Shown here: piece after piece, positions 1 to 64,000 of the stretch
Layout of the letters: the number at the start of each line of letters is the position of its first letter
How positions within the stretch are numbered: the first letter of the stretch is position 1
Origin: Enterococcus phage 9181
Sequence record: MT939240.1
Length of the DNA stretch: 64,000 bases
Reading direction: 5' to 3' (one strand)
Notes under the pieces: generated by a model
The model's input: the letters and a program-made list of their open reading frames with translations, nothing else
Told to the model about the DNA's origin: nothing
The model's database searches: none
Made by a program: the position numbers and the translations under genes

Positions 1-135
1 CCCTCAAAAGTAAAAGTAAAGAAGTTAAGTAGTGTGGGTAGCCTTCGCAAAAAGATATGGTTCAAGGCTGTTTAAGCTTGACAAAAACCCTTTCTTATGA
101 TAACATAAAAAGGTAATTAAAAAAGGAGGAAATAT

Positions 136-414
136 ATGATTGGTCACTATGTTAAGGTAATGTTAAAGAACGTCTCCAAGTTATTCTGGGGGTTCGTAGT
201 ACTAGGAGCAGCCGTTGAGCTAACTGTCGAAAAAGGGTATCTACATTTAATGGGAGTTGTATCCATAGCTTGTATTATTGGATTGATTGGGCAATTCATC
301 TATGTGTGCTTCCAGTACAACAAATTAAAGAAGCTTATGGTAAAAGAATTAAACGTTACACCTGAACGTGCTAAAGAGATTCTAAAAGAAGCTTACAAGG
401 AGGAAGAAGATTAA
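136..414 (+). CDS. small membrane protein (hypothetical)
   Basis: ATG at 136 preceded by AAAGGAGGA; two predicted TM helices; stop overlaps the next start (ATGccat). Confidence 0.4.
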   Translation: MIGHYVKVMLKNVSKLFWGFVVLGAAVELTVEKGYLHLMGVVSIACIIGLIGQFIYVCFQYNKLKKLMVKELNVTPERAKEILKEAYKEEED

Positions 415-1397
415 TGCCATTTTTCAAATACCCTTCACTAACAAATGAGTATGCAGTTGCCAAGTCCCGATCAATCCTGTCAAAGATGAATACCATCGCT
501 TACTCAACAGAAAAGATTCATGGATCAAATGTTCAATATGTGTTTGACGACCGTGATGATGTAGTTAACTTTGGAGCCTTCTCACGTAATGGTAAAAAGG
601 TGGGAGGTAAGGACGACAATGGCGAACACATCGTGGACACTCAGTTTAAGTTAGTAATGGATATTGCCTTTCAGATGGACTTACCAAACATTGCAAGTTC
701 CATCTTTACAGAGTTTAATCATGTGGATAGTATCAACATTTATGGAGAGTATTTTGGAAGTGGCGTTCAGAGAACACAGTATTTTATTAATGAACGTAAT
801 GAGCGTGGTTTCCAAGTATTTGACATCTTCTTGCATTACAAAGGAGACCCTCAGGAAGTCTATCGTTCAATGGGGCTATTAGAACTAATTGACTTTGTAG
901 GTCGTGACAAAATGGTTCCAATTGAGGACATTGTCTTCCTTTCAAACCTTATTGAAAAGGATATTGTTGAACGATCCCATTATGGAGGGGAACGTGAAGG
1001 TAACGTCTATAAGGAAATACATGGTTCTTGGATTGACCCTGTTACCAAGTATTGTGGCATTAAGCATAAACGACCTGAGTTCCTAGAAGTTTCCAAAGCA
1101 CCTAAGCAGCCTAAAGCTAAACTATCTGACGAGTTCTTAGAAGTTGTGGAAAGACTTTCTACTTACGTTACAGAGAACCGTGTCCGCAACATCCATTCAC
1201 ATGGTGACATTAAGTTTATCACAAAGAACATCGGAGCTATCATGCTTGAAGTTAAGAAAGACATCCTTAAGGAGTTTGAGGATAATGAAGAATCAATTCC
1301 TAATGTAGACCTAAGCAAAGCTATTAGAGCGTGTGACCGAGACATTGCCTTGGCTGTTAGGAAAGTCATTGCAGAGGTCGGAGACATGGAGGACTAA
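414..1397 (+). CDS. ATP-dependent RNA ligase, Rnl2-like nucleotidyltransferase
   Basis: Motif I EKIHGSN (T4 Rnl2 K-I-H-G-T-N), GEYFG, FDIF and EGNVYK motifs; 327 aa, similar in size to Rnl2. Confidence 0.6.
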   Translation: MPFFKYPSLTNEYAVAKSRSILSKMNTIAYSTEKIHGSNVQYVFDDRDDVVNFGAFSRNGKKVGGKDDNGEHIVDTQFKLVMDIAFQMDLPNIASSIFTEFNHVDSINIYGEYFGSGVQRTQYFINERNERGFQVFDIFLHYKGDPQEVYRSMGLLELIDFVGRDKMVPIEDIVFLSNLIEKDIVERSHYGGEREGNVYKEIHGSWIDPVTKYCGIKHKRPEFLEVSKAPKQPKAKLSDEFLEVVERLSTYVTENRVRNIHSHGDIKFITKNIGAIMLEVKKDILKEFEDNEESIPNVDLSKAIRACDRDIALAVRKVIAEVGDMED

Positions 1398-1398
1398 T

Positions 1399-1605
1399 AT
1401 GGAAATAAAAGCTTCTGTTAAAGACGTAGCATCGTGGGTTAAGAAAGAGGATGTTGAAGAGCTTGTAAAAGCCTTCGGTCTACTTGACCAACAAGAAGAA
1501 GAGAATATCTGTGAGTATTGTGGGCTTGAACACTTAGATCAATGGGAAGCTATGGACTGCTACAACTTCCATAACGACCCAGAATATGACCCTTGGGATA
1601 TTTAG
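1399..1605 (+). CDS. hypothetical small Cys/His-containing protein
   Basis: In-frame ATG at 1399 preceded by GGAGGA; the 1333 start of the ORF-track call overlaps the ligase and is probably not used. Confidence 0.35.
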   Translation: MEIKASVKDVASWVKKEDVEELVKAFGLLDQQEEENICEYCGLEHLDQWEAMDCYNFHNDPEYDPWDI

Positions 1606-1932
1606 GAGGACTAAATGAAATACGAATGTGAGATATCTCCCAGCTACGAAAGCCTTACAAGGTTTATGAATTTTTACGACATTGCACCAGAACAAATTAT
1701 CACTATTGGGTACGACCATAATAACGACTCGGTTAGCATGATTTATATTAAGGATGGGAGATAAGCTAGTGGAAAACATTTTATTAATTAGTATCGATGT
1801 TAAAACAGGCAAGGCACAGGGAGTGTGGAACGGAGAAGGCGAGACTTACGATTCTGTAGAAGAAACAAAAGAGCTGTTACAGACGCTTATTGAAGAGTTA
1901 CCGTTAAAGGATAAGGAGGAGTTGTTCGAATA

Positions 1933-2469
1933 ATGCAAGAACGTTGGTGCGGAGTTTTAGGGTTGGAAAAATACTATGAAGTTTCCGACCGTGGGAGAAT
2001 ACGAACGGTCACTAGAAGAGACTCTCGTGGTCAGTTACGCCCCTCTAAATTTCTTAAGCCTTCTGGGAGATACTTGGCAACTACTTGTAGTATAGATGGA
2101 GGAAAACATTTCAGACTGTATGTACACAAAGAAGTATTGAGAGCCTTTTGCGGAGAAAGACCTGATGGAATGTTCATCAACCACATCAACGGTAATAAAC
2201 ATGATAACCGATTGGATAACCTTGAATATGTTACTCCTAAAGAGAATAATGAACATGCTATGAGGAATGGTTTGACTAGTAAAAATTCCGTCGTAAAGAT
2301 AACTCAACTAGATACAGGAATAATTTCACACCACCTATCAAAGAGAAAGGCATCCAAGTTTCTCAAAAAATACCCGTCCTATATAGCTGAAATATCCAGA
2401 GGATTGTACAAAAACACTAATCTAATAATAGAGGAGATACCATATGACAATACACTGCGTTATATATAG
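1933..2469 (+). CDS. HNH homing endonuclease (NUMOD4-like N-terminus plus HNH_3 core)
   Basis: YEVSDRGRIRTV N-terminal motif; HKEV...HINGNKHDNRLDNLEYVT HNH motif with His/Asn residues. Confidence 0.7.
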   Translation: MQERWCGVLGLEKYYEVSDRGRIRTVTRRDSRGQLRPSKFLKPSGRYLATTCSIDGGKHFRLYVHKEVLRAFCGERPDGMFINHINGNKHDNRLDNLEYVTPKENNEHAMRNGLTSKNSVVKITQLDTGIISHHLSKRKASKFLKKYPSYIAEISRGLYKNTNLIIEEIPYDNTLRYI

Positions 2470-2905
2470 CCAACCTAATTGCATCAAATGTAAGATGACC
2501 TCAGAGAAGTTACAGAAGGTTATGCGAGTGAAACATGAACACCTTTTTGACAAGGGTAATGATGACTGGTCTCAACGTAAGATTGAGAAGTTCCGTGACC
2601 AAGGTTATGGATCATTTCCAGTGGTTAGAATCTACGAAGACGAAACTGGAAGACGCCTCGATGACTGGTGTGATTTCCGTCCAGACCTTATTCAAAAATA
2701 TTCTGCAATGGCTACAGAAGGTTTACCAGAAACAAAGCAGTTAAAAGAACATCGTGTTACAGTCACTGTCACTAAGGAAGTAAATATTATTGGAGACCCT
2801 GCTGAACCTAAACATGTTGCTGACATGGCGTTGAGTAAGTTAAAAGGTGACGGACTCAGTTGGAAAGTCCAGTCGGTAGAGGTAATTCCAGAACAAGTTA
2901 ATTAA
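2444..2905 (+). CDS. NrdH-like glutaredoxin/thioredoxin-fold protein with C-terminal extension
   Basis: N-terminal VIYSQPNCIKCK (CxxC redox motif in an NrdH-like context); 153 aa. Confidence 0.5.
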   Translation: MTIHCVIYSQPNCIKCKMTSEKLQKVMRVKHEHLFDKGNDDWSQRKIEKFRDQGYGSFPVVRIYEDETGRRLDDWCDFRPDLIQKYSAMATEGLPETKQLKEHRVTVTVTKEVNIIGDPAEPKHVADMALSKLKGDGLSWKVQSVEVIPEQVN

Positions 2906-2916
2906 TCTTTTAAATG

Positions 2917-2940
2917 GAGGCTTGACAAAGCCTCTTTTTT
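2917..2940 (+). terminator. intrinsic terminator hairpin (gaggct-tgacaa-agcctc followed by TTTTTT) whose loop carries the -35 of the next promoter
   Basis: Inverted repeat gaggct/agcctc followed by a T6 run, read directly from the sequence. Confidence 0.55.
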
Positions 2941-2950
2941 ATGCTATATT
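2922..2950 (+). promoter_or_regulatory. sigma-A-type promoter (TTGACA, 17-nt spacer, TATATT)
   Basis: Consensus -35 at 2922-2927 and -10 at 2945-2950. Confidence 0.6.
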
Positions 2951-2985
2951 ATAACAGTAGATTAACAAGGGACGGGGATGAATTA

Positions 2986-3759
2986 GTGAAGAAATCAGTT
3001 TTAAAAGACAAGCTTATAAAAATGACTGGCAAGTCTGCGGAGGAGATCGAACCTCTGATTACACACATATATGTACAACTCTTCGGAGTCTCTGGAAACG
3101 GAGGTAAATTCGGGGAGGCACACATTCCACGAGAGTTCTCGGACTACTTTTTAGAAAACTCTCCTGTAGCACAAAAGCAAGGAGACATTTACAGAACTTT
3201 AACAAGGTATGTCGAGACCTTCAAGAGATACTACAACCCAAAAGATGGTGACCAACCAATCTGTAATATTTATCTATGGAGCAATGAAAAAGGAAATGGT
3301 AAATCAACTACGGCAGCGGCATTACTAAATGAGTTTATGATTATGGGGTGGAAAGCCTCCGTATCACTTTCTCGTAGTTGGGATAAACCACCAGCATTCT
3401 TCTTGGATGTGAATGAATTACAAGCACTTTATAATAAGTTTACAAGAAATGGGATTGCTCAAGAGATTGCAGAAGAAGCTTCCCGTGAGTATTACAGATT
3501 GATTGACAAAGCTACAGTAGCACCACTTGTAGTATTCGATGATATCGGCGTAAGATCAGCAACAGAAGCTTTTCGTGGAGACATACATACCATCATTAAT
3601 AAGCGTATGGTAGACGGATTGACTAGTATTTACACCTCAAACTTTCCATTGAAATACATGGCTGAGCTGTTTGATGAACGTATTTATGACCGTATTCACG
3701 CAAACTGCATAGACATCAATTTCAAAGGACAAAGCATGAGAGGAGTGAATGCTAAGTGA
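2986..3759 (+). CDS. DnaC/IstB-like AAA+ helicase loader
   Basis: Walker A GNGKST, Walker B VVFDDIG; GTG start at 2986 after AAGGGACGGGG; the ORF-track start at 2941 overlaps the promoter -10. Confidence 0.5.
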   Translation: MKKSVLKDKLIKMTGKSAEEIEPLITHIYVQLFGVSGNGGKFGEAHIPREFSDYFLENSPVAQKQGDIYRTLTRYVETFKRYYNPKDGDQPICNIYLWSNEKGNGKSTTAAALLNEFMIMGWKASVSLSRSWDKPPAFFLDVNELQALYNKFTRNGIAQEIAEEASREYYRLIDKATVAPLVVFDDIGVRSATEAFRGDIHTIINKRMVDGLTSIYTSNFPLKYMAELFDERIYDRIHANCIDINFKGQSMRGVNAK

Positions 3760-5129
3760 GTAAAGCTACAATCACAGGAGAACTATTTCTATCAAAGGTT
3801 ATTAATGATAACGATGTAACAGCTCTTAACCGGCACGGCATCACTCGTGAACACTTCCAAACATCAACCGAGCAGAAAGCCTACGACTTCATAATTGACT
3901 ACGCTCGTTCCAACGAAGGGAATTCACCTAGTTATCAAGCACTACTTGAAAGAGTACCAGAGTTTGCATATCAAGCTTCTACAGAAGATTCATTCAAGTG
4001 GTTGGGAGAAAACATCAAGAAAGCAAAACTAAACCTTGCATTTACAAGCTTCTTTAATGGAGACGCATTTAATAAATTGTGGGCAGACTCTATCAAGGAG
4101 AACAATCCCCAAGGGTTTGCAGATGATGTAATCGCCGCTATCACTCATATTAAGAACGATAACCGAATCAGCGGTAAGACAGGGCATTTGTTATCAGACG
4201 CCCCAGAGTGGTATGCTCCAGAATACTACGACCGCAAAGAAGGAAATATTATCAAGTTCTGGAACAGTCATTTCAAAGGATTGGACGAGCTTCTTGGAGG
4301 AGGCTACCAAGGTGGTAACATGTACACTTGGTTTGCACGTTCAGGGCGTGGTAAATCTATTGTAACCATGGTAGAGGCGTTGTCAGCAGCTATTCAGGGA
4401 GCTAACGTTCTTATGTGGGTATTAGAAATGCCTAAGTACGAGTGGGCTTCACGGGCGTTCGCATTCCTATCTGCCCAAGAAGAAGTTAAACGTTCGGTTA
4501 TTGACGGCGTAGATTACCTTGGGGGATATAATGTCCAAGAACTTACAAAAGGTCAGTTGGACTACAACGAAGAAATGGACTTTATGACGTTTATCCAAAC
4601 ACTTAATGACAAGATTTCAGGATCGGTTACTATCAAAGCTGTGGATGACGAAGACTTTATCAAGCGTGACGTACGCCAGTTAGAACGAGACATTGTGGAA
4701 ACTGATGCAAACGTCGTTGTAGTTGACCCATTTTACTATATGAGTTACTCTAAGAATACCTCTCAGACAGCAGGGGGAGACGCTGCCAACACTTCTAAGG
4801 AATTACGTGGTCTTGCAGGGCGTACTAAAGTCGTTCTACATGTAATTACACAGGCTGACGAGGACAGCACAGAGAAACAAGGAGACGAACGGGAGTTGAA
4901 ATTGCCTTCACGTTCAGAGGTTAAGAAGACTAAGCAAGTACTTGAGGATGCTTCTTACTTACTCTCTTTCGATAGTTGTGACGGGCGCTTCGCATTAGGA
5001 GTTAAGAAAGGTCGTTCTGGTGGGGAAGGAGAAGAGATTCAAGGTATCTTCCTCCCTGCTATTGGATATATTAAAGAGTCTAACGACGCCATTGTCAAAG
5101 AATTGTTTGATAATAGCATTGAATTTTAA
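3756..5129 (+). CDS. DnaB-like replicative DNA helicase
   Basis: Walker A ARSGRGKS, typical DnaB C-terminal RecA-like domain layout, 457 aa, directly follows the loader. Confidence 0.75.
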   Translation: MSKATITGELFLSKVINDNDVTALNRHGITREHFQTSTEQKAYDFIIDYARSNEGNSPSYQALLERVPEFAYQASTEDSFKWLGENIKKAKLNLAFTSFFNGDAFNKLWADSIKENNPQGFADDVIAAITHIKNDNRISGKTGHLLSDAPEWYAPEYYDRKEGNIIKFWNSHFKGLDELLGGGYQGGNMYTWFARSGRGKSIVTMVEALSAAIQGANVLMWVLEMPKYEWASRAFAFLSAQEEVKRSVIDGVDYLGGYNVQELTKGQLDYNEEMDFMTFIQTLNDKISGSVTIKAVDDEDFIKRDVRQLERDIVETDANVVVVDPFYYMSYSKNTSQTAGGDAANTSKELRGLAGRTKVVLHVITQADEDSTEKQGDERELKLPSRSEVKKTKQVLEDASYLLSFDSCDGRFALGVKKGRSGGEGEEIQGIFLPAIGYIKESNDAIVKELFDNSIEF

Positions 5130-5139
5130 GGAGGGCACT

Positions 5140-5937
5140 ATGGAAAAGAGCTTAAAGGATTTGAAAGTTGGAGATTACGTTCAGTGCCGTAGAAACATCA
5201 GAAAGTTTGTGAGTGGAGAGCTGTACATGGTTCAAAAGTCTTCCCAAGGGTATCTCAAAGTTACTTCTGGAATGACCCATGAGGCATACGAGAAAATGGA
5301 TCACACTATGTATTTAGTAACCCCATTAGGAGGTCTATGTAGTATTTTCGAAGAACCCATGGAAAAGTACTTCGAATATCATAGCTTCAAACCTAAGTTT
5401 AAGGTTGGAGATGTAGCAGAACTTATAGCTGACGACTGTAATATGACAGCGGAAGGCAATATACTCTATAAGTACGCAGGAGACACAGGAGTAGTTGCCA
5501 AAGTTACTAGAGTTTTTGGTACTCTGGTTTATGTAGAATGGGAAGATGGATTTAAGGTCTACGAAACCAACTTAAAACTCCATGTGTCAACATCCAATAA
5601 AGAGGAGGAAACAGACATGAATAAATTTAAGGTAGGAGACAAGGTAGTATTAGATGGAGAAAGGTGGTCTTGCTTTAAAAACAAACCTTTTTACACGGTA
5701 ACAGAAGCTACATCTGACGGTCGGATTAGACTATTGGATGATGACATGGACGATTATTTCTGGGATGATATTGAGTTTAAATTTTACAAAGTTCCAGTTA
5801 CGGAAGGTGTAGAAATGGCTGAGCACCTTAGAGAAGTTTTGGACGATATGTCTCGACACTATGATGGGAATCACGAAAAGATCATGGTAGGGTTCGCAGG
5901 ATACTTAGCAGGAATCATTAAGGGGGCTGAATTATGA
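5140..5937 (+). CDS. hypothetical protein with three SH3/KOW-like FKVGD repeats
   Basis: ATG at 5140 after AAGGAGGG; repeated LKVGDYV / FKVGDVA / FKVGDKV modules. Confidence 0.5.
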   Translation: MEKSLKDLKVGDYVQCRRNIRKFVSGELYMVQKSSQGYLKVTSGMTHEAYEKMDHTMYLVTPLGGLCSIFEEPMEKYFEYHSFKPKFKVGDVAELIADDCNMTAEGNILYKYAGDTGVVAKVTRVFGTLVYVEWEDGFKVYETNLKLHVSTSNKEEETDMNKFKVGDKVVLDGERWSCFKNKPFYTVTEATSDGRIRLLDDDMDDYFWDDIEFKFYKVPVTEGVEMAEHLREVLDDMSRHYDGNHEKIMVGFAGYLAGIIKGAEL

Positions 5938-6494
5938 GTAAAAAAGAAAGAACTTTAGCAAATTTATCAAACGGTGGAATTATCCGTTGCATCAGTCCTA
6001 TAAGAGGATTTAAAGAAGATTTATTATACAGAGCTAAAGACGAATCAGGCTGGCTTGTAACAAACTATGACAAGATGCAAGACCTTACCTTAGTTACACC
6101 AGATGGAGAGGTAGGTACTGTAGGTGGGGTGCTTCTCTCAAAATATTTTGAACCTTATGAGTTTCAAGCAGATGATTTAGTCATACTAGAGAAACTTTTC
6201 AAAGATATTAAAGTATCGTCAGGACACCTATTGGATCAAGAATGCTACAAAGTATCATGTGTTGATACGTCGGGAGTTGTGATTATTGAGGATACAAATA
6301 ATAACGTCTGTGGTGTAAGCAAGACTTGTCTAGCACACTATGACGGAACCCAGAAAGCATTACGTGATCCTGAATATTATTGTGAACTTGCACGGCTGTA
6401 CAATAACTTAGCTATCAACCTTAAGACAGCCCACGAAGCATCGCTTAAAATTGAGGATATTCGCAAATCCATAGACGAACACCTAACTAAATAA
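5934..6494 (+). CDS. hypothetical protein
   Basis: ATGA overlap with the upstream gene; 186 aa ORF with coding-like composition. Confidence 0.45.
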   Translation: MSKKERTLANLSNGGIIRCISPIRGFKEDLLYRAKDESGWLVTNYDKMQDLTLVTPDGEVGTVGGVLLSKYFEPYEFQADDLVILEKLFKDIKVSSGHLLDQECYKVSCVDTSGVVIIEDTNNNVCGVSKTCLAHYDGTQKALRDPEYYCELARLYNNLAINLKTAHEASLKIEDIRKSIDEHLTK

Positions 6495-6499
6495 ATCCC

Positions 6500-6530
6500 A
6501 AGAAACCCTTGACAATTTCAGGGGTTTTTT
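6500..6530 (+). terminator. intrinsic terminator (ccct...aggg hairpin plus T-run) overlapping the promoter -35
   Basis: aaaCCCTtgacaatttcAGGGGtttttt. Confidence 0.55.
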
Positions 6531-6538
6531 GATATACT
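6509..6538 (+). promoter_or_regulatory. sigma-A-type promoter (TTGACA, 18-nt spacer, TATACT)
   Basis: -35 at 6509-6514 and -10 at 6533-6538. Confidence 0.6.
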
Positions 6539-6575
6539 TATATTATCAAATGAGACACATGAAAGAGGTTAAATA

Positions 6576-7130
6576 ATGGCAAAAGAGAAAGCCCCTAAAT
6601 TTAAAGAAATCGAATATTATTCAAGCATAGATGTATCAGTAAATCCATTCGTTGAGATCGGTGATTTGATAGAAGATCATAACTGGGAGTTTGAATTAAA
6701 CCGTGAGACAGGCGACTTCACAAAGGTTCCTACAAAGGTTCAGTACCTACAATGTAAAGGGTGTGAGTCTTGCAAACGTATTAAAAAATTGGGTAAGGTT
6801 ATCCATGATTGGAAGGTCGCTAAGATCATTACTAAACCTTTCGAAGAGTGGACTAGAAAAGAAGTCTTGTGGCTACTGTCACAGCGTTACTCATTACGTG
6901 ACATGTCGTTGATTACAGAATATGCAAACGTTCCTACCTTTTTGGAGGACGTTAAAGATAAGTTTGACGGCGTTGATGGGCTGAAAGCAATCTTCTTTTA
7001 CAACATTCCTATCAGCATTGCTAAGCATATTAAGCGTATAGATGAGGAGGTTTTTGACAAACTTAAAGAAGAGTACGATGAAGAGTATGTAAGCGAACCA
7101 ATTAAATTCTCTGAAAAGGTGGCTAGATAA
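6576..7130 (+). CDS. hypothetical protein (Cys cluster CKGCESC)
   Basis: GAAAGAGG RBS; 184 aa. Confidence 0.45.
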   Translation: MAKEKAPKFKEIEYYSSIDVSVNPFVEIGDLIEDHNWEFELNRETGDFTKVPTKVQYLQCKGCESCKRIKKLGKVIHDWKVAKIITKPFEEWTRKEVLWLLSQRYSLRDMSLITEYANVPTFLEDVKDKFDGVDGLKAIFFYNIPISIAKHIKRIDEEVFDKLKEEYDEEYVSEPIKFSEKVAR

Positions 7131-9751
7131 TGCTTAAGGTTAACCTATCACTTGGAGACGAGTCTAAAGTAGACCCTCATGAAGCGATTGCAAAGGCGAC
7201 AAAAGCTAAACAAATACCAACTATCGAAGAATCATGGGAAAAGATTCTAGGAATGAAGAACTCTAAGAAAGACTTAGAACGCCTGAATACCGTTAAGGAG
7301 CAGATGGAACTAGGTAATTTAGGGCGTGAGGAAGACAAGTTACATAAGGCTTTCTCGAAAGCCGAAGCACTACGTCTTTATAAACGCTACCAAGAGTCCA
7401 TGCGTGAACAACGCTTAAAGGAAATGTTCACTAAGGACTTAGATAAGTACCCATTACTAACAGACATTGACCTGATTAACGACTATGTATATAAGGCTAC
7501 ACACGCTGATGGTATTCCATTACTTAACGCCGATCATATGGTTTCTCTCGATACCGAGACGGTTGGTAATGACGGTGGTGTTGACAAGTACCGTGAAAAG
7601 ATAGCAGGGTGGTCACTAACCTTTTACAAAAATGGTGTTGAATACAATGGTTACATTCCAATTGAACACTATCAGGAAGTTGAACCAGAGGTGTGGGAAC
7701 TAGACCCACGTTGTGTAGACTATGATAAAGCCATTGGAGCTCTTTCTAGCATCCTTATCTCAGGTGTGGATACAGTCTGGCACAACGCCACATTTGACTT
7801 GGGTTTAATCTATGCTTTAACAGGAGTTGAACCTAAAGGAACCGTTCATGACACGCTTATTATTATGCACTTATTGAAAGAAGACTTGATGTCGTACGCT
7901 TTGAAAACACTGGCAACACAGTACCTGAACATCCCATCAGACACCTTCTCTGAAATGTTTGGTAAGAACGCCAAGTCCGCATACATTCCACTAGATGCCT
8001 TCCGTTGGTACGCTTCTAAAGATACTTGGGTTGGTTACAAGCTATTAGAATGGCAAGTTAAAATACTTTCTAAACCTCAATTCAGCAATATATTGAAGGC
8101 TTATTTACACATTGAAGCACCATGTATTAAGACCACTTTCCACACCGAGCGAACAGGGTTCGTAATGGACATGGAAGAAGTAGAACGACAACACGAGGAA
8201 AGTGTAGAACGTATCGCTGAATTAGAAAAGCGTTTAGCAGATCGTTTTGGAGACGTTAACTTCGGTTCCCCAGCACAGTTACAAAAGATGCTTTACTTTG
8301 ACAACGACTGGAGTCAATATGTTACCAAGGATCACAAGAGTATTTTAGATGGTCATGAAAGCTTTGATGAATGGGGTATTAGTAATAATGGTAAGTTCGC
8401 AATGACTAACTCAGGAAGCATTATACTTGACCCTGTAGTTGTTACTACGAACGAAGCGCTTGACTACCAAGGTAAAATTACTACCAAGACACTTGTCAAG
8501 CCTAAAAATAGCCAGTTAAAACTATCTGCTGACTCAGACGCTTTAAAAGCTATTGCAAAACATGCCCCAGAGCTTAGGGACTTGCTTGAACTTAAGGACT
8601 TGACTAAGCATTTAACATCATTTGTAGAGAAGATTCCAACCATGGTTTCTCCTGATGGACGATTACATGGAGACTTTAAACAAAGTAGCACTGTAACTCT
8701 TCGATACACTGCAAGCAATCCTAATTTACAACAGCAACCATACAAGGCTCGCTTAATGTTTACGGCACCAGAAGGGCAACTTATCCTAAGTGCCGATTTC
8801 TCGCAACAAGAACCTCGTCTAGCCACTCATATGAGTAATTGTAAGGCGTTGGCAGAACTTTACCGAGACGCACGTGACTTGTACTCGGAGACAGCCTCTT
8901 CAATCTTTAACAAGCCTCTCGAAGAGTGTGGGGATGGCTCCATTTACCGTAAGCAAACAAAAGTCGTTGTACTTGCCGTTTTATATGGAATGTCACACTT
9001 CACTCTAGCAGGTATCCTAGGCATTTCTAATGATGAAGGCAAAGAGTTGATAGACAACTTCTATAAGACGTATCCAGAGCTACATAAATGGATTAAGAAC
9101 AACGAGAAGGAAGTAGCTAAGCAGAAGTACGTTGAGACACCTTGGGGTACTCGTAGACGTTTTACTGATGTTAACTTTAACCTTCCTAAGAAGCCTTGGG
9201 GAGCTATGACAGAAGAAGATCGAAGAGCACGTTCAAACATCAACAGAGCCCTTCGCCAAGCTACTAATGCAAAGGTTCAGACCGCCGCTGCTATGCAAAC
9301 TAAACAAGTTATGGTGGCTGCTGATAATCTTTTAGAAGAGCTTAATAAAGCACGTGGCAAAGAGGTATTCCAATTCCTCGCCTTGGTGCATGATGAGATT
9401 CTGTACCTTGTTCCAGAAGATGTCACCAAAGATGAGGTAGAGTCTATTCGTGATGTAATGATAAATACCGTCAAACTGATTGTTCCATCTAAGACTGATA
9501 TGGCTTTGGGTAAATGTTGGGGAACACTTCAAGAGATAGATTACATTGACCAAGACGTTTACTTGGTAGGTAGCACAAAAGCCAACCAGAAGACTGAGTG
9601 GACAGAAGGTATTGGGGAAGTAGTTAGTTGGAAGAAACTTTCTAGCCACCAACAAGGAGCCGTTTACGTTGATGGTAATGACACTGGTCTACGCCTTTCA
9701 GAAAAGGAATGGGCAAACTTCATTTCAAAAGTTTATAGCAAGAAAAAATAA
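7130..9751 (+). CDS. polA: DNA polymerase I-like (family A) with 3'-5' proofreading exonuclease domain
   Basis: Exo I LDTETVG; pol motif A LSADFSQQEPR, motif B RKQTKVVVLAVLYG, motif C LVHDEIL; 873 aa. Confidence 0.9.
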   Translation: MLKVNLSLGDESKVDPHEAIAKATKAKQIPTIEESWEKILGMKNSKKDLERLNTVKEQMELGNLGREEDKLHKAFSKAEALRLYKRYQESMREQRLKEMFTKDLDKYPLLTDIDLINDYVYKATHADGIPLLNADHMVSLDTETVGNDGGVDKYREKIAGWSLTFYKNGVEYNGYIPIEHYQEVEPEVWELDPRCVDYDKAIGALSSILISGVDTVWHNATFDLGLIYALTGVEPKGTVHDTLIIMHLLKEDLMSYALKTLATQYLNIPSDTFSEMFGKNAKSAYIPLDAFRWYASKDTWVGYKLLEWQVKILSKPQFSNILKAYLHIEAPCIKTTFHTERTGFVMDMEEVERQHEESVERIAELEKRLADRFGDVNFGSPAQLQKMLYFDNDWSQYVTKDHKSILDGHESFDEWGISNNGKFAMTNSGSIILDPVVVTTNEALDYQGKITTKTLVKPKNSQLKLSADSDALKAIAKHAPELRDLLELKDLTKHLTSFVEKIPTMVSPDGRLHGDFKQSSTVTLRYTASNPNLQQQPYKARLMFTAPEGQLILSADFSQQEPRLATHMSNCKALAELYRDARDLYSETASSIFNKPLEECGDGSIYRKQTKVVVLAVLYGMSHFTLAGILGISNDEGKELIDNFYKTYPELHKWIKNNEKEVAKQKYVETPWGTRRRFTDVNFNLPKKPWGAMTEEDRRARSNINRALRQATNAKVQTAAAMQTKQVMVAADNLLEELNKARGKEVFQFLALVHDEILYLVPEDVTKDEVESIRDVMINTVKLIVPSKTDMALGKCWGTLQEIDYIDQDVYLVGSTKANQKTEWTEGIGEVVSWKKLSSHQQGAVYVDGNDTGLRLSEKEWANFISKVYSKKK

Positions 9752-9755
9752 GGGG

Positions 9756-9785
9756 TTGACAATATACCCCTTCCCATGCTATATT
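9756..9785 (+). promoter_or_regulatory. sigma-A-type promoter (TTGACA, 18-nt spacer, TATATT) inside a gggg/cccc hairpin
   Basis: -35 at 9756-9761 and -10 at 9780-9785. Confidence 0.55.
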
Positions 9786-9816
9786 AAATTAGTAATCAAA
9801 ACTAAGGAGGTTTCAC

Positions 9817-10065
9817 ATGGATAGAGAAGAATTAGAAGACTTGATTGACAGTTTACAGGCACAGCTTGACGAGGCACAGGACGACCTAAACGACGTAGAG
9901 GACGAGCTTTACGAAGCTGAGGAAGCTTTAGAAGAAGCAGAAGAAGCTGTCCTACAAGCTGAGAATTGGAAGGACAACATCCTTGACACTATCGAAGACC
10001 TTGAACAGCAACTCGAAGATGCCCAAGGAGAACTTGATGACCTTGAGGAAGAGGAGGACGAATAG
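9817..10065 (+). CDS. extremely acidic coiled-coil protein (candidate DNA mimic)
   Basis: AAGGAGG RBS; 82 aa with about 45% Asp/Glu; heptad-like LEE repeats. Confidence 0.5.
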   Translation: MDREELEDLIDSLQAQLDEAQDDLNDVEDELYEAEEALEEAEEAVLQAENWKDNILDTIEDLEQQLEDAQGELDDLEEEEDE

Positions 10066-10394
10066 TGAAGCCTGTATTCGAACCATGGAAAGACAGAATC
10101 ATTATAGGATCAAACATCTATGGAGAGAAGCACCTAGCTTTCATCGGAGGTGTAAATTGGGATGAGGAGTTAGAAGAATTTGTATATACCACAGAAGACG
10201 ATTCTAGTGCATTCACCGAATCATACCTAATAGAAGAAGGAATAGTCTTAGTTGATAGAAATTACGAAACCACTAACGACCTTAAGGAGAGAATTGACGA
10301 GCTTTTGATAGAAAACTCTAACAAGAGTCGTATCATCAGGAACCTAAAGACCCGTCTAATTGAAATTCAAAGTATTGCAAAAGCAGTTTTATAA
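10065..10394 (+). CDS. hypothetical protein
   Basis: GTG start after GAGGAGGA; 109 aa. Confidence 0.4.
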   Translation: MKPVFEPWKDRIIIGSNIYGEKHLAFIGGVNWDEELEEFVYTTEDDSSAFTESYLIEEGIVLVDRNYETTNDLKERIDELLIENSNKSRIIRNLKTRLIEIQSIAKAVL

Positions 10395-10416
10395 ACAAAG
10401 GAAGAGGGATGTAAAT

Positions 10417-10947
10417 ATGGCAGTAAAGAAATCAGAGATTAAGAACTTAGTACAAAACGAGTGGAACAAGAAAGTTAACGCACTTCGCAAAGACCGTAAT
10501 GAGGCAACACACCGTCACGAAAGAGAACAACTAAAGCCATACGAAACCTTATTCAAAGAGGTGTTTGAAGCTGAAAACAAATACACAGAAGCTCTTAATA
10601 AGGTTGCTGAGAAGTTAACCGAAGATGAGATTCGCATTTATGGATTCACTTATTTACGTTCTCCCCAATACGGCACAGACTTCGAACGCAACATGGAGAA
10701 GATAGTTCAAGACCTTTACAATGGAGCAATCAAAGGAACAGAAGCCGTTGCTCAACCGTACGAAGAAGAGATTAGCAAGATCAATGAAGCCTACCGAGGA
10801 GTTATGTCAAACGTGATCCAACTATCTCCTAAGAAAGGTTTAGACTATATCATTAAGATGGGATTTGACGTTACTTCCATCACACCAACCACAGCAGAAG
10901 TTCCAATGGTGGTTGTCGATCCAGAAGCTCTTAAATTAGATAAATAG
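10417..10947 (+). CDS. hypothetical protein
   Basis: ATG at 10417 after AAGGAAGAGGGA; the ORF-track start at 10360 is probably too early. Confidence 0.45.
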   Translation: MAVKKSEIKNLVQNEWNKKVNALRKDRNEATHRHEREQLKPYETLFKEVFEAENKYTEALNKVAEKLTEDEIRIYGFTYLRSPQYGTDFERNMEKIVQDLYNGAIKGTEAVAQPYEEEISKINEAYRGVMSNVIQLSPKKGLDYIIKMGFDVTSITPTTAEVPMVVVDPEALKLDK

Positions 10948-10983
10948 TCAGGGGTATAACTTTGACACAAAGCCTTCTAATGC

Positions 10984-11012
10984 TTGACATTAGGGGCTTT
11001 TTGTGCTATAAT
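10984..11012 (+). promoter_or_regulatory. sigma-A-type promoter (TTGACA, 17-nt spacer, TATAAT)
   Basis: Perfect consensus hexamers, preceded by a hairpin and T-run. Confidence 0.6.
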
Positions 11013-11041
11013 TAGCAAGTAAACTATAGGAGGTAGAGAAC

Positions 11042-11389
11042 TTGATTGAACAGTGGAGATACCTATATTACCAAGGGGTACTTTCAGATACATACGAAGT
11101 AAGTTCCTTTGGCAATATACGAAACGCCAAGAGCAAGAAGCTATTAAAACCACAGTACACCGGCTATGCCCACGTACGCATCAACCACAACGGACGAGTT
11201 CAAAACATACGACTTCATCGAGCAGTTGCTTCAACCTTTCTTCGAAAACTTGACACCGACAGCGTAGTAAACCACATTAACAATGATAAAACAGATAACC
11301 GTGTATGCAACTTAGAATGGATTTCCCAAGCCATGAACGTTCGCAACTCACTAATGACTAGGGGGATTTTAAATGAAGAAGCCATCTAA
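11042..11389 (+). CDS. HNH homing endonuclease
   Basis: TTG start after AGGAGG; N-terminal YEVSSFGNIRN motif; HRAV...NHINNDKTDNRVCNLEW HNH motif. Confidence 0.65.
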   Translation: MIEQWRYLYYQGVLSDTYEVSSFGNIRNAKSKKLLKPQYTGYAHVRINHNGRVQNIRLHRAVASTFLRKLDTDSVVNHINNDKTDNRVCNLEWISQAMNVRNSLMTRGILNEEAI

Positions 11390-12425
11390 GGGGCTAGCAG
11401 CCGTCACAGCACAAACAGGAGAGACTTATGAATACTCTCTCGAAGATAAAATGGCACAAGTATTTACAGAGCAATTTGACAAGTTCTGTGAAAGAGGTAT
11501 GGATACCGACGAAGAACTAACTAAATGGCTTTACATACAATACTTAGATGTACTGGGTATTAACCCACTTAAAGAAGTCCAAGACGAAATGGTATTCTTT
11601 AGAAGTTCCTCGACAGGATCGTGCCTACGTGAACAAACCATGAAAGTAATTGACTTTATGGAAGGTACTAAGAAGTCCGATCCAAGAGGTCACAAACAAC
11701 CGCATCAAACAAGATGGACAGCCCTTGGTACAGCAGGCGGAGACGTGATGCAATTCTTTGTACTTCTTATGGAGAAACATTATGAGCGCCTTGTAGGAGA
11801 ACCATTCGCATTCCGATTTGAACGTGATGAAGTAGGACATCCAATGTTTGAGCAATTCACCACAACTTACAAAGCATTTAAGAGTGGGAATATGCAGTGG
11901 GCTACAGGAGGTTCCGTAGATGGTATTATGGTATTCACTGACCCTGATACAGGTAAAGAACATCGTGTAGGACTTGAGATTAAGTCTAAACAAACATCAG
12001 CAGCTAGAACTTCTTTATACTCAATGAAAGAGCCAGACAAGAAGCACGTATGGCAAGTTAAGAACTACGCCATGTTACATGACTTGGAAAGCTACTTGAT
12101 TGTCTACTTAAACTTCTCTCACAAGACATGGGAATACACCCCAGAAGACTACACTAAAACCCCAGACTTCCGAGTATTTGGTATTCACATTACAGAAGAC
12201 GATAAAAAAGAGGTAACAGAACGTTTCTGGACAGCCGTTGAACACGCCCATGCAGGTACCTTCCCAGAGTTAGACCTTTCATCATGGACATTCAATGATT
12301 ACAAAGTAGCTTGTGCCAAGAGTCTTACCTTAAAAGAGCTTGATCGCTTAGATAAGATTGCTGTTGGCAAGTTCCAAGAACAAGCATTGCAAGAGATTTA
12401 TGACATCAGGGAGGCTTTCAGATAA
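11373..12425 (+). CDS. putative PD-(D/E)XK exonuclease (YqaJ/lambda-exo-like)
   Basis: D...GLEIKSK motif resembling the D-x-n-E-x-K catalytic core; 350 aa; lies in the replication/recombination neighbourhood. Confidence 0.45.
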   Translation: MKKPSKGLAAVTAQTGETYEYSLEDKMAQVFTEQFDKFCERGMDTDEELTKWLYIQYLDVLGINPLKEVQDEMVFFRSSSTGSCLREQTMKVIDFMEGTKKSDPRGHKQPHQTRWTALGTAGGDVMQFFVLLMEKHYERLVGEPFAFRFERDEVGHPMFEQFTTTYKAFKSGNMQWATGGSVDGIMVFTDPDTGKEHRVGLEIKSKQTSAARTSLYSMKEPDKKHVWQVKNYAMLHDLESYLIVYLNFSHKTWEYTPEDYTKTPDFRVFGIHITEDDKKEVTERFWTAVEHAHAGTFPELDLSSWTFNDYKVACAKSLTLKELDRLDKIAVGKFQEQALQEIYDIREAFR

Positions 12426-12754
12426 TGGAGAATAAATACTACAGAACGCTAGTCATTCACGCCATCAAGAACGACTACGCAACCGAGTGGGAACTTTACT
12501 TAGACCTTGACCTAGAGGGTTACGACAGCCTTATGGTATATCTCATGGATGCTGTTAACAACGCCCATGACGATGCTTATGAAAAGATTGTTGAACTGCC
12601 TGACATGACAGGCTGTGTTAAATACATTGATGCATCACTTATTACAGACTTTACACTTTCAGCAAACATTTCTAAAGAGGAAATGGAAGAAATGGTAGCA
12701 GACGCTTTAGGACTTGACGAATTTTATGACGACGAGGAGGAAGATTTATGGTAA
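12425..12754 (+). CDS. acidic hypothetical protein
   Basis: ATGG overlap with the upstream stop; acidic C-terminus DEFYDDEEEDLW. Confidence 0.4.
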   Translation: MENKYYRTLVIHAIKNDYATEWELYLDLDLEGYDSLMVYLMDAVNNAHDDAYEKIVELPDMTGCVKYIDASLITDFTLSANISKEEMEEMVADALGLDEFYDDEEEDLW

Positions 12755-13314
12755 GATATTTAGGACTTGATGTGAGCTCGGTTGCCACGGGTGTTGCGGT
12801 GGTGGACAGAGCCCCTGATGGCTCCCTTACCAAGGTAGTAACAGACGTCATCACAACTTCCTCTAAGCAAGAGATTGGCAAGCGCCTAGTGCTCTTTGCA
12901 GAAACACTTCAAGGATTCTTCGATGAATATCAACCAGATTATGTGATCCGTGAGGAAACCATTAACAACCGTGCTTCTAACGCCATCTTATTTAAGTTCT
13001 TAGGAGTGGCTCAATTCCTAGCATGCAACAATGGTCATCAAAAGACTTACGAGTATTATCCTACAACTATCAAGAAGGAAGTCACAGGCGCTGGCAGAGC
13101 TTCTAAGGAGACTGTTGCCAAGTGTGCACAACAATACTTTAGAGAAGACTTATCGGAGCTCACAGACGACGAGACGGACGCTATTGCATCTATCTTAACA
13201 CACCTTTCCAAAACATCCATCATAACAACTGTAGAAGATTATGACAACCTACAGGAACACGACTCAGAACAACAACAACTTGTAGAGGGGTACGAGAATG
13301 GGACTATCCAATAG
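12748..13314 (+). CDS. ruvC: RuvC-like Holliday junction resolvase
   Basis: N-terminal YLGLDVSSVATGVAVVD, comparable to RuvC ILGIDPGSRVTGYGV; 188 aa. Confidence 0.75.
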   Translation: MVRYLGLDVSSVATGVAVVDRAPDGSLTKVVTDVITTSSKQEIGKRLVLFAETLQGFFDEYQPDYVIREETINNRASNAILFKFLGVAQFLACNNGHQKTYEYYPTTIKKEVTGAGRASKETVAKCAQQYFREDLSELTDDETDAIASILTHLSKTSIITTVEDYDNLQEHDSEQQQLVEGYENGTIQ

Positions 13315-13888
13315 CAAACAGATACGAATTGCAATTTCTGGAAAAAGCCGTTCAGGGAAAGATACTTTGGCTGATGCTATCAAGGCAGAATTTAAGCGTC
13401 AGGGAAAGACAGTTATCCCATTAGCTTTTGCAGATGGCATTAAAGAAATATATAAACAGAACTTCCGATATGTTAAAACCGACTGCAAACCTCGTGAAGC
13501 CTATATTACCATTGGAGAAGCCTTCCGTGCAGTAGATGAAAACGTGTGGGTTGAACGCCTTAAAGGACGTGTCGAAGAGAGCTACCAATGGGATGTAGTC
13601 ATCGTGACAGACCTTCGCAGAAAGAACGAAGAGGAATACCTAAAGGATGCTGGATTCACAACCATCTTAGTAGATTCCTCAGATGAGATTAGAATCGCCC
13701 GTGCCAAGGCTTTAGGAGAGCATTTAGAGGCTTCTAATGCAGGCGATGATGAAGTAGATTTATTAACACCTGATATAACTATCCATAATGACAACGACGT
13801 TCGAGACTGGTCAGCACCTGCTCAAAGAATCGTAGAACAAATCAGAGAGGTGGCTACCATTAATGGATACCAACGAACAAAGAATTAA
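13298..13888 (+). CDS. deoxynucleoside monophosphate kinase (P-loop)
   Basis: IAISGKSRSGKDT P-loop; 196 aa; next to other nucleotide-metabolism genes. Confidence 0.5.
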   Translation: MGLSNSKQIRIAISGKSRSGKDTLADAIKAEFKRQGKTVIPLAFADGIKEIYKQNFRYVKTDCKPREAYITIGEAFRAVDENVWVERLKGRVEESYQWDVVIVTDLRRKNEEEYLKDAGFTTILVDSSDEIRIARAKALGEHLEASNAGDDEVDLLTPDITIHNDNDVRDWSAPAQRIVEQIREVATINGYQRTKN

Positions 13889-14594
13889 ACCAAGCAAGAT
13901 TAAAGGAAATAGCCAGAACCGTGTATTAAAGGATGGAAGCGAGATTCGATATGACCTCCCCCTTTACCGCCAGATCACAGAGGCAGCTAATACACGACTT
14001 TTCTCAAAGGCTGTACAATACTTAATCGAAAGCAAACTTTATAAAGTCTTCCTACCACGGGAAGTACGAGAAGAGTTTGTAAATGACATAACCGAAATCT
14101 ATTACCGCAAGTTTGGATACTTGTCAGTGATGGATGACGCCTTGACCAATTCCTTAGCCGAATACTTCTTACATAACGACGTTAAAGTAATGCCTGACTA
14201 CACCGTTAAACGACCTGATTGTAACTTCTTTGAATATCCTTTCGAGGGACATCGAATGAGACTTCGTAATCACATGTCTCCATACCGCTTCGAAGTTCCT
14301 GTGGATACAGACTTCAACGAAATGCTCTTCAACGAAAACCTATTTTCAGATTCAACCCCAGAAGACGACTTAACACGAGTCGATGAGACCCTTGACATTA
14401 CACAAGCATTTGAATTAGCTGACTTAACAAAGTTAGAGCAAGACATCGTATGGCTTAACTCAGTGGTTGGAATGAGCCTCAGAGATATTGCTGACCTAAG
14501 CGATGAGTTTCCTAGTAAATCAGCCCTTTCATATAAGCTTAAGGAAGCTAAAGACAAGCTCAGAAAAGCTGTTGAAAAACACCAACTAAAATAA
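13863..14594 (+). CDS. sigma-70 region-4-like transcription regulator (putative phage sigma factor)
   Basis: C-terminal LEQDIVWLNSVVGMSLRDIADL...KLKEAKDKLRKA matches the sigma region 4 helix-turn-helix pattern. Confidence 0.45.
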   Translation: MDTNEQRIKPSKIKGNSQNRVLKDGSEIRYDLPLYRQITEAANTRLFSKAVQYLIESKLYKVFLPREVREEFVNDITEIYYRKFGYLSVMDDALTNSLAEYFLHNDVKVMPDYTVKRPDCNFFEYPFEGHRMRLRNHMSPYRFEVPVDTDFNEMLFNENLFSDSTPEDDLTRVDETLDITQAFELADLTKLEQDIVWLNSVVGMSLRDIADLSDEFPSKSALSYKLKEAKDKLRKAVEKHQLK

Positions 14595-14599
14595 TCTAA

Positions 14600-14628
14600 A
14601 AATCCCTTGACAAGTTCAGGGGGTTTTT
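14600..14628 (+). terminator. intrinsic terminator (ccct...aggg hairpin plus T-run) overlapping the promoter
   Basis: aatCCCTtgacaagttcAGGGggttttt. Confidence 0.55.
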
Positions 14629-14636
14629 GCTATACT
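14607..14636 (+). promoter_or_regulatory. sigma-A-type promoter (TTGACA, 18-nt spacer, TATACT)
   Basis: Near-identical copy of the 6509 promoter module. Confidence 0.6.
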
Positions 14637-14664
14637 TGTTTAAGTAGTCGAGAGGAGGAAAGAA

Positions 14665-14880
14665 ATGTACCTTGTATTTTATAAATACGGAGAAGATTTG
14701 AAACCCCACTTTTTAGGAGCTTACAACTCCTACACAGAAGCACGTAATAGTGCAATAGTTTCCGCTTCTTTTAAAACAGATACTGCCACGTTTAAAATTA
14801 TTTCAGTAGTGATTGACTTAGACTCTGAGGACAGTCCATGGAAAGACAAGAAAGAACTTGTGTGGGAGGGGCGTGATTAA
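14665..14880 (+). CDS. hypothetical protein
   Basis: GAGAGGAGGA RBS; 71 aa. Confidence 0.4.
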   Translation: MYLVFYKYGEDLKPHFLGAYNSYTEARNSAIVSASFKTDTATFKIISVVIDLDSEDSPWKDKKELVWEGRD

Positions 14881-15107
14881 TGGGTATTCTTAAAGAGTTC
14901 ATAGCTGCGTTCGTAGAAACATTCCTAGAAGCATTAATTGGTTGTGTATTCGCCATAGCAATAACCGCACTACTCATTGGATACTTCTGGCTTATGTTAT
15001 CAGTAGCTAAAAGCTTTTCATGGTTCACTACAGTAATTGTGTGTTCATTTTTAACAAGTGTTTTAGTAGCCATCCTCGGAGCACTAGTAGAAATATTTGG
15101 ATATTAA
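14880..15107 (+). CDS. small membrane protein
   Basis: ATGG overlap; two TM helices. Confidence 0.4.
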   Translation: MGILKEFIAAFVETFLEALIGCVFAIAITALLIGYFWLMLSVAKSFSWFTTVIVCSFLTSVLVAILGALVEIFGY

Positions 15108-15119
15108 AGCGGAAAGGAT

Positions 15120-15926
15120 TTGATTATGATTTTAACATTGGCAGGCGTAATCGGAGTTGGTAAATCTTCGATGACACAATTATTAGCGGACTTATTAGAC
15201 ACCGAGGCGGTGTATGAGCCCGTTGATAACAATCCATTTTTAAAGAAATTCTATGAGGACAAAAGTAAATACGGGTTCTTATTCCAGATAGACATGCTAT
15301 CTAAAAGGTTTGAAATGATTCAGACAGCCATGAGCGTTAACAATGGCATCTTGGATCGTTCCGTGTACGAGGATAGCATCTTCTTAGATCAACTCTATCA
15401 AGAAGGTCAAGTAACAGACCTTGAACAAGAGGTTTACCACAACCTATTAAACCGCATGCTGAAAGAATTGGAGCCACTTCCTAAGAAGTCTCCAGACTTA
15501 ATGATTGTTCTTAACTGCACGTTTGATGAAGAAATTAGACGTATCAATTCACGAGCTAGAGAGTTTGAAAAGGTGGAAGAAGGCACTGAGCTATATGAGT
15601 ACTTCAAACTCCATCACGAGAACTATCAGAAGTGGATTGAGAAAGACTTGAACTTCCCCAAAATAGTCTTGGACGTCACTAATAAAGATTTTGTAAATAA
15701 CCCCAAACACCAACTAGAATTGTTGACAACTATCTTGGTAAAGCTTAACGAAGTAGGTGCATTGACAACTTTAGACACGGTACGTAAACTATGTGAGATC
15801 AATTCAGTACCTTGGGACAAAGACAATGCCCAAGCTTATGCCATGTACTTGTACAACAAACACGAAGGCAAGATGCCTTTCCACGAGCTTAGCCAATTCA
15901 CTGACAACACTTCATTATATGAATAA
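15120..15926 (+). CDS. deoxynucleoside kinase (dNK family)
   Basis: P-loop LAGVIGVGKSS; LDRSVYED (the DRS motif); 268 aa. Confidence 0.75.
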   Translation: MIMILTLAGVIGVGKSSMTQLLADLLDTEAVYEPVDNNPFLKKFYEDKSKYGFLFQIDMLSKRFEMIQTAMSVNNGILDRSVYEDSIFLDQLYQEGQVTDLEQEVYHNLLNRMLKELEPLPKKSPDLMIVLNCTFDEEIRRINSRAREFEKVEEGTELYEYFKLHHENYQKWIEKDLNFPKIVLDVTNKDFVNNPKHQLELLTTILVKLNEVGALTTLDTVRKLCEINSVPWDKDNAQAYAMYLYNKHEGKMPFHELSQFTDNTSLYE

Positions 15927-15982
15927 GCGCCATTTAACAGCGCATATGCAACATTAAAATTATTGGAAGAAGGTATTTAATT

Positions 15983-16714
15983 TTGGAAAACATTACTAAA
16001 CTGTTCACTATCAACTACTACAAAAAAGGTCTATCAGGGTGGTCGAAATCCTCCTACACATTATTAACGATTGGCTTAATTATCCAAGCATTTATCGGAT
16101 TCGCTTTACCACTTGTTCAAGGTCAGCCAATCACTCTCACAGGAGTTACCGCCACTATTGCAGGGATGATAGGGTTCACTTGTACACTTGCTATTACTAA
16201 CGAGCGCTCCATTAATGGTATCCTAGGGTTTATCTCAGCACTTCTTTTAATTGGTGTTGCCACAACTACAGGAAACTATTCAGACATTATTATGCAAGGT
16301 GCATACATTATTCTATTAGACATTCCAATTATCTTCTCCAAGCGTTGGAACAATGGATTAGAACCACGTAAGATGAATGTTAAGAACATGTTCGGAACAG
16401 TCGCTTTAATGATCTTATTCTTCATCGGACTTTATCTACTTGATACAGTTATCCTACACTCCCCACAAGCTTTACTAGATGCTTCAAGCGCTATGATCGG
16501 TTTAGTCGGAGCCGTCTTATGTGTTCGAGGATTCCGTGCTCAATACTACTTCTGGACTTTTCAAGGTCTTATGTCAGTAGCGTTATGGATTCAAACAGCA
16601 ATGAATGGTCACGCCGTTTGGGTTCTTATGGTAACTTACATGTTGTACCTAGGAAACGACTTGGTTGCATTCTTAGACTCAGGTTGGTTCAAAAAGAATA
16701 AAGCAAAAGCTTAA
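15983..16714 (+). CDS. PnuC-like nucleoside/nicotinamide-riboside transporter (multi-pass membrane)
   Basis: About 7 TM segments; Trp-rich C-terminal signature (WNNG, YYFWTFQG...ALWIQ, GWF) as in PnuC. Confidence 0.45.
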   Translation: MENITKLFTINYYKKGLSGWSKSSYTLLTIGLIIQAFIGFALPLVQGQPITLTGVTATIAGMIGFTCTLAITNERSINGILGFISALLLIGVATTTGNYSDIIMQGAYIILLDIPIIFSKRWNNGLEPRKMNVKNMFGTVALMILFFIGLYLLDTVILHSPQALLDASSAMIGLVGAVLCVRGFRAQYYFWTFQGLMSVALWIQTAMNGHAVWVLMVTYMLYLGNDLVAFLDSGWFKKNKAKA

Positions 16715-16720
16715 TAACAG

Positions 16721-16750
16721 AGGCTTGGGAATTATCCCAAGTCTTTTTAA
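16721..16750 (+). terminator. intrinsic terminator (cttggga-at-tcccaag plus T-run)
   Basis: Hairpin read directly from the sequence. Confidence 0.55.
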
Positions 16751-16758
16751 ATTTGTGC

Positions 16759-16788
16759 TTGACAGTTTTACTGTGGGCGTGGTATATT
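16759..16788 (+). promoter_or_regulatory. sigma-A-type promoter (TTGACA, 18-nt spacer, TGgTATATT)
   Basis: -35 at 16759-16764 and -10 at 16783-16788. Confidence 0.55.
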
Positions 16789-16815
16789 ATATACATCGAA
16801 AGGGGAAATGACCGA

Positions 16816-17205
16816 TTGAAAAAAGAACAAAAGAAATACTTTGTAGAGATTCCTGAATACTATGGAGAGGCTTCCTACGTTGACCAAGAAAAAGCGTTGC
16901 AAGACACACCAGAAAACCGTTTAGAGTTTCTTGCTAGCTCTTGGTTAGGTGGATATATTCAAGAAATGTTTGAAGAGTATGAATCCCTTGAAGAAATTTT
17001 AGAAGAATTGGATAGTGAGGTAGAAGACTTTGTGAGAGGCAAAACGGACATCCTTTCTGGCAGAGTTTATGGAGACCATGATGATCCTAATTATTGTACC
17101 ATCAAAGTTATCTCTTATGAAGAGCAGCTAGACAATATCTGGAGAGACTTCCACCATAAGCGTGAACAATTCTTTAAACTATTCCTTGAGGAGGACGCTT
17201 CATGA
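16816..17205 (+). CDS. acidic hypothetical protein
   Basis: Probable TTG start at 16816 after AAAGGGGA; the ORF-track start at 16753 overlaps the promoter. Confidence 0.35.
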   Translation: MKKEQKKYFVEIPEYYGEASYVDQEKALQDTPENRLEFLASSWLGGYIQEMFEEYESLEEILEELDSEVEDFVRGKTDILSGRVYGDHDDPNYCTIKVISYEEQLDNIWRDFHHKREQFFKLFLEEDAS

Positions 17206-17423
17206 TTAAAATTACTACAACAATCGCAGACGAACTTAGCAGCCTTATGAACGACTTGGATGAGATTAGAATCGACCGTAAAGAAATTACTTCAACTAAT
17301 GACAAATTGCGGAGACAGATTGAGGACAATGAGGAAGAATTGTTGACCTTACGTTGTGAGGAGCAATACAAGATTGAGCGAGTAATTGAAATAGAGAAGG
17401 GGTTGGGTATTAAACATGGATAA
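17202..17423 (+). CDS. hypothetical coiled-coil protein
   Basis: ATGA overlap; 73 aa. Confidence 0.35.
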   Translation: MIKITTTIADELSSLMNDLDEIRIDRKEITSTNDKLRRQIEDNEEELLTLRCEEQYKIERVIEIEKGLGIKHG

Positions 17424-17603
17424 AGAATACTTTTTAGAAGAGTTGGTAGACGGCGTGTTTAAGCTTGTTGAAAGTAGCGATGACTTTGGATACATTCAAG
17501 ATACTTTATCCACCTTAGTTAAAACTAGTGAAGACATTCCTCGCTACCGTGTCGTAGAGGCATGGGTAGACAAGTCTAGTATTTGGTGGTAGGAGGTAAA
17601 TAA

Positions 17604-17807
17604 ATGAGCTTATTTCAAGAAGGCGATAATATTACTAGTCGTAACCACAATGACAAAAGCTTCTCATATAAGATCATCGAAGTAGAGGTATCTAACAAGC
17701 CCCAACAAAGTATGTATTGGGTTGTCAACAATCGTTCGGGCGTTAAACTAAGATGTGCCCAACACGTCATAGATGGTAACTATAAACTTGTCGAGGAGGA
17801 CAATTAA
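17604..17807 (+). CDS. hypothetical protein
   Basis: GGAGG RBS; 67 aa. Confidence 0.4.
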   Translation: MSLFQEGDNITSRNHNDKSFSYKIIEVEVSNKPQQSMYWVVNNRSGVKLRCAQHVIDGNYKLVEEDN

Positions 17808-18226
17808 TGAAGTGCAAAGAATATGTTGTAAGGGGTACTGCCGATGGCAAGGACTTCGAATTAGGCTTTACGGGCACCAGTGATGAAGCCCTAGACAAAC
17901 GTATGATGGAAGAATATATCAACAACCGTTTCGCAGGGAAAGAACGGGAGTACAAAATGTTTGTTAAAGTAAGTAAGGTAGAGCCTCTTATCAAGCTTGG
18001 AGAGATTACACGCTTTTTAGATGAATATGACGATTTCCAAGTAACTTTAAACGGACAAGAAGTAGACCGCATTATGGACATTGAGGAATTGATAGAGGGT
18101 TATTCAAATTACTACTTAGGATATATTTCCTACGGCGCAGAAGACTATGGGGATATCATTTTTATGTACATTGATCTATTTGATAAAGAACACAAGGAGG
18201 ACTACATTCATGAAGTACAAATATAA
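17807..18226 (+). CDS. hypothetical protein
   Basis: ATGA overlap; 139 aa. Confidence 0.4.
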   Translation: MKCKEYVVRGTADGKDFELGFTGTSDEALDKRMMEEYINNRFAGKEREYKMFVKVSKVEPLIKLGEITRFLDEYDDFQVTLNGQEVDRIMDIEELIEGYSNYYLGYISYGAEDYGDIIFMYIDLFDKEHKEDYIHEVQI

Positions 18227-18695
18227 CTTTAAAAAAGGTGATGTTGTAAAGTGCGTAGATGTTGGAGCTAATGACCTCATCGCAGGCGGTTTGTATAAGG
18301 TGTTGAGTGATAGGATAACTAGTCATCCAGAAGAGCTACTTCATGTTGAGTGTATTAAAACGGGATCGACAGAAGCAGCCTTTGTAAGACGCTTTGAACA
18401 TATTAAAACAATGGACAATCATACAGAAACATTCCGTTTAGCTGAGCTAGAGTCTGTTGAAAGAGCTATTTTAATTGAGATTAGCCGATATGAAAAAGAA
18501 ATAAAGGAAGGTTTATTGTATCAACATGACCTATTCTTGAAGTATGGTAGGGATGCAGGAGTTGACTGGATCAGTGTTGATGACGTTGTGAACGCCCAAA
18601 GCAATAAGATGATGCTTGACAAAAAGCTTAAAGAGGTGCAGGGAGAGATCCAATCATTACGCCACAATATACTATTGGATGTGATATCATGCTGA
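18210..18695 (+). CDS. hypothetical protein with N-terminal SH3/KOW-like FKKGDVV module
   Basis: ATG at 18210 after AAGGAGGA. Confidence 0.45.
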   Translation: MKYKYNFKKGDVVKCVDVGANDLIAGGLYKVLSDRITSHPEELLHVECIKTGSTEAAFVRRFEHIKTMDNHTETFRLAELESVERAILIEISRYEKEIKEGLLYQHDLFLKYGRDAGVDWISVDDVVNAQSNKMMLDKKLKEVQGEIQSLRHNILLDVISC

Positions 18696-18943
18696 TGCTA
18701 GCAACAGGTATTTTCATGGGCTTCTTCCCCTCAGCTATCTTCATCATGTGGATGGTGGGGTCAGAAGATGCACGTTGGGATAAATATACAAAGGAATTGA
18801 AAGAAGAGAATCAGAATTTTAAGCAGAACTCTATTAATGTAGCTTCCAAGTACCACGAGTATAAGGAAAGATGCTCAAAATTAGAGATAGAATATGACGT
18901 TTTAAAAGTTAAATACGAAAGGCTTTTGAAGGAGGGCATTTAG
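18689..18943 (+). CDS. hypothetical protein (N-terminal TM helix)
   Basis: 84 aa; overlaps neighbouring genes. Confidence 0.35.
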   Translation: MLMLATGIFMGFFPSAIFIMWMVGSEDARWDKYTKELKEENQNFKQNSINVASKYHEYKERCSKLEIEYDVLKVKYERLLKEGI

Positions 18944-19146
18944 TGAAAGATTTGATGTTATCACTTGTGTTTGGGTTATGGGCGCTGGTAATCGGGGCTG
19001 TCATTGCTTTAGTAGTTGTAGTATTTCAAGTCCTAGCTAATGCCTTTGGTGCTTGGCTATACGCTTTCCCAATCTTTTCCTTGGTGGTAGTAGTGATAGT
19101 GTTTTTCAAACTAAGACGTGAAGTAAAGGAGTTTCGAGGTAAATGA
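18943..19146 (+). CDS. small membrane protein
   Basis: Two TM helices; 67 aa. Confidence 0.4.
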   Translation: MKDLMLSLVFGLWALVIGAVIALVVVVFQVLANAFGAWLYAFPIFSLVVVVIVFFKLRREVKEFRGK

Positions 19147-19658
19147 TGACAAGATATGCTTTTCATATAGGTGACAAGGTTATGCACAGGGTTCATACAG
19201 GAAAGCCTTACTTATTAATGGAGATAGCAGAAGAGATTGACACTAATGATCCACACGAGAGAGTTAGTATAAAGTATTTGACAATGCCCGATAAGATTGT
19301 TTACCTAGAAGTAGCAGATTTAGTGCTTGCTACTGAAAAAGAAGACGGTAGTTACGAAGCTGTTAAAGTAGAACCAGTTGACGAAAGTATTTTTGAGTCT
19401 ATGCCAACAGAAGACTGTTACAAGGTGCCAGTACCTCGTGAAATGGCTCGTTTCTTAGATCAATACAAAGCTCTGGATATTGACTCATTAGACACCATCA
19501 TTGACGCTTGGTTAGAAAGTCCTTATTGGGATGAGTATATGGAAAGCAAGGCTAGTGACCACTTGCGTTGGGACTACTTGTTGGTAGATGCCGTTCGCAA
19601 AGGATATACGATCTCAAAAGTATTTGATAAAGATTATATGGAGGAGTATTATCTATGA
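19143..19658 (+). CDS. hypothetical protein
   Basis: ATGA overlap; 171 aa. Confidence 0.4.
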   Translation: MMTRYAFHIGDKVMHRVHTGKPYLLMEIAEEIDTNDPHERVSIKYLTMPDKIVYLEVADLVLATEKEDGSYEAVKVEPVDESIFESMPTEDCYKVPVPREMARFLDQYKALDIDSLDTIIDAWLESPYWDEYMESKASDHLRWDYLLVDAVRKGYTISKVFDKDYMEEYYL

Positions 19659-20104
19659 GAGAACCTATTTTCAGAGTGTATGTGAACAAGGTGGGGTATT
19701 TAGCCCCTCCCCAATTCCTCATTACACCACGTGGGGACGTTTTGCTCAACAATGGGGACGACACTTGGTCATACCCTCCGCAAGACCTTGCCTACGTACT
19801 TGAACGAAGACTTAGTACAACCAGTGTAAACGGCTCCGAGGTTATCTTTGAAGGAGACCTCGTTAAACTTATTCCTGAGACTTTTGATAGTGTTGAACCA
19901 ACCTTTGGATATGCTGCCATACGAGACGGTAAGGAAGGTATTGTACTTGAGGGAGACATAGACTTTATCGGACTCCATGACAACGGCGCTGATCGCAAGC
20001 TAGAGAAGCTTGGTAAGAATACTACGTGGGGCGAGCCTTACGATATTGAAAAGATTATTAAAGACTTTTATGAAAGAGAGGGTATAGATACCGTTGGGAA
20101 TTAA
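19655..20104 (+). CDS. hypothetical protein
   Basis: ATGA overlap; 149 aa. Confidence 0.4.
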   Translation: MREPIFRVYVNKVGYLAPPQFLITPRGDVLLNNGDDTWSYPPQDLAYVLERRLSTTSVNGSEVIFEGDLVKLIPETFDSVEPTFGYAAIRDGKEGIVLEGDIDFIGLHDNGADRKLEKLGKNTTWGEPYDIEKIIKDFYEREGIDTVGN

Positions 20105-20235
20105 CTTGAAGGACTTTATCAAAGCGGACAACATTAAGCTTAGTCGAGAAGAAGTCAAAGAGTTTTTGCAAAGCTTTCTTGACATTAAGGAAGGCGAAGA
20201 ATGGGCACAGGTAGAGGACTTTCCCTAAATACTTT

Positions 20236-20697
20236 GTGAGCACCTTTGGCAGAGTGCTTTCCTTGAAGACTAGCAATGTTAAATTTATTGGCACGAAGCC
20301 TAATCATACGTTTGGGTATACGGGTATTACACTAATTAGTGCTAATAGTAAAAGGAGAACCACCTTGCACAGAATCGTGGCAGAAACTTTTATCCCAAAG
20401 CCACCAGAGTGGAGAGAAGATTGGCATGTAAATCACATCTCAGGAGACCCTACTAATAATTCAGTTACCAACTTAGAGTGGTGCACTGCAAGTGAAAATT
20501 ATTTACATCCTAACTGTAACCGTAAACGCTCTAAAAAAGTTCGTCGGATAAGCATTGAAGACGGATCGACAGAAATTTTTCTCAATGCCTCTGTAGCGGC
20601 TAGATCAGTTGGTGGTAGGGCTTCAGAGGTTTGGCGAAAGTGTAATAAAGCCTCTAAAAAATTAGATTATATGAATTATTTTTGGGAGTGGGCTTAG
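20236..20697 (+). CDS. HNH homing endonuclease
   Basis: HRIVAETF...WHVNHISGDPTNNSVTNLEWCT HNH motif. Confidence 0.65.
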   Translation: MSTFGRVLSLKTSNVKFIGTKPNHTFGYTGITLISANSKRRTTLHRIVAETFIPKPPEWREDWHVNHISGDPTNNSVTNLEWCTASENYLHPNCNRKRSKKVRRISIEDGSTEIFLNASVAARSVGGRASEVWRKCNKASKKLDYMNYFWEWA

Positions 20698-20754
20698 CGC
20701 CTGCTCCTATTAGCGTTTGCGAAAGATTTTTCTATCTCTTAAATTTCTCGATTA

Positions 20755-20832
20755 TTTTCCTAACCTTCAAGTTTTTAAAAAATTTTCCTAACCTTCAAGT
20801 TTTTAAAAAATTTTCCTAACCTTCAAATTTTC
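20755..20832. repeat. tandem direct repeat, 2.7 copies of the 28 bp unit TTTTCCTAACCTTCAAGTTTTTAAAAAA (iteron-like)
   Basis: Exact 28-bp units at 20755-20782 and 20783-20810, then a degenerate third copy. Confidence 0.85.
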
Positions 20833-21182
20833 GTTTTATTTTTTTTTGACTTTCAAAAATCAAGAAATTTTTTCCTCTTAAGCTAAATTTTATACTTTTT
20901 TTCAATATACTATTTGAAATTCGTGTCATATACGAGCATTCTGGCGCCTTTTCAAAAGTCTTCCCGACCAATTACCCACTTAAAAACCTCAGGCAACGCC
21001 TCTGCCACACCTCGATCCACCACCTTGACCAAAAATGTTACGAATACACGCATCAAAAAGCGTTTAGTTAGTTTGAACGTAACAACTTTATGATCCTTTC
21101 AATAAAAGATATTTAATAAGCATACAGCAAAGCATATTCAGGAGCATATGAAATGCTGATTATGAGCATATGGAAACATGTT

Positions 21183-21317
21183 CCCCAGATTTTTGAAGAA
21201 CTTCACTTAAAATATAACAAAAACATCCCCAGAATTTTGCATACACTCCCCCAGATTTTAAAAGAAAATCACATAAAACATAGTAGTGGTGTGTGCGTGT
21301 GTGCCCCCAGATTTTTT
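21183..21317. repeat. four dispersed copies of a CCCC(C)AGA(A/T)TTTT motif, with a (GT)n tract at 21286-21303
   Basis: Copies at 21183, 21227, 21248 and 21304; the last two extend to about 30 bp of similarity (ccccagatttt..aaaa..cacataaaac). Confidence 0.8.
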
Positions 21318-21697
21318 AAAAAACACACATAAAACGTAATGAAAAACACTTACTTGAAAAGCTATCAAAATAACACTTTTTAAGTCAAAATTAAAGGAAA
21401 AAAATGCCCCTTTCCAGATCAATAAAATAACGAACTTCCTACCGAAAACATTAAAACCTTTAAAAGCGCCCTATTTTGCACACGTAAAAAAGCCTTGAAA
21501 GCCTTGATGTTATTGGGTTTGTGGCTGTTTTTAGTGTCCAATTTGTAAAAGTTTCTACTATTAAAAGCCACAAAAAAGAACGCCAAAAAACTTTTTAGGG
21601 AAAATAAGAGAAAACTCTTGTATTTATTTTCGATATGTATATAATAAAGAGTGTAGAGAACAACAAAACAAAAATAACAGCAAAAAGGGGGTTTTGG

Positions 21698-21784
21698 TAT
21701 GTTTGGCTTTTGGGTATCTATGTTAGTGATGTCTTTGCTAGTTTGTGGCTTTGTCGAGTGGTTAGGCAACGGCGAAAAGAAATA
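21698..21784 (+). CDS. tiny hydrophobic peptide (about 28 aa, MFGFWVSMLVMSLLVCGFVEWLGNGEKK)
   Basis: ATG at 21698 after AAAAGGGGG; a single TM helix. Confidence 0.3.
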
Positions 21785-21928
21785 ACAGAAAGTTGAAAAA
21801 AGTGTTTGACAACCTCGAAAATGTTTGATACACTTAATGAGTATTAAAAAGTAACATCTATTCGGACGAGCTTCAAAATGTTTCACTTATTCTAACTGTT
21901 TCAAAAATACACTTAAGGAGGTTTGCAC

Positions 21929-22036
21929 GTGTTTAATTATCGGAATGAAAAGCAACAAAAAGAGCGTGACTTTTTTACACGTTGGTTCATCATTCTAGGG
22001 GCTTTCATAGGAATTGCGTTGGCTTGGTTCATGTAA
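21929..22036 (+). CDS. tiny hydrophobic peptide (about 35 aa)
   Basis: GTG at 21929 after AAGGAGGT; C-terminal TM helix FIILGAFIGIALAWF. Confidence 0.35.
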   Translation: MFNYRNEKQQKERDFFTRWFIILGAFIGIALAWFM

Positions 22037-22091
22037 AAAGATTTTAAAAAGGACTTGCGAAGCAAGCGCCAAAATGCTATCATGAAAAAGT

Positions 22092-22141
22092 AGTCAAAAG
22101 GTTATAAAAAACTAACTTATAAAAAGGGGTTTTCAAAAATG
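22092..22141 (+). repeat. conserved leader repeat copy A (AGTCAAAAGGTTATAAAAAACTAACTTATAAAAAGGGGTTTTCAAAAATG)
   Basis: About 45 bp, nearly identical to 24774-24821 and, for the 3' 30 bp, to 22532-22564. Confidence 0.85.
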
Positions 22142-22546
22142 AAAATTATTAAAACAGTAGAAAAACTTATTGAACGTGCAGAAAGAAAAGGCGTCGCAAC
22201 TTTAAATAGAAAAGTAAATCAAGGTTACGGCGTTTATTACACTAGTGAAGTTTATCGAGTGGAAAAAGAGGGCAATATTTTCACGCTTTACCACTACGAA
22301 ACAAAAACATGCCAGATTGACACAGCAACAGAGGAAATTTTGTATGTTTATGGTGAAAGCGTAAGCGATGCGGATAGCATTTTTACTTTTTTACATTATT
22401 TCGATATCGTGCTATCGTTTGGCTATAAACCAGTAAACGGTGGGTTTTATGCCAGCGTTAACGGTAAACAAATATTTATAGATGACTTTGACCGATTGGA
22501 AAACTTCACCAAAGCAATTAAAAAAGAAATTAAAACTAACTTATAA
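22139..22546 (+). CDS. hypothetical protein
   Basis: Follows leader repeat A; 135 aa. Confidence 0.5.
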   Translation: MKIIKTVEKLIERAERKGVATLNRKVNQGYGVYYTSEVYRVEKEGNIFTLYHYETKTCQIDTATEEILYVYGESVSDADSIFTFLHYFDIVLSFGYKPVNGGFYASVNGKQIFIDDFDRLENFTKAIKKEIKTNL

Positions 22547-22564
22547 AAAGGAGTTTTCAAAATG
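22532..22564 (+). repeat. conserved leader repeat copy B
   Basis: AAAACTAACTTATAAAAAGGAGTTTTCAAAATG, overlapping the stop of the upstream gene. Confidence 0.85.
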
Positions 22565-23029
22565 AAAAAACTAACAAAAAACGAACAACATCAAAATGCA
22601 ATCGAAGAGGCAACTCAAAGACTTATCAAAAAAGTGAATGATGTTATTAATAGTCTTTCACAAGATGAAAAATTCTATACACTTTTAAATCTATCTCAGC
22701 AAGTTAACTCTTATGATTGTTCACTTGACACCTGTATCGAACCGATTTCATTTATTGATGACTATCTTGCAGAAATGCCTTTTCTGGAAGCATTACAAAA
22801 AATAGACATGGATAATTTTGACCCATTAGATGATTATCTAATCATGACTATCTATGGTATTGAATCGGCGGACGAGGCAAAAGCCTTAGAAGCTCTCGAA
22901 TTAATACAAGATGAAATAGTAGAGGGAACTATTTTAAATTGGGAACATATTTATTATTATGATATCAATGAAAATATAGTTAACCTCATCAACAAATTTT
23001 ATGAACTACTTGAAAGCAAAGAGGGGTAA
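22562..23029 (+). CDS. acidic hypothetical protein
   Basis: 155 aa; N-terminus MKKLT shared with 24819 at the nucleotide level. Confidence 0.5.
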   Translation: MKKLTKNEQHQNAIEEATQRLIKKVNDVINSLSQDEKFYTLLNLSQQVNSYDCSLDTCIEPISFIDDYLAEMPFLEALQKIDMDNFDPLDDYLIMTIYGIESADEAKALEALELIQDEIVEGTILNWEHIYYYDINENIVNLINKFYELLESKEG

Positions 23030-23032
23030 AAT

Positions 23033-23314
23033 TTGGCAACTAACTTCGAATTCATTCATAAGCAACTAGAGAGAAGCTTCCATCCCATCAATGACTTAAA
23101 ACGCTCGCAAGTTTTAATGCGACAAGAAACAAAAAACCTACTAACACAGATCAAGAAAGGGGCTTCCGTCAAAGATTTGGCGGAACCTTTGGAAAAAATG
23201 GTAAAAGACTTTGACCAACTAGCCTCGGACGTTCTTTCCGTGGAATGTTATGTTAGGTCAATAAAAAACCCCATTCAGGAATCACTAGGAAGGAGGGTCA
23301 ACAGTCATGACTAG
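23033..23314 (+). CDS. hypothetical protein
   Basis: 93 aa. Confidence 0.4.
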   Translation: MATNFEFIHKQLERSFHPINDLKRSQVLMRQETKNLLTQIKKGASVKDLAEPLEKMVKDFDQLASDVLSVECYVRSIKNPIQESLGRRVNSHD

Positions 23315-23612
23315 CCTATTAATTGGGGCGCTTGCTTTGGTTGGTTCGTTTACAGTCTATTATTACGCTTTCAAGGTTATATCAAACTTTTTAGACTGGA
23401 TGAATGATTTTAAGTATAAAATAGAAAGGCAATCACAAAAGACAAGGGATAAAATAGCCGTAAAAAAATTCCTTAAGGAAGAAAAAGAAAGAGAGTTACA
23501 AGAGGCAATCTTACGAATGAAAGCCGAAAAACTTAAAAAAGAGAAAATGTTAAGCGACCTAGCTAACGACTTAGAAAACGACGACACAAAAGAAGAGTAC
23601 AAAACTTTTTAA
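23307..23612 (+). CDS. hypothetical protein (N-terminal TM helix plus charged coiled coil)
   Basis: 101 aa. Confidence 0.4.
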   Translation: MTSLLIGALALVGSFTVYYYAFKVISNFLDWMNDFKYKIERQSQKTRDKIAVKKFLKEEKERELQEAILRMKAEKLKKEKMLSDLANDLENDDTKEEYKTF

Positions 23613-23633
23613 TTAAAAAGGAGACTGGAAAAC

Positions 23634-23972
23634 ATGGAAAACAAAAAAGAGTTATTCATAAATAAAGGAGAAAAAAGGACTCAAGTAACTGACGGAAAAA
23701 ATGCCGTATCATTCGAGCGTGTAAATAACGACATTTATGGAAATCCCCTCTACAGGGTGTATCCCGTAACTTATTCATTCAGAAGATTGAAAAGCGTATA
23801 CAGAAATTATGAGAGTAAAGGTTACTACCTTGTTCAATCCTATAACATTCTGGCAGATTGTGCCCGTATTATTGACGAGGTTAACAACCTTGTAACGCTT
23901 CCCGAAAATTGGCGAACTGATTTCGATTACTATAAGGCGCTCGGATACACAAAAACAACGGCATTTATATAA
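23634..23972 (+). CDS. hypothetical protein
   Basis: AAGGAGA RBS; 112 aa. Confidence 0.45.
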   Translation: MENKKELFINKGEKRTQVTDGKNAVSFERVNNDIYGNPLYRVYPVTYSFRRLKSVYRNYESKGYYLVQSYNILADCARIIDEVNNLVTLPENWRTDFDYYKALGYTKTTAFI

Positions 23973-24013
23973 AACGGATAAGAAAAGTTGAAAAATAAAT
24001 TAAAAGGTGGAAA

Positions 24014-24295
24014 ATGAAAATGAAAATGAAAAATAGAGAGTATGAAAAAATTAAAGAATCGTTGGCTGCTTTTGGTGTAGAAAAGATAATAGCATATAAG
24101 ATGCAACTCGAGGAGCTATTTGCTTCAGGTGAAAGCAACATAAAAAACGTAGAGACCCGCTTGATTTTTGAAGTGTATTATGCTTGTGTACCTAAGGAAT
24201 TGCGTAAGGATATTATGGACAATAACGATTATAACGACGCGCATATTAAAACAGCAGTAAAAAAAGCTTTGAAAGAGTTGGGGATTTTAAAATGA
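24014..24295 (+). CDS. hypothetical protein
   Basis: AAAGGTGGA RBS; 93 aa. Confidence 0.4.
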   Translation: MKMKMKNREYEKIKESLAAFGVEKIIAYKMQLEELFASGESNIKNVETRLIFEVYYACVPKELRKDIMDNNDYNDAHIKTAVKKALKELGILK

Positions 24296-24382
24296 ACGTG
24301 AAAGAGTAGGCTACACGAGAACAGGCAAAGGAAAACGGGCACGACCGCCGAAAACAAAACAATCAAAAAGGGGATAATTATC

Positions 24383-24538
24383 ATGCTAAACTTATTCATA
24401 TTTTTATCACTTGTCAAAGGTGCATTCATTCTATTCGCAATCATTTCTGTAATTGCCGTTATTGGAATTTTTGCAATGTCTCAAAAAGCACTAGAAACAA
24501 AAATCAAAGAATTAAAACAATCAGGAGGCAAGTGGTAA
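24383..24538 (+). CDS. tiny membrane peptide (51 aa)
   Basis: ATG after AAAGGGGA; TM helix FILFAIISVIAVIGIFA; ends 24538 and is followed immediately by another small ORF starting at 24540. Confidence 0.35.
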   Translation: MLNLFIFLSLVKGAFILFAIISVIAVIGIFAMSQKALETKIKELKQSGGKW

Positions 24539-24773
24539 AATGAAAAAAGCAAACATTCAAACAAAACTCGAAAAACTTTGGTTAACTTATGTAATACAGC
24601 CCGAAAAGGTTCGTAACGAGCTATCTTTTACGGATTGGGTTTGTGTCGATAAGGATTGGCTAGTGGAAGAAAGAGAAAGACAAGCGAGCGTCAAGGCAAC
24701 CAACTAAAAAAAACTAGAGAGGTTGGCAAGTTATACTTGTAAGCCTCTTTTTAATATGCTAATATAAAGGAGT

Positions 24774-24821
24774 AGTCAAAGAGCTATAAAAACTAACTTA
24801 TAAAAAGGGGTTTTCAAAATG
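24774..24821 (+). repeat. conserved leader repeat copy C
   Basis: AGTCAAAGAGCTATAAAAACTAACTTATAAAAAGGGGTTTTCAAAATG. Confidence 0.85.
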
Positions 24822-25268
24822 AAAAAACTAACAACGCTAATCATTATTACACTGGGAACGGTTCTGGCAACCTTTGCCACACCTCAAGAAACAAAGGCGG
24901 ACACACTAAACGAATACACGGGAACGGCGTTCGCAAAAACTTTTAAAGTTGAAATGAATAAAAAAGAATACTTGCTAGCGATTGGGCAATCTGATTTTTA
25001 TAGCTTCATACCTATGGAAAAAGCGAAGGAATTGGATATAAAAGAAGGACATATCTATAATATGTATTTTATGCGTGATAGTTATGAAGTATTTGCGATA
25101 GTTGACTATTCGGCGCCTCAATTTAAAGAGGGTAAAGACATCAAAGCACTACTTAACAACAATAAGAATTTCACGAAAGAGAATATCAAAGCAACAATCA
25201 AGGCGGAAGAAGATAACGCTATTCAGTGGGACTTAGGTATTACAATGGACAAGATAGCAAGCTTATAA
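24819..25268 (+). CDS. secreted protein with Sec signal peptide
   Basis: MKKLTTLIIITLGTVLATFATPQETKA|DT signal peptide; 149 aa; follows leader repeat C. Confidence 0.5.
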   Translation: MKKLTTLIIITLGTVLATFATPQETKADTLNEYTGTAFAKTFKVEMNKKEYLLAIGQSDFYSFIPMEKAKELDIKEGHIYNMYFMRDSYEVFAIVDYSAPQFKEGKDIKALLNNNKNFTKENIKATIKAEEDNAIQWDLGITMDKIASL

Positions 25269-25289
25269 AAGAGCTAACAAAGATTTAAC

Positions 25290-25318
25290 GAGGGGCGTTT
25301 GATACGCCTCTTTTTTAT
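25290..25318 (+). terminator. intrinsic terminator (gaggcg-tttgatac-gcctc plus T6)
   Basis: Read directly from the sequence. Confidence 0.6.
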
Positions 25319-26539
25319 GCCCTTAAATACTACTAACTAACGAAGCATATGAGAACATTAAGCGACCAACGGACAAGCGACGGAATAAACAGGCGCTTAT
25401 AATGCTCGTGTGTGCAATGATCTAATAAGGATACGGGAAGGCGTGTGTACTCCTTTAATAAGAGGCGTTTAAAATCCTTATAATATAGTTATGGGATAAG
25501 CTTGTGGGTTATGTAATGGATACACCTTTGACACACCCCCCCACTGATTGGCTGCCAGCAAGAAGCCCCTCACGGTAACCCTATATAATACTATATTAAA
25601 AGCCTCGCAGAACGTACGAGAAGCCTCTCTAATGTAATAGGTAAGTATATCATAATACTATTAAAAAGGTGGCAAAGTGTCTCTTTTGTAATAGTTAAAG
25701 GTAGCCCCATTTATTAGGCGTTAAGATAATCATCTGGCAATCATTTTCGGGAGGGGGCTATTTTATGCACGGGGCTTTTTGTGGTGGGCATTAGATTGGT
25801 GGGGCATAGCTTTGTCGGGGGCTTCTTATTGTGGTGGTTAAATAGTTTGCAAAGGTTTGGCTTTCCTTTGACGATACTGTTGTGATCCTTTTGAAATGGT
25901 AGTGGACTACGGACTCACACACCTAAAACACAATAGGGGTCGGGAGGTGTGGCAAAGGATCGGACACCCTACTAATCTCCCTACCATATTAATGGGATAA
26001 TCGAGGCATGACCACGCCACACACAACGCCCCATTCATGCCCTCTATAGTAAGGTGTATATGATGGGCTTCTCTTAGTTTACATAATGTACATTATACAA
26101 AGTAGTTTAATATATTAAGATAGCCTTGCCACGGCATGCATAGGGTAGCACCACACCACCACACACACGACCACGACAAGGCATGACCATCACTTCATAA
26201 TAACAACAGCACACACACCGCCCGTCACACCACCACACACCACGAGCCACGCACACAGGTGAATGACCATAGCATAACAGAACGGCAGGCACCCCGAAGG
26301 GAGGGGGTAACTTAAAATTTTTGACGCGAGCCCGTGGACACTCAGTCTCTTGGAAATTTCGGATTTTCCCAAAAGGGGTCGTCAATTTTATTTTTTCTGG
26401 ATTTCCTAAAGGGGCTCCGAAGCCTTTGCAATACCCTTACACACGAGGCGTTCACACAAGCTTTACACCTGATCCCACACTAGGCTTCACACACAAGTAA
26501 TACACACACGGAGTGAAGAAAAGGTTACACATGAGCAAT

Positions 26540-26653
26540 GCTAAACGCCGCTCTTATTATCATTCTGATGATACTTTCTAAGTGATCTTGTTGCCAACCA
26601 TCTTCCGATAAACGCCCCAATAGTTACCCACACCACTATCGTAAATACTCTCA
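26540..26653 (-). CDS. tiny hydrophobic peptide (37 aa)
   Basis: GTG start after ATAGGAGGAG on the minus strand; sequence RVFTIVVWVTIGAFIGRWL. Confidence 0.3.
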
Positions 26654-26843
26654 CAGCAAACTCCTCCTATATAAATCTAATAGCTTCTTTTACAGGCTCT
26701 GCGAACGGCAAGAACCTTGGGTCAATGTCTTCAATTTCCTTCTTAGTTAACTGGTAACCAGACTTACACCAGTAGCGTAGCTCTTCACTAGGAACCATCT
26801 TATAGTCATTTCGATCAGTGTTTACTTTAACGAGATACTGTCC

Positions 26844-27206
26844 TCAGATAATGACTTCGAAACGCTTCTCTCGATCCACTTCATAACCAACCTCCAAGGC
26901 TTTGAAAAAGGTCTTGACATTATGGTTTGATCCAAGCCATTCAGCTAGGTCTTCATCACAATCCTTGTTGTTGATAGCCTGCTCTATGCTAAAGGTGAAT
27001 CTACTAATAGATTTTTCCATCCGCTTGATAAACTCACCCACATATGGTGGCACTACTGGTTTCTCGAATGGGGCACCATCAATCTGTTCTACAACACACA
27101 AAGCATCCTCATAGGCAGCTTTCCTAGAAACGCTCTCTATATCATCCCATTCCTGTAAGTATCCAATAACGTTTTTTAACTGTCTGACTGCTTCTTGTTT
27201 GTCCAT
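26844..27206 (-). CDS. hypothetical protein, PVVP-EW family paralog
   Basis: Promoter and RBS upstream; shares the KPVVPPYVGEF motif with 31399..31830 and 32848..33402. Confidence 0.5.
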   Translation of the reverse strand: MDKQEAVRQLKNVIGYLQEWDDIESVSRKAAYEDALCVVEQIDGAPFEKPVVPPYVGEFIKRMEKSISRFTFSIEQAINNKDCDEDLAEWLGSNHNVKTFFKALEVGYEVDREKRFEVII

Positions 27207-27235
27207 CTAATTCCCCCTAATACTTTATACTCCTT

Positions 27236-27265
27236 ATTATACAGTATCAAAAGGGTTTCTGTCAA
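27236..27265 (-). promoter_or_regulatory. sigma-A-type promoter (minus strand: TTGACA, 18-nt spacer, TATAAT)
   Basis: Reverse complement: cttgacagaaacccttttgatactgtataat. Confidence 0.55.
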
Positions 27266-27298
27266 GCACAAAAAAGACACCCTTAAGGTGCCTCTTGG

Positions 27299-27544
27299 TT
27301 AGTCTAGTCCATGGTAATACTGTATTTCCTGTTGCTTGCCAATGATCACATAAAGGATATTACTGTTTGTAGTCGGCGTGATAACAGTCCCTCGATTGGA
27401 GAATTGTACAATACGGCTTTTAAACTGATTTGATACTTGGTCTGATGCCGTAGCTCCGTACAAGCTTTCCTTAACATAATAAGATAGCTTTTCCCCATCC
27501 TTGAAGACAATGGTTACCTCTCTGCACTTGTCACTTCTGCTCAT
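27299..27544 (-). CDS. hypothetical protein
   Basis: 81 aa; ATGA overlap with the upstream gene. Confidence 0.4.
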   Translation of the reverse strand: MSRSDKCREVTIVFKDGEKLSYYVKESLYGATASDQVSNQFKSRIVQFSNRGTVITPTTNSNILYVIIGKQQEIQYYHGLD

Positions 27545-27936
27545 TTAGGTTCCTCCAATTCAGTGATGTACAAGCCTGAGTCAACGGCTTTCCAAAGGTC
27601 GCTAACATCAGTGATGTAATCATCTTCCATAATCTCTTTTAGCTCATCTTCCGTCCAGTATGGCTCAATGTAGTTTTCGTAAGTCCATTGACCAGCTTCT
27701 TCTTCACTTCCAAAGGTTCCCACCACTCGGTTAGTATCCAGTATGACCACATACTTCCGAGGGCTTTCCTCATTAATCATTGGAGCGATTTTATCAGCCT
27801 TGATTACAAGTCTGTTGTGGTTAGATACAGTCGTTACTTCCACCGTTTCCCCATCCATTGAAATAAGATAGACCACAGTTCCTTTTGGATAAACGTTACC
27901 ACTATGAGTTTTAACATCCTTTACTAATACATACAT
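27541..27936 (-). CDS. hypothetical protein
   Basis: 131 aa; RBS rc GGGGGAATAT. Confidence 0.45.
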   Translation of the reverse strand: MYVLVKDVKTHSGNVYPKGTVVYLISMDGETVEVTTVSNHNRLVIKADKIAPMINEESPRKYVVILDTNRVVGTFGSEEEAGQWTYENYIEPYWTEDELKEIMEDDYITDVSDLWKAVDSGLYITELEEPK

Positions 27937-28302
27937 AAATATTCCCCCTTAAACCTCTTCGTAGTCCCACCAAATGACATCCTCATCATCTTCTAGTTGT
28001 TCACAAAGAGTTACTAATTCTTCTCGGCTAGCAACAAGTCTTTTTAGAACAACTCCATCATGTAGCTCAATAGTAAACTCAAAAAATTCTTCTTCCATAT
28101 GTCCTCCTTAGCGGCGTTGACCACACCTTATTAATCTCTCTTCGAAATAATCAGTAGCAAAATGACAAGACCTACTAACAACACTCCCAGAAATAGATCA
28201 ACAATAATTTCAAAAGTCATGTGTCGTCACCTCCGAGAGAAGCCCAGAACAAGCTTGCTGTCATCAGTAATAACACTGTGCCCATTGCTTCCGCAGCGAA
28301 TA

Positions 28303-28530
28303 TTACCATAGTCGTACCTCATGTAGTTCAATGTAGGCGATGTTAGATGGGCTCACAAAGTGGAAAGTAATGTCTCCCTCAGATAAGTCTGAAATAAGGG
28401 CTTTAACCCCAAGTTCCGCTAGGCTTTTTAAAAGGCTTTCCTTAACATCCCCAATACTCTCATCATGGGTTTCATAGGCTTCCACACCACTTGTGTATAC
28501 TACTGTTACTCCAGTGTAAGTTGCAAACAT
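28303..28530 (-). CDS. hypothetical protein
   Basis: 75 aa; RBS rc AAGGAGGACG. Confidence 0.45.
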   Translation of the reverse strand: MFATYTGVTVVYTSGVEAYETHDESIGDVKESLLKSLAELGVKALISDLSEGDITFHFVSPSNIAYIELHEVRLW

Positions 28531-28652
28531 GTAACGTCCTCCTTAAGGGTGGCGTTGACCACCGCTTTGTATAATACTAGTTTACCACCCATTATGGGAA
28601 TCTGTCAATACCTTATATAAAAAAGACGTTCTTTCGAACGCCTCTGTAAATC

Positions 28653-29423
28653 TTATTTGAATAGCTCTTTCATTTCCTTACGGATATCTTCTAAATCATT
28701 GTCGGCAAAGGTAACCTTAAGTTTGGCTTTAGTACGTTGATCCTCAATATCTTCTTCTTCCTTACGGAGCTCTAGGTATTCCTCGATAACATCTGTTGGG
28801 ATATCTTCAAGGATGTCTAAAATTTCCTGTGCTTCGTCATACTTTGATAAGTCCCTAAACCTCTCTTGACTTGATTCATTCTTAATAATAGTTTCATTAC
28901 GTCTGTGCACAAGTTTAATATACTGCTCTTTTATATAAGATGCTCCAAAATATCCATTAAGCGACTCTAATAAAACATCACACGGATTGACCTTTTTAAT
29001 GTAGGCATGGTCTCCTGCGTGGTAAAGTTCCCCTTGAGACTTGCTAGCCATAGACCCGTTGTGTATAATTTCCACTAGGTCGCCTTCTTTGAATTTTCCA
29101 CTCCAGACAACTGGTTCTACTTGCCAGTCTAAAAAGGCAGCACTATAGGTTGTGTAAAGTACATCACCAATTGATGTGGGAGTGGCACTCGTGCAAAGGT
29201 GGATGTTACCGTCCTTCTTATCACGGAAGTAATCACCAGCCTCTATCTGACTTAGTTCAAAGCACTCTGGCTCATAGGGGTACCCATTCCATAAATCATC
29301 ATCAGTAACGAACAAGTAGTCATCATCAGTGCTTGTTACAATGTATTTCTTACCTTCTGTAATTCCTCTGTGACCCTTGGTGTTTACACACCTAACAAGA
29401 TCGCCCTTTTTAAAAGTTGTCAT
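28653..29423 (-). CDS. hypothetical protein with two SH3/KOW-like FK(K/E)GDLV modules
   Basis: 256 aa; RBS rc AGAGGAGGAC. Confidence 0.5.
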   Translation of the reverse strand: MTTFKKGDLVRCVNTKGHRGITEGKKYIVTSTDDDYLFVTDDDLWNGYPYEPECFELSQIEAGDYFRDKKDGNIHLCTSATPTSIGDVLYTTYSAAFLDWQVEPVVWSGKFKEGDLVEIIHNGSMASKSQGELYHAGDHAYIKKVNPCDVLLESLNGYFGASYIKEQYIKLVHRRNETIIKNESSQERFRDLSKYDEAQEILDILEDIPTDVIEEYLELRKEEEDIEDQRTKAKLKVTFADNDLEDIRKEMKELFK

Positions 29424-29703
29424 AAAAGTCCTCCTCTAACCATTCGTAACCCCAGTCTAAGACCTCGGCAACCAACCATGTTTGAAGTCGCCAGTTCTCA
29501 ATTTCGAGGTACTCTAATTCATCTTCTATATACTTGCGTGCATGATACTTGTTCACACGCCTTTGGTAACGCTTCTCACGTTTGTAGTCCTCACGGCTTG
29601 GTTCACAGCCTTCGTACCAAAACTTAAACTTCCTCTTTGCTCTGATATAGTCTTTGTAACCCATCATCAACAAACCCTTCTGAAAGTTCTTTGCGAACAT
29701 CAT
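29410..29703 (-). CDS. hypothetical basic protein (start uncertain, may be internal Met near 29667)
   Basis: Overlaps 29624..29935 by about 80 nt in another frame. Confidence 0.3.
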   Translation of the reverse strand: MMFAKNFQKGLLMMGYKDYIRAKRKFKFWYEGCEPSREDYKREKRYQRRVNKYHARKYIEDELEYLEIENWRLQTWLVAEVLDWGYEWLEEDFYDNF

Positions 29704-29935
29704 CCCAAGAAGTTAGCACACCGTCACTGACTATACCTCCGCCACCTTCCACACCAAACTCAACGGTGCAACCAGCGGCGTTGACCACGGCTTCTAACCG
29801 ATCCTTGTCAAGAGGCTTACGCTGAGTGGGTTCCATAATCGTTCCCTGCGGTAAGCTCTCGAACGGCTTCCTCATGCTTGGTGGCAATGAAGTCAGAAGC
29901 TTCTCGGTAAGCTCTTTCGGCACGGTTCTTGGCAT
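29624..29935 (-). CDS. hypothetical protein
   Basis: 103 aa. Confidence 0.35.
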   Translation of the reverse strand: MPRTVPKELTEKLLTSLPPSMRKPFESLPQGTIMEPTQRKPLDKDRLEAVVNAAGCTVEFGVEGGGGIVSDGVLTSWDDVRKELSEGFVDDGLQRLYQSKEEV

Positions 29936-30323
29936 AGGTTAGTTGACGCTCTAGTAAGGCTGTGTATTCAGACAATGTCATGACCTCTATGGAACGCACA
30001 TCAAAGTAGCTTAACTCCTCACACTCTTTATTGATCTTGTGGACGTATCCCATACAGAAATCATATTCAGCTTGGGTAATGGCTGATGAAGGCTTTTTGA
30101 AGCTTTCGATAAGTGTTACCTCATCTGTTACTTCATTAGGGAGGTTGTTCCCGTCCAACTTCTTAAGGAATGCAATACGGCTTGCAGGGTCTCCTGCACC
30201 AACTGTAACATCTTCAATAAGGACTTCCCCATCACGGGTTTTTCCTAGGAAGTCTGCCACCCGTTCACAATAAATTACATATACAAATTGTCGATTACTC
30301 ATATAAAAACTCTCCTTCTTCAC
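29817..30323 (-). CDS. hypothetical protein
   Basis: 168 aa; RBS rc AGAAGGAGAG. Confidence 0.45.
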   Translation of the reverse strand: MKKESFYMSNRQFVYVIYCERVADFLGKTRDGEVLIEDVTVGAGDPASRIAFLKKLDGNNLPNEVTDEVTLIESFKKPSSAITQAEYDFCMGYVHKINKECEELSYFDVRSIEVMTLSEYTALLERQLTYAKNRAERAYREASDFIATKHEEAVRELTAGNDYGTHSA

Positions 30324-30567
30324 GTTTTACAAAAAAGCTCAGTACATCATCTTTGTGGATCATATCCTCAGCAAGTAAATCTAAATCCCGCTCAACAACC
30401 TCTTTTGACTCTGGGTCATAAATGCGTTCCGTAGTCCGTGTCTTTTCACGCTGAATGTGCAAGAAGGTTTTACCATTCCTGACATCCTCTAGGAATGCTC
30501 TGGCAGCGGAACCATATATCTCAAAACTCTCTCCAGAACTCTTAGTATAAATAACTATTCTGTACAT
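30295..30567 (-). CDS. hypothetical protein
   Basis: 90 aa; preceded by promoter 30598-30627 and RBS rc AAGGGGGAT. Confidence 0.45.
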   Translation of the reverse strand: MYRIVIYTKSSGESFEIYGSAARAFLEDVRNGKTFLHIQREKTRTTERIYDPESKEVVERDLDLLAEDMIHKDDVLSFFVKREEGEFLYE

Positions 30568-30597
30568 TCCAAATCCCCCTTTCGTAACTATGAATAT

Positions 30598-30627
30598 ATC
30601 TTACCATAGCTGCAGGGAAACTGTCAA
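30598..30627 (-). promoter_or_regulatory. sigma-A-type promoter (minus strand: TTGACA, 18-nt spacer, TAAGAT)
   Basis: Reverse complement: ttgacagtttccctgcagctatggtaagat. Confidence 0.5.
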
Positions 30628-30923
30628 TAACCAAAATAAAAAAACTCCATGCACAAATTGCACAGAGCTTTCCTTTAGACTTTATATGTTCTTTGTATAA
30701 GCTTTGGTAAAGGATTGTTACAAGCGCTTGGTATAGGTGTAGTTAATGGGATAGGTATTAAGCACTTATCAGTAAATGGAAAAGTGTAAGGAGCGAAGCT
30801 CCTAGCGATCTTTGATCGCTTAGAGAAGCATCTTAAAACCTCTAAAACCATTATACATCACATGGGTATCCCTTGTCAAGCATTAGAGGCTGTTTTTAAG
30901 TAATCTTAAGAAATTCTTAATAA

Positions 30924-31532
30924 TTACCTAAACGGGTTCTGAATCTTATTACCACTCTTCACTTTCCCATCATTAAACAACCCTGTTCCAACTGATTTAC
31001 CATCAATGAGTATGTCATTGGGATCGCATCCTACATTCACGTCCTCAACGCTTACCGAAACCTTCTTGCCATCCTTTACATAAGCAATTTCAAAGTCTTT
31101 ATGTGTGTGGAGTTCTAGTTCATCTAAAAGAAGCTCCATTAGCTTAGTCTGGATGCTCGGTGTCTTGGCTGGCATAGGCTCTCCAGTTACTTTTGGATTT
31201 CCAGGTAATTTTGGCAACCTAGTGAAGTTATTGTCCAGACTTTCCTTTGAAAACCATTCTTTAGCTCCTAATGGAGGTTGGAGAAGGTAAGGTAAACCTG
31301 TATTTTGTAAGTCCACCCCAACAATGGTATGCAGACCGCTGTCAAACGAACTTGTAAAATCATTATAATACAGTAAATCACCGACTTCATACTTCATACT
31401 AATTATCCTCCCGTAATTCTTTAAGAGGTAGCACCTCTGCCTCTCTTGGTAACTTGTTTGCCACAAATTTTGCCATGTCTTCATCAGTAAATAGATCAGC
31501 CTCTTGTGGGTCTCGTGTATAGGTGTAGTCAA
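30924..31532 (-). CDS. hypothetical protein
   Basis: 202 aa; overlaps the 3' end of 31399..31830 out of frame, so its true start may be an internal Met. Confidence 0.4.
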   Translation of the reverse strand: MTTPIHETHKRLIYLLMKTWQNLWQTSYQERQRCYLLKNYGRIISMKYEVGDLLYYNDFTSSFDSGLHTIVGVDLQNTGLPYLLQPPLGAKEWFSKESLDNNFTRLPKLPGNPKVTGEPMPAKTPSIQTKLMELLLDELELHTHKDFEIAYVKDGKKVSVSVEDVNVGCDPNDILIDGKSVGTGLFNDGKVKSGNKIQNPFR

Positions 31533-31830
31533 ACTTAGTGGTCATTCCTTCTGTTATAATCAATTTAGACAAGTTTACGTAGCGCCCTGCAGAATCCTTA
31601 ACAGCGTATCCCCCTTCTTCACACTCATATCCCACAATTCCCATTTTGACTAGTGTTGGGATGGCTCCGTCAGTCTCCTCTATCCATTTACCTACGGGAC
31701 TGTCTTCGTAATCTCGGCAGGCTTCCCAGATGGCAAAGTCAATGTCGTCCTTGTTCTCCTCGTACCAACTAGCAATATAAACGGGTACTACGGGTACTTG
31801 TACCATTGCTGATTTAGTCTTTAATGACAT
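31399..31830 (-). CDS. hypothetical protein, PVVP-EW family paralog
   Basis: VPVVPVYIASWYEENKDDIDFAIWEAC, similar to 32848..33402. Confidence 0.5.
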   Translation of the reverse strand: MSLKTKSAMVQVPVVPVYIASWYEENKDDIDFAIWEACRDYEDSPVGKWIEETDGAIPTLVKMGIVGYECEEGGYAVKDSAGRYVNLSKLIITEGMTTKFDYTYTRDPQEADLFTDEDMAKFVANKLPREAEVLPLKELREDN

Positions 31831-32120
31831 TATAAAGTCTCTCCTTCGTTTTCAAAATTCCCTGCTTCAATACGATCTGCTAAAATCTGCGTGAACACTA
31901 CTTCCTGACGGAGATCGAATGAGCAGAACTCTACTGCCAAGTCTCCTAATGTCTCTTCTAATTCTTCTGAGGCATATTCCATGTCGTTACTAAAGGCAAG
32001 GTCAGTCAGTAAATAAATTACTCCCGATATGTGGGTAGGTATAGTACCAACCTTCTTAAGACCTTCCTCTAAACGGTTAACGAAATCTTCCATATCATAA
32101 ATCTTTTGCACAGTGTTCAT
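31830..32120 (-). CDS. acidic hypothetical protein
   Basis: 96 aa; RBS rc GGGGGAAGATG. Confidence 0.4.
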   Translation of the reverse strand: MNTVQKIYDMEDFVNRLEEGLKKVGTIPTHISGVIYLLTDLAFSNDMEYASEELEETLGDLAVEFCSFDLRQEVVFTQILADRIEAGNFENEGETL

Positions 32121-32444
32121 ACATCTTCCCCCTACTTTTTAAATAGTTCCTTGTGGGCATTTCTTTCGTTGAGCTCGTTCTCAAGAAGTTCAATCGCCTT
32201 GTTGAGACCTTTTAACTCATCTAGCGTGCAATAGATATTTCTATAGGCTTGAAGGTGATTAATTACTTTCCTTAAAGATACTCTCATTAAACCATCCCCT
32301 CATAACTGACTATTATTGAGTAGTAAGTGTACAACCCAGAAACAGAAGTTGAGAAATGGACTTGTACGCCTTCTTTATTAGCCGTTACCTTGTTTAACCA
32401 TTTTTCTACCTCGTACAAACTAGAACTTTCGTAGGTTAAAAATT

Positions 32445-32648
32445 TCACTCAGCAACATCTCCCATCTTCTCTGTATAAGACTGCTTTCGGATGATATCCT
32501 CAGCTAAGTTCTCTGCAACTGTCTGCAAGCTTTTCTCAAAGTATCCATACCCAAATTCAACAAGTAGATGGGAGTAAATAGCTCCAGTTAGCTGTTCCTT
32601 GTTTATACATATAGTCGATTCCTGTTTATTCATCCGCTTCCTCCTCAA
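32445..32648 (-). CDS. hypothetical protein
   Basis: 67 aa; shares a 26-bp ribosome-binding/start region with 32848..33402. Confidence 0.4.
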   Translation of the reverse strand: MRRKRMNKQESTICINKEQLTGAIYSHLLVEFGYGYFEKSLQTVAENLAEDIIRKQSYTEKMGDVAE

Positions 32649-32851
32649 TCGTATTCAGCATCGCCTAGCTCAATATCATGTCCACAGTTCTGGCACGTAA
32701 TTGCTCCAAAATTTCCGTAGTAAAGTTCACCTTCACCAAAAGCACCAGCGATTTTCTTCCAGTCTATTTCGATATGCTCGTCACATCTTGGGCAATCAAA
32801 GGAAATATAACTTGGTGTAGAGCAAATAGTGTAATCTGCTTTGCCACTCAT
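32645..32851 (-). CDS. zinc-ribbon protein (CPRC...CQNC)
   Basis: Two CxxC pairs; 68 aa. Confidence 0.45.
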   Translation of the reverse strand: MSGKADYTICSTPSYISFDCPRCDEHIEIDWKKIAGAFGEGELYYGNFGAITCQNCGHDIELGDAEYD

Positions 32852-33402
32852 ACTTTCTCTACGCTCCCATCAACCAACGTAGCGACTGCCTCGGCTTTTG
32901 TGCGGTCATCAAAAACAAATACATCATCATAAAATTTATATGCGGCTCCGTCTGCTTCAAGCGAATAAAGTGAAACCCAAGAGCTAAAATAATAATCGTT
33001 AGGTAGCTTAACCACCCACCGCGGCTCTTTCTCGACTTCGTAGCCGTCTTTCATGCGGATGAGGGTTTCGATTGGATTGTTTTCGGATTGTTGAATCCAA
33101 TTCAACATCCCTTGCTCAGCAGAACCATAAGAATCTACACACAATTCCCAAATAAGAAATTCTAACTCATCTTTATTCTCTTCAAACCACTCCGCCACAA
33201 ACTTCGGCACCACTGGCTTCTGTGGTTCGTCCAACTGTTTTGCTAGCTTAAGAGCGTGGTTATATGATTCGAATTTTGATCTCCAGAATCCCTCGCTTAC
33301 ACCTTCTTTAATGGCTCTCCACGCATTTTCCTCAAGCTCTTCTAATTTCTTAATAAATTCCTGTTTATTCATCCGCTTCCTCCCATGATTCAATGATTTC
33401 AA
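32848..33402 (-). CDS. hypothetical protein, PVVP-EW family paralog
   Basis: KPVVPKFVAEWFEENKDELEFLIWELC; 184 aa. Confidence 0.5.
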   Translation of the reverse strand: MKSLNHGRKRMNKQEFIKKLEELEENAWRAIKEGVSEGFWRSKFESYNHALKLAKQLDEPQKPVVPKFVAEWFEENKDELEFLIWELCVDSYGSAEQGMLNWIQQSENNPIETLIRMKDGYEVEKEPRWVVKLPNDYYFSSWVSLYSLEADGAAYKFYDDVFVFDDRTKAEAVATLVDGSVEKV

Positions 33403-33574
33403 TAAATAATTGGTTATCTAACGCCATTACAAGCGTGACATCGTAAAACCAGTATTTCAAAGGTAAGTTCTGTGAGATATCCATTACTTTTCCTGTAAAA
33501 ATGTTCTTGTTTTGGTAACGAATAATCACCGTTTCAACGTCGTTCAATACGGCTAACAGTGCTCCTAAGGTCAT
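33365..33574 (-). CDS. hypothetical protein
   Basis: 69 aa. Confidence 0.35.
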   Translation of the reverse strand: MTLGALLAVLNDVETVIIRYQNKNIFTGKVMDISQNLPLKYWFYDVTLVMALDNQLFIEIIESWEEADE

Positions 33575-33629
33575 GACTCGTCCTCCTATACTTTTAGTAA
33601 TTCAATAATTACTGGTTTCTTTCTATATT

Positions 33630-33911
33630 TCATCCTTCTGCCACCTCTTTCTGATTAACATCTTTCAAGGCTTCTACCTTCTTGGCTACTAAGTAGTACT
33701 GTCGTAGACTTACAATACAACTTCTTATAAATATGCCTACTAAGCATAGTGAGGCTATTCCTATTATGGCTATCACAAGTATAGCTATTGCTACTGCTAA
33801 GAAGTGAACTTTAATAATCAGTGAGAATACTGCTAAAACAACAACGGTCATTAATAAGTACTGAGCAACTACTCTAATAGACCACCAGACAGTTTTAATT
33901 AATGGCTTCAT
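33630..33911 (-). CDS. membrane protein (2-3 TM helices)
   Basis: 93 aa, hydrophobic. Confidence 0.4.
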   Translation of the reverse strand: MKPLIKTVWWSIRVVAQYLLMTVVVLAVFSLIIKVHFLAVAIAILVIAIIGIASLCLVGIFIRSCIVSLRQYYLVAKKVEALKDVNQKEVAEG

Positions 33912-34096
33912 ATGGGCTCCTTAATTAGTCTAATTTCTTTTGGTTGATAACCCCTATTAGTAAAGCATTTTTGAATAATAACTAAAGACTTGTAGTCAAA
34001 CGGCACATCATACATAACACGTTCCCACTCTCCGTTTGGCTTACGTACTTCAATACTGTAAACGAACTCATGTCTCATCTGCTTCCTCCACATCAA
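33908..34096 (-). CDS. hypothetical protein
   Basis: 62 aa; ATGA overlap. Confidence 0.35.
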   Translation of the reverse strand: MMWRKQMRHEFVYSIEVRKPNGEWERVMYDVPFDYKSLVIIQKCFTNRGYQPKEIRLIKEPI

Positions 34097-34307
34097 ATTC
34101 TGCTCCCTCTACCTCGGTAAGGTCTAACAATATCTCGGTAAACTCTTTCATAGGAACTCCCATGCGGTGTGCAATTACTTCTGCAATAAACGATAGGTAA
34201 ACGATTGAGTCGACGTCTTCTAAGTCTTTGCTACGTTTAACATGATGAACACCTTGATCATCCTTTACAATAATAAACTCAGCAACAACCTCTTCTTTCT
34301 TAACCAT
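34068..34307 (-). CDS. acidic hypothetical protein
   Basis: RBS rc AAGGAGGTAG; 79 aa. Confidence 0.4.
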   Translation of the reverse strand: MVKKEEVVAEFIIVKDDQGVHHVKRSKDLEDVDSIVYLSFIAEVIAHRMGVPMKEFTEILLDLTEVEGAEFDVEEADET

Positions 34308-34327
34308 TGGCTACCTCCTTTATATAG

Positions 34328-34543
34328 TTATTTGTCAAGCATGTACCACTCCATCCACTCGATAGCTGAGGTAGCTTCTGCCGATTCCTCTTCGATCTCT
34401 CTATCAAGACGTGCCATCAATCCAGCCCTTACCTTTGTGTGAAGATGGTTGTCGATGGAGACATCAGCCAACTGTTTTCTCAGTTGACCAATGTTTGCCA
34501 CGGCTTTCAAGTAGGCTGTTTGAGCCTCGTATAATTCTTCCAC
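34328..34543 (-). CDS. hypothetical coiled-coil protein
   Basis: RBS rc AAGGAGGACA; 71 aa. Confidence 0.4.
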   Translation of the reverse strand: MEELYEAQTAYLKAVANIGQLRKQLADVSIDNHLHTKVRAGLMARLDREIEEESAEATSAIEWMEWYMLDK

Positions 34544-34632
34544 AGAGTGTCCTCCTTAAATAGTTACTAAGCCATTGTTACTTAGAAATTGGTTACGAAT
34601 CTTCTTAATAAGTTCTTTCATATGCTTCCTCC

Positions 34633-35097
34633 TTAATCAACCATGTAGTAAGGCAAAAAGTTACCTTTGCTATCCTTTTTGACAATCTCTCCACCGATTT
34701 CCTTAGCTACCCATTTTGCATCATCAAGGCTCATGCCTGTAAGTCGAGGGTCTTCCTCCCACCCAAGTAAGGTAGTAGGTAGAACTATGGCTAAAGTATC
34801 TTCAAAGTTTAGGAAGAAGCTATTGCCAATGCGCACAAAGTAGTCTGTGGTGTATTCCACAATTCTGAAAGTAGTGTGCATTTCGTATTCAACGTATTTG
34901 TCATTCTCACTTACTTTACGATAATCATACTGAGGAATAACTTTATGAGTCTTCATGAACTCTTTAAGCTCATATGAAAGAATTTTAGTTCCTTCTACAT
35001 AAGGCTCAATTCCAAAATCCTCTCGTAAGGTTGTTTCCAAGACTTCCTCAACATTACTCCGTACGTTCTCTAAAGCTTCATTAAAATCATCGAACAA
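34633..35097 (-). CDS. hypothetical protein
   Basis: RBS rc AGGAGTGATT; 154 aa; downstream of promoter 35133-35161. Confidence 0.45.
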   Translation of the reverse strand: MFDDFNEALENVRSNVEEVLETTLREDFGIEPYVEGTKILSYELKEFMKTHKVIPQYDYRKVSENDKYVEYEMHTTFRIVEYTTDYFVRIGNSFFLNFEDTLAIVLPTTLLGWEEDPRLTGMSLDDAKWVAKEIGGEIVKKDSKGNFLPYYMVD

Positions 35098-35132
35098 TTA
35101 AATCACTCCTTAATTGGTTTATAACATAGTTC

Positions 35133-35161
35133 ATTATACCATATACACAGGTATTTGTAAA
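35133..35161 (-). promoter_or_regulatory. sigma-A-type promoter (minus strand: TTTACA, 17-nt spacer, TATAAT, conserved GTGTATATGG spacer end)
   Basis: Reverse complement: tttacaaatacctgtgtatatggtataat. Confidence 0.55.
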
Positions 35162-35176
35162 GGTCTTTTTGAAACT

Positions 35177-35668
35177 TTAGAAGTATCCCCACGAGTCTTC
35201 TAATGCTTGAGCCATCTTAGCTTCGTCAAGCGCTTGGTATGCCTTCTTCAAAAGCTCGGCTTCTGGAGTGTCTTCATTAAGCTTGATGTCCTTGCCAAGT
35301 GCCAAAGCGTCTTTAAGATATTCCTTAGCATCTTTAAGTTGTTCTATCTCCTCTTGAGCCTCTTGGTACATTTCTTGCAGCCTAGCAATAGTCTGTAAAT
35401 ACTCTTCTTCTGTCTTTGTTGACATCCCTTGTTTTGGAGTAGTTAGGGACTTACCTCTTTCTAACCCCATTTTGTAAGTGTTGGAGATTATTCCCTGCAA
35501 TGCAAAGGTCATATATTTAGGGTCTTCCTTCATTCCCATAAAAGCTTCAATGCCGAAAGCTTGACCTGTTCCTCTAGGTTCGTCTACGTTTCTTTCACTA
35601 ACTCCTATGGTAACTATACTTGACATTATTTCTCGACTTACTTCTAGTTCTACTGTTGGCTCGTTCAT
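35177..35668 (-). CDS. hypothetical protein (C-terminal coiled coil)
   Basis: 163 aa; ATGA overlap with the HNH gene. Confidence 0.4.
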   Translation of the reverse strand: MNEPTVELEVSREIMSSIVTIGVSERNVDEPRGTGQAFGIEAFMGMKEDPKYMTFALQGIISNTYKMGLERGKSLTTPKQGMSTKTEEEYLQTIARLQEMYQEAQEEIEQLKDAKEYLKDALALGKDIKLNEDTPEAELLKKAYQALDEAKMAQALEDSWGYF

Positions 35669-36048
35669 AATCTTTCCTCCTCACGATAGCTCCACTTGAA
35701 ACCTTTGTGTTTACCACCTGTTTTAAGGGAGCGCATTATACCCCCTCCGTTGAAGCCATTCTTATTAGCTTGATAAATGGAGTCAAATGATATTGTTTGT
35801 CCTTCATCATCAATGCCTATAATAGCTTTGCTTCCACGATCAACTTCTCTTTCCACACCATAGTAGCGTTCTAATAGTTTGGAGACAGCAATTGAGCGCT
35901 TTTTCCACGTTCCTTTGACATTCATTGTAATTGCATAAGCATTACCACTACCCTTTAAAAGTTGTTTAGTAACGTTATTACGTACTCTTCCGTCGTTTGA
36001 TACGGAATATCTACCGTTAGTTTTATCAATCACTTTCCATTCAGTCAT
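35665..36048 (-). CDS. HNH-family homing endonuclease-like protein (NUMOD4-like N-terminus)
   Basis: WKVIDKTNGRYSVSNDGRVRN N-terminus; C-terminal GFKWSY; RBS rc GAGGAGGTAAC. Confidence 0.5.
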   Translation of the reverse strand: MTEWKVIDKTNGRYSVSNDGRVRNNVTKQLLKGSGNAYAITMNVKGTWKKRSIAVSKLLERYYGVEREVDRGSKAIIGIDDEGQTISFDSIYQANKNGFNGGGIMRSLKTGGKHKGFKWSYREEERL

Positions 36049-36077
36049 GATTGTTACCTCCTCAATAATCTACCGTA

Positions 36078-36107
36078 ATCATACCATATACACTAAATAT
36101 CTGTCAA
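36078..36107 (-). promoter_or_regulatory. sigma-A-type promoter (minus strand: TTGACA, 18-nt spacer, TATGAT)
   Basis: Reverse complement: ttgacagatatttagtgtatatggtatgat. Confidence 0.55.
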
Positions 36108-36148
36108 CAACTTTTCAATAAAAAAGACACCCTTTCGGATGTCCTTTG

Positions 36149-36538
36149 TTAAACGTGTCGCATGGCGTCTCTAAATCTTTTGATAGCAGACCATGAATAA
36201 AACATTCGCTCAGGTCTGTCTTCCCGACGCACTACAGAAGTGCTAGGTTCATAAGTCCAACCAACACCATTGCCGTACCAACTCTCTAAATTTAGTAGGA
36301 TGTTAGCAAATCCTTCGCTAAAATCCTCTTCTAGTTCCTTATCAACTGGTTTAATTGGATCGGTGTCTGCCCACGTCCACATATTAGGCAAGGCAATGCT
36401 GTAGGCAAACTCCTCGAAGTCAGAATACTCGTTAAATATAATTGTGATGGCGGTATCAGTGTAGTTTACTATCTCTTTCAGTATCTGTCTGTCCCCGTAT
36501 GCAATGGCTAATAGTACGGCGTCCTTAGGAAATTTCAA
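36149..36538 (-). CDS. hypothetical protein
   Basis: 129 aa. Confidence 0.4.
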   Translation of the reverse strand: MKFPKDAVLLAIAYGDRQILKEIVNYTDTAITIIFNEYSDFEEFAYSIALPNMWTWADTDPIKPVDKELEEDFSEGFANILLNLESWYGNGVGWTYEPSTSVVRREDRPERMFYSWSAIKRFRDAMRHV

Positions 36539-36668
36539 TTGCTCAACCCTCTCTACGGATAATATTAAGATAAAGTACTCTCAGAGCCTGTGAGAGCATT
36601 CCTAAGAGCTTTTAATAGCTCTCAGGTCTATTTATATTACTATGTGCTAAAAGCTCTCATAAAGCCTC

Positions 36669-37103
36669 TTACGAGGTATAGTCATACCTAGACTTTTTGA
36701 TTGTATACCAGTAACCTGTTAAAGGGTTTAGAAACTTGTTAGGGTATTTATCGAAGGTCTGCACTGCCCCTAGTGAGTTAACCTTTCTCCAAGCTTCGTT
36801 CTCATTATCAAATACTCTATATGTTTCTGTAGCTCCCGTTGGAATAGTTTTGGTAACCACAAAGCACTCACGGTTTCCGATAGGTTTACTTGATGTTGGT
36901 GCCTCGTCTTCTGAAAAGAACTCTCCTAAGGGATATCCCAATATATTTGAAATCTTAAACAGAGTTGTCATTGAGATATTGGTTCCTCTTCGTTGCAAGA
37001 AGTTGTGTATTCCCATTTCTCTGCCCATGTAACTTCCTGTAATACCATTTATTTCCATAAGGTATTCAATTCTATCCCAAAGCTTCTTTAAATCCTCTTT
37101 CAA
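36669..37103 (-). CDS. XRE-family helix-turn-helix transcriptional regulator with C-terminal domain
   Basis: N-terminal LKKLWDRIEYLMEINGITGSYMGREMGIH...TLFKISNILGYPLGEFF helix-turn-helix. Confidence 0.6.
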   Translation of the reverse strand: MKEDLKKLWDRIEYLMEINGITGSYMGREMGIHNFLQRRGTNISMTTLFKISNILGYPLGEFFSEDEAPTSSKPIGNRECFVVTKTIPTGATETYRVFDNENEAWRKVNSLGAVQTFDKYPNKFLNPLTGYWYTIKKSRYDYTS

Positions 37104-37105
37104 TT

Positions 37106-37927
37106 CTATTGTTCCTCCTTAATAGCAGTGATAACCTTTGAAATGATGTGTGGATCAGTCTCTAATTCTAATTCATCAATAAACTGTTCAGGAGACATTA
37201 ACCACTTGTCATGGTTTAAGTCATAATAAAACGAGGTGTAACTCGTGTACTTGACTTTTTCTGCAGTAACTACAACTGTCTCGATATATTGGGGGTCATT
37301 TAGTAAGCCGGTCACCAAATAATACCCTCTTACCTTCCCGTTTGTTTCCTTGTGTTTCCATACCTGACCAACCTCTGGGAAAAGTGTTACTTCTACTCCA
37401 CTAACTTCTTCTCCTTCGGGAGTGACAAAAGTCTTTTGTATAGGCTCTTCAATAGTTACTTTACCGTTGCCTGATGAACCAAAGCCTTTTTCTCCACGGT
37501 CTTTGTGCTCAATCTCAGCAACTTCTTTCATTTGAGCGTAGGGTCTTTGAGTAAACACGATTTGAGCAATCTTGAATCCACGGCTGATGAACTGAGGTTT
37601 ATTGGTAAGGTTGGTAACAATCACTTTGACTTCCCCTGTATACTCTTGGTCAACTGTCCCATACCATATGAGAAGCTCGCCTTGTAAAGAAAGTCCTGAA
37701 CGAGGTCTTACACAACCTTCTACTTGATTAGGGATGTCAAATGCAATTCCTGTTGGTAAAGCTTTTGTAGAACCTTCTTGTTGGAAAGGTGCTAATGTGA
37801 TTGGTTCGCTTGTGAATAAGTCGAATCCTGAATCTGTTACACGTTTCTGGAAGGGAGTAGTAGCATGTTCTGAAAGTTTAGTGAAGTTGATTGATAGCAT
37901 ATGATGATTTCCTCCTATAATAAGCAT
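37106..37927 (-). CDS. dut: dUTPase (trimeric type) with about 120-aa C-terminal extension
   Basis: RPRSGLSLQ (motif III-like) and GTVDQEYTGEVKVIV (motif IV-like); 273 aa, longer than the typical 150-170 aa. Confidence 0.7.
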   Translation of the reverse strand: MLIIGGNHHMLSINFTKLSEHATTPFQKRVTDSGFDLFTSEPITLAPFQQEGSTKALPTGIAFDIPNQVEGCVRPRSGLSLQGELLIWYGTVDQEYTGEVKVIVTNLTNKPQFISRGFKIAQIVFTQRPYAQMKEVAEIEHKDRGEKGFGSSGNGKVTIEEPIQKTFVTPEGEEVSGVEVTLFPEVGQVWKHKETNGKVRGYYLVTGLLNDPQYIETVVVTAEKVKYTSYTSFYYDLNHDKWLMSPEQFIDELELETDPHIISKVITAIKEEQ

Positions 37928-38448
37928 TTAGCTTCTGAAACTAAAGTATTTCGTTCTCTTTTAATCTTGTCGATCTCTTCTTCAATTACTTCTAACTCGA
38001 GCATCTTAACTCGAAGCACATCACCACGTTTTAAAGTGGCTGTCAATGTGTAAAGTTCTAATGCACGCTCTGTTAAAGCGATTAACTCTTGGGAAGAGTC
38101 TCTTATAGCTGTGTTAACTAACCGCTTAGCAGTGTTCTCAATAGCTTTCTGTAACTGCGGAGAACTCTTGGCAACTGCCTGTCGTAACTCGCTTGCTTCA
38201 CGGTCAGTACTTCGATAAACAGTAATGACTTTCTTAGCACCTACGCTAATGATGTATGTGATTTCTTCTAACTCGTCTAACCATACTTGGCTACCGTCTG
38301 GTTTAACCTCAATTCGGTTAGCTCGTGAAAGACCTCCCCTAACAAACTTAAGTATTTCCATGTTTGTTTTAGAGCTGTCAATACGTTCATTAAAACGCTG
38401 TGTAGCATGTGCTGATAAAGTATACTGTACGAAGTTAGGTACTCCCAT
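37915..38448 (-). CDS. hypothetical protein with DUF4258-like N-terminus (SAHATQRFNERI) and C-terminal coiled coil
   Basis: First gene after promoter 38480-38509; RBS rc AAGAGGAGG. Confidence 0.4.
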   Translation of the reverse strand: MGVPNFVQYTLSAHATQRFNERIDSSKTNMEILKFVRGGLSRANRIEVKPDGSQVWLDELEEITYIISVGAKKVITVYRSTDREASELRQAVAKSSPQLQKAIENTAKRLVNTAIRDSSQELIALTERALELYTLTATLKRGDVLRVKMLELEVIEEEIDKIKRERNTLVSEAKCLL

Positions 38449-38479
38449 TTAAATGTTCCTCCTCTTAACTGATGAATTA

Positions 38480-38509
38480 ATCATACCATATACATCGGAA
38501 AAGTGTCAA
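38480..38509 (-). promoter_or_regulatory. sigma-A-type promoter (minus strand: TTGACA, 18-nt spacer, TATGAT)
   Basis: Reverse complement: ttgacacttttccgatgtatatggtatgat. Confidence 0.55.
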
Positions 38510-38549
38510 TACCATTTTGGACGTTTTTTAAATTTATCGGAATTGTCTG

Positions 38550-38578
38550 TTGTAGAGGCATTTATGTAAAAGTAATAT
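38550..38578 (+). promoter_or_regulatory. possible weak promoter for the morphogenesis operon (TTGTAG, 17-nt spacer, TAATAT)
   Basis: Hexamers read from the sequence; poor -35. Confidence 0.25.
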
Positions 38579-38603
38579 ACCTAATATAGTAAGGAGGACT
38601 AGA

Positions 38604-39248
38604 ATGGGTAAAATACAAATAGGCTCACGATCCATTGATGACAGTCGCCAACGGAAGTATATGACAACTTCCCAAGAACCAACTACATTTGACGGAGTTG
38701 ATCTAACTACTCTAAAGCCTAAAATGAAACGTTTTGCAAGGCATTATATGTCTACCGTCAACGTAACTCAGTCAGCAGAAGCTTCTGGGTACACCCCTGC
38801 AAGTGGTTTCCGACTTCTAAAACGAGCGGATGTTCAAGCTTACCTACAGTGGTTAGTCACTGATGAAGCCAATGCGGACATCGCTTCCCCCACCGAAGTC
38901 CTAGAAGGATTGACACGGGCAGCTAACGGAGAAATGTATGACCAAGTTGTTTTGCAGAACGGTAAGATAGTTGAGAAAAGGATTGATGCAAAGGATCGTA
39001 TCTCAGCTTATAACACATTAGCTAAATTCCATGGCTTGCTTCAACCAGAAGTACAAGTCAATCAACAATTCAATATCAACGTGGATATCGTTGACGCTGT
39101 GGAAGATGATGCAGAAGTTATTGAACCTGATGAAGAAGAAATTGTCGATGGAGACTTCACGGAACTTGAATCAGATGAAGATGAAGAGGTTGTCTTTAAC
39201 TCTGCTGACTTTGATGCAGGATTCTTGGGAGGTATCGGTAAACAATGA
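38604..39248 (+). CDS. terS: terminase small subunit
   Basis: LKPKMKRFARHYMSTVNVTQSAEASGYTPASG matches the Terminase_2 family signature; acidic C-terminus; sits upstream of TerL. Confidence 0.85.
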   Translation: MGKIQIGSRSIDDSRQRKYMTTSQEPTTFDGVDLTTLKPKMKRFARHYMSTVNVTQSAEASGYTPASGFRLLKRADVQAYLQWLVTDEANADIASPTEVLEGLTRAANGEMYDQVVLQNGKIVEKRIDAKDRISAYNTLAKFHGLLQPEVQVNQQFNINVDIVDAVEDDAEVIEPDEEEIVDGDFTELESDEDEEVVFNSADFDAGFLGGIGKQ

Positions 39249-40522
39249 CAATGGAGCCAGCTAACATAAACCTAAAGATTACTAAACGCTTCTTTAATGA
39301 AGTTTACATGAAGTATATGTACAATCAACCACTGGGACAGAAACGTATCATGGTGTTCTATGGAGGAGCTGGTTCTGGTAAGTCTAAATTTGTAGTACAG
39401 AATGCCCTCCTCAAAGGTCTTAGTGAGAAGCGTAAGTTCCTAGTCTGTCGTAAAGTTGATAACACAATCCGTGACTCCATCTTTGCTGAGTTTGTACAAG
39501 GCTTACGAGAATTGAACATTTATGAGATATGTGATATTAAGAATAGTTATTTGACCATCACTCTTCCAAATGGGACTGAGTACATCTTCAAAGGGTTGGA
39601 AGACCCAGAACGGATCAAGTCCATCCAAGGTATCTCCGATATCATCATGGAGGAAGCAACTGAGTTTACCATAGATGACTATTCCCAGCTTAACTTGCGT
39701 CTTCGTAACAAAGCTATCAAGAATAACCAAATTACTCTTATGTACAACCCAGCTTCAAAGGCTAACTGGGTGTATGGAATGTTCCATGATCCTAAGAAGC
39801 CTAGACCAAAGAACTGTCAAGTTGTTCATACAACCTACAAAGACAATCGCTTCTTATCAGCCGATTACCTAGAGAACTTGAAAGACATGATGAATACTAA
39901 CCCAGTTTATTATGAAATCTATGCTTTAGGTAAGTTCGCAAGCCTTGGTAAGATGGTTTACACAAACTGGACTAGAGGTTCTCTTGACATCATGGAAGAG
40001 CTCAAGACTGGTAAGTGGAAACCTAAGTTCGGAATTGACTTTGGATTTAGTAATGACCCCACAGTAATCATTTCCATCCTCGTTAACGTAGAGGAAAAGA
40101 AGATTTACGTGTTTGATGAGTTCTATAAGACGGGTATGTTCAACAGACAAATATTTGAAGTCCTTAAGAAGAAGAACTTGTTGGGATATCATATGTTTGC
40201 TGACTCAGCAGCCCCAAAAGACATTGCAGAAATAAAACGACTTGGTGCTCGGTACTTGAAGCCTGCCAAGAAAGGTAAGGATTCCATTAACCACGGTATC
40301 CAATTCTTACAAGGTTACAAGATTATTGTAGACCCTCGTTGTAAGCATACTATTGAAGAGTTTGAAAACTATGGTTGGAAGAAAATCAAAGGAACTAACG
40401 AGTATGAGAACAAGCCAATGGATAACTTCAACCACTGTATGGATGCTCTTAGATATGCTGTTTCAGATATGATACCACGAAACACTGTAAGAACTATTAA
40501 TAAGTCACTACTTGGCTTATAA
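39245..40522 (+). CDS. terL: terminase large subunit (PBSX-like)
   Basis: Walker A FYGGAGSGKS; C-terminal nuclease acidic residues; 425 aa. Confidence 0.85.
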   Translation: MTMEPANINLKITKRFFNEVYMKYMYNQPLGQKRIMVFYGGAGSGKSKFVVQNALLKGLSEKRKFLVCRKVDNTIRDSIFAEFVQGLRELNIYEICDIKNSYLTITLPNGTEYIFKGLEDPERIKSIQGISDIIMEEATEFTIDDYSQLNLRLRNKAIKNNQITLMYNPASKANWVYGMFHDPKKPRPKNCQVVHTTYKDNRFLSADYLENLKDMMNTNPVYYEIYALGKFASLGKMVYTNWTRGSLDIMEELKTGKWKPKFGIDFGFSNDPTVIISILVNVEEKKIYVFDEFYKTGMFNRQIFEVLKKKNLLGYHMFADSAAPKDIAEIKRLGARYLKPAKKGKDSINHGIQFLQGYKIIVDPRCKHTIEEFENYGWKKIKGTNEYENKPMDNFNHCMDALRYAVSDMIPRNTVRTINKSLLGL

Positions 40523-40534
40523 GGAGGAAACTAA

Positions 40535-42109
40535 ATGGCAATACCAGATTACCAAATTAACCCAGGCGATTTAATCACTACTAGAGAGAATCGAAAGTAT
40601 CACCTTAAACGTGATTTTGACCTAGAAGAGATAATATCTCTTGCTGACAATCATTACAACACGTCAAGTAACTACGACCTCTTGTACGACTATTACAAAG
40701 GAAATCACTACGCTATCCAGAACCGTACCTTTGATGATAAGAACAAACCTAACAGCAAGGTGGTGCACAACTTCCCTAAACTGGTGGTCGACACTTCTGT
40801 GGCTTACCTTGTAGGAGAGCCTATCACATATGCTGGCGACGAAGCTACTATCAAGGCTATGGAACCTATTATGCGAGATAACTTCATTGATGATCTTAAC
40901 ACAGAGGAAGCTAAGTTCTCTGCCATATTTGGTCATTGCTTCGAACTAGCGTGGATTGACCGTGAGGGTAAACTCCGCTTTAAAGTGGTTTCACCTAAAA
41001 ACTGTTTCATCGCTTACTCAATGGACTTAGATGAAGAACCCCTATGTGCGGTGTACTACAACCAATATAACACAATGAACAACCTTGAAACAGTCCGTGT
41101 TTATGAAGTGTTCTTAAAAGATAAGAAACTATCCTTTACTACCGAGACTAAATTCAGTCCTAAGTCACAACACAAAGAGACAGCTATTAAGAACTTCCGA
41201 GAAGACCCAAGCGTCCTTAGGGTATTCCCTGCCTATGAACTAGTGGCTAATGAAGAACGTCTTGGGGACTTTGAAGCTCAACTAGGTTTGATTGATGCTT
41301 ATAACTTGTCTGTTTCAGATAGTGTCAATGATATTGCCTACTGGAATGATGCTTACCTATGGTTGCAAGGTTTTGACCTTTCCGAAGATGGCGAGTCAGT
41401 AGCTAACATGAAGAACGATAGAGTCATTGTAACTGATGAAGCTGGGAATGTCAAGTTCATTACAAAAGACATCAATGACAAGCATGTAGAGAATATTAAG
41501 AACCGTGCTCGTGAGGACATTTTTAGTCTTTCACAAACTCCTGATTTAGCATCTGAACAGTTTGCAGCTGCTTCTGGTGTGGCTATGAGAGCTAAGTCTC
41601 AACCGCTAGAGAACAAAACAGCTATGAAAGAAAGTAAGTTCAAGAAGATGTTGCAACACCGTTTCCAAGTGATCGCTGCATACTTATCTGTAAAACAGTC
41701 TACAGGAGCTAAGAACTTGAAACCTCTTGAAGTGGAACCTGTATTTGTACGTAACTTACCACAATCATATGCAGAACTTGCTGACATGGCTGTTAAGTTG
41801 AAAGACACGATGTCTGATGAAACAATTCTGGCTCAATTCCCATTCATCACAAACCCTTCTGATGAAGCTTCCAAAGCATCTAAACAACGGGTTAGCCGTA
41901 TGAAAGAGTCTAGTGATTCTTTTGGAGTTCCCACCTTGAACCAAACAGCTAAGACAGCACAGGCTAACGCTCAATCAGCACAAGCTACCCCAAAGCTTAA
42001 TAATGACCCATCTAAGAACAAAGGTATTGAAACGGGTGATCCAATGGCTGCTAAGGAACAGGAGAAAGCTCGTAACAAGAAGCCTATCCAACAACCTAAA
42101 GCAAAGTAA
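40535..42109 (+). CDS. portal protein (SPP1 gp6-like)
   Basis: 524 aa directly after TerL; basic C-terminal tail. Confidence 0.7.
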   Translation: MAIPDYQINPGDLITTRENRKYHLKRDFDLEEIISLADNHYNTSSNYDLLYDYYKGNHYAIQNRTFDDKNKPNSKVVHNFPKLVVDTSVAYLVGEPITYAGDEATIKAMEPIMRDNFIDDLNTEEAKFSAIFGHCFELAWIDREGKLRFKVVSPKNCFIAYSMDLDEEPLCAVYYNQYNTMNNLETVRVYEVFLKDKKLSFTTETKFSPKSQHKETAIKNFREDPSVLRVFPAYELVANEERLGDFEAQLGLIDAYNLSVSDSVNDIAYWNDAYLWLQGFDLSEDGESVANMKNDRVIVTDEAGNVKFITKDINDKHVENIKNRAREDIFSLSQTPDLASEQFAAASGVAMRAKSQPLENKTAMKESKFKKMLQHRFQVIAAYLSVKQSTGAKNLKPLEVEPVFVRNLPQSYAELADMAVKLKDTMSDETILAQFPFITNPSDEASKASKQRVSRMKESSDSFGVPTLNQTAKTAQANAQSAQATPKLNNDPSKNKGIETGDPMAAKEQEKARNKKPIQQPKAK

Positions 42110-42121
42110 GGAGAATGATCC

Positions 42122-42868
42122 ATGGTTATGAAGTTTGATACAGACATTGAAAGAGAACTTGTAAGCCTGATGATAGACTATCATGACGACCTTGGCGGAC
42201 TTATCCTCCGCCTTAAGGTTGAATTGAATAACTTACTGTCAGACTACATCCTTGAAGTAGCGGCTCTAAAGCCTAACGACGTTGCTCAACTCAATTTCCT
42301 TACTCAGCAACTACAGGACGATATTTCGGTTGTGTTAGCACCCCTCATGACAGAGTACCTTGGGTTGACACAAGAAGCTCACGATAGGGCTGTAGAAGCC
42401 GTCATTGGACAAAATGACAAGCTAGAGGAGTTGCTAAGTGTAGGGATGACAGACTCAGCAGGAAGCGTCGAGCAAGCTAAGCAAACTACCTACAACATTA
42501 TTGCAGCTCTAGCTTCTGAGATTTCTTCAATAGCGCTTAGAGGACTTACAGATAAAAATGGAATTACTGCTTCTACCATCAGGGAACTAACTGATAAGAA
42601 GGACAGTCTCCTTTATCAAGTACGTAGGCACTTTGAAGCTTTCCTAAGCTTAATGATTAATGAAGGCGTAATTCAGTCTTCTCCAATTATGGGATACACA
42701 CAATGGTATTGGCAAACCCATCCTGAACTTACAAGGAGCGGAACGTGCCCGACCTGTAAGGAGCACGCTCAGGGTGGAGTAAACAACGATGGGATATACA
42801 GTTCCCATGACTTACCAATGATCCCAGTTCATCCACACTGTGTATGTGTACTCATACCAGTACCTTAA
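42122..42868 (+). CDS. head morphogenesis protein (Mu F / SPP1 gp7-like)
   Basis: C-terminal CPTCKEHAQGG...HPHCVCV zinc-ribbon-like signature typical of the family; position after the portal. Confidence 0.6.
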   Translation: MVMKFDTDIERELVSLMIDYHDDLGGLILRLKVELNNLLSDYILEVAALKPNDVAQLNFLTQQLQDDISVVLAPLMTEYLGLTQEAHDRAVEAVIGQNDKLEELLSVGMTDSAGSVEQAKQTTYNIIAALASEISSIALRGLTDKNGITASTIRELTDKKDSLLYQVRRHFEAFLSLMINEGVIQSSPIMGYTQWYWQTHPELTRSGTCPTCKEHAQGGVNNDGIYSSHDLPMIPVHPHCVCVLIPVP

Positions 42869-42942
42869 CAAGAGTTTTGAGGCAAGGGCACTCTGAGAAC
42901 TTCCAAAAATAAACCAAAGCACGCACAGGGCTTAACTGAACT

Positions 42943-43614
42943 GTGGAGGGCGAAGGAGAGAAATTAAACATGACAGATCAATTAGACAACTTAGGTATTG
43001 AGGATATTTTAGGTATTGTAGAAAGCAATGAGGAAATTGCTAATCAATTGCAAGCCAAATTCGTGAATACTAAAACGGTAGAATCATTCTTACATACCCC
43101 AGAGGGCGAGAAAGTCGTGGCTCCGATTAAAGACGCTTACGCTTCTAAAGCTATCGAAGGATGGAAGAACAAAAACTTAGACCGTATCATTCAAGAAAAA
43201 GTTAACGAAATGAACCCACCTGAAACTAAAGAGCAGAAAGAACTTCAAGCTATGCAACAACGACTTGCAGCTATTGAAAAAGACAAACAGGCTCTGGAAC
43301 AACAAGCGGTGGCAGCAGAGGAGTTAGCTAAACTAGGCTTACCTTCTAACTTTGCTTCTTATATCGTTGGGGACTCTACGGAGGTTACTAAGCATAAAGC
43401 TAAAAGTCTGGAAGTTGAAATTTCTAACTTCGTCAAACAAACTACAGATTCAGCTTTACAACAATATGGCTCACAAACGGCACCATCAAACTTAGACGGA
43501 GCAACTACTCAAGCTCAAAAAACATATGATGACCCATATGATATGACTATTGAGGAAGCTACTGCGTTGAAGAATGACAATCCTGTACTTTACGCTAAAT
43601 TATTCGGAGAGTAA
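42943..43614 (+). CDS. scaffolding protein
   Basis: Coiled-coil Gln/Glu/Ala-rich 223 aa protein immediately upstream of the major capsid gene. Confidence 0.55.
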   Translation: MEGEGEKLNMTDQLDNLGIEDILGIVESNEEIANQLQAKFVNTKTVESFLHTPEGEKVVAPIKDAYASKAIEGWKNKNLDRIIQEKVNEMNPPETKEQKELQAMQQRLAAIEKDKQALEQQAVAAEELAKLGLPSNFASYIVGDSTEVTKHKAKSLEVEISNFVKQTTDSALQQYGSQTAPSNLDGATTQAQKTYDDPYDMTIEEATALKNDNPVLYAKLFGE

Positions 43615-43651
43615 GGATAATTAAATTACTTATTAAAGGAGTTCAATCATT

Positions 43652-44500
43652 ATGGCAAACGGATTCGCACCTAAAACAGGTCTTAAAGGTTCTAGCTCAA
43701 CAGCTACAATCGACCAATTAATTAACCCTCAGGTTATCGGTAATTTCCTGAACAAAAAACTAGTAAACAAAATTGTCTTAGCTCCATTCGCAACTATTGA
43801 CAATACTTTAATGAACAGCGCTGGGGATACTTTGAGCATTCCTCAATGGAACTATATTGGCGAAGCAGAAGACGTAGCTGAATATGGAGAAATCCCAGTT
43901 AAAGAATTGAAAGCTACAATGACTTCTGTAACTGTTAAAAAAGTTGTTCAAGCTGTAACTCTTTCTGACGAAGCTATCTTATCAGCTCACATTCGTCCAG
44001 TTGATGAAGCTACTAACCAGATCGCTACATCTATCGCACAAAAAGTTGACAACGACTTCTTGACAGCTGTTAAAGCATTAGAACCAACTCCAGTTGAAGG
44101 TCTTGGAACTAAAGGTCAATACGCTTGGGTATTGGAAGGTCAAGCAGCATTCGGAGAAGATTTAGATGAACGTACTGCTTTGATTATCTCTCCTAAAATG
44201 CGTGCAAACATCTTGCTAGCACCTGACTTCGTTTATGTTAACCAAGGTGACAAGATTGTTTCTGGACAAATCGGTACTATCTTCGGGGTAGCTGTAGTCG
44301 TATCATCTAAACTAGCTGACAATGAAGCTATCTTAATCCGTGAAGGTGCGTTGAGCTTGTTGCTTAAACGTGGATTCAACGTTGAACCTATCCGTGAAGG
44401 TAAGATTCGTGCAACAACTATCTCTGCTGACCAACACTATGCTGCGTACGTACGTGACGCTACGAAAGTGGTTTACTTAACTGCAAAAGTGGGGGAGTAA
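43652..44500 (+). CDS. major capsid protein
   Basis: 282 aa; strong RBS AAAGGAG; position after the scaffold. Confidence 0.7.
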   Translation: MANGFAPKTGLKGSSSTATIDQLINPQVIGNFLNKKLVNKIVLAPFATIDNTLMNSAGDTLSIPQWNYIGEAEDVAEYGEIPVKELKATMTSVTVKKVVQAVTLSDEAILSAHIRPVDEATNQIATSIAQKVDNDFLTAVKALEPTPVEGLGTKGQYAWVLEGQAAFGEDLDERTALIISPKMRANILLAPDFVYVNQGDKIVSGQIGTIFGVAVVVSSKLADNEAILIREGALSLLLKRGFNVEPIREGKIRATTISADQHYAAYVRDATKVVYLTAKVGE

Positions 44501-44502
44501 AG

Positions 44503-45021
44503 GTGGAGACAGTAACTCCGTCACAACAAACTATGTCTATTAAGGTTGGGGATGCAGACAGAGCACTATCTTTCATGGTAGCTCCTGACGATGCTTCCAA
44601 CAAAGCTTTAGACATCACTTCTAGCGACCCGACTGTAGCAACTTATGTCAGTGGTAAAGTACATGCTTTAAAAGCAGGTAAAACTGACATTGTAGCTACT
44701 GCCCAAGATGGCTCAGGAGTATCTGGTAAGTGCGCTGTTACTGTATCTGCTGCTGATGTTGCTGTTACAGGTGTGACTATTGCTCCTAAAACAGCCTCCA
44801 TTGCAGTTGGTGCTACTCAACAGCTAACACCTACTGTAGCTCCTGCTGATGCTACTGACAAATCTGTTACTTACAAATCTAGTGCTGAGGCAATTGCCAC
44901 AGTTAGTGCTAGTGGATTGGTAACAGCCGTTGCAGAGGGCGAGGCAACTATTACTGTAACTACTAAGAGCGGTGCAAAAACCGACACTAGCGTAATTACT
45001 GTTACTGCTGCCGGAGCTTAA
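44503..45021 (+). CDS. Ig-like (Big_2-type) domain head decoration protein
   Basis: VTGVTIAPKTASIAVGATQQLTPTVAPADATDKSVTYKSS...ATITVTTKSG bacterial Ig-like fold pattern. Confidence 0.55.
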   Translation: METVTPSQQTMSIKVGDADRALSFMVAPDDASNKALDITSSDPTVATYVSGKVHALKAGKTDIVATAQDGSGVSGKCAVTVSAADVAVTGVTIAPKTASIAVGATQQLTPTVAPADATDKSVTYKSSAEAIATVSASGLVTAVAEGEATITVTTKSGAKTDTSVITVTAAGA

Positions 45022-45035
45022 TTAAATCAAACTCT

Positions 45036-45071
45036 TAAGGAGCCTGCCCTAACAGTGGGTGGGCTCTTTTT
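45036..45071 (+). terminator. intrinsic terminator (gagcctgccc...gggtgggctc plus T-run)
   Basis: Read directly from the sequence. Confidence 0.5.
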
Positions 45072-45475
45072 ATAGAGTAAGGAGGACTACTATGGATTTT
45101 CCAGTAAGTAACACACCCCTCCCAGAAAAATACAAAGATGTTAACATAGATGAACTAAAGATCATTCAAGGATATGGTTCAATCAGCCTACGAGACGACT
45201 TACTTAAACTTCTCAAAGGAAGAGCTATGCAACACATTTGTATTTACATCAAGAAACCGTTTAGTGTCGCCTCCTTCCCACAAGCTCTGGAATATATCGC
45301 AGATGAGTTAGCAGCTAGCCGCTTAAGTTTGGTTAACTCAGAAGGTATTAAAACAGAGGTTACGGATATCTCAAGGTTTGACTACTCAGAAGACATATAT
45401 GCCAACTGGTATAAAGTATTGGATGATTGGGTAGCTCAAGAGAACGGTTCAACAAAAAGATTCTTCATGATGTAG
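45059..45475 (+). CDS. head-tail connector/adaptor protein
   Basis: Position and size (138 aa) between the capsid and tail genes. Confidence 0.45.
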   Translation: MGSFYRVRRTTMDFPVSNTPLPEKYKDVNIDELKIIQGYGSISLRDDLLKLLKGRAMQHICIYIKKPFSVASFPQALEYIADELAASRLSLVNSEGIKTEVTDISRFDYSEDIYANWYKVLDDWVAQENGSTKRFFMM

Positions 45476-45852
45476 GAGGTGTAATAATGAGAGCTAATGA
45501 GTTAGTATCTCTAGTACAGTTTAACGACCCTGAGTACACTGATACTGGGGGTATCTATAACGGCGAAGCTACAGTTATTGCACAGGCTATCCCTGCTACG
45601 GTAACCTCCATGCCTACAGAAGTTAAATTGCTTATGAACCAAGATGTTCAACTAGAGGACAGATACCTTATCCAACACAAGTTCTTTGAATTGAAGGATG
45701 CTCGTGTTGATGCGGTGTACAGACACTCAAACAACACGTGGTATTACATGTATAAGAACCATGAGACTGGCGCAGGACAGACTTGCTCATATCTGGTAGA
45801 GTACCGAGATACGAGACGGACAGAATGGACTGATGACGCATGGCAGGGGTAA
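45427..45852 (+). CDS. head closure protein
   Basis: Position; 141 aa. Confidence 0.4.
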   Translation: MGSSRERFNKKILHDVGGVIMRANELVSLVQFNDPEYTDTGGIYNGEATVIAQAIPATVTSMPTEVKLLMNQDVQLEDRYLIQHKFFELKDARVDAVYRHSNNTWYYMYKNHETGAGQTCSYLVEYRDTRRTEWTDDAWQG

Positions 45853-46217
45853 ATATACAAATAATATCACAACCCGACTGGGATGCTAAGGCTAGGAAGA
45901 TGACTTCTCGTCTTTCTAACATAGCAACTTTCAGGGGGGATCAAATGGTAGATGAGGTTAAACGAAATATCACTGCCAATGATAACATAGATACAGCCAC
46001 TTTGATTGATAATCTGAGAGGGACTAAGAAAGTCTCTGGAGAACAGATTGAAATGCAAGTTGAATCGGATGTATCAAGTCACCCAGAGGGTCACTCAGGT
46101 TATGCACCGATTCTTGAGTATGGTTCAAGTAGGACAAGAGCCTATAAGAACTTTGAACCAGCCTTGGAAACAGTAACCAAGATGGTTATGGAAGACCTCT
46201 CGGAAATGAAGTTATAG
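45840..46217 (+). CDS. tail completion / neck protein
   Basis: Position; 125 aa. Confidence 0.4.
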   Translation: MAGVNIQIISQPDWDAKARKMTSRLSNIATFRGDQMVDEVKRNITANDNIDTATLIDNLRGTKKVSGEQIEMQVESDVSSHPEGHSGYAPILEYGSSRTRAYKNFEPALETVTKMVMEDLSEMKL

Positions 46218-46227
46218 GAGGTATAAG

Positions 46228-46713
46228 ATGGTTACAAAAGTTTCGAGTCTTACTCCTGATGCCTTAAATCCCATCGAGAGACCTGACAGAAAACCTTTAA
46301 GGTTTAGGTCAGCTTCCGTGGCTTTACAATCAGCTATCTACAAAGCATGTACAGCTCAAGGAATAAACACATGGGATGGCACTAGCAGAAAGCCAAGCTA
46401 TCCATTCGTAAAGTTAGGAGAGGAGTTAACAAGTGGTGGGGAACTCTCGAAAGATCATACCATCAGAAATATTAACTTGACTCTCCATATATGGTCTGAC
46501 TTCCCTGACACGGCTGAGGTAAAAGCCTTGGGGGATTTCCTGATAGACCTGATAATCTATTCGCCACTCCACTTGGAAGAGGGTTACTGCATTGGTAGTA
46601 AAAGTCTTGACCATGTGCGATACACAGAAGCCTCTAATGGTGTTAACAAAGGCTCCCGTGGATACCTGTTCCTAGACATACAGGTTATAGATTCTTTAAA
46701 CACACCAACTTAA
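46228..46713 (+). CDS. tail terminator protein
   Basis: Position; 161 aa. Confidence 0.4.
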   Translation: MVTKVSSLTPDALNPIERPDRKPLRFRSASVALQSAIYKACTAQGINTWDGTSRKPSYPFVKLGEELTSGGELSKDHTIRNINLTLHIWSDFPDTAEVKALGDFLIDLIIYSPLHLEEGYCIGSKSLDHVRYTEASNGVNKGSRGYLFLDIQVIDSLNTPT

Positions 46714-46735
46714 CTATCAAAGGAGATTACAAATT

Positions 46736-47437
46736 ATGGCACAACAAGATTTATGTCAAAGCAATTACGTCCGTGGGGTCGCGGTACTTATCGAAGTTCA
46801 GAACCCAGACACTGGTGAGTTCTCAAAAGTAGCTGCCCAACGTGGTGGTACATTAAACCGTGCAGCCGACACTTTGGATGCTTCTTCTAAAGAAGATTAT
46901 GGATGGGCTAATAACGAAGCCGGTATCAAGTCTTGGTCAATCGACTGTGACGGGTTGTTCGTAGAGAATGTACAAGGTTTCGAAGACCTTAACGTAGCTT
47001 GGGTTAACGGAGATTGCGTACGTGTTCGGGTTCGCTTCCCTTCTGGGTTGACATTCGTTGGTAACGCAATTATCACAGACTTCCCAATCGAGTTCCCTTA
47101 CGATGACGCTGTAACATACTCGTTGACATTTGAAGGTAAAGGCGCTTTGGTACAAGCGCAAACAACTCCAACAGTATTGCCTAAGTCTATCACACTAACT
47201 TCTGATAAACCTTCTATTGCGGTTGGAGCAAAAGCTCAATTAAGTGTTGCGTTCACTCCATCGAATACAACTGACCAAACAGTTATCTACACTTCTCTAA
47301 ACCCTGCTGTTGCTACGGTTTCTGAAACTGGTGAGGTAACTGGTGTCAAAGCTGGTACTGCCACTATGAATGCTCGTTCTAACGCCAACTCTGCGGTAAC
47401 GGCTATTGTCGACATTGCAGTAACGGCTGCACCCTAA
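46736..47437 (+). CDS. major tail protein with C-terminal Ig-like (Big_2) domain
   Basis: 233 aa; C-terminal ITLTSDKPSIAVGAKAQLSVAFTPSNTTDQTVIYTS...VKAGTATMNA Ig-like pattern. Confidence 0.6.
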   Translation: MAQQDLCQSNYVRGVAVLIEVQNPDTGEFSKVAAQRGGTLNRAADTLDASSKEDYGWANNEAGIKSWSIDCDGLFVENVQGFEDLNVAWVNGDCVRVRVRFPSGLTFVGNAIITDFPIEFPYDDAVTYSLTFEGKGALVQAQTTPTVLPKSITLTSDKPSIAVGAKAQLSVAFTPSNTTDQTVIYTSLNPAVATVSETGEVTGVKAGTATMNARSNANSAVTAIVDIAVTAAP

Positions 47438-47562
47438 TCCGCCCCAAAATGTTGAAGTAGCATCAATTACCTCAACGGGGGCTACTATCATCGCAGAATA
47501 GTTTATAAAGAGGCAGATGGGAAAGCCTGTCCGCCTCTTTATTTATAAGGAGGGTACGATTA

Positions 47563-48006
47563 ATGGCTCGTACATTTAGAATTTACAACGGCTCTGACAT
47601 GCTTAAGGAAGGTGCGTCACTAAATGTTCTGGATGATCTTAAACCAGCAACTAAGTATAACCTTTTTATCAGCGTTGTAGAGGATGGTAAAGAGTCAGCT
47701 AAGGTAGCTGTTCCAGAGTTTACCACAAAAGCTGCCACCGTAGCTGTTACAGGCGTAACCATTACTCCTGAGACAGCGGAAGTAGTAGTCGGAGCAACAA
47801 CAAGGCTTACTGCGATTGTAGCGCCAGTTAAAGCTTCTAACAAGAAAGTAACTTTTAGCTCTTCTGATAAGGATGTTGCTACAGTAGGTTCTGACGGAAC
47901 TGTATCAGGAGTTGCTACTGGAGAAGCTACAATTACAGTAACTACCGAAGATGGGGATAAAACTGACACAGCAGTAATTATAGTGGCAGAAGCATCTGCC
48001 GAATAA
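47563..48006 (+). CDS. Ig-like (Big_2) domain protein, paralog of 44503..45021
   Basis: VTGVTITPETAEVVVGATTRLTAIVAPVKASNKKVTFSS...ATITVTTEDGDKTDTAVIIV, about 60% identical to the 44503 gene domain. Confidence 0.55.
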   Translation: MARTFRIYNGSDMLKEGASLNVLDDLKPATKYNLFISVVEDGKESAKVAVPEFTTKAATVAVTGVTITPETAEVVVGATTRLTAIVAPVKASNKKVTFSSSDKDVATVGSDGTVSGVATGEATITVTTEDGDKTDTAVIIVAEASAE

Positions 48007-48016
48007 TAACATAATG

Positions 48017-48046
48017 AGCCTTGCCCACAGGGGTGGGGCTTTTATT
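48017..48046 (+). terminator. intrinsic terminator (gccttgccc-acag-gggtggggc plus T-run)
   Basis: Read directly from the sequence. Confidence 0.5.
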
Positions 48047-48053
48047 TTTAAGC

Positions 48054-48082
48054 TTGACAGTTAGCCTTTTGTGTGCTATAAT
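48054..48082 (+). promoter_or_regulatory. sigma-A-type promoter inside the morphogenesis block (TTGACA, 17-nt spacer, TATAAT)
   Basis: Perfect consensus hexamers. Confidence 0.55.
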
Positions 48083-48126
48083 GGACTACGGATATGTCTA
48101 ACCTGCATACATAAAGGAGACTAAAA

Positions 48127-48561
48127 ATGATTATTCAATTTCAAGGAAAAAACAGAAACTTAAAGATGACTTACTTTTCCATTCACTTACTGGAACTAGC
48201 ATTTTCACAGCCATATGCAAACTTCATCATGGAACAAACTCCATTTAACCAATCTCTCTATTGCTTCTGGGCAATGATCCAAAATGACAAAGAATTTGAA
48301 GGTCTTTCAGTACCACAGATTGCCGACCTTTTGGACGAATCCTTAGAAAAGGAAGAGTTCACTCTCCAAGAATACTTTGATAAGGTAAACAAGAGCTACT
48401 CTGATAGCTTGATCGTACAACAGCTATTCAAGAAGTCGGGCTCTGAGAATCCCAGTGGACGGGGAGAGGGAAACTCCCCTACTAGAAGTAAGGTACTTCA
48501 TGCAATTATGCGGAGACTTCGGAATTTCGCCAAGCGATTTTTGGAGAAGCACCCCGAATGA
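48127..48561 (+). CDS. tail assembly chaperone (gpG-like)
   Basis: 144 aa immediately upstream of the tape measure gene; an overlapping second ORF is present. Confidence 0.6.
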   Translation: MIIQFQGKNRNLKMTYFSIHLLELAFSQPYANFIMEQTPFNQSLYCFWAMIQNDKEFEGLSVPQIADLLDESLEKEEFTLQEYFDKVNKSYSDSLIVQQLFKKSGSENPSGRGEGNSPTRSKVLHAIMRRLRNFAKRFLEKHPE

Positions 48562-48817
48562 GTTTAATGGATTAATTCGTGGTAGCCTAGTCAGACAACA
48601 ACGGGAAGCTCGATTGATGCTTCCGCTATACCACTCTAAGAAAGCTCTTAAAACTAAGGACATCTTGGGATGGGAATTGACTGACGAGAATGAAGGCTTT
48701 GGAACAGAGAAAGCTAAACCTGCTAATGTGTTGGATAATTTCGATTCGTTAGAGGAAAAGATAGAGTACAAGAAAGCAGAGATCAAAGACTTATTCGATT
48801 CCTTTGACGATTTCTAA
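48455..48817 (+). CDS. tail assembly chaperone frameshift extension (gpGT-like, +1 frame relative to 48127..48561)
   Basis: Overlaps the 3' end of the gpG ORF by 107 nt, runs to just before the tape measure start, and has no RBS of its own. Confidence 0.5.
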   Translation: MDGERETPLLEVRYFMQLCGDFGISPSDFWRSTPNEFNGLIRGSLVRQQREARLMLPLYHSKKALKTKDILGWELTDENEGFGTEKAKPANVLDNFDSLEEKIEYKKAEIKDLFDSFDDF

Positions 48818-48833
48818 GGAGGATATATCCTAA

Positions 48834-51800
48834 ATGGCAGATAATGAAATGAGAATAAAAATCGTTGTTGACCAATCTCAGTACCAAAGCGCCATGAAGA
48901 ATTTGGGAAAACAACAAGGAAGCCTTATCGACGGGTTCGGCAAAGCTGGTAAAGCTGGTGGACTCTTCGGAAGGCAAGTATCACAAGGTATGGAGCAAGC
49001 CTCTAGCTCAGCATCCAAAGGTGTGAAGGCGTGGTCAAGTTTTAACACTGGCTTTGGTACAGTGACTGCTGCCTTAACCCCATTCACACTAGCTATGCAA
49101 GCTGGGGGTAAAGCCATTGGTGCTGCTGGTGGGTTCATTAAGAGCTCTCTATCAGACTATGCAACCTTTGAATCAACCTTGAAACAGGTTCAGATTATCG
49201 CAGGTGGTACAGATGCCGACATGAAACTCTTGGGAGACACCGCTAAAAAACTTGGTGCCAACACCTCCATCGGTGCTCAAGAAGTAGCTAACGCCGAGGT
49301 AGAGTTTGCTAAGTTAGGTTTCACGGCTTCTGAAACGGCAGATGCCATGACTGGTATTGTTTACGCTTCTGAGGCTTCTGGATCATCCATGGAAACAACT
49401 TCAACCATCGTAGCTTCCGCCCTAAACACATGGAACCTTAAGGCTTCTGACGCTACCCATGTAGCTGATGTGCTTGCTCAAACAGCTAACCAAACTGCTG
49501 CAGACATGACAGACTTGGGATATACTTTCCAGTATGCTGGGGCAACGGCTCAGTTAGGTGGAGCTTCCATGGAACAGCTTGCTGCCTATACTGGTATCAT
49601 GGCTGACCAAGGTATCAAAGGTTCTAAAGCTGGTACAACATTGCGTACAGCATTTATTAATTTGACTAAACCTACAGAGGGTGCAGCGGCTAAGTTACAA
49701 GAGTTAGGAGTCAACCTTAAGGATACCGAGGGTAATGCTCGTCCTATCCCATCGGTAATTGCTGACTTGCAAGACAAGATGCAAGGTATGTCTAAGTCTG
49801 ACATCATGGATATTTCCACAATCCTGTTTGGTAAAACTGGTGCTGCTGGCATGTCAATGGTCTTGCAAAAGACTTCAAAAGAGACTGCTGACCTTACTAA
49901 ATCATTAGTAGACTCTACAGGAACAGCCGAAGCTCAAGCTAAAAAGATGCGTGAGACTTTAGCTGGTCAGTTAGACCAAATACAGGATGGCTTTGCAACC
50001 TTAAAACTTAAGATCGGTGAAGCCTTCGCTCCCCTAGCCACAGAAGGTGCTAAGGCTATCAACGGAGTCTTGGATGATCTATCTGGAAAGGTAGACCAAG
50101 CAGCAGTATCATTCAAAGGATTTACTGAATCGGCTAACTTCGGAGCAATGAAACAATCATTCGGAGAGCTCGCAGGAGCTGCTGGTGACATGTTCGACAA
50201 GATGTTGGGTAGTGGTGGTTTCAAAGCCATTGCTGACGATGTTGTACAGTTCAGCACACAGATTGCTAACGCTGGGACAGACTTAATGGACTTTGCAAGT
50301 AAATCAGGTGGGGCGATAGACTTCTTCGATGATCTTAACCAGAAATTAAAAGATGCTTCTAAGGCTGTGGAAGAAGCCAACCCAATTGCTCAAGGATTGA
50401 ACAAGCTTTTTGGTAAAGACAAATCCAAAGAAGCTGAGAATCACGCTACGGCTGTTGGTAAGTTTGCTTTAGCGGTTCGTAACATGAATGTCAACGCCCG
50501 TGAAATTCAAGCTGACCCATTCTCTTCAATGAACATTCCTAAAGCTGAGGCTGAAATGAGACTTATCGGGACGACCATGGCTGACCTTACTGAAAAGGGT
50601 AAAAACTTTACTCTTATTGACGAGACGCAAGTGACAGCTTTCCAAGGTGCTACACAGACTATTCAAACAGACTTGAACCAACTTACAGCTAAGGTTACTG
50701 CTGAGAATGCTAAGTATGCTCAAGACCCAAGTTACAATCCTGCTGGAGCATTAGCAAAAGCTACTCAAGCGAGCCTACCTGCCGTACAAGAGGCTTTGAA
50801 TACTCAAGTAGCAACCACTCAAGCAGCTAACACTAAACAATTGGATATACTTACTCAGTTTATGGGAGAACAAACCTTGCTTACCACTGAGCAACAAGCT
50901 AATTTATTAGCAGCTGTTCAGACGGGTAATGACCAACAGGTTGCTGAGCAACAAACCCGTAACCAAGAGATATTAACTATCTACCAAAACTTGTCTAACA
51001 TGACTGTTGACGAGCGTAACAGAGGTCTTGCAAGAATCGCTGACCTTGAGAGACAAAACACTGCTCAAGTAGTTCAAGAGGCTAACATCCGCTCTGAATC
51101 AATTATACAAACCCTAGCTGCCCAAGTAGCTGCCACAGGTAGTTTGTCAGAGGAACAAAAACAAACGGCTATCACTGCTGCTAACACCCAACGTGACGAA
51201 ACTGTTAAAGCTGCCCAAGACCAGTATGTACAACGTGTAGCCGCCATTAAGAACATGACAACAGAAGAGGTTACTGCCTCTGGACACTCCCGTGATGAAC
51301 TTATCCGAGCTGCTGCCGATACCATGATTGGTACAGTTGGTCACGCTGAGACAATGCGTACTGAAACGGTTGGTAAGATTGAGGACATAGCTGCTAAAGC
51401 TGCTGAAACAGACGGTACTAAGATTAACATCGACGCCCTTACACATGGTTTCGACGACGCTGTTCAACAGATGGAACGTGTACTTTCTTATAATGGTAGG
51501 ACAGTTACAATTCCTGTAATGACAACTACTGTAGCTGGTTCGGTAGATGCTGCCAAGGCTGCTGGCGGACCTGTTCCTACAAAGGCTCGTGGGGGTTTGA
51601 CAAGCGGAGTTGCTGCCACTATGGGTACAGGTCAAACCACCTTCAATGTAGGCGCCTCTGCTGCTGGTCAAGGTACTCAACTAGGTCAAGGAGGGTTCTC
51701 AATGTCCGGTGGTGGAGTTATTACCAATGAACGTGGAAGAGAAGTTACTATGCCTGTTGGGAACACCACCTACATGAGACCTTTCGCAAGAGCCATTGCT

Positions 51801-51959
51801 GATGAGCTTCGTGCAATGACAGGTGGAGGTGGGGCTCAAGAGATTGTAGTTCCAGTATACCTCGACTCAAGAGAGTTTGCAATAGCAACTAATAAAGACA
51901 TGTCAACAGAACAAGCCAAGTACAAGGCTTTGAAGAACAGAGCCCGTGGAAAGAAATAG
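48834..51959 (+). CDS. tail tape measure protein
   Basis: 1041 aa, Ala/Gln/Thr-rich with coiled-coil segments, follows the G/GT chaperones. Confidence 0.85.
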   Translation: MADNEMRIKIVVDQSQYQSAMKNLGKQQGSLIDGFGKAGKAGGLFGRQVSQGMEQASSSASKGVKAWSSFNTGFGTVTAALTPFTLAMQAGGKAIGAAGGFIKSSLSDYATFESTLKQVQIIAGGTDADMKLLGDTAKKLGANTSIGAQEVANAEVEFAKLGFTASETADAMTGIVYASEASGSSMETTSTIVASALNTWNLKASDATHVADVLAQTANQTAADMTDLGYTFQYAGATAQLGGASMEQLAAYTGIMADQGIKGSKAGTTLRTAFINLTKPTEGAAAKLQELGVNLKDTEGNARPIPSVIADLQDKMQGMSKSDIMDISTILFGKTGAAGMSMVLQKTSKETADLTKSLVDSTGTAEAQAKKMRETLAGQLDQIQDGFATLKLKIGEAFAPLATEGAKAINGVLDDLSGKVDQAAVSFKGFTESANFGAMKQSFGELAGAAGDMFDKMLGSGGFKAIADDVVQFSTQIANAGTDLMDFASKSGGAIDFFDDLNQKLKDASKAVEEANPIAQGLNKLFGKDKSKEAENHATAVGKFALAVRNMNVNAREIQADPFSSMNIPKAEAEMRLIGTTMADLTEKGKNFTLIDETQVTAFQGATQTIQTDLNQLTAKVTAENAKYAQDPSYNPAGALAKATQASLPAVQEALNTQVATTQAANTKQLDILTQFMGEQTLLTTEQQANLLAAVQTGNDQQVAEQQTRNQEILTIYQNLSNMTVDERNRGLARIADLERQNTAQVVQEANIRSESIIQTLAAQVAATGSLSEEQKQTAITAANTQRDETVKAAQDQYVQRVAAIKNMTTEEVTASGHSRDELIRAAADTMIGTVGHAETMRTETVGKIEDIAAKAAETDGTKINIDALTHGFDDAVQQMERVLSYNGRTVTIPVMTTTVAGSVDAAKAAGGPVPTKARGGLTSGVAATMGTGQTTFNVGASAAGQGTQLGQGGFSMSGGGVITNERGREVTMPVGNTTYMRPFARAIADELRAMTGGGGAQEIVVPVYLDSREFAIATNKDMSTEQAKYKALKNRARGKK

Positions 51960-51973
51960 GAGGAAATTAAATT

Positions 51974-54900
51974 ATGCCTTGTGTATATAAACCTAACTAC
52001 GTGCCCTATGACTTCATGAACCTCTCCCCTGCATATCAGTGGGGGATTGGTCGTGTGGCTGGGTACACTCACTTTGACCAAGCAGAGTTCCAAACTATTG
52101 AAGGGGAGTCTCATGTCACTTGGGATATCAACTTTAAGAATAAGATTGCCAGAGACCTCACTTCTAACCCTCATCGCTTAATTGCTGAGAACAAGAACCA
52201 CGTCTTCCATAATAACATCTTACGAGGCTCTCGATTCCTTTCCAATCCAGTATTACTTTTCAACGGTGCTAAGTATGTTGAAACAGCCCAAGATAATAAC
52301 TCTGCGGTCGCTATGTCTGAACAGACTGACCAAGGTCTGATGTTTTACTGGGATGACTTTATAGGAGACTATGGTGTCATGAAAAAAGGAGACACCGTGA
52401 CTATCTCAGTAGATATTCGTACCAACAACAAAGATGTTGACTTGGTGGAAGCAGTTCGCTTGAAAGCTACTCCTAACTTCGAGCCATATTCTAAAATCAC
52501 TACACAGGAAGTTAACGACGGGTTTACTAGAATTGTCTTCCAAACTAAGGTACTGAATACTGAATGGCTTCCTGAGGATGGTTGGGAAACAATCTGGGGT
52601 GTACAGAACCCTGAGACCTCTTCCAAGTACACTGGTCGTGAGTGGAACAAAGATCGTTTGATTGGGATTGTACAAAACATTCCTAACGTTCAATTGGAAT
52701 ACACTCGACCAATGGTTAGTTTGGAAGGTTCTACAACATATCAAGAAGCTGCTATGGATCAGATTACAAAGAATGTGTTTAGTTGGAATGGAATGCAAAA
52801 AAAACATATCCTTCAAGATAATGGATTGTTCGCCACTTCTAAATATGATTATGAATATGCCAATCCAAACTTCTTATCAGTACCCCAAGGATCACAGTGG
52901 CAAGGTGTTGCATCACTTGTATTCATGAAGTTCACTAAGAAAGCTTATCAAGTAAAACCGGAAGATGAGACTCTTAATGTATATGGTAAGTTAGTGTGGT
53001 ACTCAGATAAAACTGAGACCTCTAAAATAGCTACTAACGTATTTACGAAAGAAGATGGTAAGTACGGAGGGGAACTATCTATCCTACCTATACCAGAAGG
53101 TGCTAAATACTATAGGCTTCACGTAACGGCGCACTCACAGCAATCGGTAGAGTTCCGAATGGGATTTACTGATATCTCTTATGTAAACAACTCATCCCAA
53201 TCAGCAGAGCTTACTCAAGCTATGTATGATGGCGTAGCTGAAATGTTGGATGGTAAAGTCGCTAGAGTATATGCTGACAACTACATTGAGCGTGTTAAGA
53301 TAGATTATAAAATTGACTTGTTAGCAGAAATGAGACGAGCATTTCCTAAGATTTTCGAAGGTCTATCTATTGAAGAGTCTGTAGAAAGAATTAGAACTAT
53401 TGCTTACTTGATGGACTTAACGGCTACTGCTCGTGGTGGTGATGATGACAATATTATCCACTGGCACATGAAGAGTAGGGAGGGCATTGCTGGAGAAATC
53501 CATGGTTTCGGCAAAGAGGAACTTACAACATATACACATCGAAGTACTTGGCAAGATTGGATTCAGGATGATGGTACTCTTTGGGGTTACTTCTATACTG
53601 ACTCGCCAAGACCTAACAATGGTACTCAAGCTTGGATTGAGTTAGATTACTTTAACATCCGCATGACAATCGTGGCTAAGAATACTGAGATTGATGCTTG
53701 GGGATTCCGCTCTGACGACTCCCGTTACGACAAGACTTCGGTAGACATTCCGATGATGCGTACTGAGGAGAATATGCAAAACTCTTCTGTACAGGTTACC
53801 CATGGTTATGACATCTACGGTATCGTAAATGCTAAGTACCCAGAGTTCTTTGGAGATTGCTACACCTATGAAGACTGTATCAACAAGCTTAACGAACGGA
53901 TTGAATCATTCACATTCGAAGTGTCTTCTACAATCCCTGACCCAGACGTAGGTGGAGCAGGCTATGTAAACTTCGTGGTAGAAGCTACGGAGCACATCAG
54001 AGACACTACTACTAAGCTAGATAAGAACACCTCTGACTTCATAATCGTACACAACGGATTGAACAAGTTTGTCCAAGAGAATGGTTATGTGTACTTAGGT
54101 GGGGAACGCCCTCCAGAAGACCGTAACACTGAGTTGGGTATTACTTCTAATGTAACCTTCCAATTGAAGTTTGATAAGAACTATGACAACAACAAGCGAA
54201 TATTCCGTTACAACAAGAAAAAACAACCGTGGTTCCTTTTTGTAAGGGATATCCAACGCTCAGTACTTCCTCCCAAAGTTAACAACCTAGTTGACATGAA
54301 CAGAGGTCGTAACCGATACTCATATGGTCAGACAGAGGAAGCTCGTTCAATAACACTTCAATGTTTTATTAAAGCTCCTTCTGAGCAAGACTTGGCTCCA
54401 TTATTAGAGGAGTTAGCCGACTATTTAGACGTTGGAGAAACTACCCTACAACTGTATGACAACCCAGAACGTGTTTATAAAGTAGTCCTTGATGGATCGA
54501 CGGACATTTCACAGACACTCCATATGGGAGAGTTGTCATTAAACTTTATTTTATTGGACAATTATGCGGTTGGTAAGGAAGTTGTAGTTAGAGAGAGCTT
54601 TGGCTCAAGCACTTCTGTGCCATTCTTACAGTTACAAAATGAAGGTACTGCACCGACTTACCCAACATACCTACTAGATTTCAAAGAGGACGCCCAATTT
54701 GTCGACTTGATTGGTCAGAACGAGTCAGCTAACATTTCCGTTGGTAGACGTAGTAAGGCTAGTTCGGGAAGCACTAACAAGAATATGCGACCACAGGTAT
54801 TCTACTCCAAGTTTACCGATAATGATGGGTCTGGGTGGATTGCTCTTAACGATACCTTGATATCTCAAAAGATAGAAGGTAAGAAACCCACTCTACAAGG

Positions 54901-55744
54901 TTCTGTGCAACGTTCTAATGGAATGATTAACATGAACCGATGGGATTACGGCGACGCTAAAGATGGTTGGCACGGACATGGTGTTATTGGAACTCTTAAG
55001 AAGAATGTCAATAACTTTGTATGTGAGGCTTCGGCAACAATCCTTGGAAAACCTCTTAAGGAATCACTAAACGGATTCTTCCTTATCTTCTATGATGCAG
55101 TTAACAAACCTATTGCACGAGTTAAGTTAAGTACTCGTACAGCTGATGGTCACTTAGACTCATATATTGTAGATGACGAAGAGGCAGATTCATGGGGTAA
55201 CCATAACTTGGTTATCAGCCAAGGTGCCACGACTAAATGGGATAATTTTCAAGGTAAGGTTATTGTAGAGCGTAAGAATAACCAATGGAGACTTACAGTA
55301 GGTCAGATGAAAGACCGTCGCTGGTCACCAGCTCCAGAGTCCAGTTTCAATATGGGAACAGCCATGTTGAAAGATGTTAAGACTACCGGTTGGAGAACTC
55401 TTGACTCAGCTACTTGGGACAGAGAAGTTGCTAGGGTTGGGATATTCCTAGCACAACGTCAACAACGTCCTAAGATAGGTCACGTATCACTACGACGCCT
55501 AATCGTGTGGGAAGATTTGACAGAAGATGCTACAACACCTGATGAAGACCCTATTATGATTAACGCTGGCGACCAAGTGGCTATTGACTCTGAGAAAGGT
55601 CAAGTGTATTTGAACGGCGTGGTAACTCCTAAGTTAGTAGACCCTATGACAGACTGGTTCTCAATTGAGAAAGGCGAGAACTTAGTAGGTGTCAACAACT
55701 TCATTGGAGATTTGACAGTAGTATATAATGAACGATTTAAATAG
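51974..55744 (+). CDS. distal tail protein (Dit-like) with large insertions
   Basis: Gene order TMP-Dit-Tal; 1256 aa, much larger than the minimal Dit. Confidence 0.5.
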   Translation: MPCVYKPNYVPYDFMNLSPAYQWGIGRVAGYTHFDQAEFQTIEGESHVTWDINFKNKIARDLTSNPHRLIAENKNHVFHNNILRGSRFLSNPVLLFNGAKYVETAQDNNSAVAMSEQTDQGLMFYWDDFIGDYGVMKKGDTVTISVDIRTNNKDVDLVEAVRLKATPNFEPYSKITTQEVNDGFTRIVFQTKVLNTEWLPEDGWETIWGVQNPETSSKYTGREWNKDRLIGIVQNIPNVQLEYTRPMVSLEGSTTYQEAAMDQITKNVFSWNGMQKKHILQDNGLFATSKYDYEYANPNFLSVPQGSQWQGVASLVFMKFTKKAYQVKPEDETLNVYGKLVWYSDKTETSKIATNVFTKEDGKYGGELSILPIPEGAKYYRLHVTAHSQQSVEFRMGFTDISYVNNSSQSAELTQAMYDGVAEMLDGKVARVYADNYIERVKIDYKIDLLAEMRRAFPKIFEGLSIEESVERIRTIAYLMDLTATARGGDDDNIIHWHMKSREGIAGEIHGFGKEELTTYTHRSTWQDWIQDDGTLWGYFYTDSPRPNNGTQAWIELDYFNIRMTIVAKNTEIDAWGFRSDDSRYDKTSVDIPMMRTEENMQNSSVQVTHGYDIYGIVNAKYPEFFGDCYTYEDCINKLNERIESFTFEVSSTIPDPDVGGAGYVNFVVEATEHIRDTTTKLDKNTSDFIIVHNGLNKFVQENGYVYLGGERPPEDRNTELGITSNVTFQLKFDKNYDNNKRIFRYNKKKQPWFLFVRDIQRSVLPPKVNNLVDMNRGRNRYSYGQTEEARSITLQCFIKAPSEQDLAPLLEELADYLDVGETTLQLYDNPERVYKVVLDGSTDISQTLHMGELSLNFILLDNYAVGKEVVVRESFGSSTSVPFLQLQNEGTAPTYPTYLLDFKEDAQFVDLIGQNESANISVGRRSKASSGSTNKNMRPQVFYSKFTDNDGSGWIALNDTLISQKIEGKKPTLQGSVQRSNGMINMNRWDYGDAKDGWHGHGVIGTLKKNVNNFVCEASATILGKPLKESLNGFFLIFYDAVNKPIARVKLSTRTADGHLDSYIVDDEEADSWGNHNLVISQGATTKWDNFQGKVIVERKNNQWRLTVGQMKDRRWSPAPESSFNMGTAMLKDVKTTGWRTLDSATWDREVARVGIFLAQRQQRPKIGHVSLRRLIVWEDLTEDATTPDEDPIMINAGDQVAIDSEKGQVYLNGVVTPKLVDPMTDWFSIEKGENLVGVNNFIGDLTVVYNERFK

Positions 55745-55755
55745 GAGGAAGATAC

Positions 55756-58700
55756 ATGATTACAATTAGAGGCATTAACGGAGACATCTTAACACACTTC
55801 GATAACAATGTCCCTGAGGGTAACCCGTACTTCGAACCAGTGATGACAGATGACATGGAGAGCTTGGTTTCAAGCTTCTCCTTCTCTGTTCCTCTGGAAT
55901 TAGCGGATACGGAGCACCTAGTAGGGCTTAACCAAGTTTTAGTCAAAGACCGCCAAGAAGACTTGAGACTGTTTGTTATTACAGATGTACACGAAGTATG
56001 GACAACTGTTGGGGGGACTTTGCAAGTAACTTGTGAAGATATCTCTATTAATGAAATGAACAACATTATTGTGAGTCCTTTTGAAAGTCTTAACTTCCAA
56101 GATACTCTTACTAAAACTTTTAAGAATTCTGGATGGGCTCTTAAATATGGAGCTAACTGGAAAGATGTTGACAACACCACTTTCAAAGTGGAAAACTATG
56201 ACAACATGAGAAGTGTTATTGCCTCTATTGTAGATACATATGGTTGCCAATTTAAATTTATGGCACAAGAGAATCAATTTGGGGAAATAACTCGTGTCGC
56301 TGAGGTTTACAAAAGCCGTGGTAACAACACTGGCAAGTACTTCTATTATGACCGTGACCTATTAGGTATTGAACGTGACATCAATCACGCTGATATAAAA
56401 ACAGCAATCCACCCCTACTACACAGGTTACAATGGTAAGACATACTCGCTTAAAGGGTTTGCTCCAGTTAACCCAGACCCAGACTTTAAGAAGGATAAAG
56501 ACTCTCCACTAATTATCAACCGTGAAGCTTCTAAGCTTTTTGATGATGGTAATTCCTACCGTATTATGCCTTACAAAACAGAGGTTGAAGGTGACCCTGA
56601 ACTAGTTTACCGTGAAGCTATTAAAGAACTTAAGAAGCATGCTGAACCTGTTTATACCTACTCTGTCAACGTACTGTTGCTACAGAACATGATTGGTTGG
56701 GAAGGCGAGGACATCGACCTCGGAGATACCGTTTGGATGAAGGAACGTGTTGGTAACCGAGAGCTTGGGCTAGAAGCTCGTGTAACGGCGTATGAATACC
56801 ATGAAGATGACCCTAGTAAAGATGTTGTGACTTTCAGTAACTTCAAAGAGATTGACACTACGGACGTGCCAGAGCTTGCTGAACGTATCTTCATAGCTTA
56901 TGCCAACTCTGAGGATGGCATTATTGACTTCTCAATTACTGACAGTGTGGGAAAAGCGTATATGGGTGTGTACACAGCTGCAGTAAGTACTCAATCCGCA
57001 GACCCTTCAACATACTCATGGACAAGAATTAAGGGGGAGGATGGTATCAGCGCTCCAACGCTTAACTTGACATCTTCTCAACAGGTTATGAAGTTCAAGT
57101 CTAATGGAACTCCAGACGGAAATCAAACAATTATCTTCACAGCTCTTAAACAAAACAGCACTGAAACTGTTACATGGGAAGCTATCCCTTATAAAGGAGA
57201 TACTGCACAACCTGCAATCACACTTGGCGGAACAGGTGATGTACGCTCTTTAACAAGTGCTGACTGGAATAATGAATGGACTCGTGTTAAAGTAACTGTT
57301 TCCATGGGATCATTGAAAGATATCCAAACGGTCGTAATGGTTTCAGATGGGGCTACTGGAGCTTCTGGTAAAGCCATTGTCGGATATGTGACAAATGAGT
57401 CAACAACTTTTGCTGCTTCATCTGACGGGACTGTAACAGACTATAGCAACGGTGATGGTAAGTTCGTATTATATGAAGGAACCAACGAAGTAACTTCTGG
57501 AGTTGCCTTTGCACGAGTTTCCCAAGTAGGTATTAACTTGCTTATCAATGATACCACAGGGGAATACAAAGTGTCAAACATGACAACAGACATGGCACAA
57601 GCTAGTGTTAGCGCCACTTACAAAGGCATCACTATCACTAAATTCCTAAGCTTCTCTAAATCTAAACAAGGTGCTAAGGGAGATAAAGGAGATACTGGTA
57701 ATGATGGTATTGCAGGTAAAGATGGAATTGGTCTTAAATCAACTACTGTAACCTATGCTGCTTCTGCAAGTGGTACAACTGCCCCTTCAACAGGTTGGCA
57801 AGAACAGGTTCCTACAGTTGCTCCCGACAACTTCCTTTGGACTCGCACAGTATGGACTTATACCGACGATACATCAGAGACTGGATACTCCGTCGCTAAG
57901 ATGGGTAGGGATGGTGCTAAAGGTAACGATGGTATAGCTGGTAAAGATGGAGTAGGGATTGCTGACACGCTGATTGAATATGCGGTTAGCACAAGTGGTA
58001 CTACAAAACCTACTTCCGGTTGGTCTGCTACCATTCCAACTACTCCTCAGGGGCAATACTTGTGGACTAGAACTACTTGGACTTACACTGATGAAACAAC
58101 TGAACAAGGTTTCACCGTTGCTAGAATGGGTCAAGATGGTGCTAAAGGTAACGATGGTATAGCAGGTAAAGATGGTGTAGGTTTAAAATCAACAGCTATC
58201 ACTTATGCTGGATCAGCAAACGGTACTACACCTCCTACTACAGGGTGGAACACACAAGTACCCACCGTTCCGGCAGGTCAATACCTATGGACTAAAACTG
58301 TTTGGACTTATTCAGACGATTCAAACGAGACTGGTTACTCAGTAGCTAGAATGGGGCAAAACGGGAATGATGGTAAGGATGGTATTGCAGGTAAAGATGG
58401 CGTGGGCATTAAAGACACTATCATCGAGTATGCAGTTAGCACAAGTGGTATGACTAAGCCTACGTCAGGCTGGTCAACATCTATTCCAACGGTTCCACAA
58501 GGACAATATCTATGGACTAGAACTACTTGGGCGTATACTGACAATACTACTGAACAAGGTTTCACAGTGGCACGCCAAGGAGAAAAAGGAGATAAAGGAG
58601 ACCAAGGTATCGCTGGTCCAAAAGGTGCCGATGGTAAGACTCAATATACCCACATCGCCTATGCTGACGATGCCAATGGTGGACGCTTCTCCCAAGACCC

Positions 58701-61700
58701 TGCCAACAAGAACTATATTGGTATGTATGTAGACTTTGAAGAGCTAGACTCTAGCGATCCTAAGAAATACGCATGGAGCCTTATCAAAGGTGCTGACGGA
58801 GAACAAGGTGTTGCTGGTCCAAAAGGGGGAGACGGACGTACCCCATACTTCCACACGGCTTATATCAACAGCACTGACTTCGGGGGCTATGATTACTCAG
58901 GAAGACCTAACTTAGCGCCTAATGTAGGTTTTAATGATTTCTACAACAATGGCTCTCAAACTGGTTACACTGCTAAAGATGAAGTAGACCACATTGCGGT
59001 TACAAGAACTGCAGATGCGCCTCCGGCTGGAAAACTATTAAACCTCCACACATTGTTACCAAACAAAACTTATACTATCAGCGTTGATATATGGGCGGAT
59101 ATGGAAGTGCCATCTGGCGCGATATCTTGTAGTATTCGATTAAGAGAGGGAACAGAAGTAAGGACTGTTTGGGCGCTTATAAACAAACCTGTGGGTACCA
59201 ATAGAACGACCTATAGCGTTACGTTTACTACAGCTGCTAATTTTGTGACTACAGAAGAGTCTAGAATATCTTTGTGGTTTAATGATTCAGCTGGTGCATG
59301 TACAGGCTATTTAGGCTATAACATCAAAATCGAAGAAGGCTCAACAGCCACCCCATACCAGCCCAACTTACTGGATGCCCCATGGTACTTTAGTACAGTT
59401 CCGCTTGGGGAGAATATTGCTGACCCTACAAAAACATTTCCCATTAAGTCTAGCGGTTCAGTATTATATCAAGGTAATATGACAGAACCTTTTGTTGTAG
59501 GAGAAACTTATACAATTACCATAAAAGGAACAAAACCAGCAACTCAACTATTTAGAGTTTTTAACCCTGGCATTGCTGGGTATGGTAACTTGTCACCCGT
59601 GGAAGGTCTAACAGATGTGTGGTCATTAACTTTTACCGCAGATAAAGTAGCTTCTGACCCTAAAATACTTCAAATAATTCAAACGCCAAATGCAAGTGTT
59701 GGCGCATGCCAAATTGACTGGCTCAAGATTGAAAAGGGCGACACCAGAACGCCGAACATTGATTCCTACAAATACCTAGGAAACTATACTGACTTTGAGC
59801 AATCAGACTCTCTGAACCCAACTAAGTACTCTTGGAGCCTTATCAAAGGTGCCGATGGGGAAACTTCTCACGTGCATACAGCTTACGCTTGGTCTGCTGA
59901 TGGTACTGACAAGTTTACTAAAGTTTACCCTAACGAAAACTTGTTCGTCAATTCTAGGGCAGAACGTACAGGTAGTCGAGAGTTTGTTAACAGCCCTTAT
60001 TGGGATATGGCTCCGATTATTGATAAGTATGGAGTAGATAGGGAATACTCGGTATCGTTTGATTTGAAGTCAAAAGTGGCTGGTGGAATTAACGTTTACT
60101 CTCAAAACGGTTCAGGTACTAGATATGATATAGGATCAAAAACTATTCAAGCTACTACTGAGTATAAAAGGTATTCACACACATTCAAACCGAAAGCCTC
60201 AAATATGGAAATGAACCAAGCTATGTTAGCTTTTTATGGTACTTATGATACTGGGCGGATACCCTTTGTTAAAAATGTTAAATTCGAGTTGGGTAACGAA
60301 GTAACTATTGACACCCCATCCCCAAAAGAAGACTATAAGAATGCTTATCCGACATACACTGGAACATACTCTGACTTCAATGTGGAAGGTAGTGACAACC
60401 CTAAAGACTATACTTGGGCACGTTCTATGGGAAATGAAGGACAAGATGGGGCGCCTGCAAAAGCCTTGACACTCCAAGCTGACTCGCCTGTCATGAAGTT
60501 TGATGCCAACGATGTGGTAGTGGCTGGTCAAGTCATTACATTCACGGCGGTTAAACAGAACTTTGAAAGTAGCGTTGCATGGGTTGCTACACCTTACAAA
60601 GGAAACACAGCACAGCCTGCCATCGCCCTTAAAGGGACTGGGGACGTGCGTACGTTAGAAGCTTCCATGTGGGCTTCTGGGGTAACTACAGTCAGAGTTG
60701 ACGTCTCTGCTGACACTTTCAGAGACTCTGTTACTATCACTAAGGTAAAAGATGGTGCAAAAGGAGATAAAGGGTCAGATGGTATCGCTGGTAAGGACGG
60801 CGTGGGTATTCGCACTACAGCTATAACTTACGCAGGGTCAGCCTCTGGTACAACTCCTCCAACAACAGGTTGGCAAACGCAAGTTCCGACGGTTCCAGCA
60901 GGTCAATTCCTGTGGACTAAAACGGTGTGGACATACACTGATAACTCCACTGAAACAGGATACTCAGCAGCTATGATGGGTAAAGATGGTGCCAAAGGTA
61001 ATGACGGTATAGCAGGTAAAGATGGAGTAGGAATTAAAACCACCCTTATTGAATATGCTGCTAATGCTAGTGGTACAGTTAGACCTACCAGTGGCTGGTC
61101 TACAACCATCCCTAACACTCCTGCTGGTCAATATCTGTGGACTAGAACAACTTGGACTTACACAGATAACACTACGGAACAAGGCTATACAGTAGCTAGA
61201 CAAGGAGCGAATGGTACTAACGGAACAAATGGTACAAACGGTATTGATGCCTACAGTGCAATTTTATCTAATGAGGCTAACACGTTCGCTGCCAACCCTG
61301 CAGGTGCGGTAACGGATTGGAGCACTGGTAATGGTACATTCATGGTGTACAAAGGTACTACACGTCTTACATCCGGAGTTGCTTACACCGTTGCATCTTC
61401 TGTGGATGCTACTGGTACTATTAATGCAACTACTGGTGATTACACTGTTACAGCACTTGCTAAGGATAATGGTTCACTAACATTCAAGGCTACCATCGGA
61501 TCGACTGTATTAACCAAAACAATGACCTTAAGCAAGGCTCGGCAAGGTGTTCAAGGGGTTCAAGGTACTATGGGGATTGCTTTCTATAGCCCTACTGAAC
61601 CTACTGGAGATAACGTTAAAGAAGGTTCTACATGGTTCAAAACGGTATCTACAGCAGACAATACTATAGCTGGTATCTACACCTACAAAGGTGGTAAGTG

Positions 61701-62706
61701 GATTAAAACGGAAGTTGCATCAGGTGCTTTGTCTGTTGAGAAATTGTCTGCTCTATCTGCTAACTTGGGGGATGTAACCGCAGGTAATATCACAGGTGTA
61801 AACATCACTGGAGCATCCTTTATCAACCCGTTCGACTTTACTGATGTGTCTATGAACCACTTAAAGGGTACTACTGAAATAGCTGATTCTGAAATTGGTA
61901 TTGAAGGTGTTGTTAATGAAGGTACTACCGGTGCTCGTAAGTTTGTTAACTCTATTACACCATCTTATTTCCAATCAGTTCACAAGGATGCTAATGGCAG
62001 CATATTAAGAAGTGTGAATACGAGTTCATCTGGAATCATTCTTAACGACTCTAACGTAACTACGTCTTTTGACAAGGATGGTCTAAGAGTTGTCGACATG
62101 CCAAGAAATGCCTCTTCATGGAGTATGTCTACAAGGATTGGGCTAAGTAGGGGTAGTGACGGTTCTACTATGGAAATCCTTCCTAGCGGACCTGTGTTGA
62201 ACAACCGTAAGAACATACAAATATGGACTGGTACTGGAGACCAAGTAGGCGAAATAGGTGACAGGGGGGCGGCTAATAATGCTCGGTTGAGGTTTGGTAA
62301 GTATTACAATGTTGGATGGGGTATGGTTCCTGAGGATATTCCATTCAAACAGGTTTATCCTTACTTGTGGCAAGTCACTAGAGATATCAGGTTTGCTGTA
62401 CTTATACAAGTTAAGATTCAAGACTCTACTGCTCCGTGGGTGTACTACGATTTACATTACGGACCAACCACTTCTACAGATACTGAACCAAGAGGAACTA
62501 TACCAGTGGCTCAAATGGGACCAACCGTGGATTCTGGGACAGTTCGTATAAGTTTGAAAAACTCTGTGGAGTGTATGGGATATGTAGGATTGAAAGCTAA
62601 CGAATATTTCTCTCTTAATGTCAAGTGTTCTAATGATAAACGAGCTGGTGCGCAGCAAATAATGTCTGCTTGGTTTACTGAAATATGGGAAGAAGGTGCT
62701 TTTTAA
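55756..62706 (+). CDS. tail-associated protein / tail fibre (Tal-like N-terminus, collagen-like and 75-aa repeats, C-terminal receptor-binding region)
   Basis: 2316 aa; the N-terminus resembles the siphophage tail endopeptidase family fold; contains G-X-Y runs. Confidence 0.65.
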   Translation: MITIRGINGDILTHFDNNVPEGNPYFEPVMTDDMESLVSSFSFSVPLELADTEHLVGLNQVLVKDRQEDLRLFVITDVHEVWTTVGGTLQVTCEDISINEMNNIIVSPFESLNFQDTLTKTFKNSGWALKYGANWKDVDNTTFKVENYDNMRSVIASIVDTYGCQFKFMAQENQFGEITRVAEVYKSRGNNTGKYFYYDRDLLGIERDINHADIKTAIHPYYTGYNGKTYSLKGFAPVNPDPDFKKDKDSPLIINREASKLFDDGNSYRIMPYKTEVEGDPELVYREAIKELKKHAEPVYTYSVNVLLLQNMIGWEGEDIDLGDTVWMKERVGNRELGLEARVTAYEYHEDDPSKDVVTFSNFKEIDTTDVPELAERIFIAYANSEDGIIDFSITDSVGKAYMGVYTAAVSTQSADPSTYSWTRIKGEDGISAPTLNLTSSQQVMKFKSNGTPDGNQTIIFTALKQNSTETVTWEAIPYKGDTAQPAITLGGTGDVRSLTSADWNNEWTRVKVTVSMGSLKDIQTVVMVSDGATGASGKAIVGYVTNESTTFAASSDGTVTDYSNGDGKFVLYEGTNEVTSGVAFARVSQVGINLLINDTTGEYKVSNMTTDMAQASVSATYKGITITKFLSFSKSKQGAKGDKGDTGNDGIAGKDGIGLKSTTVTYAASASGTTAPSTGWQEQVPTVAPDNFLWTRTVWTYTDDTSETGYSVAKMGRDGAKGNDGIAGKDGVGIADTLIEYAVSTSGTTKPTSGWSATIPTTPQGQYLWTRTTWTYTDETTEQGFTVARMGQDGAKGNDGIAGKDGVGLKSTAITYAGSANGTTPPTTGWNTQVPTVPAGQYLWTKTVWTYSDDSNETGYSVARMGQNGNDGKDGIAGKDGVGIKDTIIEYAVSTSGMTKPTSGWSTSIPTVPQGQYLWTRTTWAYTDNTTEQGFTVARQGEKGDKGDQGIAGPKGADGKTQYTHIAYADDANGGRFSQDPANKNYIGMYVDFEELDSSDPKKYAWSLIKGADGEQGVAGPKGGDGRTPYFHTAYINSTDFGGYDYSGRPNLAPNVGFNDFYNNGSQTGYTAKDEVDHIAVTRTADAPPAGKLLNLHTLLPNKTYTISVDIWADMEVPSGAISCSIRLREGTEVRTVWALINKPVGTNRTTYSVTFTTAANFVTTEESRISLWFNDSAGACTGYLGYNIKIEEGSTATPYQPNLLDAPWYFSTVPLGENIADPTKTFPIKSSGSVLYQGNMTEPFVVGETYTITIKGTKPATQLFRVFNPGIAGYGNLSPVEGLTDVWSLTFTADKVASDPKILQIIQTPNASVGACQIDWLKIEKGDTRTPNIDSYKYLGNYTDFEQSDSLNPTKYSWSLIKGADGETSHVHTAYAWSADGTDKFTKVYPNENLFVNSRAERTGSREFVNSPYWDMAPIIDKYGVDREYSVSFDLKSKVAGGINVYSQNGSGTRYDIGSKTIQATTEYKRYSHTFKPKASNMEMNQAMLAFYGTYDTGRIPFVKNVKFELGNEVTIDTPSPKEDYKNAYPTYTGTYSDFNVEGSDNPKDYTWARSMGNEGQDGAPAKALTLQADSPVMKFDANDVVVAGQVITFTAVKQNFESSVAWVATPYKGNTAQPAIALKGTGDVRTLEASMWASGVTTVRVDVSADTFRDSVTITKVKDGAKGDKGSDGIAGKDGVGIRTTAITYAGSASGTTPPTTGWQTQVPTVPAGQFLWTKTVWTYTDNSTETGYSAAMMGKDGAKGNDGIAGKDGVGIKTTLIEYAANASGTVRPTSGWSTTIPNTPAGQYLWTRTTWTYTDNTTEQGYTVARQGANGTNGTNGTNGIDAYSAILSNEANTFAANPAGAVTDWSTGNGTFMVYKGTTRLTSGVAYTVASSVDATGTINATTGDYTVTALAKDNGSLTFKATIGSTVLTKTMTLSKARQGVQGVQGTMGIAFYSPTEPTGDNVKEGSTWFKTVSTADNTIAGIYTYKGGKWIKTEVASGALSVEKLSALSANLGDVTAGNITGVNITGASFINPFDFTDVSMNHLKGTTEIADSEIGIEGVVNEGTTGARKFVNSITPSYFQSVHKDANGSILRSVNTSSSGIILNDSNVTTSFDKDGLRVVDMPRNASSWSMSTRIGLSRGSDGSTMEILPSGPVLNNRKNIQIWTGTGDQVGEIGDRGAANNARLRFGKYYNVGWGMVPEDIPFKQVYPYLWQVTRDIRFAVLIQVKIQDSTAPWVYYDLHYGPTTSTDTEPRGTIPVAQMGPTVDSGTVRISLKNSVECMGYVGLKANEYFSLNVKCSNDKRAGAQQIMSAWFTEIWEEGAF
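57671..58640 (+). repeat. in-frame tandem repeat block 1 within Tal: about four 225-bp units (collagen-like GAKGNDGIAGKDGVG plus 60-aa Thr/Trp-rich module)
   Basis: Unit starts at 57671, 57914, 58139 and about 58355. Confidence 0.85.
60757..61250 (+). repeat. in-frame tandem repeat block 2 within Tal: two 225-bp units plus a G-X-N triplet run
   Basis: Unit starts at 60757 and 60982; GANGTNGTNGTNG at about 61204. Confidence 0.85.
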
Positions 62707-63248
62707 TGAGAAAGTTTAGTGATGGAGAAGTTGAAATAATTGCGCTTGAGTGGTTGCTAAAAACATATAGGGAAAGAGGTGTGCCAGAGGATATATTAGT
62801 AGGCAACTTGGAGGAGGTCTCAAACCTCTTCCTTGCTGATCCTGAACCAGTAGTTCCTAATGCTAGTGAGAGGCTTGGATTAATTGAAGATATGATACTG
62901 GCAGAGGGAACGGCGATGCAAAAGGACGTTTTAAAACAGATGCAAGAGCTGAATGCAAAGACTAAGGAAATGGAGGCTCTCCACAATGAGTGGAAGAGTA
63001 CTATTGATGAACAACTATCCTTACAAAATGAATATCAAAATCTTGCTAACGTTATAGTCAGAGGTGTTGTCAGAAACATTGTGGAAGGGAACATAGCCGT
63101 GTGGGTAGAAGACGTTGGCTACAATGACCAGAACGGTTTTTTCACAGTGAGAGAGGCGAACTTAAATGATATTGACGCCGAGGAGTTCTGGTGTGGGTAT
63201 ATCCAATCTCTGATTGCAGACGTTGAAACAGGTATTTCCCACCAATAG
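62685..63248 (+). CDS. hypothetical protein (tail accessory or lysis-associated)
   Basis: Overlaps the Tal stop by 22 nt; 187 aa. Confidence 0.4.
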   Translation: MGRRCFLMRKFSDGEVEIIALEWLLKTYRERGVPEDILVGNLEEVSNLFLADPEPVVPNASERLGLIEDMILAEGTAMQKDVLKQMQELNAKTKEMEALHNEWKSTIDEQLSLQNEYQNLANVIVRGVVRNIVEGNIAVWVEDVGYNDQNGFFTVREANLNDIDAEEFWCGYIQSLIADVETGISHQ

Positions 63249-63367
63249 ACAGGACATTTCGAAAGTCTATCGGAGGTTCTAGTTAGAGCGGCTAGGAAGG
63301 AGGCGAGGATGGGTAGCAGCATCTTCTCCTCAATTCATAGCAAAGGAAGTGGACGACTTTACAACTT

Positions 63368-63700
63368 ATGGAAGAAGAACGACCAAAAGATGTTGAAGGA
63401 GCCTACACAATGAACGAAAAAAGTGGATACTCTGATGAGGTGTTCATTGAGCTTCGTATCCAGTTGGCAAGAATCGAGGCGAAGCTTGATGACATCCCTG
63501 AGATTAAAGAGTCTCTCAAGGAAACGGCTCTCAAGTTAGAGAGGCAGTCTGAGAAGACCGATAAATCCTACTCTATGAGTTTAGGAAACAGGGAACAAAT
63601 AAAGGAACTAAAGTCCAAACAAGAATGGCTCAGTAGGGCGGTTATTGGCGCAGTCATAACTTCTATCGGAACCGTTCTGATAAGATTATTTATGGGATAA
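63368..63700 (+). CDS. XhlA-like protein (coiled coil plus C-terminal TM helix)
   Basis: IELRIQLARIEAKLDD coiled coil and a C-terminal AVIGAVITSIGTVLIRLF TM helix, immediately upstream of the holin. Confidence 0.45.
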   Translation: MEEERPKDVEGAYTMNEKSGYSDEVFIELRIQLARIEAKLDDIPEIKESLKETALKLERQSEKTDKSYSMSLGNREQIKELKSKQEWLSRAVIGAVITSIGTVLIRLFMG

Positions 63701-63713
63701 GGAGGTTGATGTT

Positions 63714-63989
63714 GTGAACATTAACTGGAAAGTAAGAATGAAAAGCAAGGCATTTTGGATCTCTGCTATACCGGCGTTTCTACTATTGATTCAAGTAATT
63801 GCCGTGCCTTTTGGATATGACTTTGAGATTGATAAGATTAATGGACAATTATTAGACATTGTCAATGCGGCTTTCGGTTTCTTAACAATCCTTGGTATTG
63901 TTGTTGACCCAACTACACATGGGGTTACTGACAGTGACAAGGTAATGACGTATGAAGAACCTAGAAAGGATGAAACAAATGGGTTATAA
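63714..63989 (+). CDS. holin (phi-LC3 family-like)
   Basis: MNINWKVRMKSKAFWISAIPAFLLLIQVIAV... matches the signature N-terminus and two-TM topology of that family. Confidence 0.6.
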   Translation: MNINWKVRMKSKAFWISAIPAFLLLIQVIAVPFGYDFEIDKINGQLLDIVNAAFGFLTILGIVVDPTTHGVTDSDKVMTYEEPRKDETNGL

Positions 63990-64000
63990 TGTAATTAGAA

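Follow-up and report, generated by a model that had tools for sequence, protein, structure and literature searches.

Repeat-rich noncoding DNA beside the replication genes of a phage or satellite can serve as an origin of replication. In the Streptococcus thermophilus phage phiSfi21, a 302-bp noncoding element bearing repeats does so (PMC6356513). The noncoding region of PLE also acts as an origin; it has four families of repeats, and the iteron of the initiator is one of them (PMC7145576). The locus described here lies in Enterococcus phage 9181, a ~71-kb Enterococcus siphophage related to Saphexavirus, of which a stretch of 64,000 nucleotides (the window) was analyzed. Saphexavirus-like phages are widely proposed for Enterococcus therapy, and to our knowledge their replication origin and early control circuitry are unmapped. 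The window contains an island (20698-21600) that appears to be a conserved, putatively protein-bound cis-acting region; the likeliest role we can propose for it, and still a tentative one, is that of the phage's replication origin.

Setting and extent of the island

Besides the island, the genome has one other large noncoding region, at ~25.3-26.5 kb. The island directly follows a terminator-like hairpin that closes a + strand replication block containing DnaC, DnaB and PolA, and homologous islands occupy the same genomic slot in every lineage, Saphexavirus included. The left border is formed by one feature:

20683..20709, + strand: hairpin with an 11-bp stem, terminator-like, overlapping the HNH stop codon

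Its predicted fold is -18.6 kcal/mol (z -2.2), with a weak U tail in the window phage; EC55P2 and IME-EF1 have equivalent hairpins followed by U-runs at the same island border. HNH homing endonucleases are found at this left border in some lineages only. Over 20700-21500 the GC skew runs from -0.2 to -0.56 and is negative in all relatives too, and C exceeds G on the + strand of the island in 11/11 genomes, the opposite of the flanking + strand genes.

The noncoding length had been put at 1.4 kb by the first-pass annotation. The noncoding part proper is shorter, about 1.0 kb (20698-21698), because both tiny peptides to its right count as probable real genes; promoters and these micro-genes make up the remainder of the flagged interval. 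Its right-hand third (21600-22138) is a separate entity, the start of a small-gene operon, with these features:

21618..21645, + strand: sigma-A-type promoter TTGTAT-N16-TATAAT, first of the small-gene operon, read from the sequence
21699..21785, + strand: micro-gene for a 28-aa hydrophobic peptide, MFGFWVSMLVMSLLVCGFVEWLGNGEKK, supported by codon changes relative to relatives
21806..21834, + strand: sigma-A-type promoter TTGACA-N17-TACACT with a TG extension
21929..22036, + strand: micro-gene for a 35-aa peptide with a C-terminal hydrophobic helix, supported by codon changes relative to relatives
22055..22083, + strand: sigma-A-type promoter TTGCGA-N17-TATCAT with a TG extension, plus the leader for gene 22139-22546

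Homologous promoters stand in the same place as the first of these in EC55P2 (TTGCAA-N17-TATATT) and IME-EF1 (TTGACA-N17-TATATT). The two ORFs, listed earlier as only possible tiny peptides, do exist and are probably real genes, as judged from codon changes, Shine-Dalgarno sequences and promoters: each has its own promoter and Shine-Dalgarno sequence, and against relatives the 28-aa gene shows three synonymous and 1-2 non-synonymous codon changes, the 35-aa gene six synonymous and three conservative non-synonymous ones. EG103P3 carries a gene for a peptide resembling the 28-aa one. A 155-aa ORF on the - strand (21419-21886) was rejected, as it overlaps the two conserved + strand micro-genes. 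The promoter-leader cassette of the 22139-22546 gene recurs at about 24740-24820.

A bipartite box array

The island was aligned across 11 genomes, including Saphexavirus IME-EF1, and boxes were scored in 10 genomes. Exact matches to CCCCAGAWTTT occur at 21183, 21227, 21249 and 21305, all on the + strand, with no others in the 64 kb; shuffled sequences give an expectation of 0.11 matches, and 0/100 shuffles reach four. The four exact boxes fall within 133 bp (21183-21315), and the whole motif array occupies one 155-bp stretch. All four boxes first described as CCCC(C)AGA(A/T)TTTT are therefore confirmed and unique to the locus within the 64 kb. Two of them had been thought to extend to ~30 bp; in fact three belong to a longer unit. 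A second half-site, ACWTAAAAYRT, is found within the window only at 21205, 21271 and 21327; box and half-site together form a rigid bipartite unit of ~35 bp, CCCC(C)RGR-T4-7 ... ACWTAAAAY. Motif matches and the alignment define four members:

21183..21215, + strand: box B1, full bipartite unit CCCCAGATTTTT-N-ACTTAAAAT
21227..21238, + strand: box B2, half unit CCCCAGAATTTT, second half-site absent
21248..21281, + strand: box B3, full bipartite unit CCCCCAGATTTT-N-ACATAAAAC
21304..21337, + strand: box B4, full bipartite unit CCCCCAGATTTTTT-N-ACATAAAAC

The offset from the T-tract to ACWTAAAAY is 15 bp in 22/24 full units and 16 bp in 2/24 (10 genomes), and the bases between the half-sites are free to vary among genomes. 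A fixed offset combined with a freely varying spacer is what characterizes a DNA recognition site, not an RNA helix. A structured noncoding RNA was likewise rejected (fold z-scores of +1.2, +0.25 and -1.7, none significant; box spacers that vary without pairing), and neither known RNA families (Rfam) nor tRNAs had a match. A 59-aa ORF spanning the boxes was discarded: it reads them in more than one frame, and in relatives it is shifted by indels.

The bipartite unit is kept in five phage lineages. In EH93P1 and EH802P2 the boxes show no change, and they are present in UViG L006 and in the EC55P2/EC99P1/EC55P1 and EG103P1-3 lineages. Box B1 is limited to the 72-kb lineage (the window phage, EH93P1, EH802P2 and UViG L006), B2 is the same 12-mer in 10/10 non-Saphexavirus genomes, and B3 tolerates a CAGA to CGGGA variant in the EG103 phages. 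The T-tract of B2 begins 21 bp ahead of that of B3 (23 bp in L006). Because the B3-B4 spacing changes by ~23 bp among lineages, strict helical phasing is not kept. Saphexaviruses proper keep the other island blocks, but a single poly-C box replaces the B array and is, on the - strand, a G9-12 run at the matching place. The composite B box had no occurrence in GTDB genomes, Enterococcus among them, and no plasmid-borne decoys were found.

Other conserved blocks

The island holds further blocks around the boxes:

20922..20960, + strand: single-copy conserved block CGTGTC-N7-GAGCATTCT-N8-TTTC, from the alignment
21036..21084, no strand: inverted repeat TGTTACG ... CGTAACA, retained in the 72-kb lineage
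21286..21303, + strand: GT-rich tract GTGGTGTGTGCGTGTGTG, local form of GGCGTGYG, a conserved block that lies between boxes B3 and B4
21338..21376, + strand: block ATGAAAAACACTTACTTGAAAAGCTATCAAAATAACAC, nearly invariant within the 72-kb lineage
21547..21567, + strand: conserved motif AAAAGTTTC(C)TACTATWTAAAG, present in 11/11 genomes

In the block at 20922..20960, the string GCATTCT is invariant in 11/11 aligned genomes, Saphexavirus IME-EF1 included, and occurs once in the window. The inverted repeat is 9 bp in L006, the EG103 phages carry CTTGGCCAAG in its place, and other lineages have different palindromes there. The GT-rich run had been recorded as (GT)9; it exists, as an imperfect 18-nt tract, and the GGCGTGYG block of the EC/EG lineages has no GT run. 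AGCATAT micro-repeats placed at 21130-21175 were found at 21131-21175. Identity is 93% over 21346-21430, and the block at 21338..21376 is noncoding because a 1-nt deletion in L006 shifts the frame. BLASTP detected no mutual similarity between the island-flanking proteins of the window and those of the EC/EG phages. Blocks shared across lineages despite this lack of detectable flanking protein similarity speak for purifying selection on the DNA itself.

Several candidates were rejected. Substitutions in relatives break the pairs of a hairpin at 21518-21574 around the conserved motif; a streptococcal com-box (TACGAATA at 21039-21046) is lost in L006 and compatible with chance; and an apparent second island copy in EC55P2 is merely a 39-nt leader duplicate. 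Searches for wider relatives gave only chance matches in loose-pattern scans of viral contigs, only low-quality matches in a metagenome scan, and one unrelated 155-kb contig in a protein-based viral-contig scan. No literature was found on EH93P1 and its relatives or on a Saphexavirus transcriptome.

The 28-bp array and the easily melted segment

The left part of the island combines two overlapping features:

20726..20832, + strand: T-rich array with a 28-bp period, made up of 2.8 exact units of ATTTTCCTAACCTTCAAGTTTTTAAAAA preceded by a degenerate one
20721..20920, no strand: least stable 200 bp, 20% G+C, candidate DNA-unwinding element, from a nearest-neighbour stability scan

Tandem Repeats Finder places the array at 20754-20831 (period 28, 2.8 copies, 98% matches), in agreement with the 2.7 copies of tandem iterons reported at 20755-20832, and a degenerate fourth unit, ATTTTTCTATC, lies at 20726, exactly 28 bp upstream. 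With this ~4-unit array and the four + strand B boxes, the island contains at least three direct repeats in one orientation. An easily melted A+T-rich segment lies beside them: in the 64-kb scan, the mean for 20721-20920 is -1.105 kcal/mol per step, and that for the window is -1.297. No other 200-bp stretch is less stable, and at 60 and 100 bp the segment ranks second. The minimum is not very specific, because the whole 20.7-24.8 kb segment is A+T-rich.

The two repeat families differ in their conservation among relatives, a comparison that the first-pass annotation had proposed. The boxes are strongly kept, whereas the 28-bp copies vary in number and sequence, with a loose T-rich motif recurring. 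The exact triplication is private to the window phage; instead of it, relatives have only 0-4 loose TTTTYCYNA copies at variable spacing. EH93P1 has zero strict copies of the core motif of the array and carries a lineage-private duplication of its own, GAAAYGCTGATTAYGA twice.

The origin reading

The suggestion that the island is an origin or a landing pad for DNA-binding proteins fits its anatomy, with repeats, the most easily melted DNA of the window and a place at the close of the replication module, and it fits the conservation of the boxes; the 28-bp copies, which are not conserved, agree with it only in part. We infer that protein binds the boxes, that the A+T-rich segment unwinds and that replication initiates there. 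As we picture it, a phage-specified DNA-binding factor would occupy the same-orientation bipartite boxes B1-B4; the resulting nucleoprotein complex, possibly with the help of transcription, would open 20721-20920, which holds the T-rich 28-bp repeats; and the phage's DnaC-like loader and DnaB-like helicase, both encoded upstream, would enter at the opened DNA.

A cognate initiator encoded by the element was found by neither Pfam nor PDB sequence searches: 77 non-structural ORFs gave no Rep_3, RepA_N, lambda-O-like, DnaD-like or HTH match (Pfam, E<=1e-3), a search that could miss remote homologues, and three candidate proteins had no sequence relatives in PDB. PHROGs yielded no initiator either. 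A weak DUF1376 match (E 6e-4) turned up during this hunt. DnaA boxes are not enriched (20 in the window against 18 expected, 0 inside the island); weak DnaA-box-like strings with conserved positions were seen in the island alignment.

The island offers a defined conserved target for origin mapping, for work on origin decoys ("phage-encoded resistance") and for choosing safe engineering sites, and a B-box probe could fish out the DNA-binding factor.

Alternative explanations

The main rival, which we consider unlikely and yet the strongest of the alternatives, is a transcription-control hub in which the boxes bind a phage repressor or activator, or are unconventional promoters, and have no role in replication; it would govern the adjacent small-gene operon or yield a noncoding transcript. 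The geometry of the bipartite unit is promoter-like, with conserved blocks ~24 bp apart from center to center, and a cluster of sigma-A-type promoters lies downstream of the island. On the - strand, every box reads as a -10-like hexamer (AAAAAT or TAAAAT) with CT and GGGG after it, and B2 has a TGn extension in two lineages. The C excess described above, the reverse of the flanking genes, also suits a hub. However, 270-430 bp separate the boxes from the first recognizable promoter downstream, too far for simple operators. Sigma-A promoters at the boxes themselves were rejected on inspection of the sequence, as neither orientation offers a good combination of -35 and -10 elements. The arrangement around the G-run also differs in Saphexavirus. 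The proposal that the boxes are promoters for a phage sigma-like factor found no support: Pfam found no sigma or RNA polymerase domain in the 77 non-structural and five large structural ORFs, and the motif is reused at no other operon, its exact copies being confined to 21183-21315 and none standing upstream of the terminase genes. Among the large proteins, that of 2316 aa is a tail protein (Prophage_tail), that of 1256 aa is Dit and that of 1041 aa is the tape measure. A sigma-54 promoter on the - strand of the B3-B2 interval was also rejected; the window phage, EH93P1 and EH802P2 fit TGG-N9-TGCA there, but L006 and the EC/EG phages have lost the GC of GG-N10-GC.

Less probable still, and about equally so, are two readings that make the repeats incidental or give the island no dedicated function. 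In one, the C-rich, G-poor + strand would be a Rho-loading (rut) region, an insulator or backup terminator halting read-through from the replication operon before the small-gene operon. The negative skew over 20700-21500 and in all relatives, the adjoining hairpin with its weak U tail in the window phage and a predicted RNA without structure (z +0.25) are in keeping with this, but composition cannot explain invariant 12-mers, a fixed 15-bp offset and single-copy blocks shared across lineages, and a rut site needs far less than 800-1000 bp. In the other, the island would be a recombination-prone module junction with slippage repeats, as the lineage-private duplications (the 28-bp array in the window, GAAAYGCTGATTAYGA in EH93P1) and the HNH homing endonuclease insertions at some left borders might suggest; against it stand the blocks conserved across lineages whose flanking proteins lack detectable similarity.

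A role in packaging or as a genome terminus (pac, cos or terminal-repeat boundary) is very improbable and largely refuted, since the genome ends annotated in relatives lie in the second noncoding region and do not coincide with the island. The annotated terminal repeats (340-343 bp) of TV16 (1-340) and SE (1-343) fall in that other, convergent noncoding region, as do the near-identical starts of at least eight independent Saphexavirus records; the ends region of Saphexaviruses has a 31-nt block in common with window 26075-26105 and is equivalent to window ~26.0-26.3 kb. The terminase genes lie 17 kb from the island. What prompts the idea is a set of assembly breaks: the EH802P1 assembly lacks exactly window 20714-24477, UViG L006 terminates at about window 21588, KEN03 and KEN05 begin or finish at the poly-C box, and a 71,192-bp Logan contig from SRR22802270 terminates inside the 28-bp array. 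These breaks coincide with a homopolymer or tandem repeat, and the end overlap of KEN03 (~125 nt) probably reflects an assembler overlap, which it resembles. A long terminal repeat deduced from the EH802P1 gap was rejected, with the ends located elsewhere and the gap borders lacking microhomology.

Comparison with known systems

Phage-specific promoter and activator classes include the SPO1 gp28 and gp33/34 promoters, the T4 MotA boxes and the phi29 p4 sites. Like these motifs, the unit of the island consists of bipartite conserved blocks at a fixed distance; theirs recur at many operons and have an identifiable factor gene, whereas the island motif does not occur outside a single 155-bp stretch, and the search for a factor gave none.

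Transcription-primed origins are known from T4 (oriF/oriG), T7 (primary origin), ColE1 (RNA II) and mitochondria (CSBII). The island resembles them in that each box, on the - strand, has its -10-like hexamer and then a G-run; leftward RNA would be G-rich and would reach the A+T-rich segment about 260-460 bp away. It departs from them in its poor -35 regions and in the Saphexavirus G-run, which has no upstream -10-like hexamer. By analogy, the B boxes might be leftward factor-dependent promoters whose strongly G-rich transcripts start in a G-run, form a lasting RNA-DNA hybrid and prime the A+T-rich segment ~300 bp downstream, or open it. An R-loop origin of this kind in a Gram-positive siphophage, comparable to T4 oriF/oriG or mitochondrial CSBII, is something we hold to be rather improbable. 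Were it true, the poly-G(9-12) of Saphexavirus would represent another form of this device, and R-loop origins would extend to this phage group.

Iteron origins (lambda ori, those of the Rep_3 and RepA_N theta plasmids of enterococci and lactococci, and that of PLE) share with the island same-orientation repeats beside the most meltable noncoding DNA. PLE also has several repeat families side by side, only one of them a true iteron (PMC7145576). Unlike iteron origins, the island has no recognizable initiator gene and no DnaA-box cluster; its long repeat unit (~35 bp) consists of two parts separated by a free spacer, and its units lie 21-79 bp apart instead of abutting, B2 always being a half unit. 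The "phage-encoded resistance" element of phiSfi21 (PMC6356513) is like the island noncoding and repeat-bearing and belongs to the replication module of a lactic-acid-bacterium siphophage, the island being ~3x longer.

Layout and extent of the island

Only two large noncoding regions are present in this genome: the repeat-rich island, flagged at 20700-22130 in the first-pass annotation, and the probable site of the genome ends.

Main features of the window
1-20.7 kb, + strand: replication and nucleotide-metabolism genes (RNA ligase, DnaC-like loader, DnaB-like helicase, DNA polymerase, RuvC)
From the island to 25.3 kb, + strand: small genes
21699-21785: micro-gene, 28 aa, hydrophobic, own strong promoter
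21929-22036: micro-gene, 35 aa, hydrophobic, own strong promoter
25290-26540, between convergent + and - blocks: second large noncoding region
26.8-38.4 kb, - strand: gene block
38.6 kb onward, + strand: structural genes

By megablast, the flagged interval matches only four sequences, all from Enterococcus hirae phages: EH93P1, EH93P2 and EH802P2 at 84-85% identity over most of the query, and EH802P1 over 52 nt only (90% identity). The large terminase shares 63% identity with its counterpart in Saphexavirus EF-P29, three giant proteins correspond to tape measure, Dit and Tal, and the window sequence is also found on a 71,192-bp Logan contig. Both non-structural blocks have strong host-type (sigma-A) promoters dispersed across them. 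The structural module (38448-38604 and 38.6-64 kb) is almost devoid of such promoters, and neither a late activator nor a sigma factor was recognised.

All features listed for the island in the first-pass annotation were found where it had placed them. The 28-bp tandem array (20754-20831) comprises 2.8 copies with 98% matches, and a fourth, degenerate unit lies 28 bp upstream. Four + strand boxes, B1-B4, match CCCCAGAWTTT exactly at 21183, 21227, 21249 and 21305 (0.11 expected), with no other copy in 64 kb; a GT-rich run and AGCATAT micro-repeats were also confirmed. B1, B3 and B4 share a second half-site, ACWTAAAAY, that is unique to the box cluster and completes a full unit. The two 'possible tiny peptides' (21699-21785 and 21929-22036) are probably genuine genes: each has its own promoter and a Shine-Dalgarno sequence, and synonymous changes exceed non-synonymous ones relative to related phages. 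Because both behave as real genes, the noncoding island proper is 20698-21698; the small-gene operon has its head at 21600-22138, where promoters lie at 21618, 21806 and 22055. The hydrophobic peptides are candidate early membrane-acting micro-proteins, and EG103P3 encodes a similar ...WL(G/D)N peptide at the equivalent place (L009 5538-5618).

A promoter and 5' leader cassette (ATGCTA..TAGTCAAA..CTATAAAAACTAACTTATAAAAAGGGGTTTTCAAAATG) is duplicated at 22070-22140 and 24740-24820, ahead of two different small genes; EC55P2 also has a 39-nt leader duplicate. An exact TACGAATA, the core of the streptococcal ComX 'com-box', occurs at 21039-21046 within the left-arm region of a TGTTACG/CGTAACA inverted repeat. 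It is kept in EH93P1 and EH802P2, not in L006, and in 64 kb it could be a chance occurrence. Abutting the island's left edge is a free-standing HNH (I-HmuI-like) endonuclease gene (20236-20697), present in the window phage, EH93P1 and EC55P1 (L189 766-1278; L001 4598-5032) and missing from EC55P2 and the EG103 phages. A homing hot spot seems to lie at this border, and at least four further HNH/NUMOD4 genes are present in the window.

Conservation among relatives

The relatives compared were EH93P1 and EH802P2; L006, a 72-kb IMG/VR contig of ~70-74% identity, which with these two and the window phage forms the 72-kb lineage; the ~59-kb EC/EG phages EC55P2, EC99P1, EC55P1 and EG103P1-3; and, from Saphexavirus proper, IME-EF1, KEN03 and KEN05. 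Each relative examined has a homologous noncoding island in the same slot, 3' of the replication-operon terminator and 5' of the small-gene operon's first promoter. In the 11-genome alignment, conserved blocks alternate with filler that is variable and prone to slippage.

Order of conserved island blocks in the 11-genome alignment
1: T-rich TTTTYCYNA motifs
2: CGTGTC..GAGCATTCT..TTTC
3: lineage-specific palindrome
4: B boxes
5: TTTTGCACA
6: AAAGTTTC(C)TACTATWTAAAG
7: promoter

These blocks are better conserved than their neighbours, since the island-flanking proteins of the window phage and the EC/EG phages give no BLASTP match in either direction. Among the relatives the B boxes proved conserved but the three exact 28-bp copies private to the window phage. 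Two degenerate units are present in EH93P1 and EH802P2, and other lineages carry a 9-nt core of the repeat in 0-4 copies at 13-42 bp spacing. Common to the array region across lineages is extreme A+T richness, and no 200-bp duplex in the window is less stable than 20721-20920.

The B boxes as putative protein-binding sites

Among 24 boxes from ten genomes scored as full units, ACWTAAAAY lies 15 bp from the start of the T-tract in 22 and 16 bp from it in two; B3 of EC55P1 is a further box with a degenerate half-site. The intervening bases are freely variable. B2 is in every case a half unit, CCCCAGAATTTT, whose T-tract starts 21 bp ahead of that of B3 (23 bp in L006). B3 and B4 are 54-57 bp apart in the 72-kb lineage, to which B1 is restricted, and 78-79 bp apart in the EC/EG phages. 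A CAGA to CGGGA swap is tolerated, even inside one genome (L006), and Saphexaviruses have one box only, with an expanded C-run (C9-12 AGTTTCC). Because the bipartite site is fixed while its spacer is free, the pattern favours a protein that recognises duplex DNA over an RNA helix. A structured RNA was rejected: the B-box spacers show no conserved base pairing among the relatives compared, substitutions in relatives destroy the pairs of the one long hairpin (21518-21574), an Rfam search of the island gave no family match, and the folds predicted for it do not exceed those of shuffles in stability.

Elsewhere, a 700-bp G+C-rich noncoding stretch of EC55P2 (L209 821-1517), upstream of the replication module with a terminator at its end, may be an uncharacterised RNA. 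It holds a tRNA-like T-arm (GGTTCGAATCC); ARAGORN found no tRNA or tmRNA in it, and Rfam returned only a sub-threshold tRNA-Sec match (23 bits). Its counterpart lies outside the window.

Genome ends and assembly breaks

The start points of at least eight independent Saphexavirus records lie within ~30 nt of each other in the other noncoding region, where two of these records carry an annotated 340-343-bp terminal direct repeat. A 31-nt block at window 26075-26105 matches ~70-120 nt from the start of the records annotating this repeat. This clustering and the shared block place the genome ends at ~26.0-26.3 kb, so that 25290-26540, which carries CA-rich repeats (CACACC and ACACA boxes), probably holds the packaging signals together with the genome ends; it is accordingly very unlikely that the island serves in packaging or as a terminus. 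In the literature, PhageTerm has classed members of the genus as 'DTR (short)' or 'headful' (PMC11465766, PMC13227665).

Genome ends had initially seemed a possible reason why several assemblies are interrupted in the island or close to it. Breaks within the island, at a homopolymer or tandem repeat, look like assembly effects. KEN03 and KEN05, as deposited in GenBank, begin or finish at the C9-12 homopolymer in their version of the island (L013 1-130, L014 1-12, L015 1908-2032), whose length differs among isolates, and the ends of KEN03 overlap by ~125 nt; the 'DTR (short)' reported for both should be read with these breaks and this overlap in mind. L006 ends at ~window 21588. The 28-bp array breaks short-read assemblies, as the Logan contig ends inside it. 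The EH802P1 record, linearised at its gap, lacks exactly window 20714-24477 (3.6 kb; EH802P2 locus L002 4891-8491), that is, the island and early small genes. Both sides are 100% identical to EH802P2, and the borders show no microhomology, the right one lying within a 51-aa ORF. The gap could be an assembly-graph branch from a deletion/variant subpopulation, or a misassembly.

Possible functions of the island

Because same-orientation putative binding sites adjoin the genome's most meltable DNA, and because they lie in a transcriptionally quiet gap at the end of the replication module, the likeliest reading of the island, a tentative one, is an origin-type nucleoprotein region and candidate replication origin. 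Its being one of just two large noncoding regions, of which the other contains the genome ends, also favours this reading. Anatomy and conservation thus fit the earlier proposal of an origin or landing pad, which is plausible but unproven. Counting against an origin are the lack of a recognisable initiator (Pfam, 77 non-structural ORFs) or DnaA-box cluster and the different box arrangement in Saphexavirus.

The main rival, a transcription-control region, seems rather doubtful. On the + strand, C exceeds G inside the island in 11/11 genomes, opposite to the flanking + strand genes, a bias to be expected both of a Rho-loading region acting on rightward read-through and of a leftward transcript rich in G. 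Taken on the - strand, each box reads as a -10-like hexamer, then CT, then a G-run, and a conserved ACGTTTTAWGT lies at ~-33 to -23, an activator-box-like position; no acceptable sigma-A promoter was found at the boxes in either orientation. The proposed promoters for a sigma-like factor are not supported: the same Pfam search detected neither a sigma or RNA polymerase domain nor an HTH or plasmid/phage initiator domain, the motif is not reused at other operons of the window, and a sigma-54-like fit is not conserved.

T4 oriF/oriG, ColE1 and mitochondrial CSBII are transcription-primed origins, which a hypothetical leftward G-rich RNA entering the A+T-rich segment would resemble; that the island works as such a device is improbable. 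The cis-element cluster is real, strongly conserved and of a familiar general kind, and its bipartite motif is undescribed. As a candidate origin, the island has documented parallels in phiSfi21 (as cited in PMC6356513) and the PLE satellite (PMC7145576), whose origins are likewise noncoding, repeat-rich and comparably positioned.

Follow-up and report, generated by a model that had tools for sequence, protein, structure and literature searches.

Why does one short leader sequence stand in front of three unrelated small genes of Enterococcus faecium phage 9181? Its copies lie in a variable small-gene cluster within the window, the 64-kb (64,000-nt) stretch of sequence record MT939240.1 that was analysed here, and the original prediction had taken them for a portable expression cassette and possibly a recombination hotspot. 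The repeat itself is confirmed as real and beyond chance. A 29-mer from the module, allowing up to three mismatches, matches at 22112-22140, 22536-22564 and 24793-24821, whereas 100 shuffles gave no match, and a profile built from four full copies and searched through the window finds three sites only (Table 1), the next best site having E=0.8. Both searches place the copies, referred to as A, B and C from upstream to downstream, where they had been predicted, although the full ones begin slightly earlier, at AGTAGTC (22089 and 24771). Near-identity holds for the full copies A and C, in which 48 of 53 aligned positions are the same, with three substitutions and two 1-nt indels. Copy B is partial, lacking a promoter and the first ~20 nt, and is 91% identical to copy C across 57 nt. 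The likeness is not a matter of generic Shine-Dalgarno context, since it spans ~50 nt, 20 nt of them upstream of any Shine-Dalgarno sequence, and other genes of the same cluster have leaders unlike the module.

The full copies head two accessory sites, slots A and C, and copy B lies between two genes of slot A (Table 1). As predicted, the genes behind the copies are unrelated (best blastp E=0.08; PHROGs differ or are absent). Gene A matches phrog_3276 with E=8e-28, and tblastn finds it in 220 phage records, mostly from Staphylococcus and Enterococcus myophages, several matches being annotated as 'terminal repeat-encoded protein'; it is thus akin to the early proteins of that name in SPO1-like Enterococcus and Staphylococcus phages. 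Genes B and C show no match to the terminal-repeat-encoded proteins. Homologues of gene B came only from a large protein collection, none being found by tblastn in deposited phage genomes, and gene C has an N-terminal signal peptide, MKKLTTLIIITLGTVLATFATPQETKA, and no family match. A ribosome-binding site and a start codon are present in each copy; the first codons, predicted to be shared by all three genes, are common to B and C only (ATGAAAAAACTAACAA, encoding MKKLT), gene A having just ATGAAAA. Copy B amounts to the 3' two-thirds of a module and runs into these five codons of gene B. It contains the stop codon of the upstream gene, as had been noticed (TAA at 22544-22546), and also encodes the last eight codons of gene A, KKEIKTNL. 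The 5' flank of copy B matches insert-bearing slot-C modules of two relatives, EH802P2 and L016. An adjacent gene, at 24015-24336, is 88% identical in DNA to Porthos, an SPO1-like Enterococcus phage.

Table 1. Positions of the elements of slots A and C in the window
Feature	Position	Strand	Basis and details
Predicted promoter P_A: -35 TTGCGA, 17-nt spacer, TG-extended -10 TATCAT	22055..22083	+	promoter scan
Module copy A, full	22089..22141	+	profile E=1e-14; predicted 5' end AGTAGTC; weak hairpin 22090-22095/22100-22105; core AAACTAACTTATAAAAAGGGG at 22109-22129, then spacer; ATG at 22139
Gene A, 135 aa, phrog_3276	22139..22546	+	
Module copy B, partial, no promoter: CAAAGCAATTAAAAAAGAAATTAAAACTAACTTATAAAAAGGAGTTTTCAAAATGAAAAAACTAACAA	about 22510-22577; secure part 22521-22577	+	profile E=3.8e-6; holds Shine-Dalgarno sequence and ATG (22562) of gene B
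Gene B, 155 aa	22562..23029	+	phi9181_ORF057 (identical); phrog_4534 (weak match)
Right boundary of slot A, with the gene D ribosome site and TTG start, AAAGAGGGGTAAAATTTGGCAACTAACTT	23018..23050	+	
Intrinsic terminator closing the predicted P_A operon	24716..24755 (stem 24716-24750 plus T-run)	+	dG -16.9 kcal/mol, z=-3.7; 1 of 200 shuffles equally stable
Predicted promoter P_C: -35 TTGTAA, 17-nt spacer, TG-extended -10 TAATAT	24737..24765	+	read from sequence
Module copy C, full	24771..24821	+	profile E=7.5e-16; hairpin 24772-24776/24783-24787; core 24790-24809; ATG at 24819
Gene C, 149 aa, constant cargo of slot C	24819..25268	+	
Intrinsic terminator downstream of gene C	25290..25312	+	dG -13.6, z=-2.6

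A promoter, a translation-initiation signal and an RNA regulatory element had been proposed for the repeat. Copies A and C start 6 nt past the -10 box of a predicted host-type promoter, and the distance from this box to AGTAGTC shows no indel in 23 copies. The two promoters are only partly similar, the -35 and extended -10 elements being alike and the spacers different. P_A scores 9 of 12 matches plus TG, and its element CTTGCAAAGCAAGCGCCAAAATGCTAATAT is kept upstream of slot A in all relatives. P_C, with 8 of 12 plus TG, falls below the scan threshold of 9/12 and is therefore unlisted by the scan; its -35 box sits inside the 3' arm of the terminator. This terminator is conserved in relatives, and the stretch 24747-24758 in the P_C region is 97% conserved among them. 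Copy B has no promoter by either scan or reading. Judged by this layout, the repeat is not the promoter itself but a leader made of 5'UTR, Shine-Dalgarno sequence and start codon, just downstream of the promoter. A role in translation initiation fits the strong Shine-Dalgarno sequence and the start codon carried in the module; AAAGGGG can pair at seven positions with the 3' end of 16S rRNA.

A structured regulatory element is not supported. Rfam searches of the 6-kb region with E up to 1 gave nothing overlapping the module, searches of the whole window gave no gathering-score matches, and no copy folds better than shuffles (z -0.6 to -1.4). The sole Rfam hit in the 6-kb region, DUF805b at 23515-23543 (E=0.69), lies away from the module. 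A complementary small RNA, for which a check had been suggested, finds no counterpart either, as there is no antisense copy of the module anywhere in the window. A small hairpin at the 5' end of the leader is weakly supported. It starts 6-7 nt past the -10 box in 23 of 23 copies and comprises 5-6 pairs, G-U wobbles included; 96.9% of its cells are paired over 22 distinct copies, against 25-62% with slid partners. One double compensatory and 14 one-sided changes occur in it, and values as high as those observed arise in 19-28 of 500 shuffles. Its dG is 0 in copy A of the window, -2.6 in copy C and -3.6 to -6.3 in relatives. The idea that the leader is more conserved than coding sequence was rejected by comparison with its neighbours, which are conserved about equally. 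The spacer between the Shine-Dalgarno sequence and ATG varies freely beside an invariant core. As genome-wide boundary motifs, neither the 8-mer AACTAACT (8 vs 5.1) nor ACTAAC (44 vs 46) is enriched.

How stable the arrangement is was assessed in 11 distinct genomes in which both slots are covered (the window, EH802P2, L007, L016, L018-L023 and L026); L009 covers slot A only, and the remaining genomes are near-duplicates. Full modules occur at slots A and C in 11 of 11, so that every genome has two or three copies and none has a single one, with 82-92% overall identity; in the EH phages the module is likewise found at two places per genome. At slot C, the same secreted protein follows throughout. 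At slot A, the cargo differs among relatives, which bears out the prediction that the module heads different accessory genes: gene A alone is found in L007, and gene B alone, directly behind P_A and a full module, in L016-L019, L021 and L023-L029. The tandem of gene A, partial module and gene B, joined at the same junction, occurs in the window, L009, L020 and L022, and a 17-codon remnant is left in the EH phages. Gene B is thus an alternative cargo of slot A in relatives. The tandem state is old, since it is found with alleles just 82-84% identical to those of the window. On the right-hand side, the start region of gene D in relatives encodes the tail ..EVEKFGN* of whichever cargo precedes it, and gene A of L007 is a 137-aa form ending in ..KEVEKFGN*. 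A related core, CTAACTAAAATA..AAAGGGG, stands in front of other accessory genes in relatives. Beyond these genomes, blastn of the module against 50,697 phage records gave full-length matches in four E. hirae phages only. Metagenome and genome scans yielded two true relatives (L007 and L009), the other seven loci being chance ribosome-site matches or unrelated sequence, and an exact-core scan of IMG/VR gave two chance matches in terminator contexts.

Signatures within the modules bear on how the cargo was exchanged. The variant TATAAAAGG, with four A's, is confined to gene-B-linked modules, marking 6 of 10 of them, partial and full alike, and none of the six A-linked or 11 C-linked ones, although these counts come from related genomes and hence do not represent independent events. 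The full module of L018 and the partial module of L022 have identical 3' halves. This identity and the distribution of four and five A's suggest that the 3' half moves with the cargo while the promoter half stays with the slot, which in turn would require crossovers within the invariant core AAACTAACTTATAAAA(A)GG. In genomes with gene B only, B stands behind a complete module, joined exactly in register, and the slot at which each of three Shine-Dalgarno-to-ATG spacer variants is found differs between genomes. The predicted recombination hotspot is thereby borne out in part: there are copies that look chimeric and would need crossovers within the module, but two indels, of 848 bp (EH phages) and 495 bp (L007), have their junctions at microhomologies outside the module core (GAAA; ATTAAA/AAAGAGG). 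The 848-bp gap was at first taken as loss of both genes from a window-like ancestor, which was revised by means of L007; in the EH phages, gene A carries an internal in-frame deletion, and the genome in which this arose lacked gene B. Gene conversion homogenising copies A and C within a genome was rejected by a permutation test (P=0.3-0.7). The identity is 0.78 between the paralogues A and C, 0.81 and 0.83 between orthologues, and 0.90-0.94 in the core. Of the portable cassette, exchangeable cargo remains; fixed slots describe the module better than free portability, only the 3' half being expected to travel, and copy B, without a promoter, is a ribosome-binding relic rather than a full cassette.

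The repeat is probably the transcribed leader of a reused expression module, which heads two fixed slots in a small-gene accessory cluster at about 21.6-25.3 kb in phage 9181 and its relatives. This leader would consist of the 5'UTR, a strong Shine-Dalgarno sequence, AAAAAGGGG, and the start codon, with the first five codons added in two copies. At slot A, the host RNA polymerase would initiate from P_A about 6-7 nt past the -10 box, and the transcript would extend through the leader and genes A, B, D and so on to the terminator. At slot C, the promoter embedded in this terminator would restart transcription through the second, 90% identical leader into gene C. The leader would probably serve for high translation initiation, and its 5'-end hairpin together with tight ribosome binding might protect the mRNA. 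Copy B is probably a module remnant from tandem joining of alternative slot A cargos, used today as the ribosome site of gene B and the last codons of gene A. Nearly identical wherever it is present, the module would also act as a homology patch, in the core of which crossovers would insert, remove or exchange the gene that the promoter serves.

The strict conservation of the core might also reflect recognition by a regulator. As an operator, on the mRNA or the DNA, for a phage or host regulator (for example one that, like T4 RegA, represses translation of early messages), an endoribonuclease or a small RNA, the core would allow coordinate on/off control of the genes behind it. Its sequence, AAACTAACTTAT..AAAAGG, changes little if at all across 23 full copies, next to a variable pre-ATG spacer, paralogues are as alike as orthologues, and the related core precedes other accessory genes; against these points, neither a candidate regulator nor, elsewhere in the window, a complementary sequence was found, the core matches no Rfam family and has neither conserved structure nor a palindrome, conservation is not above that of the neighbouring coding sequence, and the 8-mer mentioned above is not enriched in the genome. 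A long A-rich unstructured leader with a strong Shine-Dalgarno sequence suffices for the constraint. We consider the operator unlikely. A more specific version, in which the 19-21-nt core AAACTAACTTATAAAAAGG is the recognition sequence for a phage-encoded RNA- or DNA-binding factor that co-regulates the genes or steers recombination, appears less likely still; if true, it would make the slots a purpose-built plug-in system for accessory genes of Gram-positive siphophages, in which cargo genes bring a matching 3' half-module to fixed promoter slots.

The copies could, on the contrary, be neutral leftovers of duplication or illegitimate recombination that act as ordinary ribosome-binding sites only, with cargo differences arising from random microhomology-mediated indels. 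The microhomology junctions of the 848-bp EH deletion and of the 495-bp L007-window difference are of this kind, two or three copies per genome are few for a shuffling system, and concerted evolution within genomes is not seen. We nevertheless regard this reading as quite doubtful, because both full copies are kept at the same two slots with invariant promoter-leader spacing in every relative, cargo-linked 3' halves sit behind slot-resident 5' halves, and the in-register joining of gene B to a full module, rare by random deletion, is expected from a crossover between copies A and B. The cassette-like behaviour of blocks of cargo and partial module, and an HNH endonuclease gene 1.4 kb upstream (20236-20697), might instead recall a mobile element whose end or target the module would be: a miniature transposon, the target of a homing endonuclease, or an integron-like attachment site that a dedicated recombinase moves. 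This is very improbable: the module lacks terminal inverted repeats and target-site duplications, no integrase or transposase is present among the ten ORFs of 19655-25268, the presence of the HNH gene is independent of the cargo state, and the copies, all directly oriented, keep fixed positions. Generic AT-rich Shine-Dalgarno context or chance can hardly be entertained. Exact 18- to 21-nt cores do occur in Ruminococcus and other contigs from unrelated genomes, at ordinary ribosome sites or terminators, but three matches against none expected, profile E-values down to 1e-16, and the extent of the similarity at two slots in all relatives among differently led genes are not accounted for in this way.

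The module belongs with other arrangements of phage genomes. Susskind and Botstein reportedly proposed a theory of modular evolution for mosaic phage genomes. The 'boundary' or 'linker' sequences of lambdoid phages are short conserved homologies at gene borders which enable exchange of the gene between them; slot A is similarly flanked by the module on the left and the conserved start region of gene D on the right, whereas its left linker is duplicated in the genome and carries expression signals. The closest analogues appear to be the PeSL cassettes of T4-type phages and, in SPO1-like phages, the early promoter-leader units that occur repeatedly. PeSL (promoter-early stem-loop) cassettes (Arbiol et al., 2010, PMC2839356; Comeau et al., 2014, PMC4122927) are short repeated units of a host-type early promoter and a terminator stem-loop, and the genes flanked by them are inserted, deleted or replaced among close relatives, which has been attributed to homologous recombination between repeats (PMC2839356). 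Like them, the present module precedes small, functionally uncharacterised genes of a variable region, slot C is a composite of a stable terminator with T-run and a predicted promoter (Table 1), and differences among relatives point to module recombination, apart from the two indels at microhomologies. Unlike PeSLs, it is present in two or three copies per genome instead of dozens, in a siphovirus of a Gram-positive host and with another promoter context. There is no sequence homology, the GGGG...CCCC stem of PeSLs being absent, and the recombining part is the leader and ribosome site past the promoter, into the first codons. Slot A lacks a significant stem-loop; the hairpin at 22054-22066, in P_A (dG -6.2, z=-0.08), was rejected as a PeSL-like element.

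The host-takeover genes of SPO1 (37-60; Stewart et al., 1998) are small and early with strong promoters and ribosome sites, according to PMC6873191. In Porthos, nine of 17 small early-region genes stand behind one near-identical ~75-nt promoter-leader unit. The genes of phage 9181 resemble those of SPO1-like phages (Herelleviridae) in their small size (28-155 aa), predicted host-type promoters and strong ribosome sites, and in the protein family of gene A. The leaders are not homologous, however, and the repeat of Porthos takes in the whole promoter, whereas here the spacers differ, the leader is most similar and the phage is a 72-kb siphovirus. We know of no description of cargo exchange at SPO1-like promoter-leader units. 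Stabilisers at mRNA 5' ends are described in Firmicutes (references in PMC3997798): the aprE leader of B. subtilis with its 5'-terminal stem-loop and bound ribosome (Hambraeus, 2002), the polypurine stabiliser of phage SP82 (Hue, 1995), and the protection of hbs mRNA from RNase J1 by the ribosome. The leader may resemble them in its predicted hairpin, 0-1 nt from the predicted 5' end and followed by a very strong Shine-Dalgarno sequence, but the hairpin has just 5-6 pairs with G-U and is predicted to be unstable in copy A.

The locus thus presents no new kind of biology, the principle being known from T4-type PeSLs and modular phage evolution. It is a small-scale example, in a Gram-positive siphophage, of fixed expression slots behind which accessory genes are exchanged, with the proposed crossover zone narrowed to about 20 bases of 5'UTR. 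For annotation, it accounts for the leader-derived last codons of gene A, for unrelated genes with common first five codons, and for the C-terminal cargo tail EVEKFGN, which really belongs to the start region of the next gene. Therapy of multidrug-resistant E. faecium is an aim of work on phage 9181, and the two slots are candidate insertion sites for payload genes, where expression would probably be strong and early. Spontaneous deletions between the direct repeats, of 424, 2257 and 2682 bp, are also predicted and could occur during phage production.

The leader module occurs three times in the window, where it had been predicted. A 29-mer taken from it matches 22112-22140, 22536-22564 and 24793-24821 at up to three mismatches (0 matches expected by chance), and a profile derived from four full-length copies detects copy C (E=7.5e-16), copy A (E=1e-14) and copy B (E=3.8e-6) as the only three sites in the 64-kb window, the next best match having E=0.8. 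Copies A and C match at 48/53 aligned positions. The cargo genes A, B and C behind them encode mutually unrelated proteins, also as predicted, and the stop codon that ends the preceding gene (TAA, 22544-22546) indeed lies inside copy B, from which the last eight codons of gene A (KKEIKTNL) are read in the window. Gene B has a 100% identical counterpart in Enterococcus phage 9181, phi9181_ORF057. The claim that each copy supplies the first codons of its gene holds for copies B and C, which have five codons in common (ATGAAAAAACTAACAA), but not for copy A, where ATGAAAA is all that is common.

Features of the module locus in the window and in related genomes
Feature	Location	Strand	Remark
Module copy A	22089-22141	+	full length
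Module copy B	22521-22577 (secure extent)	+	3' part only; 91% identity to C over 57 nt
Module copy C	24771-24821	+	full length
Slot A: gene A alone (137 aa)	L007		
Slot A: gene B alone	L016-L019, L021, L023-L029		straight behind P_A and a complete module
Slot A: gene A, partial module, gene B	window, L009, L020, L022		identical junction each time
Slot A: 17-codon in-frame remnant of gene A	E. hirae phages		
Second initiation region	L001 7520-7552; L016 6262-6296; L019 7825-7859; L021-L023, L026 (upstream of 206-aa gene)		
15-mer CCTTTGCCACACCTC	20999-21013, 24871-24885, 25525-25539	+	
15-mer CCTTTGCCACACCTC	25944-25958, 62776-62790	-	

A promoter was among the roles proposed for the repeat, but it is a leader that begins downstream of one. 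In the promoter scan, copy A starts 6 nt past the -10 box of a host-type, TG-extended promoter, P_A (TTGCGA-17-TATCAT). Copy C likewise starts 6 nt past TAATAT, and the corresponding -35 box of P_C, TTGTAA, lies within a strong intrinsic terminator (24716-24750; dG -16.9 kcal/mol, z=-3.7), on its 3' arm; P_C agrees with the consensus at 8/12 positions and was read from the sequence by eye, being absent from the promoter-scan list. Since both copies start at the same distance and there are zero indels between the -10 box and AGTAGTC across 23 aligned copies, the full module reads as a leader layout. From its predicted 5' end it would comprise a small hairpin of the GUAGUC/GGCUAU type, an A-rich unstructured stretch containing the invariant core AAACTAACTTAT, the Shine-Dalgarno sequence AAAAAGGGG, a variable spacer of 8-9 nt and the ATG. 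A second terminator (25290-25312) lies at the end of gene C, and we infer two transcription units, one that starts at P_A, takes in genes A, B, D and others and runs to 24707, and one from P_C for gene C alone. The use of these promoters, the transcript start sites, early timing and recombination are likewise inferred.

The suggestion that the repeat is an RNA regulatory element is not borne out, as the module has no Rfam match and no fold better than that of shuffled sequence. At the hairpin positions, 96.9% of cells pair among 22 distinct copies, compared with 25-62% when the partners are slid, and the variants include GTAGTC/GACTAT, GTAGC/GCTAC, GTAGT/ACTAC and a double compensatory change, GTATTC/GAATAT. 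The covariation rests on little variation and is equalled by 19-28/500 shuffles. Predicted stability is 0 for copy A and -2.6 kcal/mol for copy C of the window; relatives range from -3.6 to -6.3 kcal/mol. Bacillus mRNAs are stabilised by 5'-terminal stem-loops and tight ribosome binding, according to references listed in PMC3997798; a stabilising role of the 5' hairpin is a plausible extra feature here, not an established one.

Phage 9181 is an obligately lytic siphophage on E. faecium Com12 (phage 9181 paper), and its closest deposited genomes are four E. hirae phages of ~70 kb with ~87% identity. Relatives found by core-sequence scans and gene B homologue look-ups comprise 11 distinct genomes with both slots, one with slot A only and several near-duplicates. 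In 11/11 both-slot genomes, one full module stands behind P_A (slot A) and a second one follows the terminator and P_C (slot C). The slot C cargo is the same 149-aa secreted protein in every case, and the slot A cargo differs. In relatives, the latter terminates in ..EVEKFGN*, whatever it consists of, because the codons of this tail are supplied by the ribosome site and TTG start of gene D, the right-hand boundary of the slot. With the module on one side and the start region of gene D on the other, slot A is thus exchangeable content between two conserved sequences. The tandem arrangement of genes A and B is also found with alleles just 82-84% identical to those of the window, and must therefore be old.

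The module itself carries signatures of exchange. Modules linked to gene A have TATAAAAAGG, with 5 A's, in 6/6 and those linked to gene C have 5-7 A's in 11/11, while a 4-A form occurs only before gene B (6/10), these counts not being independent events since the genomes are related. The 4-A form is shared by the tandem genomes L020 and L022, where it sits in the partial module, and by the B-only genomes L018, L019, L021 and L026, where the module is full, and the 3' halves of L018 (full) and L022 (partial) are identical, including the variant start MTSKNEQ. These signatures suggest that the 3' half is inherited with the cargo and the promoter and 5' half with the slot, which would take crossovers within the invariant core. 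Recombination of copy A with copy B would remove gene A and leave exactly the observed B-only arrangement. Three spacer variants (TTTTCAAA, AAAACAAAA, TATCACAAA) are distributed differently over the slots in different genomes, and the 5' flank of copy B, AAAAAAGAAATTAAAA, matches an insert in the slot C modules of EH802P2, one of the E. hirae phages, and L016. The native 3' end of gene A, AAGCTATTAAA, resembles GGGCTATAAAAA of the module, a short homology that would have been available to the event creating the A-B tandem. Two indels have their junctions at microhomologies outside the core, copies A and C are not homogenised within genomes, and the leader is about as conserved as the neighbouring coding sequence, not more.

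The original prediction of a reused expression cassette that is also a recombination site is largely right, subject to three corrections. The repeat is the leader instead of the promoter; portability applies to the cargo, which moves with a 3' half-module, but not to the slots, which stay fixed; and copy B is a promoter-less relic. The nearest described concept is the PeSL of T4-type phages, in which a repeated sigma-70-like early promoter and a terminator stem-loop flank genes of unknown function, and whose recombination with each other makes closely related phages differ by insertions, deletions and replacements (PMC2839356). Slot C likewise reads as a promoter-terminator composite. On the other hand, there is no homology to PeSL, the part recombining here is the leader with the ribosome site, copies are few (only 2-3 per genome) and slot A is without a significant stem-loop. 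Given this likeness and these real differences, the module appears by analogy to work like PeSL without being a member of that family. A second analogue is found in SPO1-like phages, whose host-takeover genes are described as small and early with strong promoters and ribosome sites (PMC6873191); the gene A product is in one family with their terminal-repeat-encoded early proteins, and in the SPO1-like Enterococcus phage Porthos one near-identical promoter-leader unit heads 9/17 small genes of the terminal-repeat region. The module is a new sequence family in an arrangement of an already known kind.

Other leaders resemble the module. A promoter-like site and leader at 21640-21701, upstream of a 28-codon membrane-peptide ORF (ATG at 21699), measures 53 nt between the -10 box and the ATG, as does module C, and its resemblance is weak but significant by shuffling (P=0.001 against C, 0.009 against A), with AAAG..GTAG at the start, AAAA(C)TAAC and AAAAAGGGGGTTTT in common; it could be a third full paralogue that has diverged. 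In relatives, a second initiation region, AACTAACTAAAATA..AAAGGGGTAAAAATACC followed by the ATG, stays with its slot directly 3' of the stop of a 55-aa gene (homologous to 24540-24707 of the window), and has the core CTAACT...AAAGGGG in common with the module. Depending on the relative, it heads a gene of 75 aa or one of 206 aa, neither being present in the window.

Small plus-strand genes cluster in the module region (~21.6-25.3 kb), which has long ORF-free stretches on both sides. The 0.9 kb at 20700-21600, just upstream, is without credible ORFs and contains three 28-bp tandem units ending TTTTCCTAACCTTCAA (20715-20826) and four CCCCAGATTTT... units (21183-21345), both sets being kept in EH802P2; they look like iterons or a replication/packaging signal. 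The ~1.5 kb at 25300-26800 is without a convincing ORF, tRNA or Rfam match, is 82-88% conserved among relatives and holds GT/CA-rich runs, among them CACACCACCACACACCAC (26226-26243), an inverted match to 21286-21303, so that the pair brackets the entire cluster. Within the cluster, a small gene (24015-24336) has 88% DNA identity to Porthos (Schiekvirus, Herelleviridae; L006 3521-3843), where its counterpart adjoins a gene A homologue, and two different genes stand in its place in the E. hirae phages. This suggests that the enterococcal siphophage and large myophages exchanged early accessory genes fairly recently.

The gene C product, kept in every relative, has a typical Sec signal peptide (MKKLTTLIIITLGTVLATFATPQETKA followed by D) and no Pfam or PHROG family match. 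It is probably expressed from its own promoter as a stand-alone, probably early, unit, and a secreted protein made in this way is unusual for a lytic phage. The 15-mer CCTTTGCCACACCTC occurs five times in the window at two or fewer mismatches (0.03 expected). One copy lies within the signal-peptide codons of gene C, as the best-conserved stretch of that region (0.97-0.98), and non-coding DNA 1 kb farther downstream holds a perfect copy in inverted orientation; the former is found in all relatives but L007, and the latter in L007, L018 and L019. The 15-mer could be a protein-binding site, or could mediate 15-bp RNA-RNA pairing of gene C mRNA with a transcript of the non-coding region.

Follow-up and report, generated by a model that had tools for sequence, protein, structure and literature searches.

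At the concatemer junction of T7-type phages, the terminal repeat is flanked by arrays of short repeats and by packaging signals. Phage P1 cyclises its terminally redundant DNA without RecA by Cre-loxP recombination, for which it supplies its own recombinase, and its ends are permuted by headful packaging. The recombinases XerC and XerD of the host are exploited by another group of viruses. CTXphi, VGJphi, TLCphi and the gokushoviruses carry a dif-like site and no integrase of their own, and the known users of the CTXphi type are small ssDNA phages and satellites that integrate at dif. Elements integrating by XerC-only exchange share the XerC-side half of the site with the host, as described in the CTXphi literature. 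Plasmid Xer sites such as cer and psi, together with adjacent accessory sequences, resolve multimers, and Xer recombination at dif in E. coli requires FtsK at the septum.

The closest counterparts of the locus studied here are found in Saphexavirus. The saphexavirus IME-EF1 has a gene-free island of ~1.1 kb between the same converging gene blocks, and about ten Saphexavirus records have their opening point within that island, with coordinates that almost coincide. The records of TV16 (MN939408) and SE (PP583004) annotate terminal repeats of 340 and 343 bp in it, respectively. Restriction mapping showed that the ends of phage SE are fixed and that its repeat measures about 300 bp (PMC11510935), and three other saphexaviruses received the PhageTerm call 'DTR (short)' (PMC11465766). 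An IMG/VR contig with the same length as the BC611 record (53,996 nt) carries a dif-like site at both of its ends.

We analyzed a 64,000-nt stretch (the window) of the ~72 kb genome of Enterococcus siphophage 9181, ~8 kb of which lies beyond it. Its gene-free island lies, as in TV16, SE, BC611 and IME-EF1, between the ends of two gene blocks, the terS-proximal early one and the one that comes after the replication genes. It also resembles theirs in size (1.1-1.3 kb), in a repeat of 340-343 bp with conserved boundary motifs, in a dif-like site located 79-89 nt inward from the left boundary, and in a G-run array on one side and an array with a period of ~12 bp on the other. In contrast to Saphexavirus, the genome is 72 rather than 57 kb long, the ends are predicted, and beyond four or five short anchor blocks the island does not align.

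Limits, composition and conservation of the island

The window shares 85-94% identity with the E. hirae phages EH802P1, EH802P2, EH93P1 and EH93P2. Saphexavirus phages are distant kin, with 65% identity in TerL and 54% in TerS to IME-EF1; terS sits at ~38.5 kb of the window. A distant blastn search with the island matched the four EH phages only, and IMG/VR, searched for close relatives with two invariant island strings and both flanking proteins, gave no match. The comparison included L258, a far relative in which the flanking proteins show identities of only 27-65%.

Positions 25269-26540 contain no credible gene, exceed the flanks in GC content, and are G/T-rich and then C/A-rich on the + strand. 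The original prediction of a noncoding island was borne out, as the ORFs with a start codon reach 92 aa at most and no CDS is annotated there in any of the four close relatives. A hidden gene was rejected because the stop-free stretches vary in length among the relatives (109, 90 and 52 codons) and match nothing in Pfam. The terminator proposed for the left edge was recovered by a terminator scan as a strong hairpin at 25290-25312 plus a T-run; it is identical in EH802P2, EH93P1 and L258. The right edge, placed earlier at 26545, is about right, since it coincides with the stop of a probably real 37-aa ORF on the minus strand whose frame is kept in EH802P2 across a 3-nt indel. Within the island, the block at 25600-25700 is 90-96% conserved and can still be recognised in TV16 and L258.

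The distinct composition noted in the original prediction is reflected in a GC content of 0.40-0.52; that of the flanks is roughly 0.30-0.42. The island contains 23 copies of CACAC where the rest of the window would predict ~0.9, and all but one of the 23 (22 copies) fall within 25916-26505; GTGTG has only 4 copies. The G/T-rich tract contains GGGGC at 25754, 25771, 25801 and 25818 as well as GTGGTGG-type motifs. Its G-run units are real, but as repeats they are loose (two 26-nt copies with 73% identity), and EH802P2 and EH93P1 share the individual motifs only in part. The C/A-rich tract lies at ~26150-26260 as described, is nearly invariant in four EH-like sequences, and has a CA-rich counterpart at the same place in L258. 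Likewise, the dispersed repeat AGGCATGACCA is found twice, at 26004-26014 and 26179-26189, and the pair is kept as AAGGCAYRACCA in EH802P2, EH93P1 and L107; in L107, the second copy carries one additional change. The two tracts had been thought loosely complementary; however, no inverted-repeat arm joins 25740-25860 to 26150-26260. As EH802P2 and EH93P1 have many substitutions in the GT tract while the CA tract is nearly invariant, compensatory change is absent.

Predicted terminal repeat and its dif-like site

The annotated repeats of TV16 and SE were transferred to the window by a 7-way alignment with four conserved, colinear anchors. The mapped repeat has the length of that of SE, compared with 340 bp in TV16, and its ends are predicted by homology to roughly +/-10 nt (Table 1). 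At the left boundary, marked here by a slash, GACTGACA/CTAAACAAGGCA of TV16 corresponds to TTAATGGG/ATAATCGAGGCA of the window. The right boundary reads GCGCGCGAC/TGTCCATCTC in TV16 and GTGGAC/ACTCAGTCTC in the window, and the equivalents are GAC/AGTCAGCCTC in IME-EF1, CAC/TATCAGCCTC in EG103P1 and CAC/ACCCAGCCTC in L258, in which the boundary motifs are still present.

Short-repeat arrays lie on both sides. To the left, the G-run array has comparable counterparts at the same distance in TV16 (GGGCG at 385-468, with the repeat starting at 628) and in L258. To the right, beyond a conserved block, ATTTTATTTTTTCTGGA, at 26385-26401, YNACAC recurs with ~12 bp spacing at 26437, 26452, 26463, 26475 and 26487. 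The YCCGA repeats of TV16, at positions 1049, 1061, 1073 and 1084 of the junction, have the same ~12-bp period and the same distance from the repeat end (967). The periodic motif is CACAC here and CCGAC in TV16, and the + strand of the right repeat half, which is rich in C/A here, is G-rich in TV16. Flanking arrays whose motif changes in TV16 but whose location and ~12-bp period are retained there have the look of a recognition site co-evolving with its binding protein, and the YNACAC array is a candidate recognition array for the small terminase subunit. The predicted arrangement, a short exact terminal repeat in gene-free DNA with arrays on both sides, resembles the T7 junction, although T7 belongs to a different virus family and terminase lineage and is not known to have a Xer site.

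Table 1. Features of the gene-free island and its borders in the window
Feature	Position	Strand	Remarks
Intrinsic terminator	25290..25319	+	9-bp stem and T-run; terminator scan; closes the + strand gene block 22139-25268
Gene-free subterminal DNA	25320..25996	.	Within the right end predicted for the virion genome; no CDS in relatives
Weak conserved hairpin, terminator-like	25603-25621	-	Contains ACGAGAAGCC; terminator scan
G/T-rich tract	25740..25860	+	G-run array; 140-260 nt left of the predicted terminal repeat
Predicted direct terminal repeat, 343 bp	25997..26339	.	One copy in assembled or concatemeric sequence; 7-sequence alignment
AGGCATGACCA copy pair	26004..26189	+	Brackets the dif-like site
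dif-like XerC/XerD site, 28 bp	26076..26103	-	About 80 nt inside the left repeat boundary
C/A-rich tract	26146..26262	+	Within the predicted repeat; 45-160 nt from the dif-like site, on its XerC-arm side
Gene-free DNA just inside the predicted left end	26340..26540	.	Conserved block and periodic repeat array
Probable 37-aa membrane peptide gene	26541..26654	-	Bounds the island on the right; hydrophobic product; GGAGGA-N7-GTG upstream

The most informative element of the island, a dif-like site at 26076-26103, had been missed in the earlier reading. On the + strand it consists of the XerD arm AGTTTACATAA, the centre TGTACA and the XerC arm TTATACAAAGT; in the canonical reading on the minus strand it is ACTTTGTATAA-TGTACA-TTATGTAAACT. 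The site is the single match in the window, and 100 shuffled sequences gave none. The chromosomal dif of E. mundtii QU25 is ACTTTGTATAATATATATTATGTAAACT (PMC4131831), with which the two arms agree at 22/22 positions, the 6-bp centre alone being different. The same arms were found in 98 host sites of Enterococcus and related bacteria, mostly one per genome, and in complete Enterococcus chromosomes they lie at about 50% of the chromosome length. The phage site shares with chromosomal dif both 11-bp arms, a 6-bp spacer and the alternation of purine and pyrimidine in it. It differs in the centre, TGTACA instead of TATATA (82/98 host sites) or TGTATA (7/98), and in its location, a phage terminal repeat rather than a replication terminus.

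All relatives keep the site, and about 74 Enterococcus phage records of the phage collection contain it. Across these phages, the XerD arm is invariant and the XerC arm is 0-2 positions off that of the window. The centres always alternate purine and pyrimidine, and they are always unlike the host's, by one or two positions. dif-like sites with non-host centres also occur in several unrelated contigs of Firmicutes phages, as well as in Bacillus phage Anath, while a match in Bacillus phage P59 lies inside a CDS and was discarded as chance. The identity of the site at the sequence level, the conservation of the site and the synteny are direct observations.

No tyrosine or serine recombinase was detected among the 89 ORFs of the window, of which the larger unassigned ones were scanned singly, or in the annotation of EH802P2, and no FtsK-like or XafT-like activator was found among the phage ORFs. 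The polar motifs around host dif were counted in 734 kb surrounding the 98 host sites. GAAGAAG and GAAGAGG are strongly skewed toward dif (264:64 and 104:8, respectively), and motifs of this type have no copy in the phage island. GTGGTGG (34:28) and GTGTGTG (9:10) show no such skew in the host chromosomes, and the idea that the GT and CA tracts mimic FtsK-orienting motifs was dropped. GTGGTGG was also rejected as a Chi-like sequence, having no polarity around host dif and no conservation in EH802P2; no Enterococcus Chi was found in the literature searched.

The island had been put forward as a possible genome terminus or pac/terminase recognition region, and both proposals are supported by homology and synteny with the Saphexavirus records that annotate terminal repeats there. 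Because the synteny of the island, the mapped repeat and the terminase identity are shared with Saphexavirus, we favor, with moderate confidence, the reading that the island is a concatemer-junction and packaging region that carries a mimic of host dif through which host XerC and XerD could circularise or monomerise the genome, the ends being placed by homology and the part of Xer deduced from the site. According to this model, the island would be the junction of genome copies in replicating DNA and would supply both the start and the end of the linear virion genome. The ~343 bp at roughly 25997-26339 would form a direct terminal repeat at both ends of the packaged DNA, with the G-runs on the left and the YNACAC repeats on the right as likely signals for terminase recognition and processing. 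Because the repeat would be present at both ends, the injected DNA would contain two dif-like sites in direct orientation, whose centres are by definition the same. Host XerC and XerD could then recombine them to yield a circular genome without any phage protein or RecA, and the altered 6-bp centre would disfavor crossover with the host's own dif. As in P1, a recombination site would lie in terminally redundant DNA with two direct copies on the injected genome; unlike in P1, the recombinase would be that of the host and the ends, as predicted from sequence, fixed.

Alternative functions of the island and the site

The action of Xer on the site and its purpose are what we infer from sequence. 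The FtsK requirement of dif recombination in E. coli, with no activator detected in the phage, speaks against such action, and the 343-bp repeat could circularise or concatemerise by ordinary homologous recombination. Because this could achieve the same result, the dif-like site may serve otherwise. For instance, the island could be the terminus region while the site acts late, in dimer resolution, in the processing of intermediates, or merely by binding XerD, as in interference with chromosome segregation. The sequence evidence is the same as for the preferred model, and the conserved CA tract lies on the XerC-arm side, where plasmid accessory sequences sit. However, packaging with terminal repeats needs concatemers, so that resolution to monomers would harm the phage, and a late function leaves unexplained why every lineage keeps the site inside the repeat. 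We give this explanation a small chance.

It is also unlikely that the site is an attachment site by which a phage with such a terminus occasionally integrates at host dif through XerC and XerD. A dif-like site and no detected integrase are what such a phage would show, and the saphexaviruses of E. faecalis have a centre, TGTGTA, that is one position off that of the inferred E. faecalis dif (TGTATA), with the XerC-side half identical. The unrelated Bacillus phage Anath combines its dif-like site with an FtsK-like gene and an antirepressor. On the other hand, none of the 98 host dif loci (up to 8 kb each, from one genome per species) has phage-like flanks, and the position of the site, always within the terminal repeat, is not needed for integration. 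Furthermore, the centres of the EH-like and EG103 phages have two mismatches, one in each half, to the TATATA of their hosts' close relatives, and the phages are described as lytic (PMC11465766, PMC11510935). The locus differs from CTXphi-type elements in the same respects, with the site in a terminal repeat, no copies at the host loci and no XafT-like activator, and in belonging to a 72-kb tailed phage with relatives reported as strictly lytic.

Alternatively, the genome could have cohesive ends or be packaged headful from elsewhere, the island being a spacer with a chance dif-like site. The clade's ends are predicted by homology, and the GenBank records of the four EH phages open outside the island, at positions that are arbitrary, a 55-nt assembly overlap being all that they show. 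Against this stand the terminase identity of 65% and 54% to phages with mapped terminal repeats and the conservation of the boundary motifs, the repeat length and the flanking arrays, which make a spacer quite improbable.

The original prediction had also listed a replication origin, for which the gene-free DNA, the short dispersed repeats and a change of sign in GC skew near 25990 (+0.37 at 25700-25899, -0.32 at 26100-26299) would speak. However, the island has no tandem iterons and no AT-rich unwinding region, Tandem Repeats Finder reporting only CA repeats of 8 to 12 nt, and the converging transcription units also explain the skew switch. A better candidate is another gene-free region, 20700-21350, which lies beside the replication genes and in which a 28-nt direct repeat occurs three times and CCCCAGATTTT four times, with iteron-like repeats at 20743-20826 and 21183-21345. 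We regard an origin within the island as very unlikely.

A long structured noncoding RNA, or long-range pairing of the GT and CA tracts, is scarcely credible despite the large conserved gene-free region, its odd composition and the weak minus-strand hairpin, given that the tracts lack linking inverted repeats and covariation, that no conserved strong promoter was found, that Rfam gave 0 matches at E<=1 in 24500-27500 and 0 at gathering scores in the whole window, and that 25700-26300 folds no more stably than shuffled sequence (z-scores of -1.24 for the + strand and -0.44 for the - strand, neither of them significant). A tRNA/tmRNA scan found none.

Implications for Enterococcus phages

The terminus by itself is ordinary; for annotation of this phage clade it provides the probable true ends and shows where the genome should properly be opened. 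The unexpected part is the dif mimic, as the known viruses that exploit Xer are small ssDNA phages integrating at dif. We tentatively propose that lytic Enterococcus siphophages, comprising Saphexavirus and its 72-kb kin, may join their injected ends by host XerC/XerD, independently of RecA and of phage genes, and that the phage-specific centre may block crossover with the chromosome. If this possibility, for which we claim no great confidence, proved true, it would be the first known use of Xer by a lytic tailed phage. The literature searched contained nothing linking dif or Xer with the terminal repeats of tailed phages; its coverage was incomplete, and an earlier description is possible. 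The presence of dif-like sites with non-host centres in other Firmicutes phage contigs and in Anath suggests a widespread strategy.

Reports describe the Saphexavirus relatives as lytic, and these phages are in development against drug-resistant Enterococcus; many members of the combined group of Saphexavirus and its 72-kb kin are candidates for phage therapy. If the site is active, host xerC and xerD would be possible phage-dependency genes and hence resistance genes, and whether the phage might on rare occasions recombine at dif with the host chromosome would become a question of safety. An active site would also explain how the injected linear genome escapes exonucleases and is converted to a template for replication.

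The gene-free island and its surroundings

The phage is a ~72-kb Enterococcus siphophage, and the window is 85-94% identical to EH802P2 over its length. The other close relatives are EH802P1, EH93P1 and EH93P2, and the isolation host of all four is E. hirae. DNA polymerase identity places the E. gallinarum phages EG103P1-3 (53%) and the large genus Saphexavirus (about 50-55%) next; in the latter, the terminase of IME-EF1 shares 65% (large subunit) and 54% (small subunit) identity.

The original prediction described a gene-free island with GT-rich and CA-rich tracts, and this description was borne out by ORF content, GC skew and CACAC counts. No ORF with a start codon exceeds 92 aa in the island, and its stop-free stretches vary in length between relatives and have no Pfam match. 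The GC content rises to 0.45-0.52, and the GC skew turns from positive (25700-25899, +0.37) to negative (26100-26299, -0.32). There are 23 copies of CACAC where 0.9 would be expected, 22 of them on the + strand within 25916-26505. The island carries no annotation in any of the four close relatives and is conserved at ~86%, similarly to neighbouring genes. That the two tracts are complementary, as was suggested, found no support in the repeat search, folding or substitution pattern in relatives. Folding of 25700-26300 gave z = -1.24 and -0.44 for the two strands, and an Rfam scan for the suggested structured RNA returned no match.

A second gene-free region, which contains two sets of repeats and is followed by strong promoter-like sequences, is a better candidate for an origin or early control than the island. 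EH802P2 has ~2 kb matching this region without annotation. Three small-block genes on the + strand are preceded by an identical 29-nt leader, AACTAACTTATAAAAAGGrGTTTTCAAAA, whose copies end at the start codons; none is expected by chance, and the leader may be a common translational or regulatory signal. The DUF1642-family gene adjoining the island, intact in EH802P2 (177 aa), is in two parts in the window; this could be a genuine mutation, nonsense or frameshift, or else an error of sequencing.

Coordinates of the island, related sites and neighbouring features (window positions unless a record is named; slashes mark repeat boundaries)
Feature	Position	Strand	Description
Island	25269-26540		from stop codon of + strand gene to stop codon of small minus-strand ORF
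Strong terminator	25290-25319		after stop codon of + strand gene; terminator scan
Small ORF bounding island on right	26541-26654	minus	good ribosome-binding site
Predicted terminal repeat	25997-26339		343 bp
Left boundary			TV16 GACTGACA/CTAAACAAGGCA; window TTAATGGG/ATAATCGAGGCA
Right boundary			TV16 GAC/TGTCCATCTC; IME-EF1 GAC/AGTCAGCCTC; EG103P1 CAC/TATCAGCCTC; window GAC/ACTCAGTCTC
dif-like site	26076-26103		minus-strand reading ACTTTGTATAA-TGTACA-TTATGTAAACT
Imperfect inverted repeat	25885-25902 and 25981-25998		18-nt arms, 78% complementary, 78 nt apart
Second gene-free region	20700-21350		between replication genes and small-gene block
Repeats in second region	20743-20826, 21183-21345		three 28-nt direct repeats (TTTTCCTAACCTTCAAGTTTTTAAAAAA), four CCCCAGATTTT units
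Promoter-like sequences	about 21600-22090		strong
29-nt leader	22110-22138, 22534-22562, 24791-24819	+	
DUF1642-family gene	26667-27206	minus	120 aa + 43 aa
Large terminase gene	39245-40522		intact
Large terminase gene, EH802P2	L004 47471-49601		two annotated pieces around extra ORF
HNH endonuclease gene, EH93P1	L003 4141-4638		island right edge
dif-like site, Anath	record 51035-51064 (L231 1306-1335)		converging intergenic gap

A predicted terminal repeat

Judged by homology to saphexaviruses, the island is probably the terminus region of the genome. In IME-EF1, a gene-free island of 1.1 kb occupies the equivalent point of gene order, and comparison of this island with all phage records revealed about ten that are opened inside it at nearly identical coordinates. 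Direct terminal repeats are annotated there in TV16 (340 bp) and SE (343 bp). Restriction mapping of SE indicated that its ends are fixed and that the repeat measures about 300 bp (PMC11510935), and PhageTerm found short terminal repeats in three further saphexaviruses (PMC11465766). The window island and the TV16 junction share few short blocks, which are colinear, and both repeat boundaries coincide with conserved motifs in a seven-sequence alignment, from which the repeat in the window was predicted. In L258, a 72,375-nt IMG/VR sequence from a much more distant relative (flanking proteins 27-65% identical), the right boundary motif persists as CAC/ACCCAGCCTC, and the terminator, G-run array and CA-rich tract are likewise retained. 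A terminal-repeat region is in itself a known kind of feature.

The repeat is flanked by arrays. G-runs are located to its left, GGGGC at 180-245 nt in the window and GGGCG at 160-245 nt in TV16, and an array of ~12-bp period lies about 100-150 nt to its right, made up of YNACAC (window) or YCCGA (TV16) units. Constant geometry with a changed motif is expected for a recognition site co-evolving with its binding protein, and we infer that the right-hand array is a candidate terminase small-subunit site. The right arm of an imperfect inverted repeat stops exactly at the predicted left boundary; this inverted repeat is only partially conserved among relatives and could have a role in end processing.

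EH93P1 and EH93P2 carry an inserted gene for an HNH (I-HmuI-like) homing endonuclease at the right edge of the island, and in the Saphexavirus records SSsP-1, Entf1 and EF-P29 such a gene lies within the corresponding island. The terminus region is thus a place where mobile endonuclease genes insert. Separately, the large terminase locus of EH802P2 contains about 850 nt missing from the window, probably a mobile intron, intein or endonuclease.

A dif-like site within the predicted repeat

The best-conserved block between the window and the TV16 junction is TAGTTTACATAATGTACATTATACAAAGT (E = 4.5e-6, pairwise comparison). Used as a degenerate pattern against metagenomes to find phage relatives, it gave >120 matches in soil, wetland and gut contigs. 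As these contigs are unrelated and their flanks all differ, the block was identified as a dif site, the host chromosomal target of XerC/XerD. Compared with the dif published for the E. mundtii chromosome, ACTTTGTATAATATATATTATGTAAACT (PMC4131831), the window site is identical in both arms and differs at 2 centre positions. It is single in the window, and a 3-mismatch match was never reached in shuffled sequence.

When each bacterial species was represented by a single genome, a scan gave 98 exact matches to the arms, in Enterococcus, Vagococcus, Tetragenococcus, Carnobacteriaceae and some lactobacilli; most genomes had one, and a few had a second copy. In complete Enterococcus chromosomes, dif lies at about 50% of chromosome length. 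The host centres include TATATA (82 sites) and TGTATA (7 sites), and the phage centres match none.

About 74 Enterococcus phage records contain the dif-like site, which begins near nt 89-90 in genomes opened at the left end and is present at both ends of one IMG/VR contig that has the length of BC611. The XerD arm AGTTTACATAA is invariant among Enterococcus phages, and the XerC arm shows 0-2 differences from that of the window. The + strand centres are TGTACA in the window, TACATG in EH802P2, EH93P1 and the EH-like sequence L107, TGTGTA in EG103P1 and L258, and TACACA in saphexaviruses, and every substitution relative to TATATA is a transition. For E. faecalis, matching metagenome contigs and one low-coverage host contig point to a dif with the centre TGTATA, from which E. 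faecalis phages would differ at 1 centre and 1 XerC-arm position. The E. faecalis dif is bordered by a common flank, GGCGAATGTTAGGATTAAG (positions 901-960 of L234, the low-coverage contig OR846648), which also adjoins second dif-like copies in several Enterococcus genomes (L153, L190, L225, L149, L197). This flank resembles one end of an uncharacterised element of enterococci inserted at dif through Xer.

The GT and CA tracts bracket the dif-like site with the G-rich strand pointing toward it from either side, resembling host terminus polarity. GTGGTGG and GTGTGTG show no polarity around the 98 host dif loci, whose predominant words are of the GAAGAAG type, and this excludes the tracts as copies of FtsK-orienting or Chi-like signals of the host. 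Near-invariant in close relatives and recurring in L258, the CA tract is located on the side of the XerC arm; plasmid Xer sites have their accessory sequences on that side. The corresponding part of the saphexavirus repeat is G-rich on the same strand, whereas that of the window is C/A-rich.

Possible use of host XerC/XerD

In packaged DNA, the repeat and hence the dif-like site would be present at both ends in direct orientation. Host XerC/XerD, already present at DNA injection, would recombine the two copies into a circular genome with one repeat, releasing a repeat-length linear fragment. The phage-specific centre would allow phage-with-phage exchange and hinder exchange with the chromosome. 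Cre-lox cyclises P1 DNA, and the proposed outcome is alike, but the enzymes here would be the host's. Among the 89 window ORFs, we detected no tyrosine recombinase, FtsK-like protein or XafT-like activator; a RuvC-like resolvase is encoded.

Alternatively, the site may serve multimer processing or mere protein binding. Occasional integration at dif is a further possible use, but none of the host dif loci examined has phage flanks. Cyclisation by host XerC/XerD, the reading we infer, would explain the retention of the dif-like site within the repeat across all lineages.

The literature accessible to search yielded no description of a host-dif mimic inside a tailed-phage terminal repeat; the Xer-exploiting viruses found there are filamentous phages and gokushoviruses. 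The Saphexavirus relatives of these tailed phages are reported as lytic. Several IMG/VR contigs without similarity to the window (L246, L264, L244, L255, L262, L252, L257, L237) likewise contain dif-like sites in which the XerD arm is perfect and the centre is not a host one. Those of L246 (79-106) and L264 (98-125) are 78-98 nt from the contig end, as distant as in saphexavirus terminal repeats. The unrelated Bacillus phage Anath (MG983742, 52 kb; relatives L089 and L251) has a complete dif-like site, AGTTTACATAA-TAGATA-TTATACGAAGT, and encodes an FtsK-like protein (L233 41673-42923) with no annotated integrase. These sites in unrelated phages suggest that dif mimicry may be broader than this phage clade.
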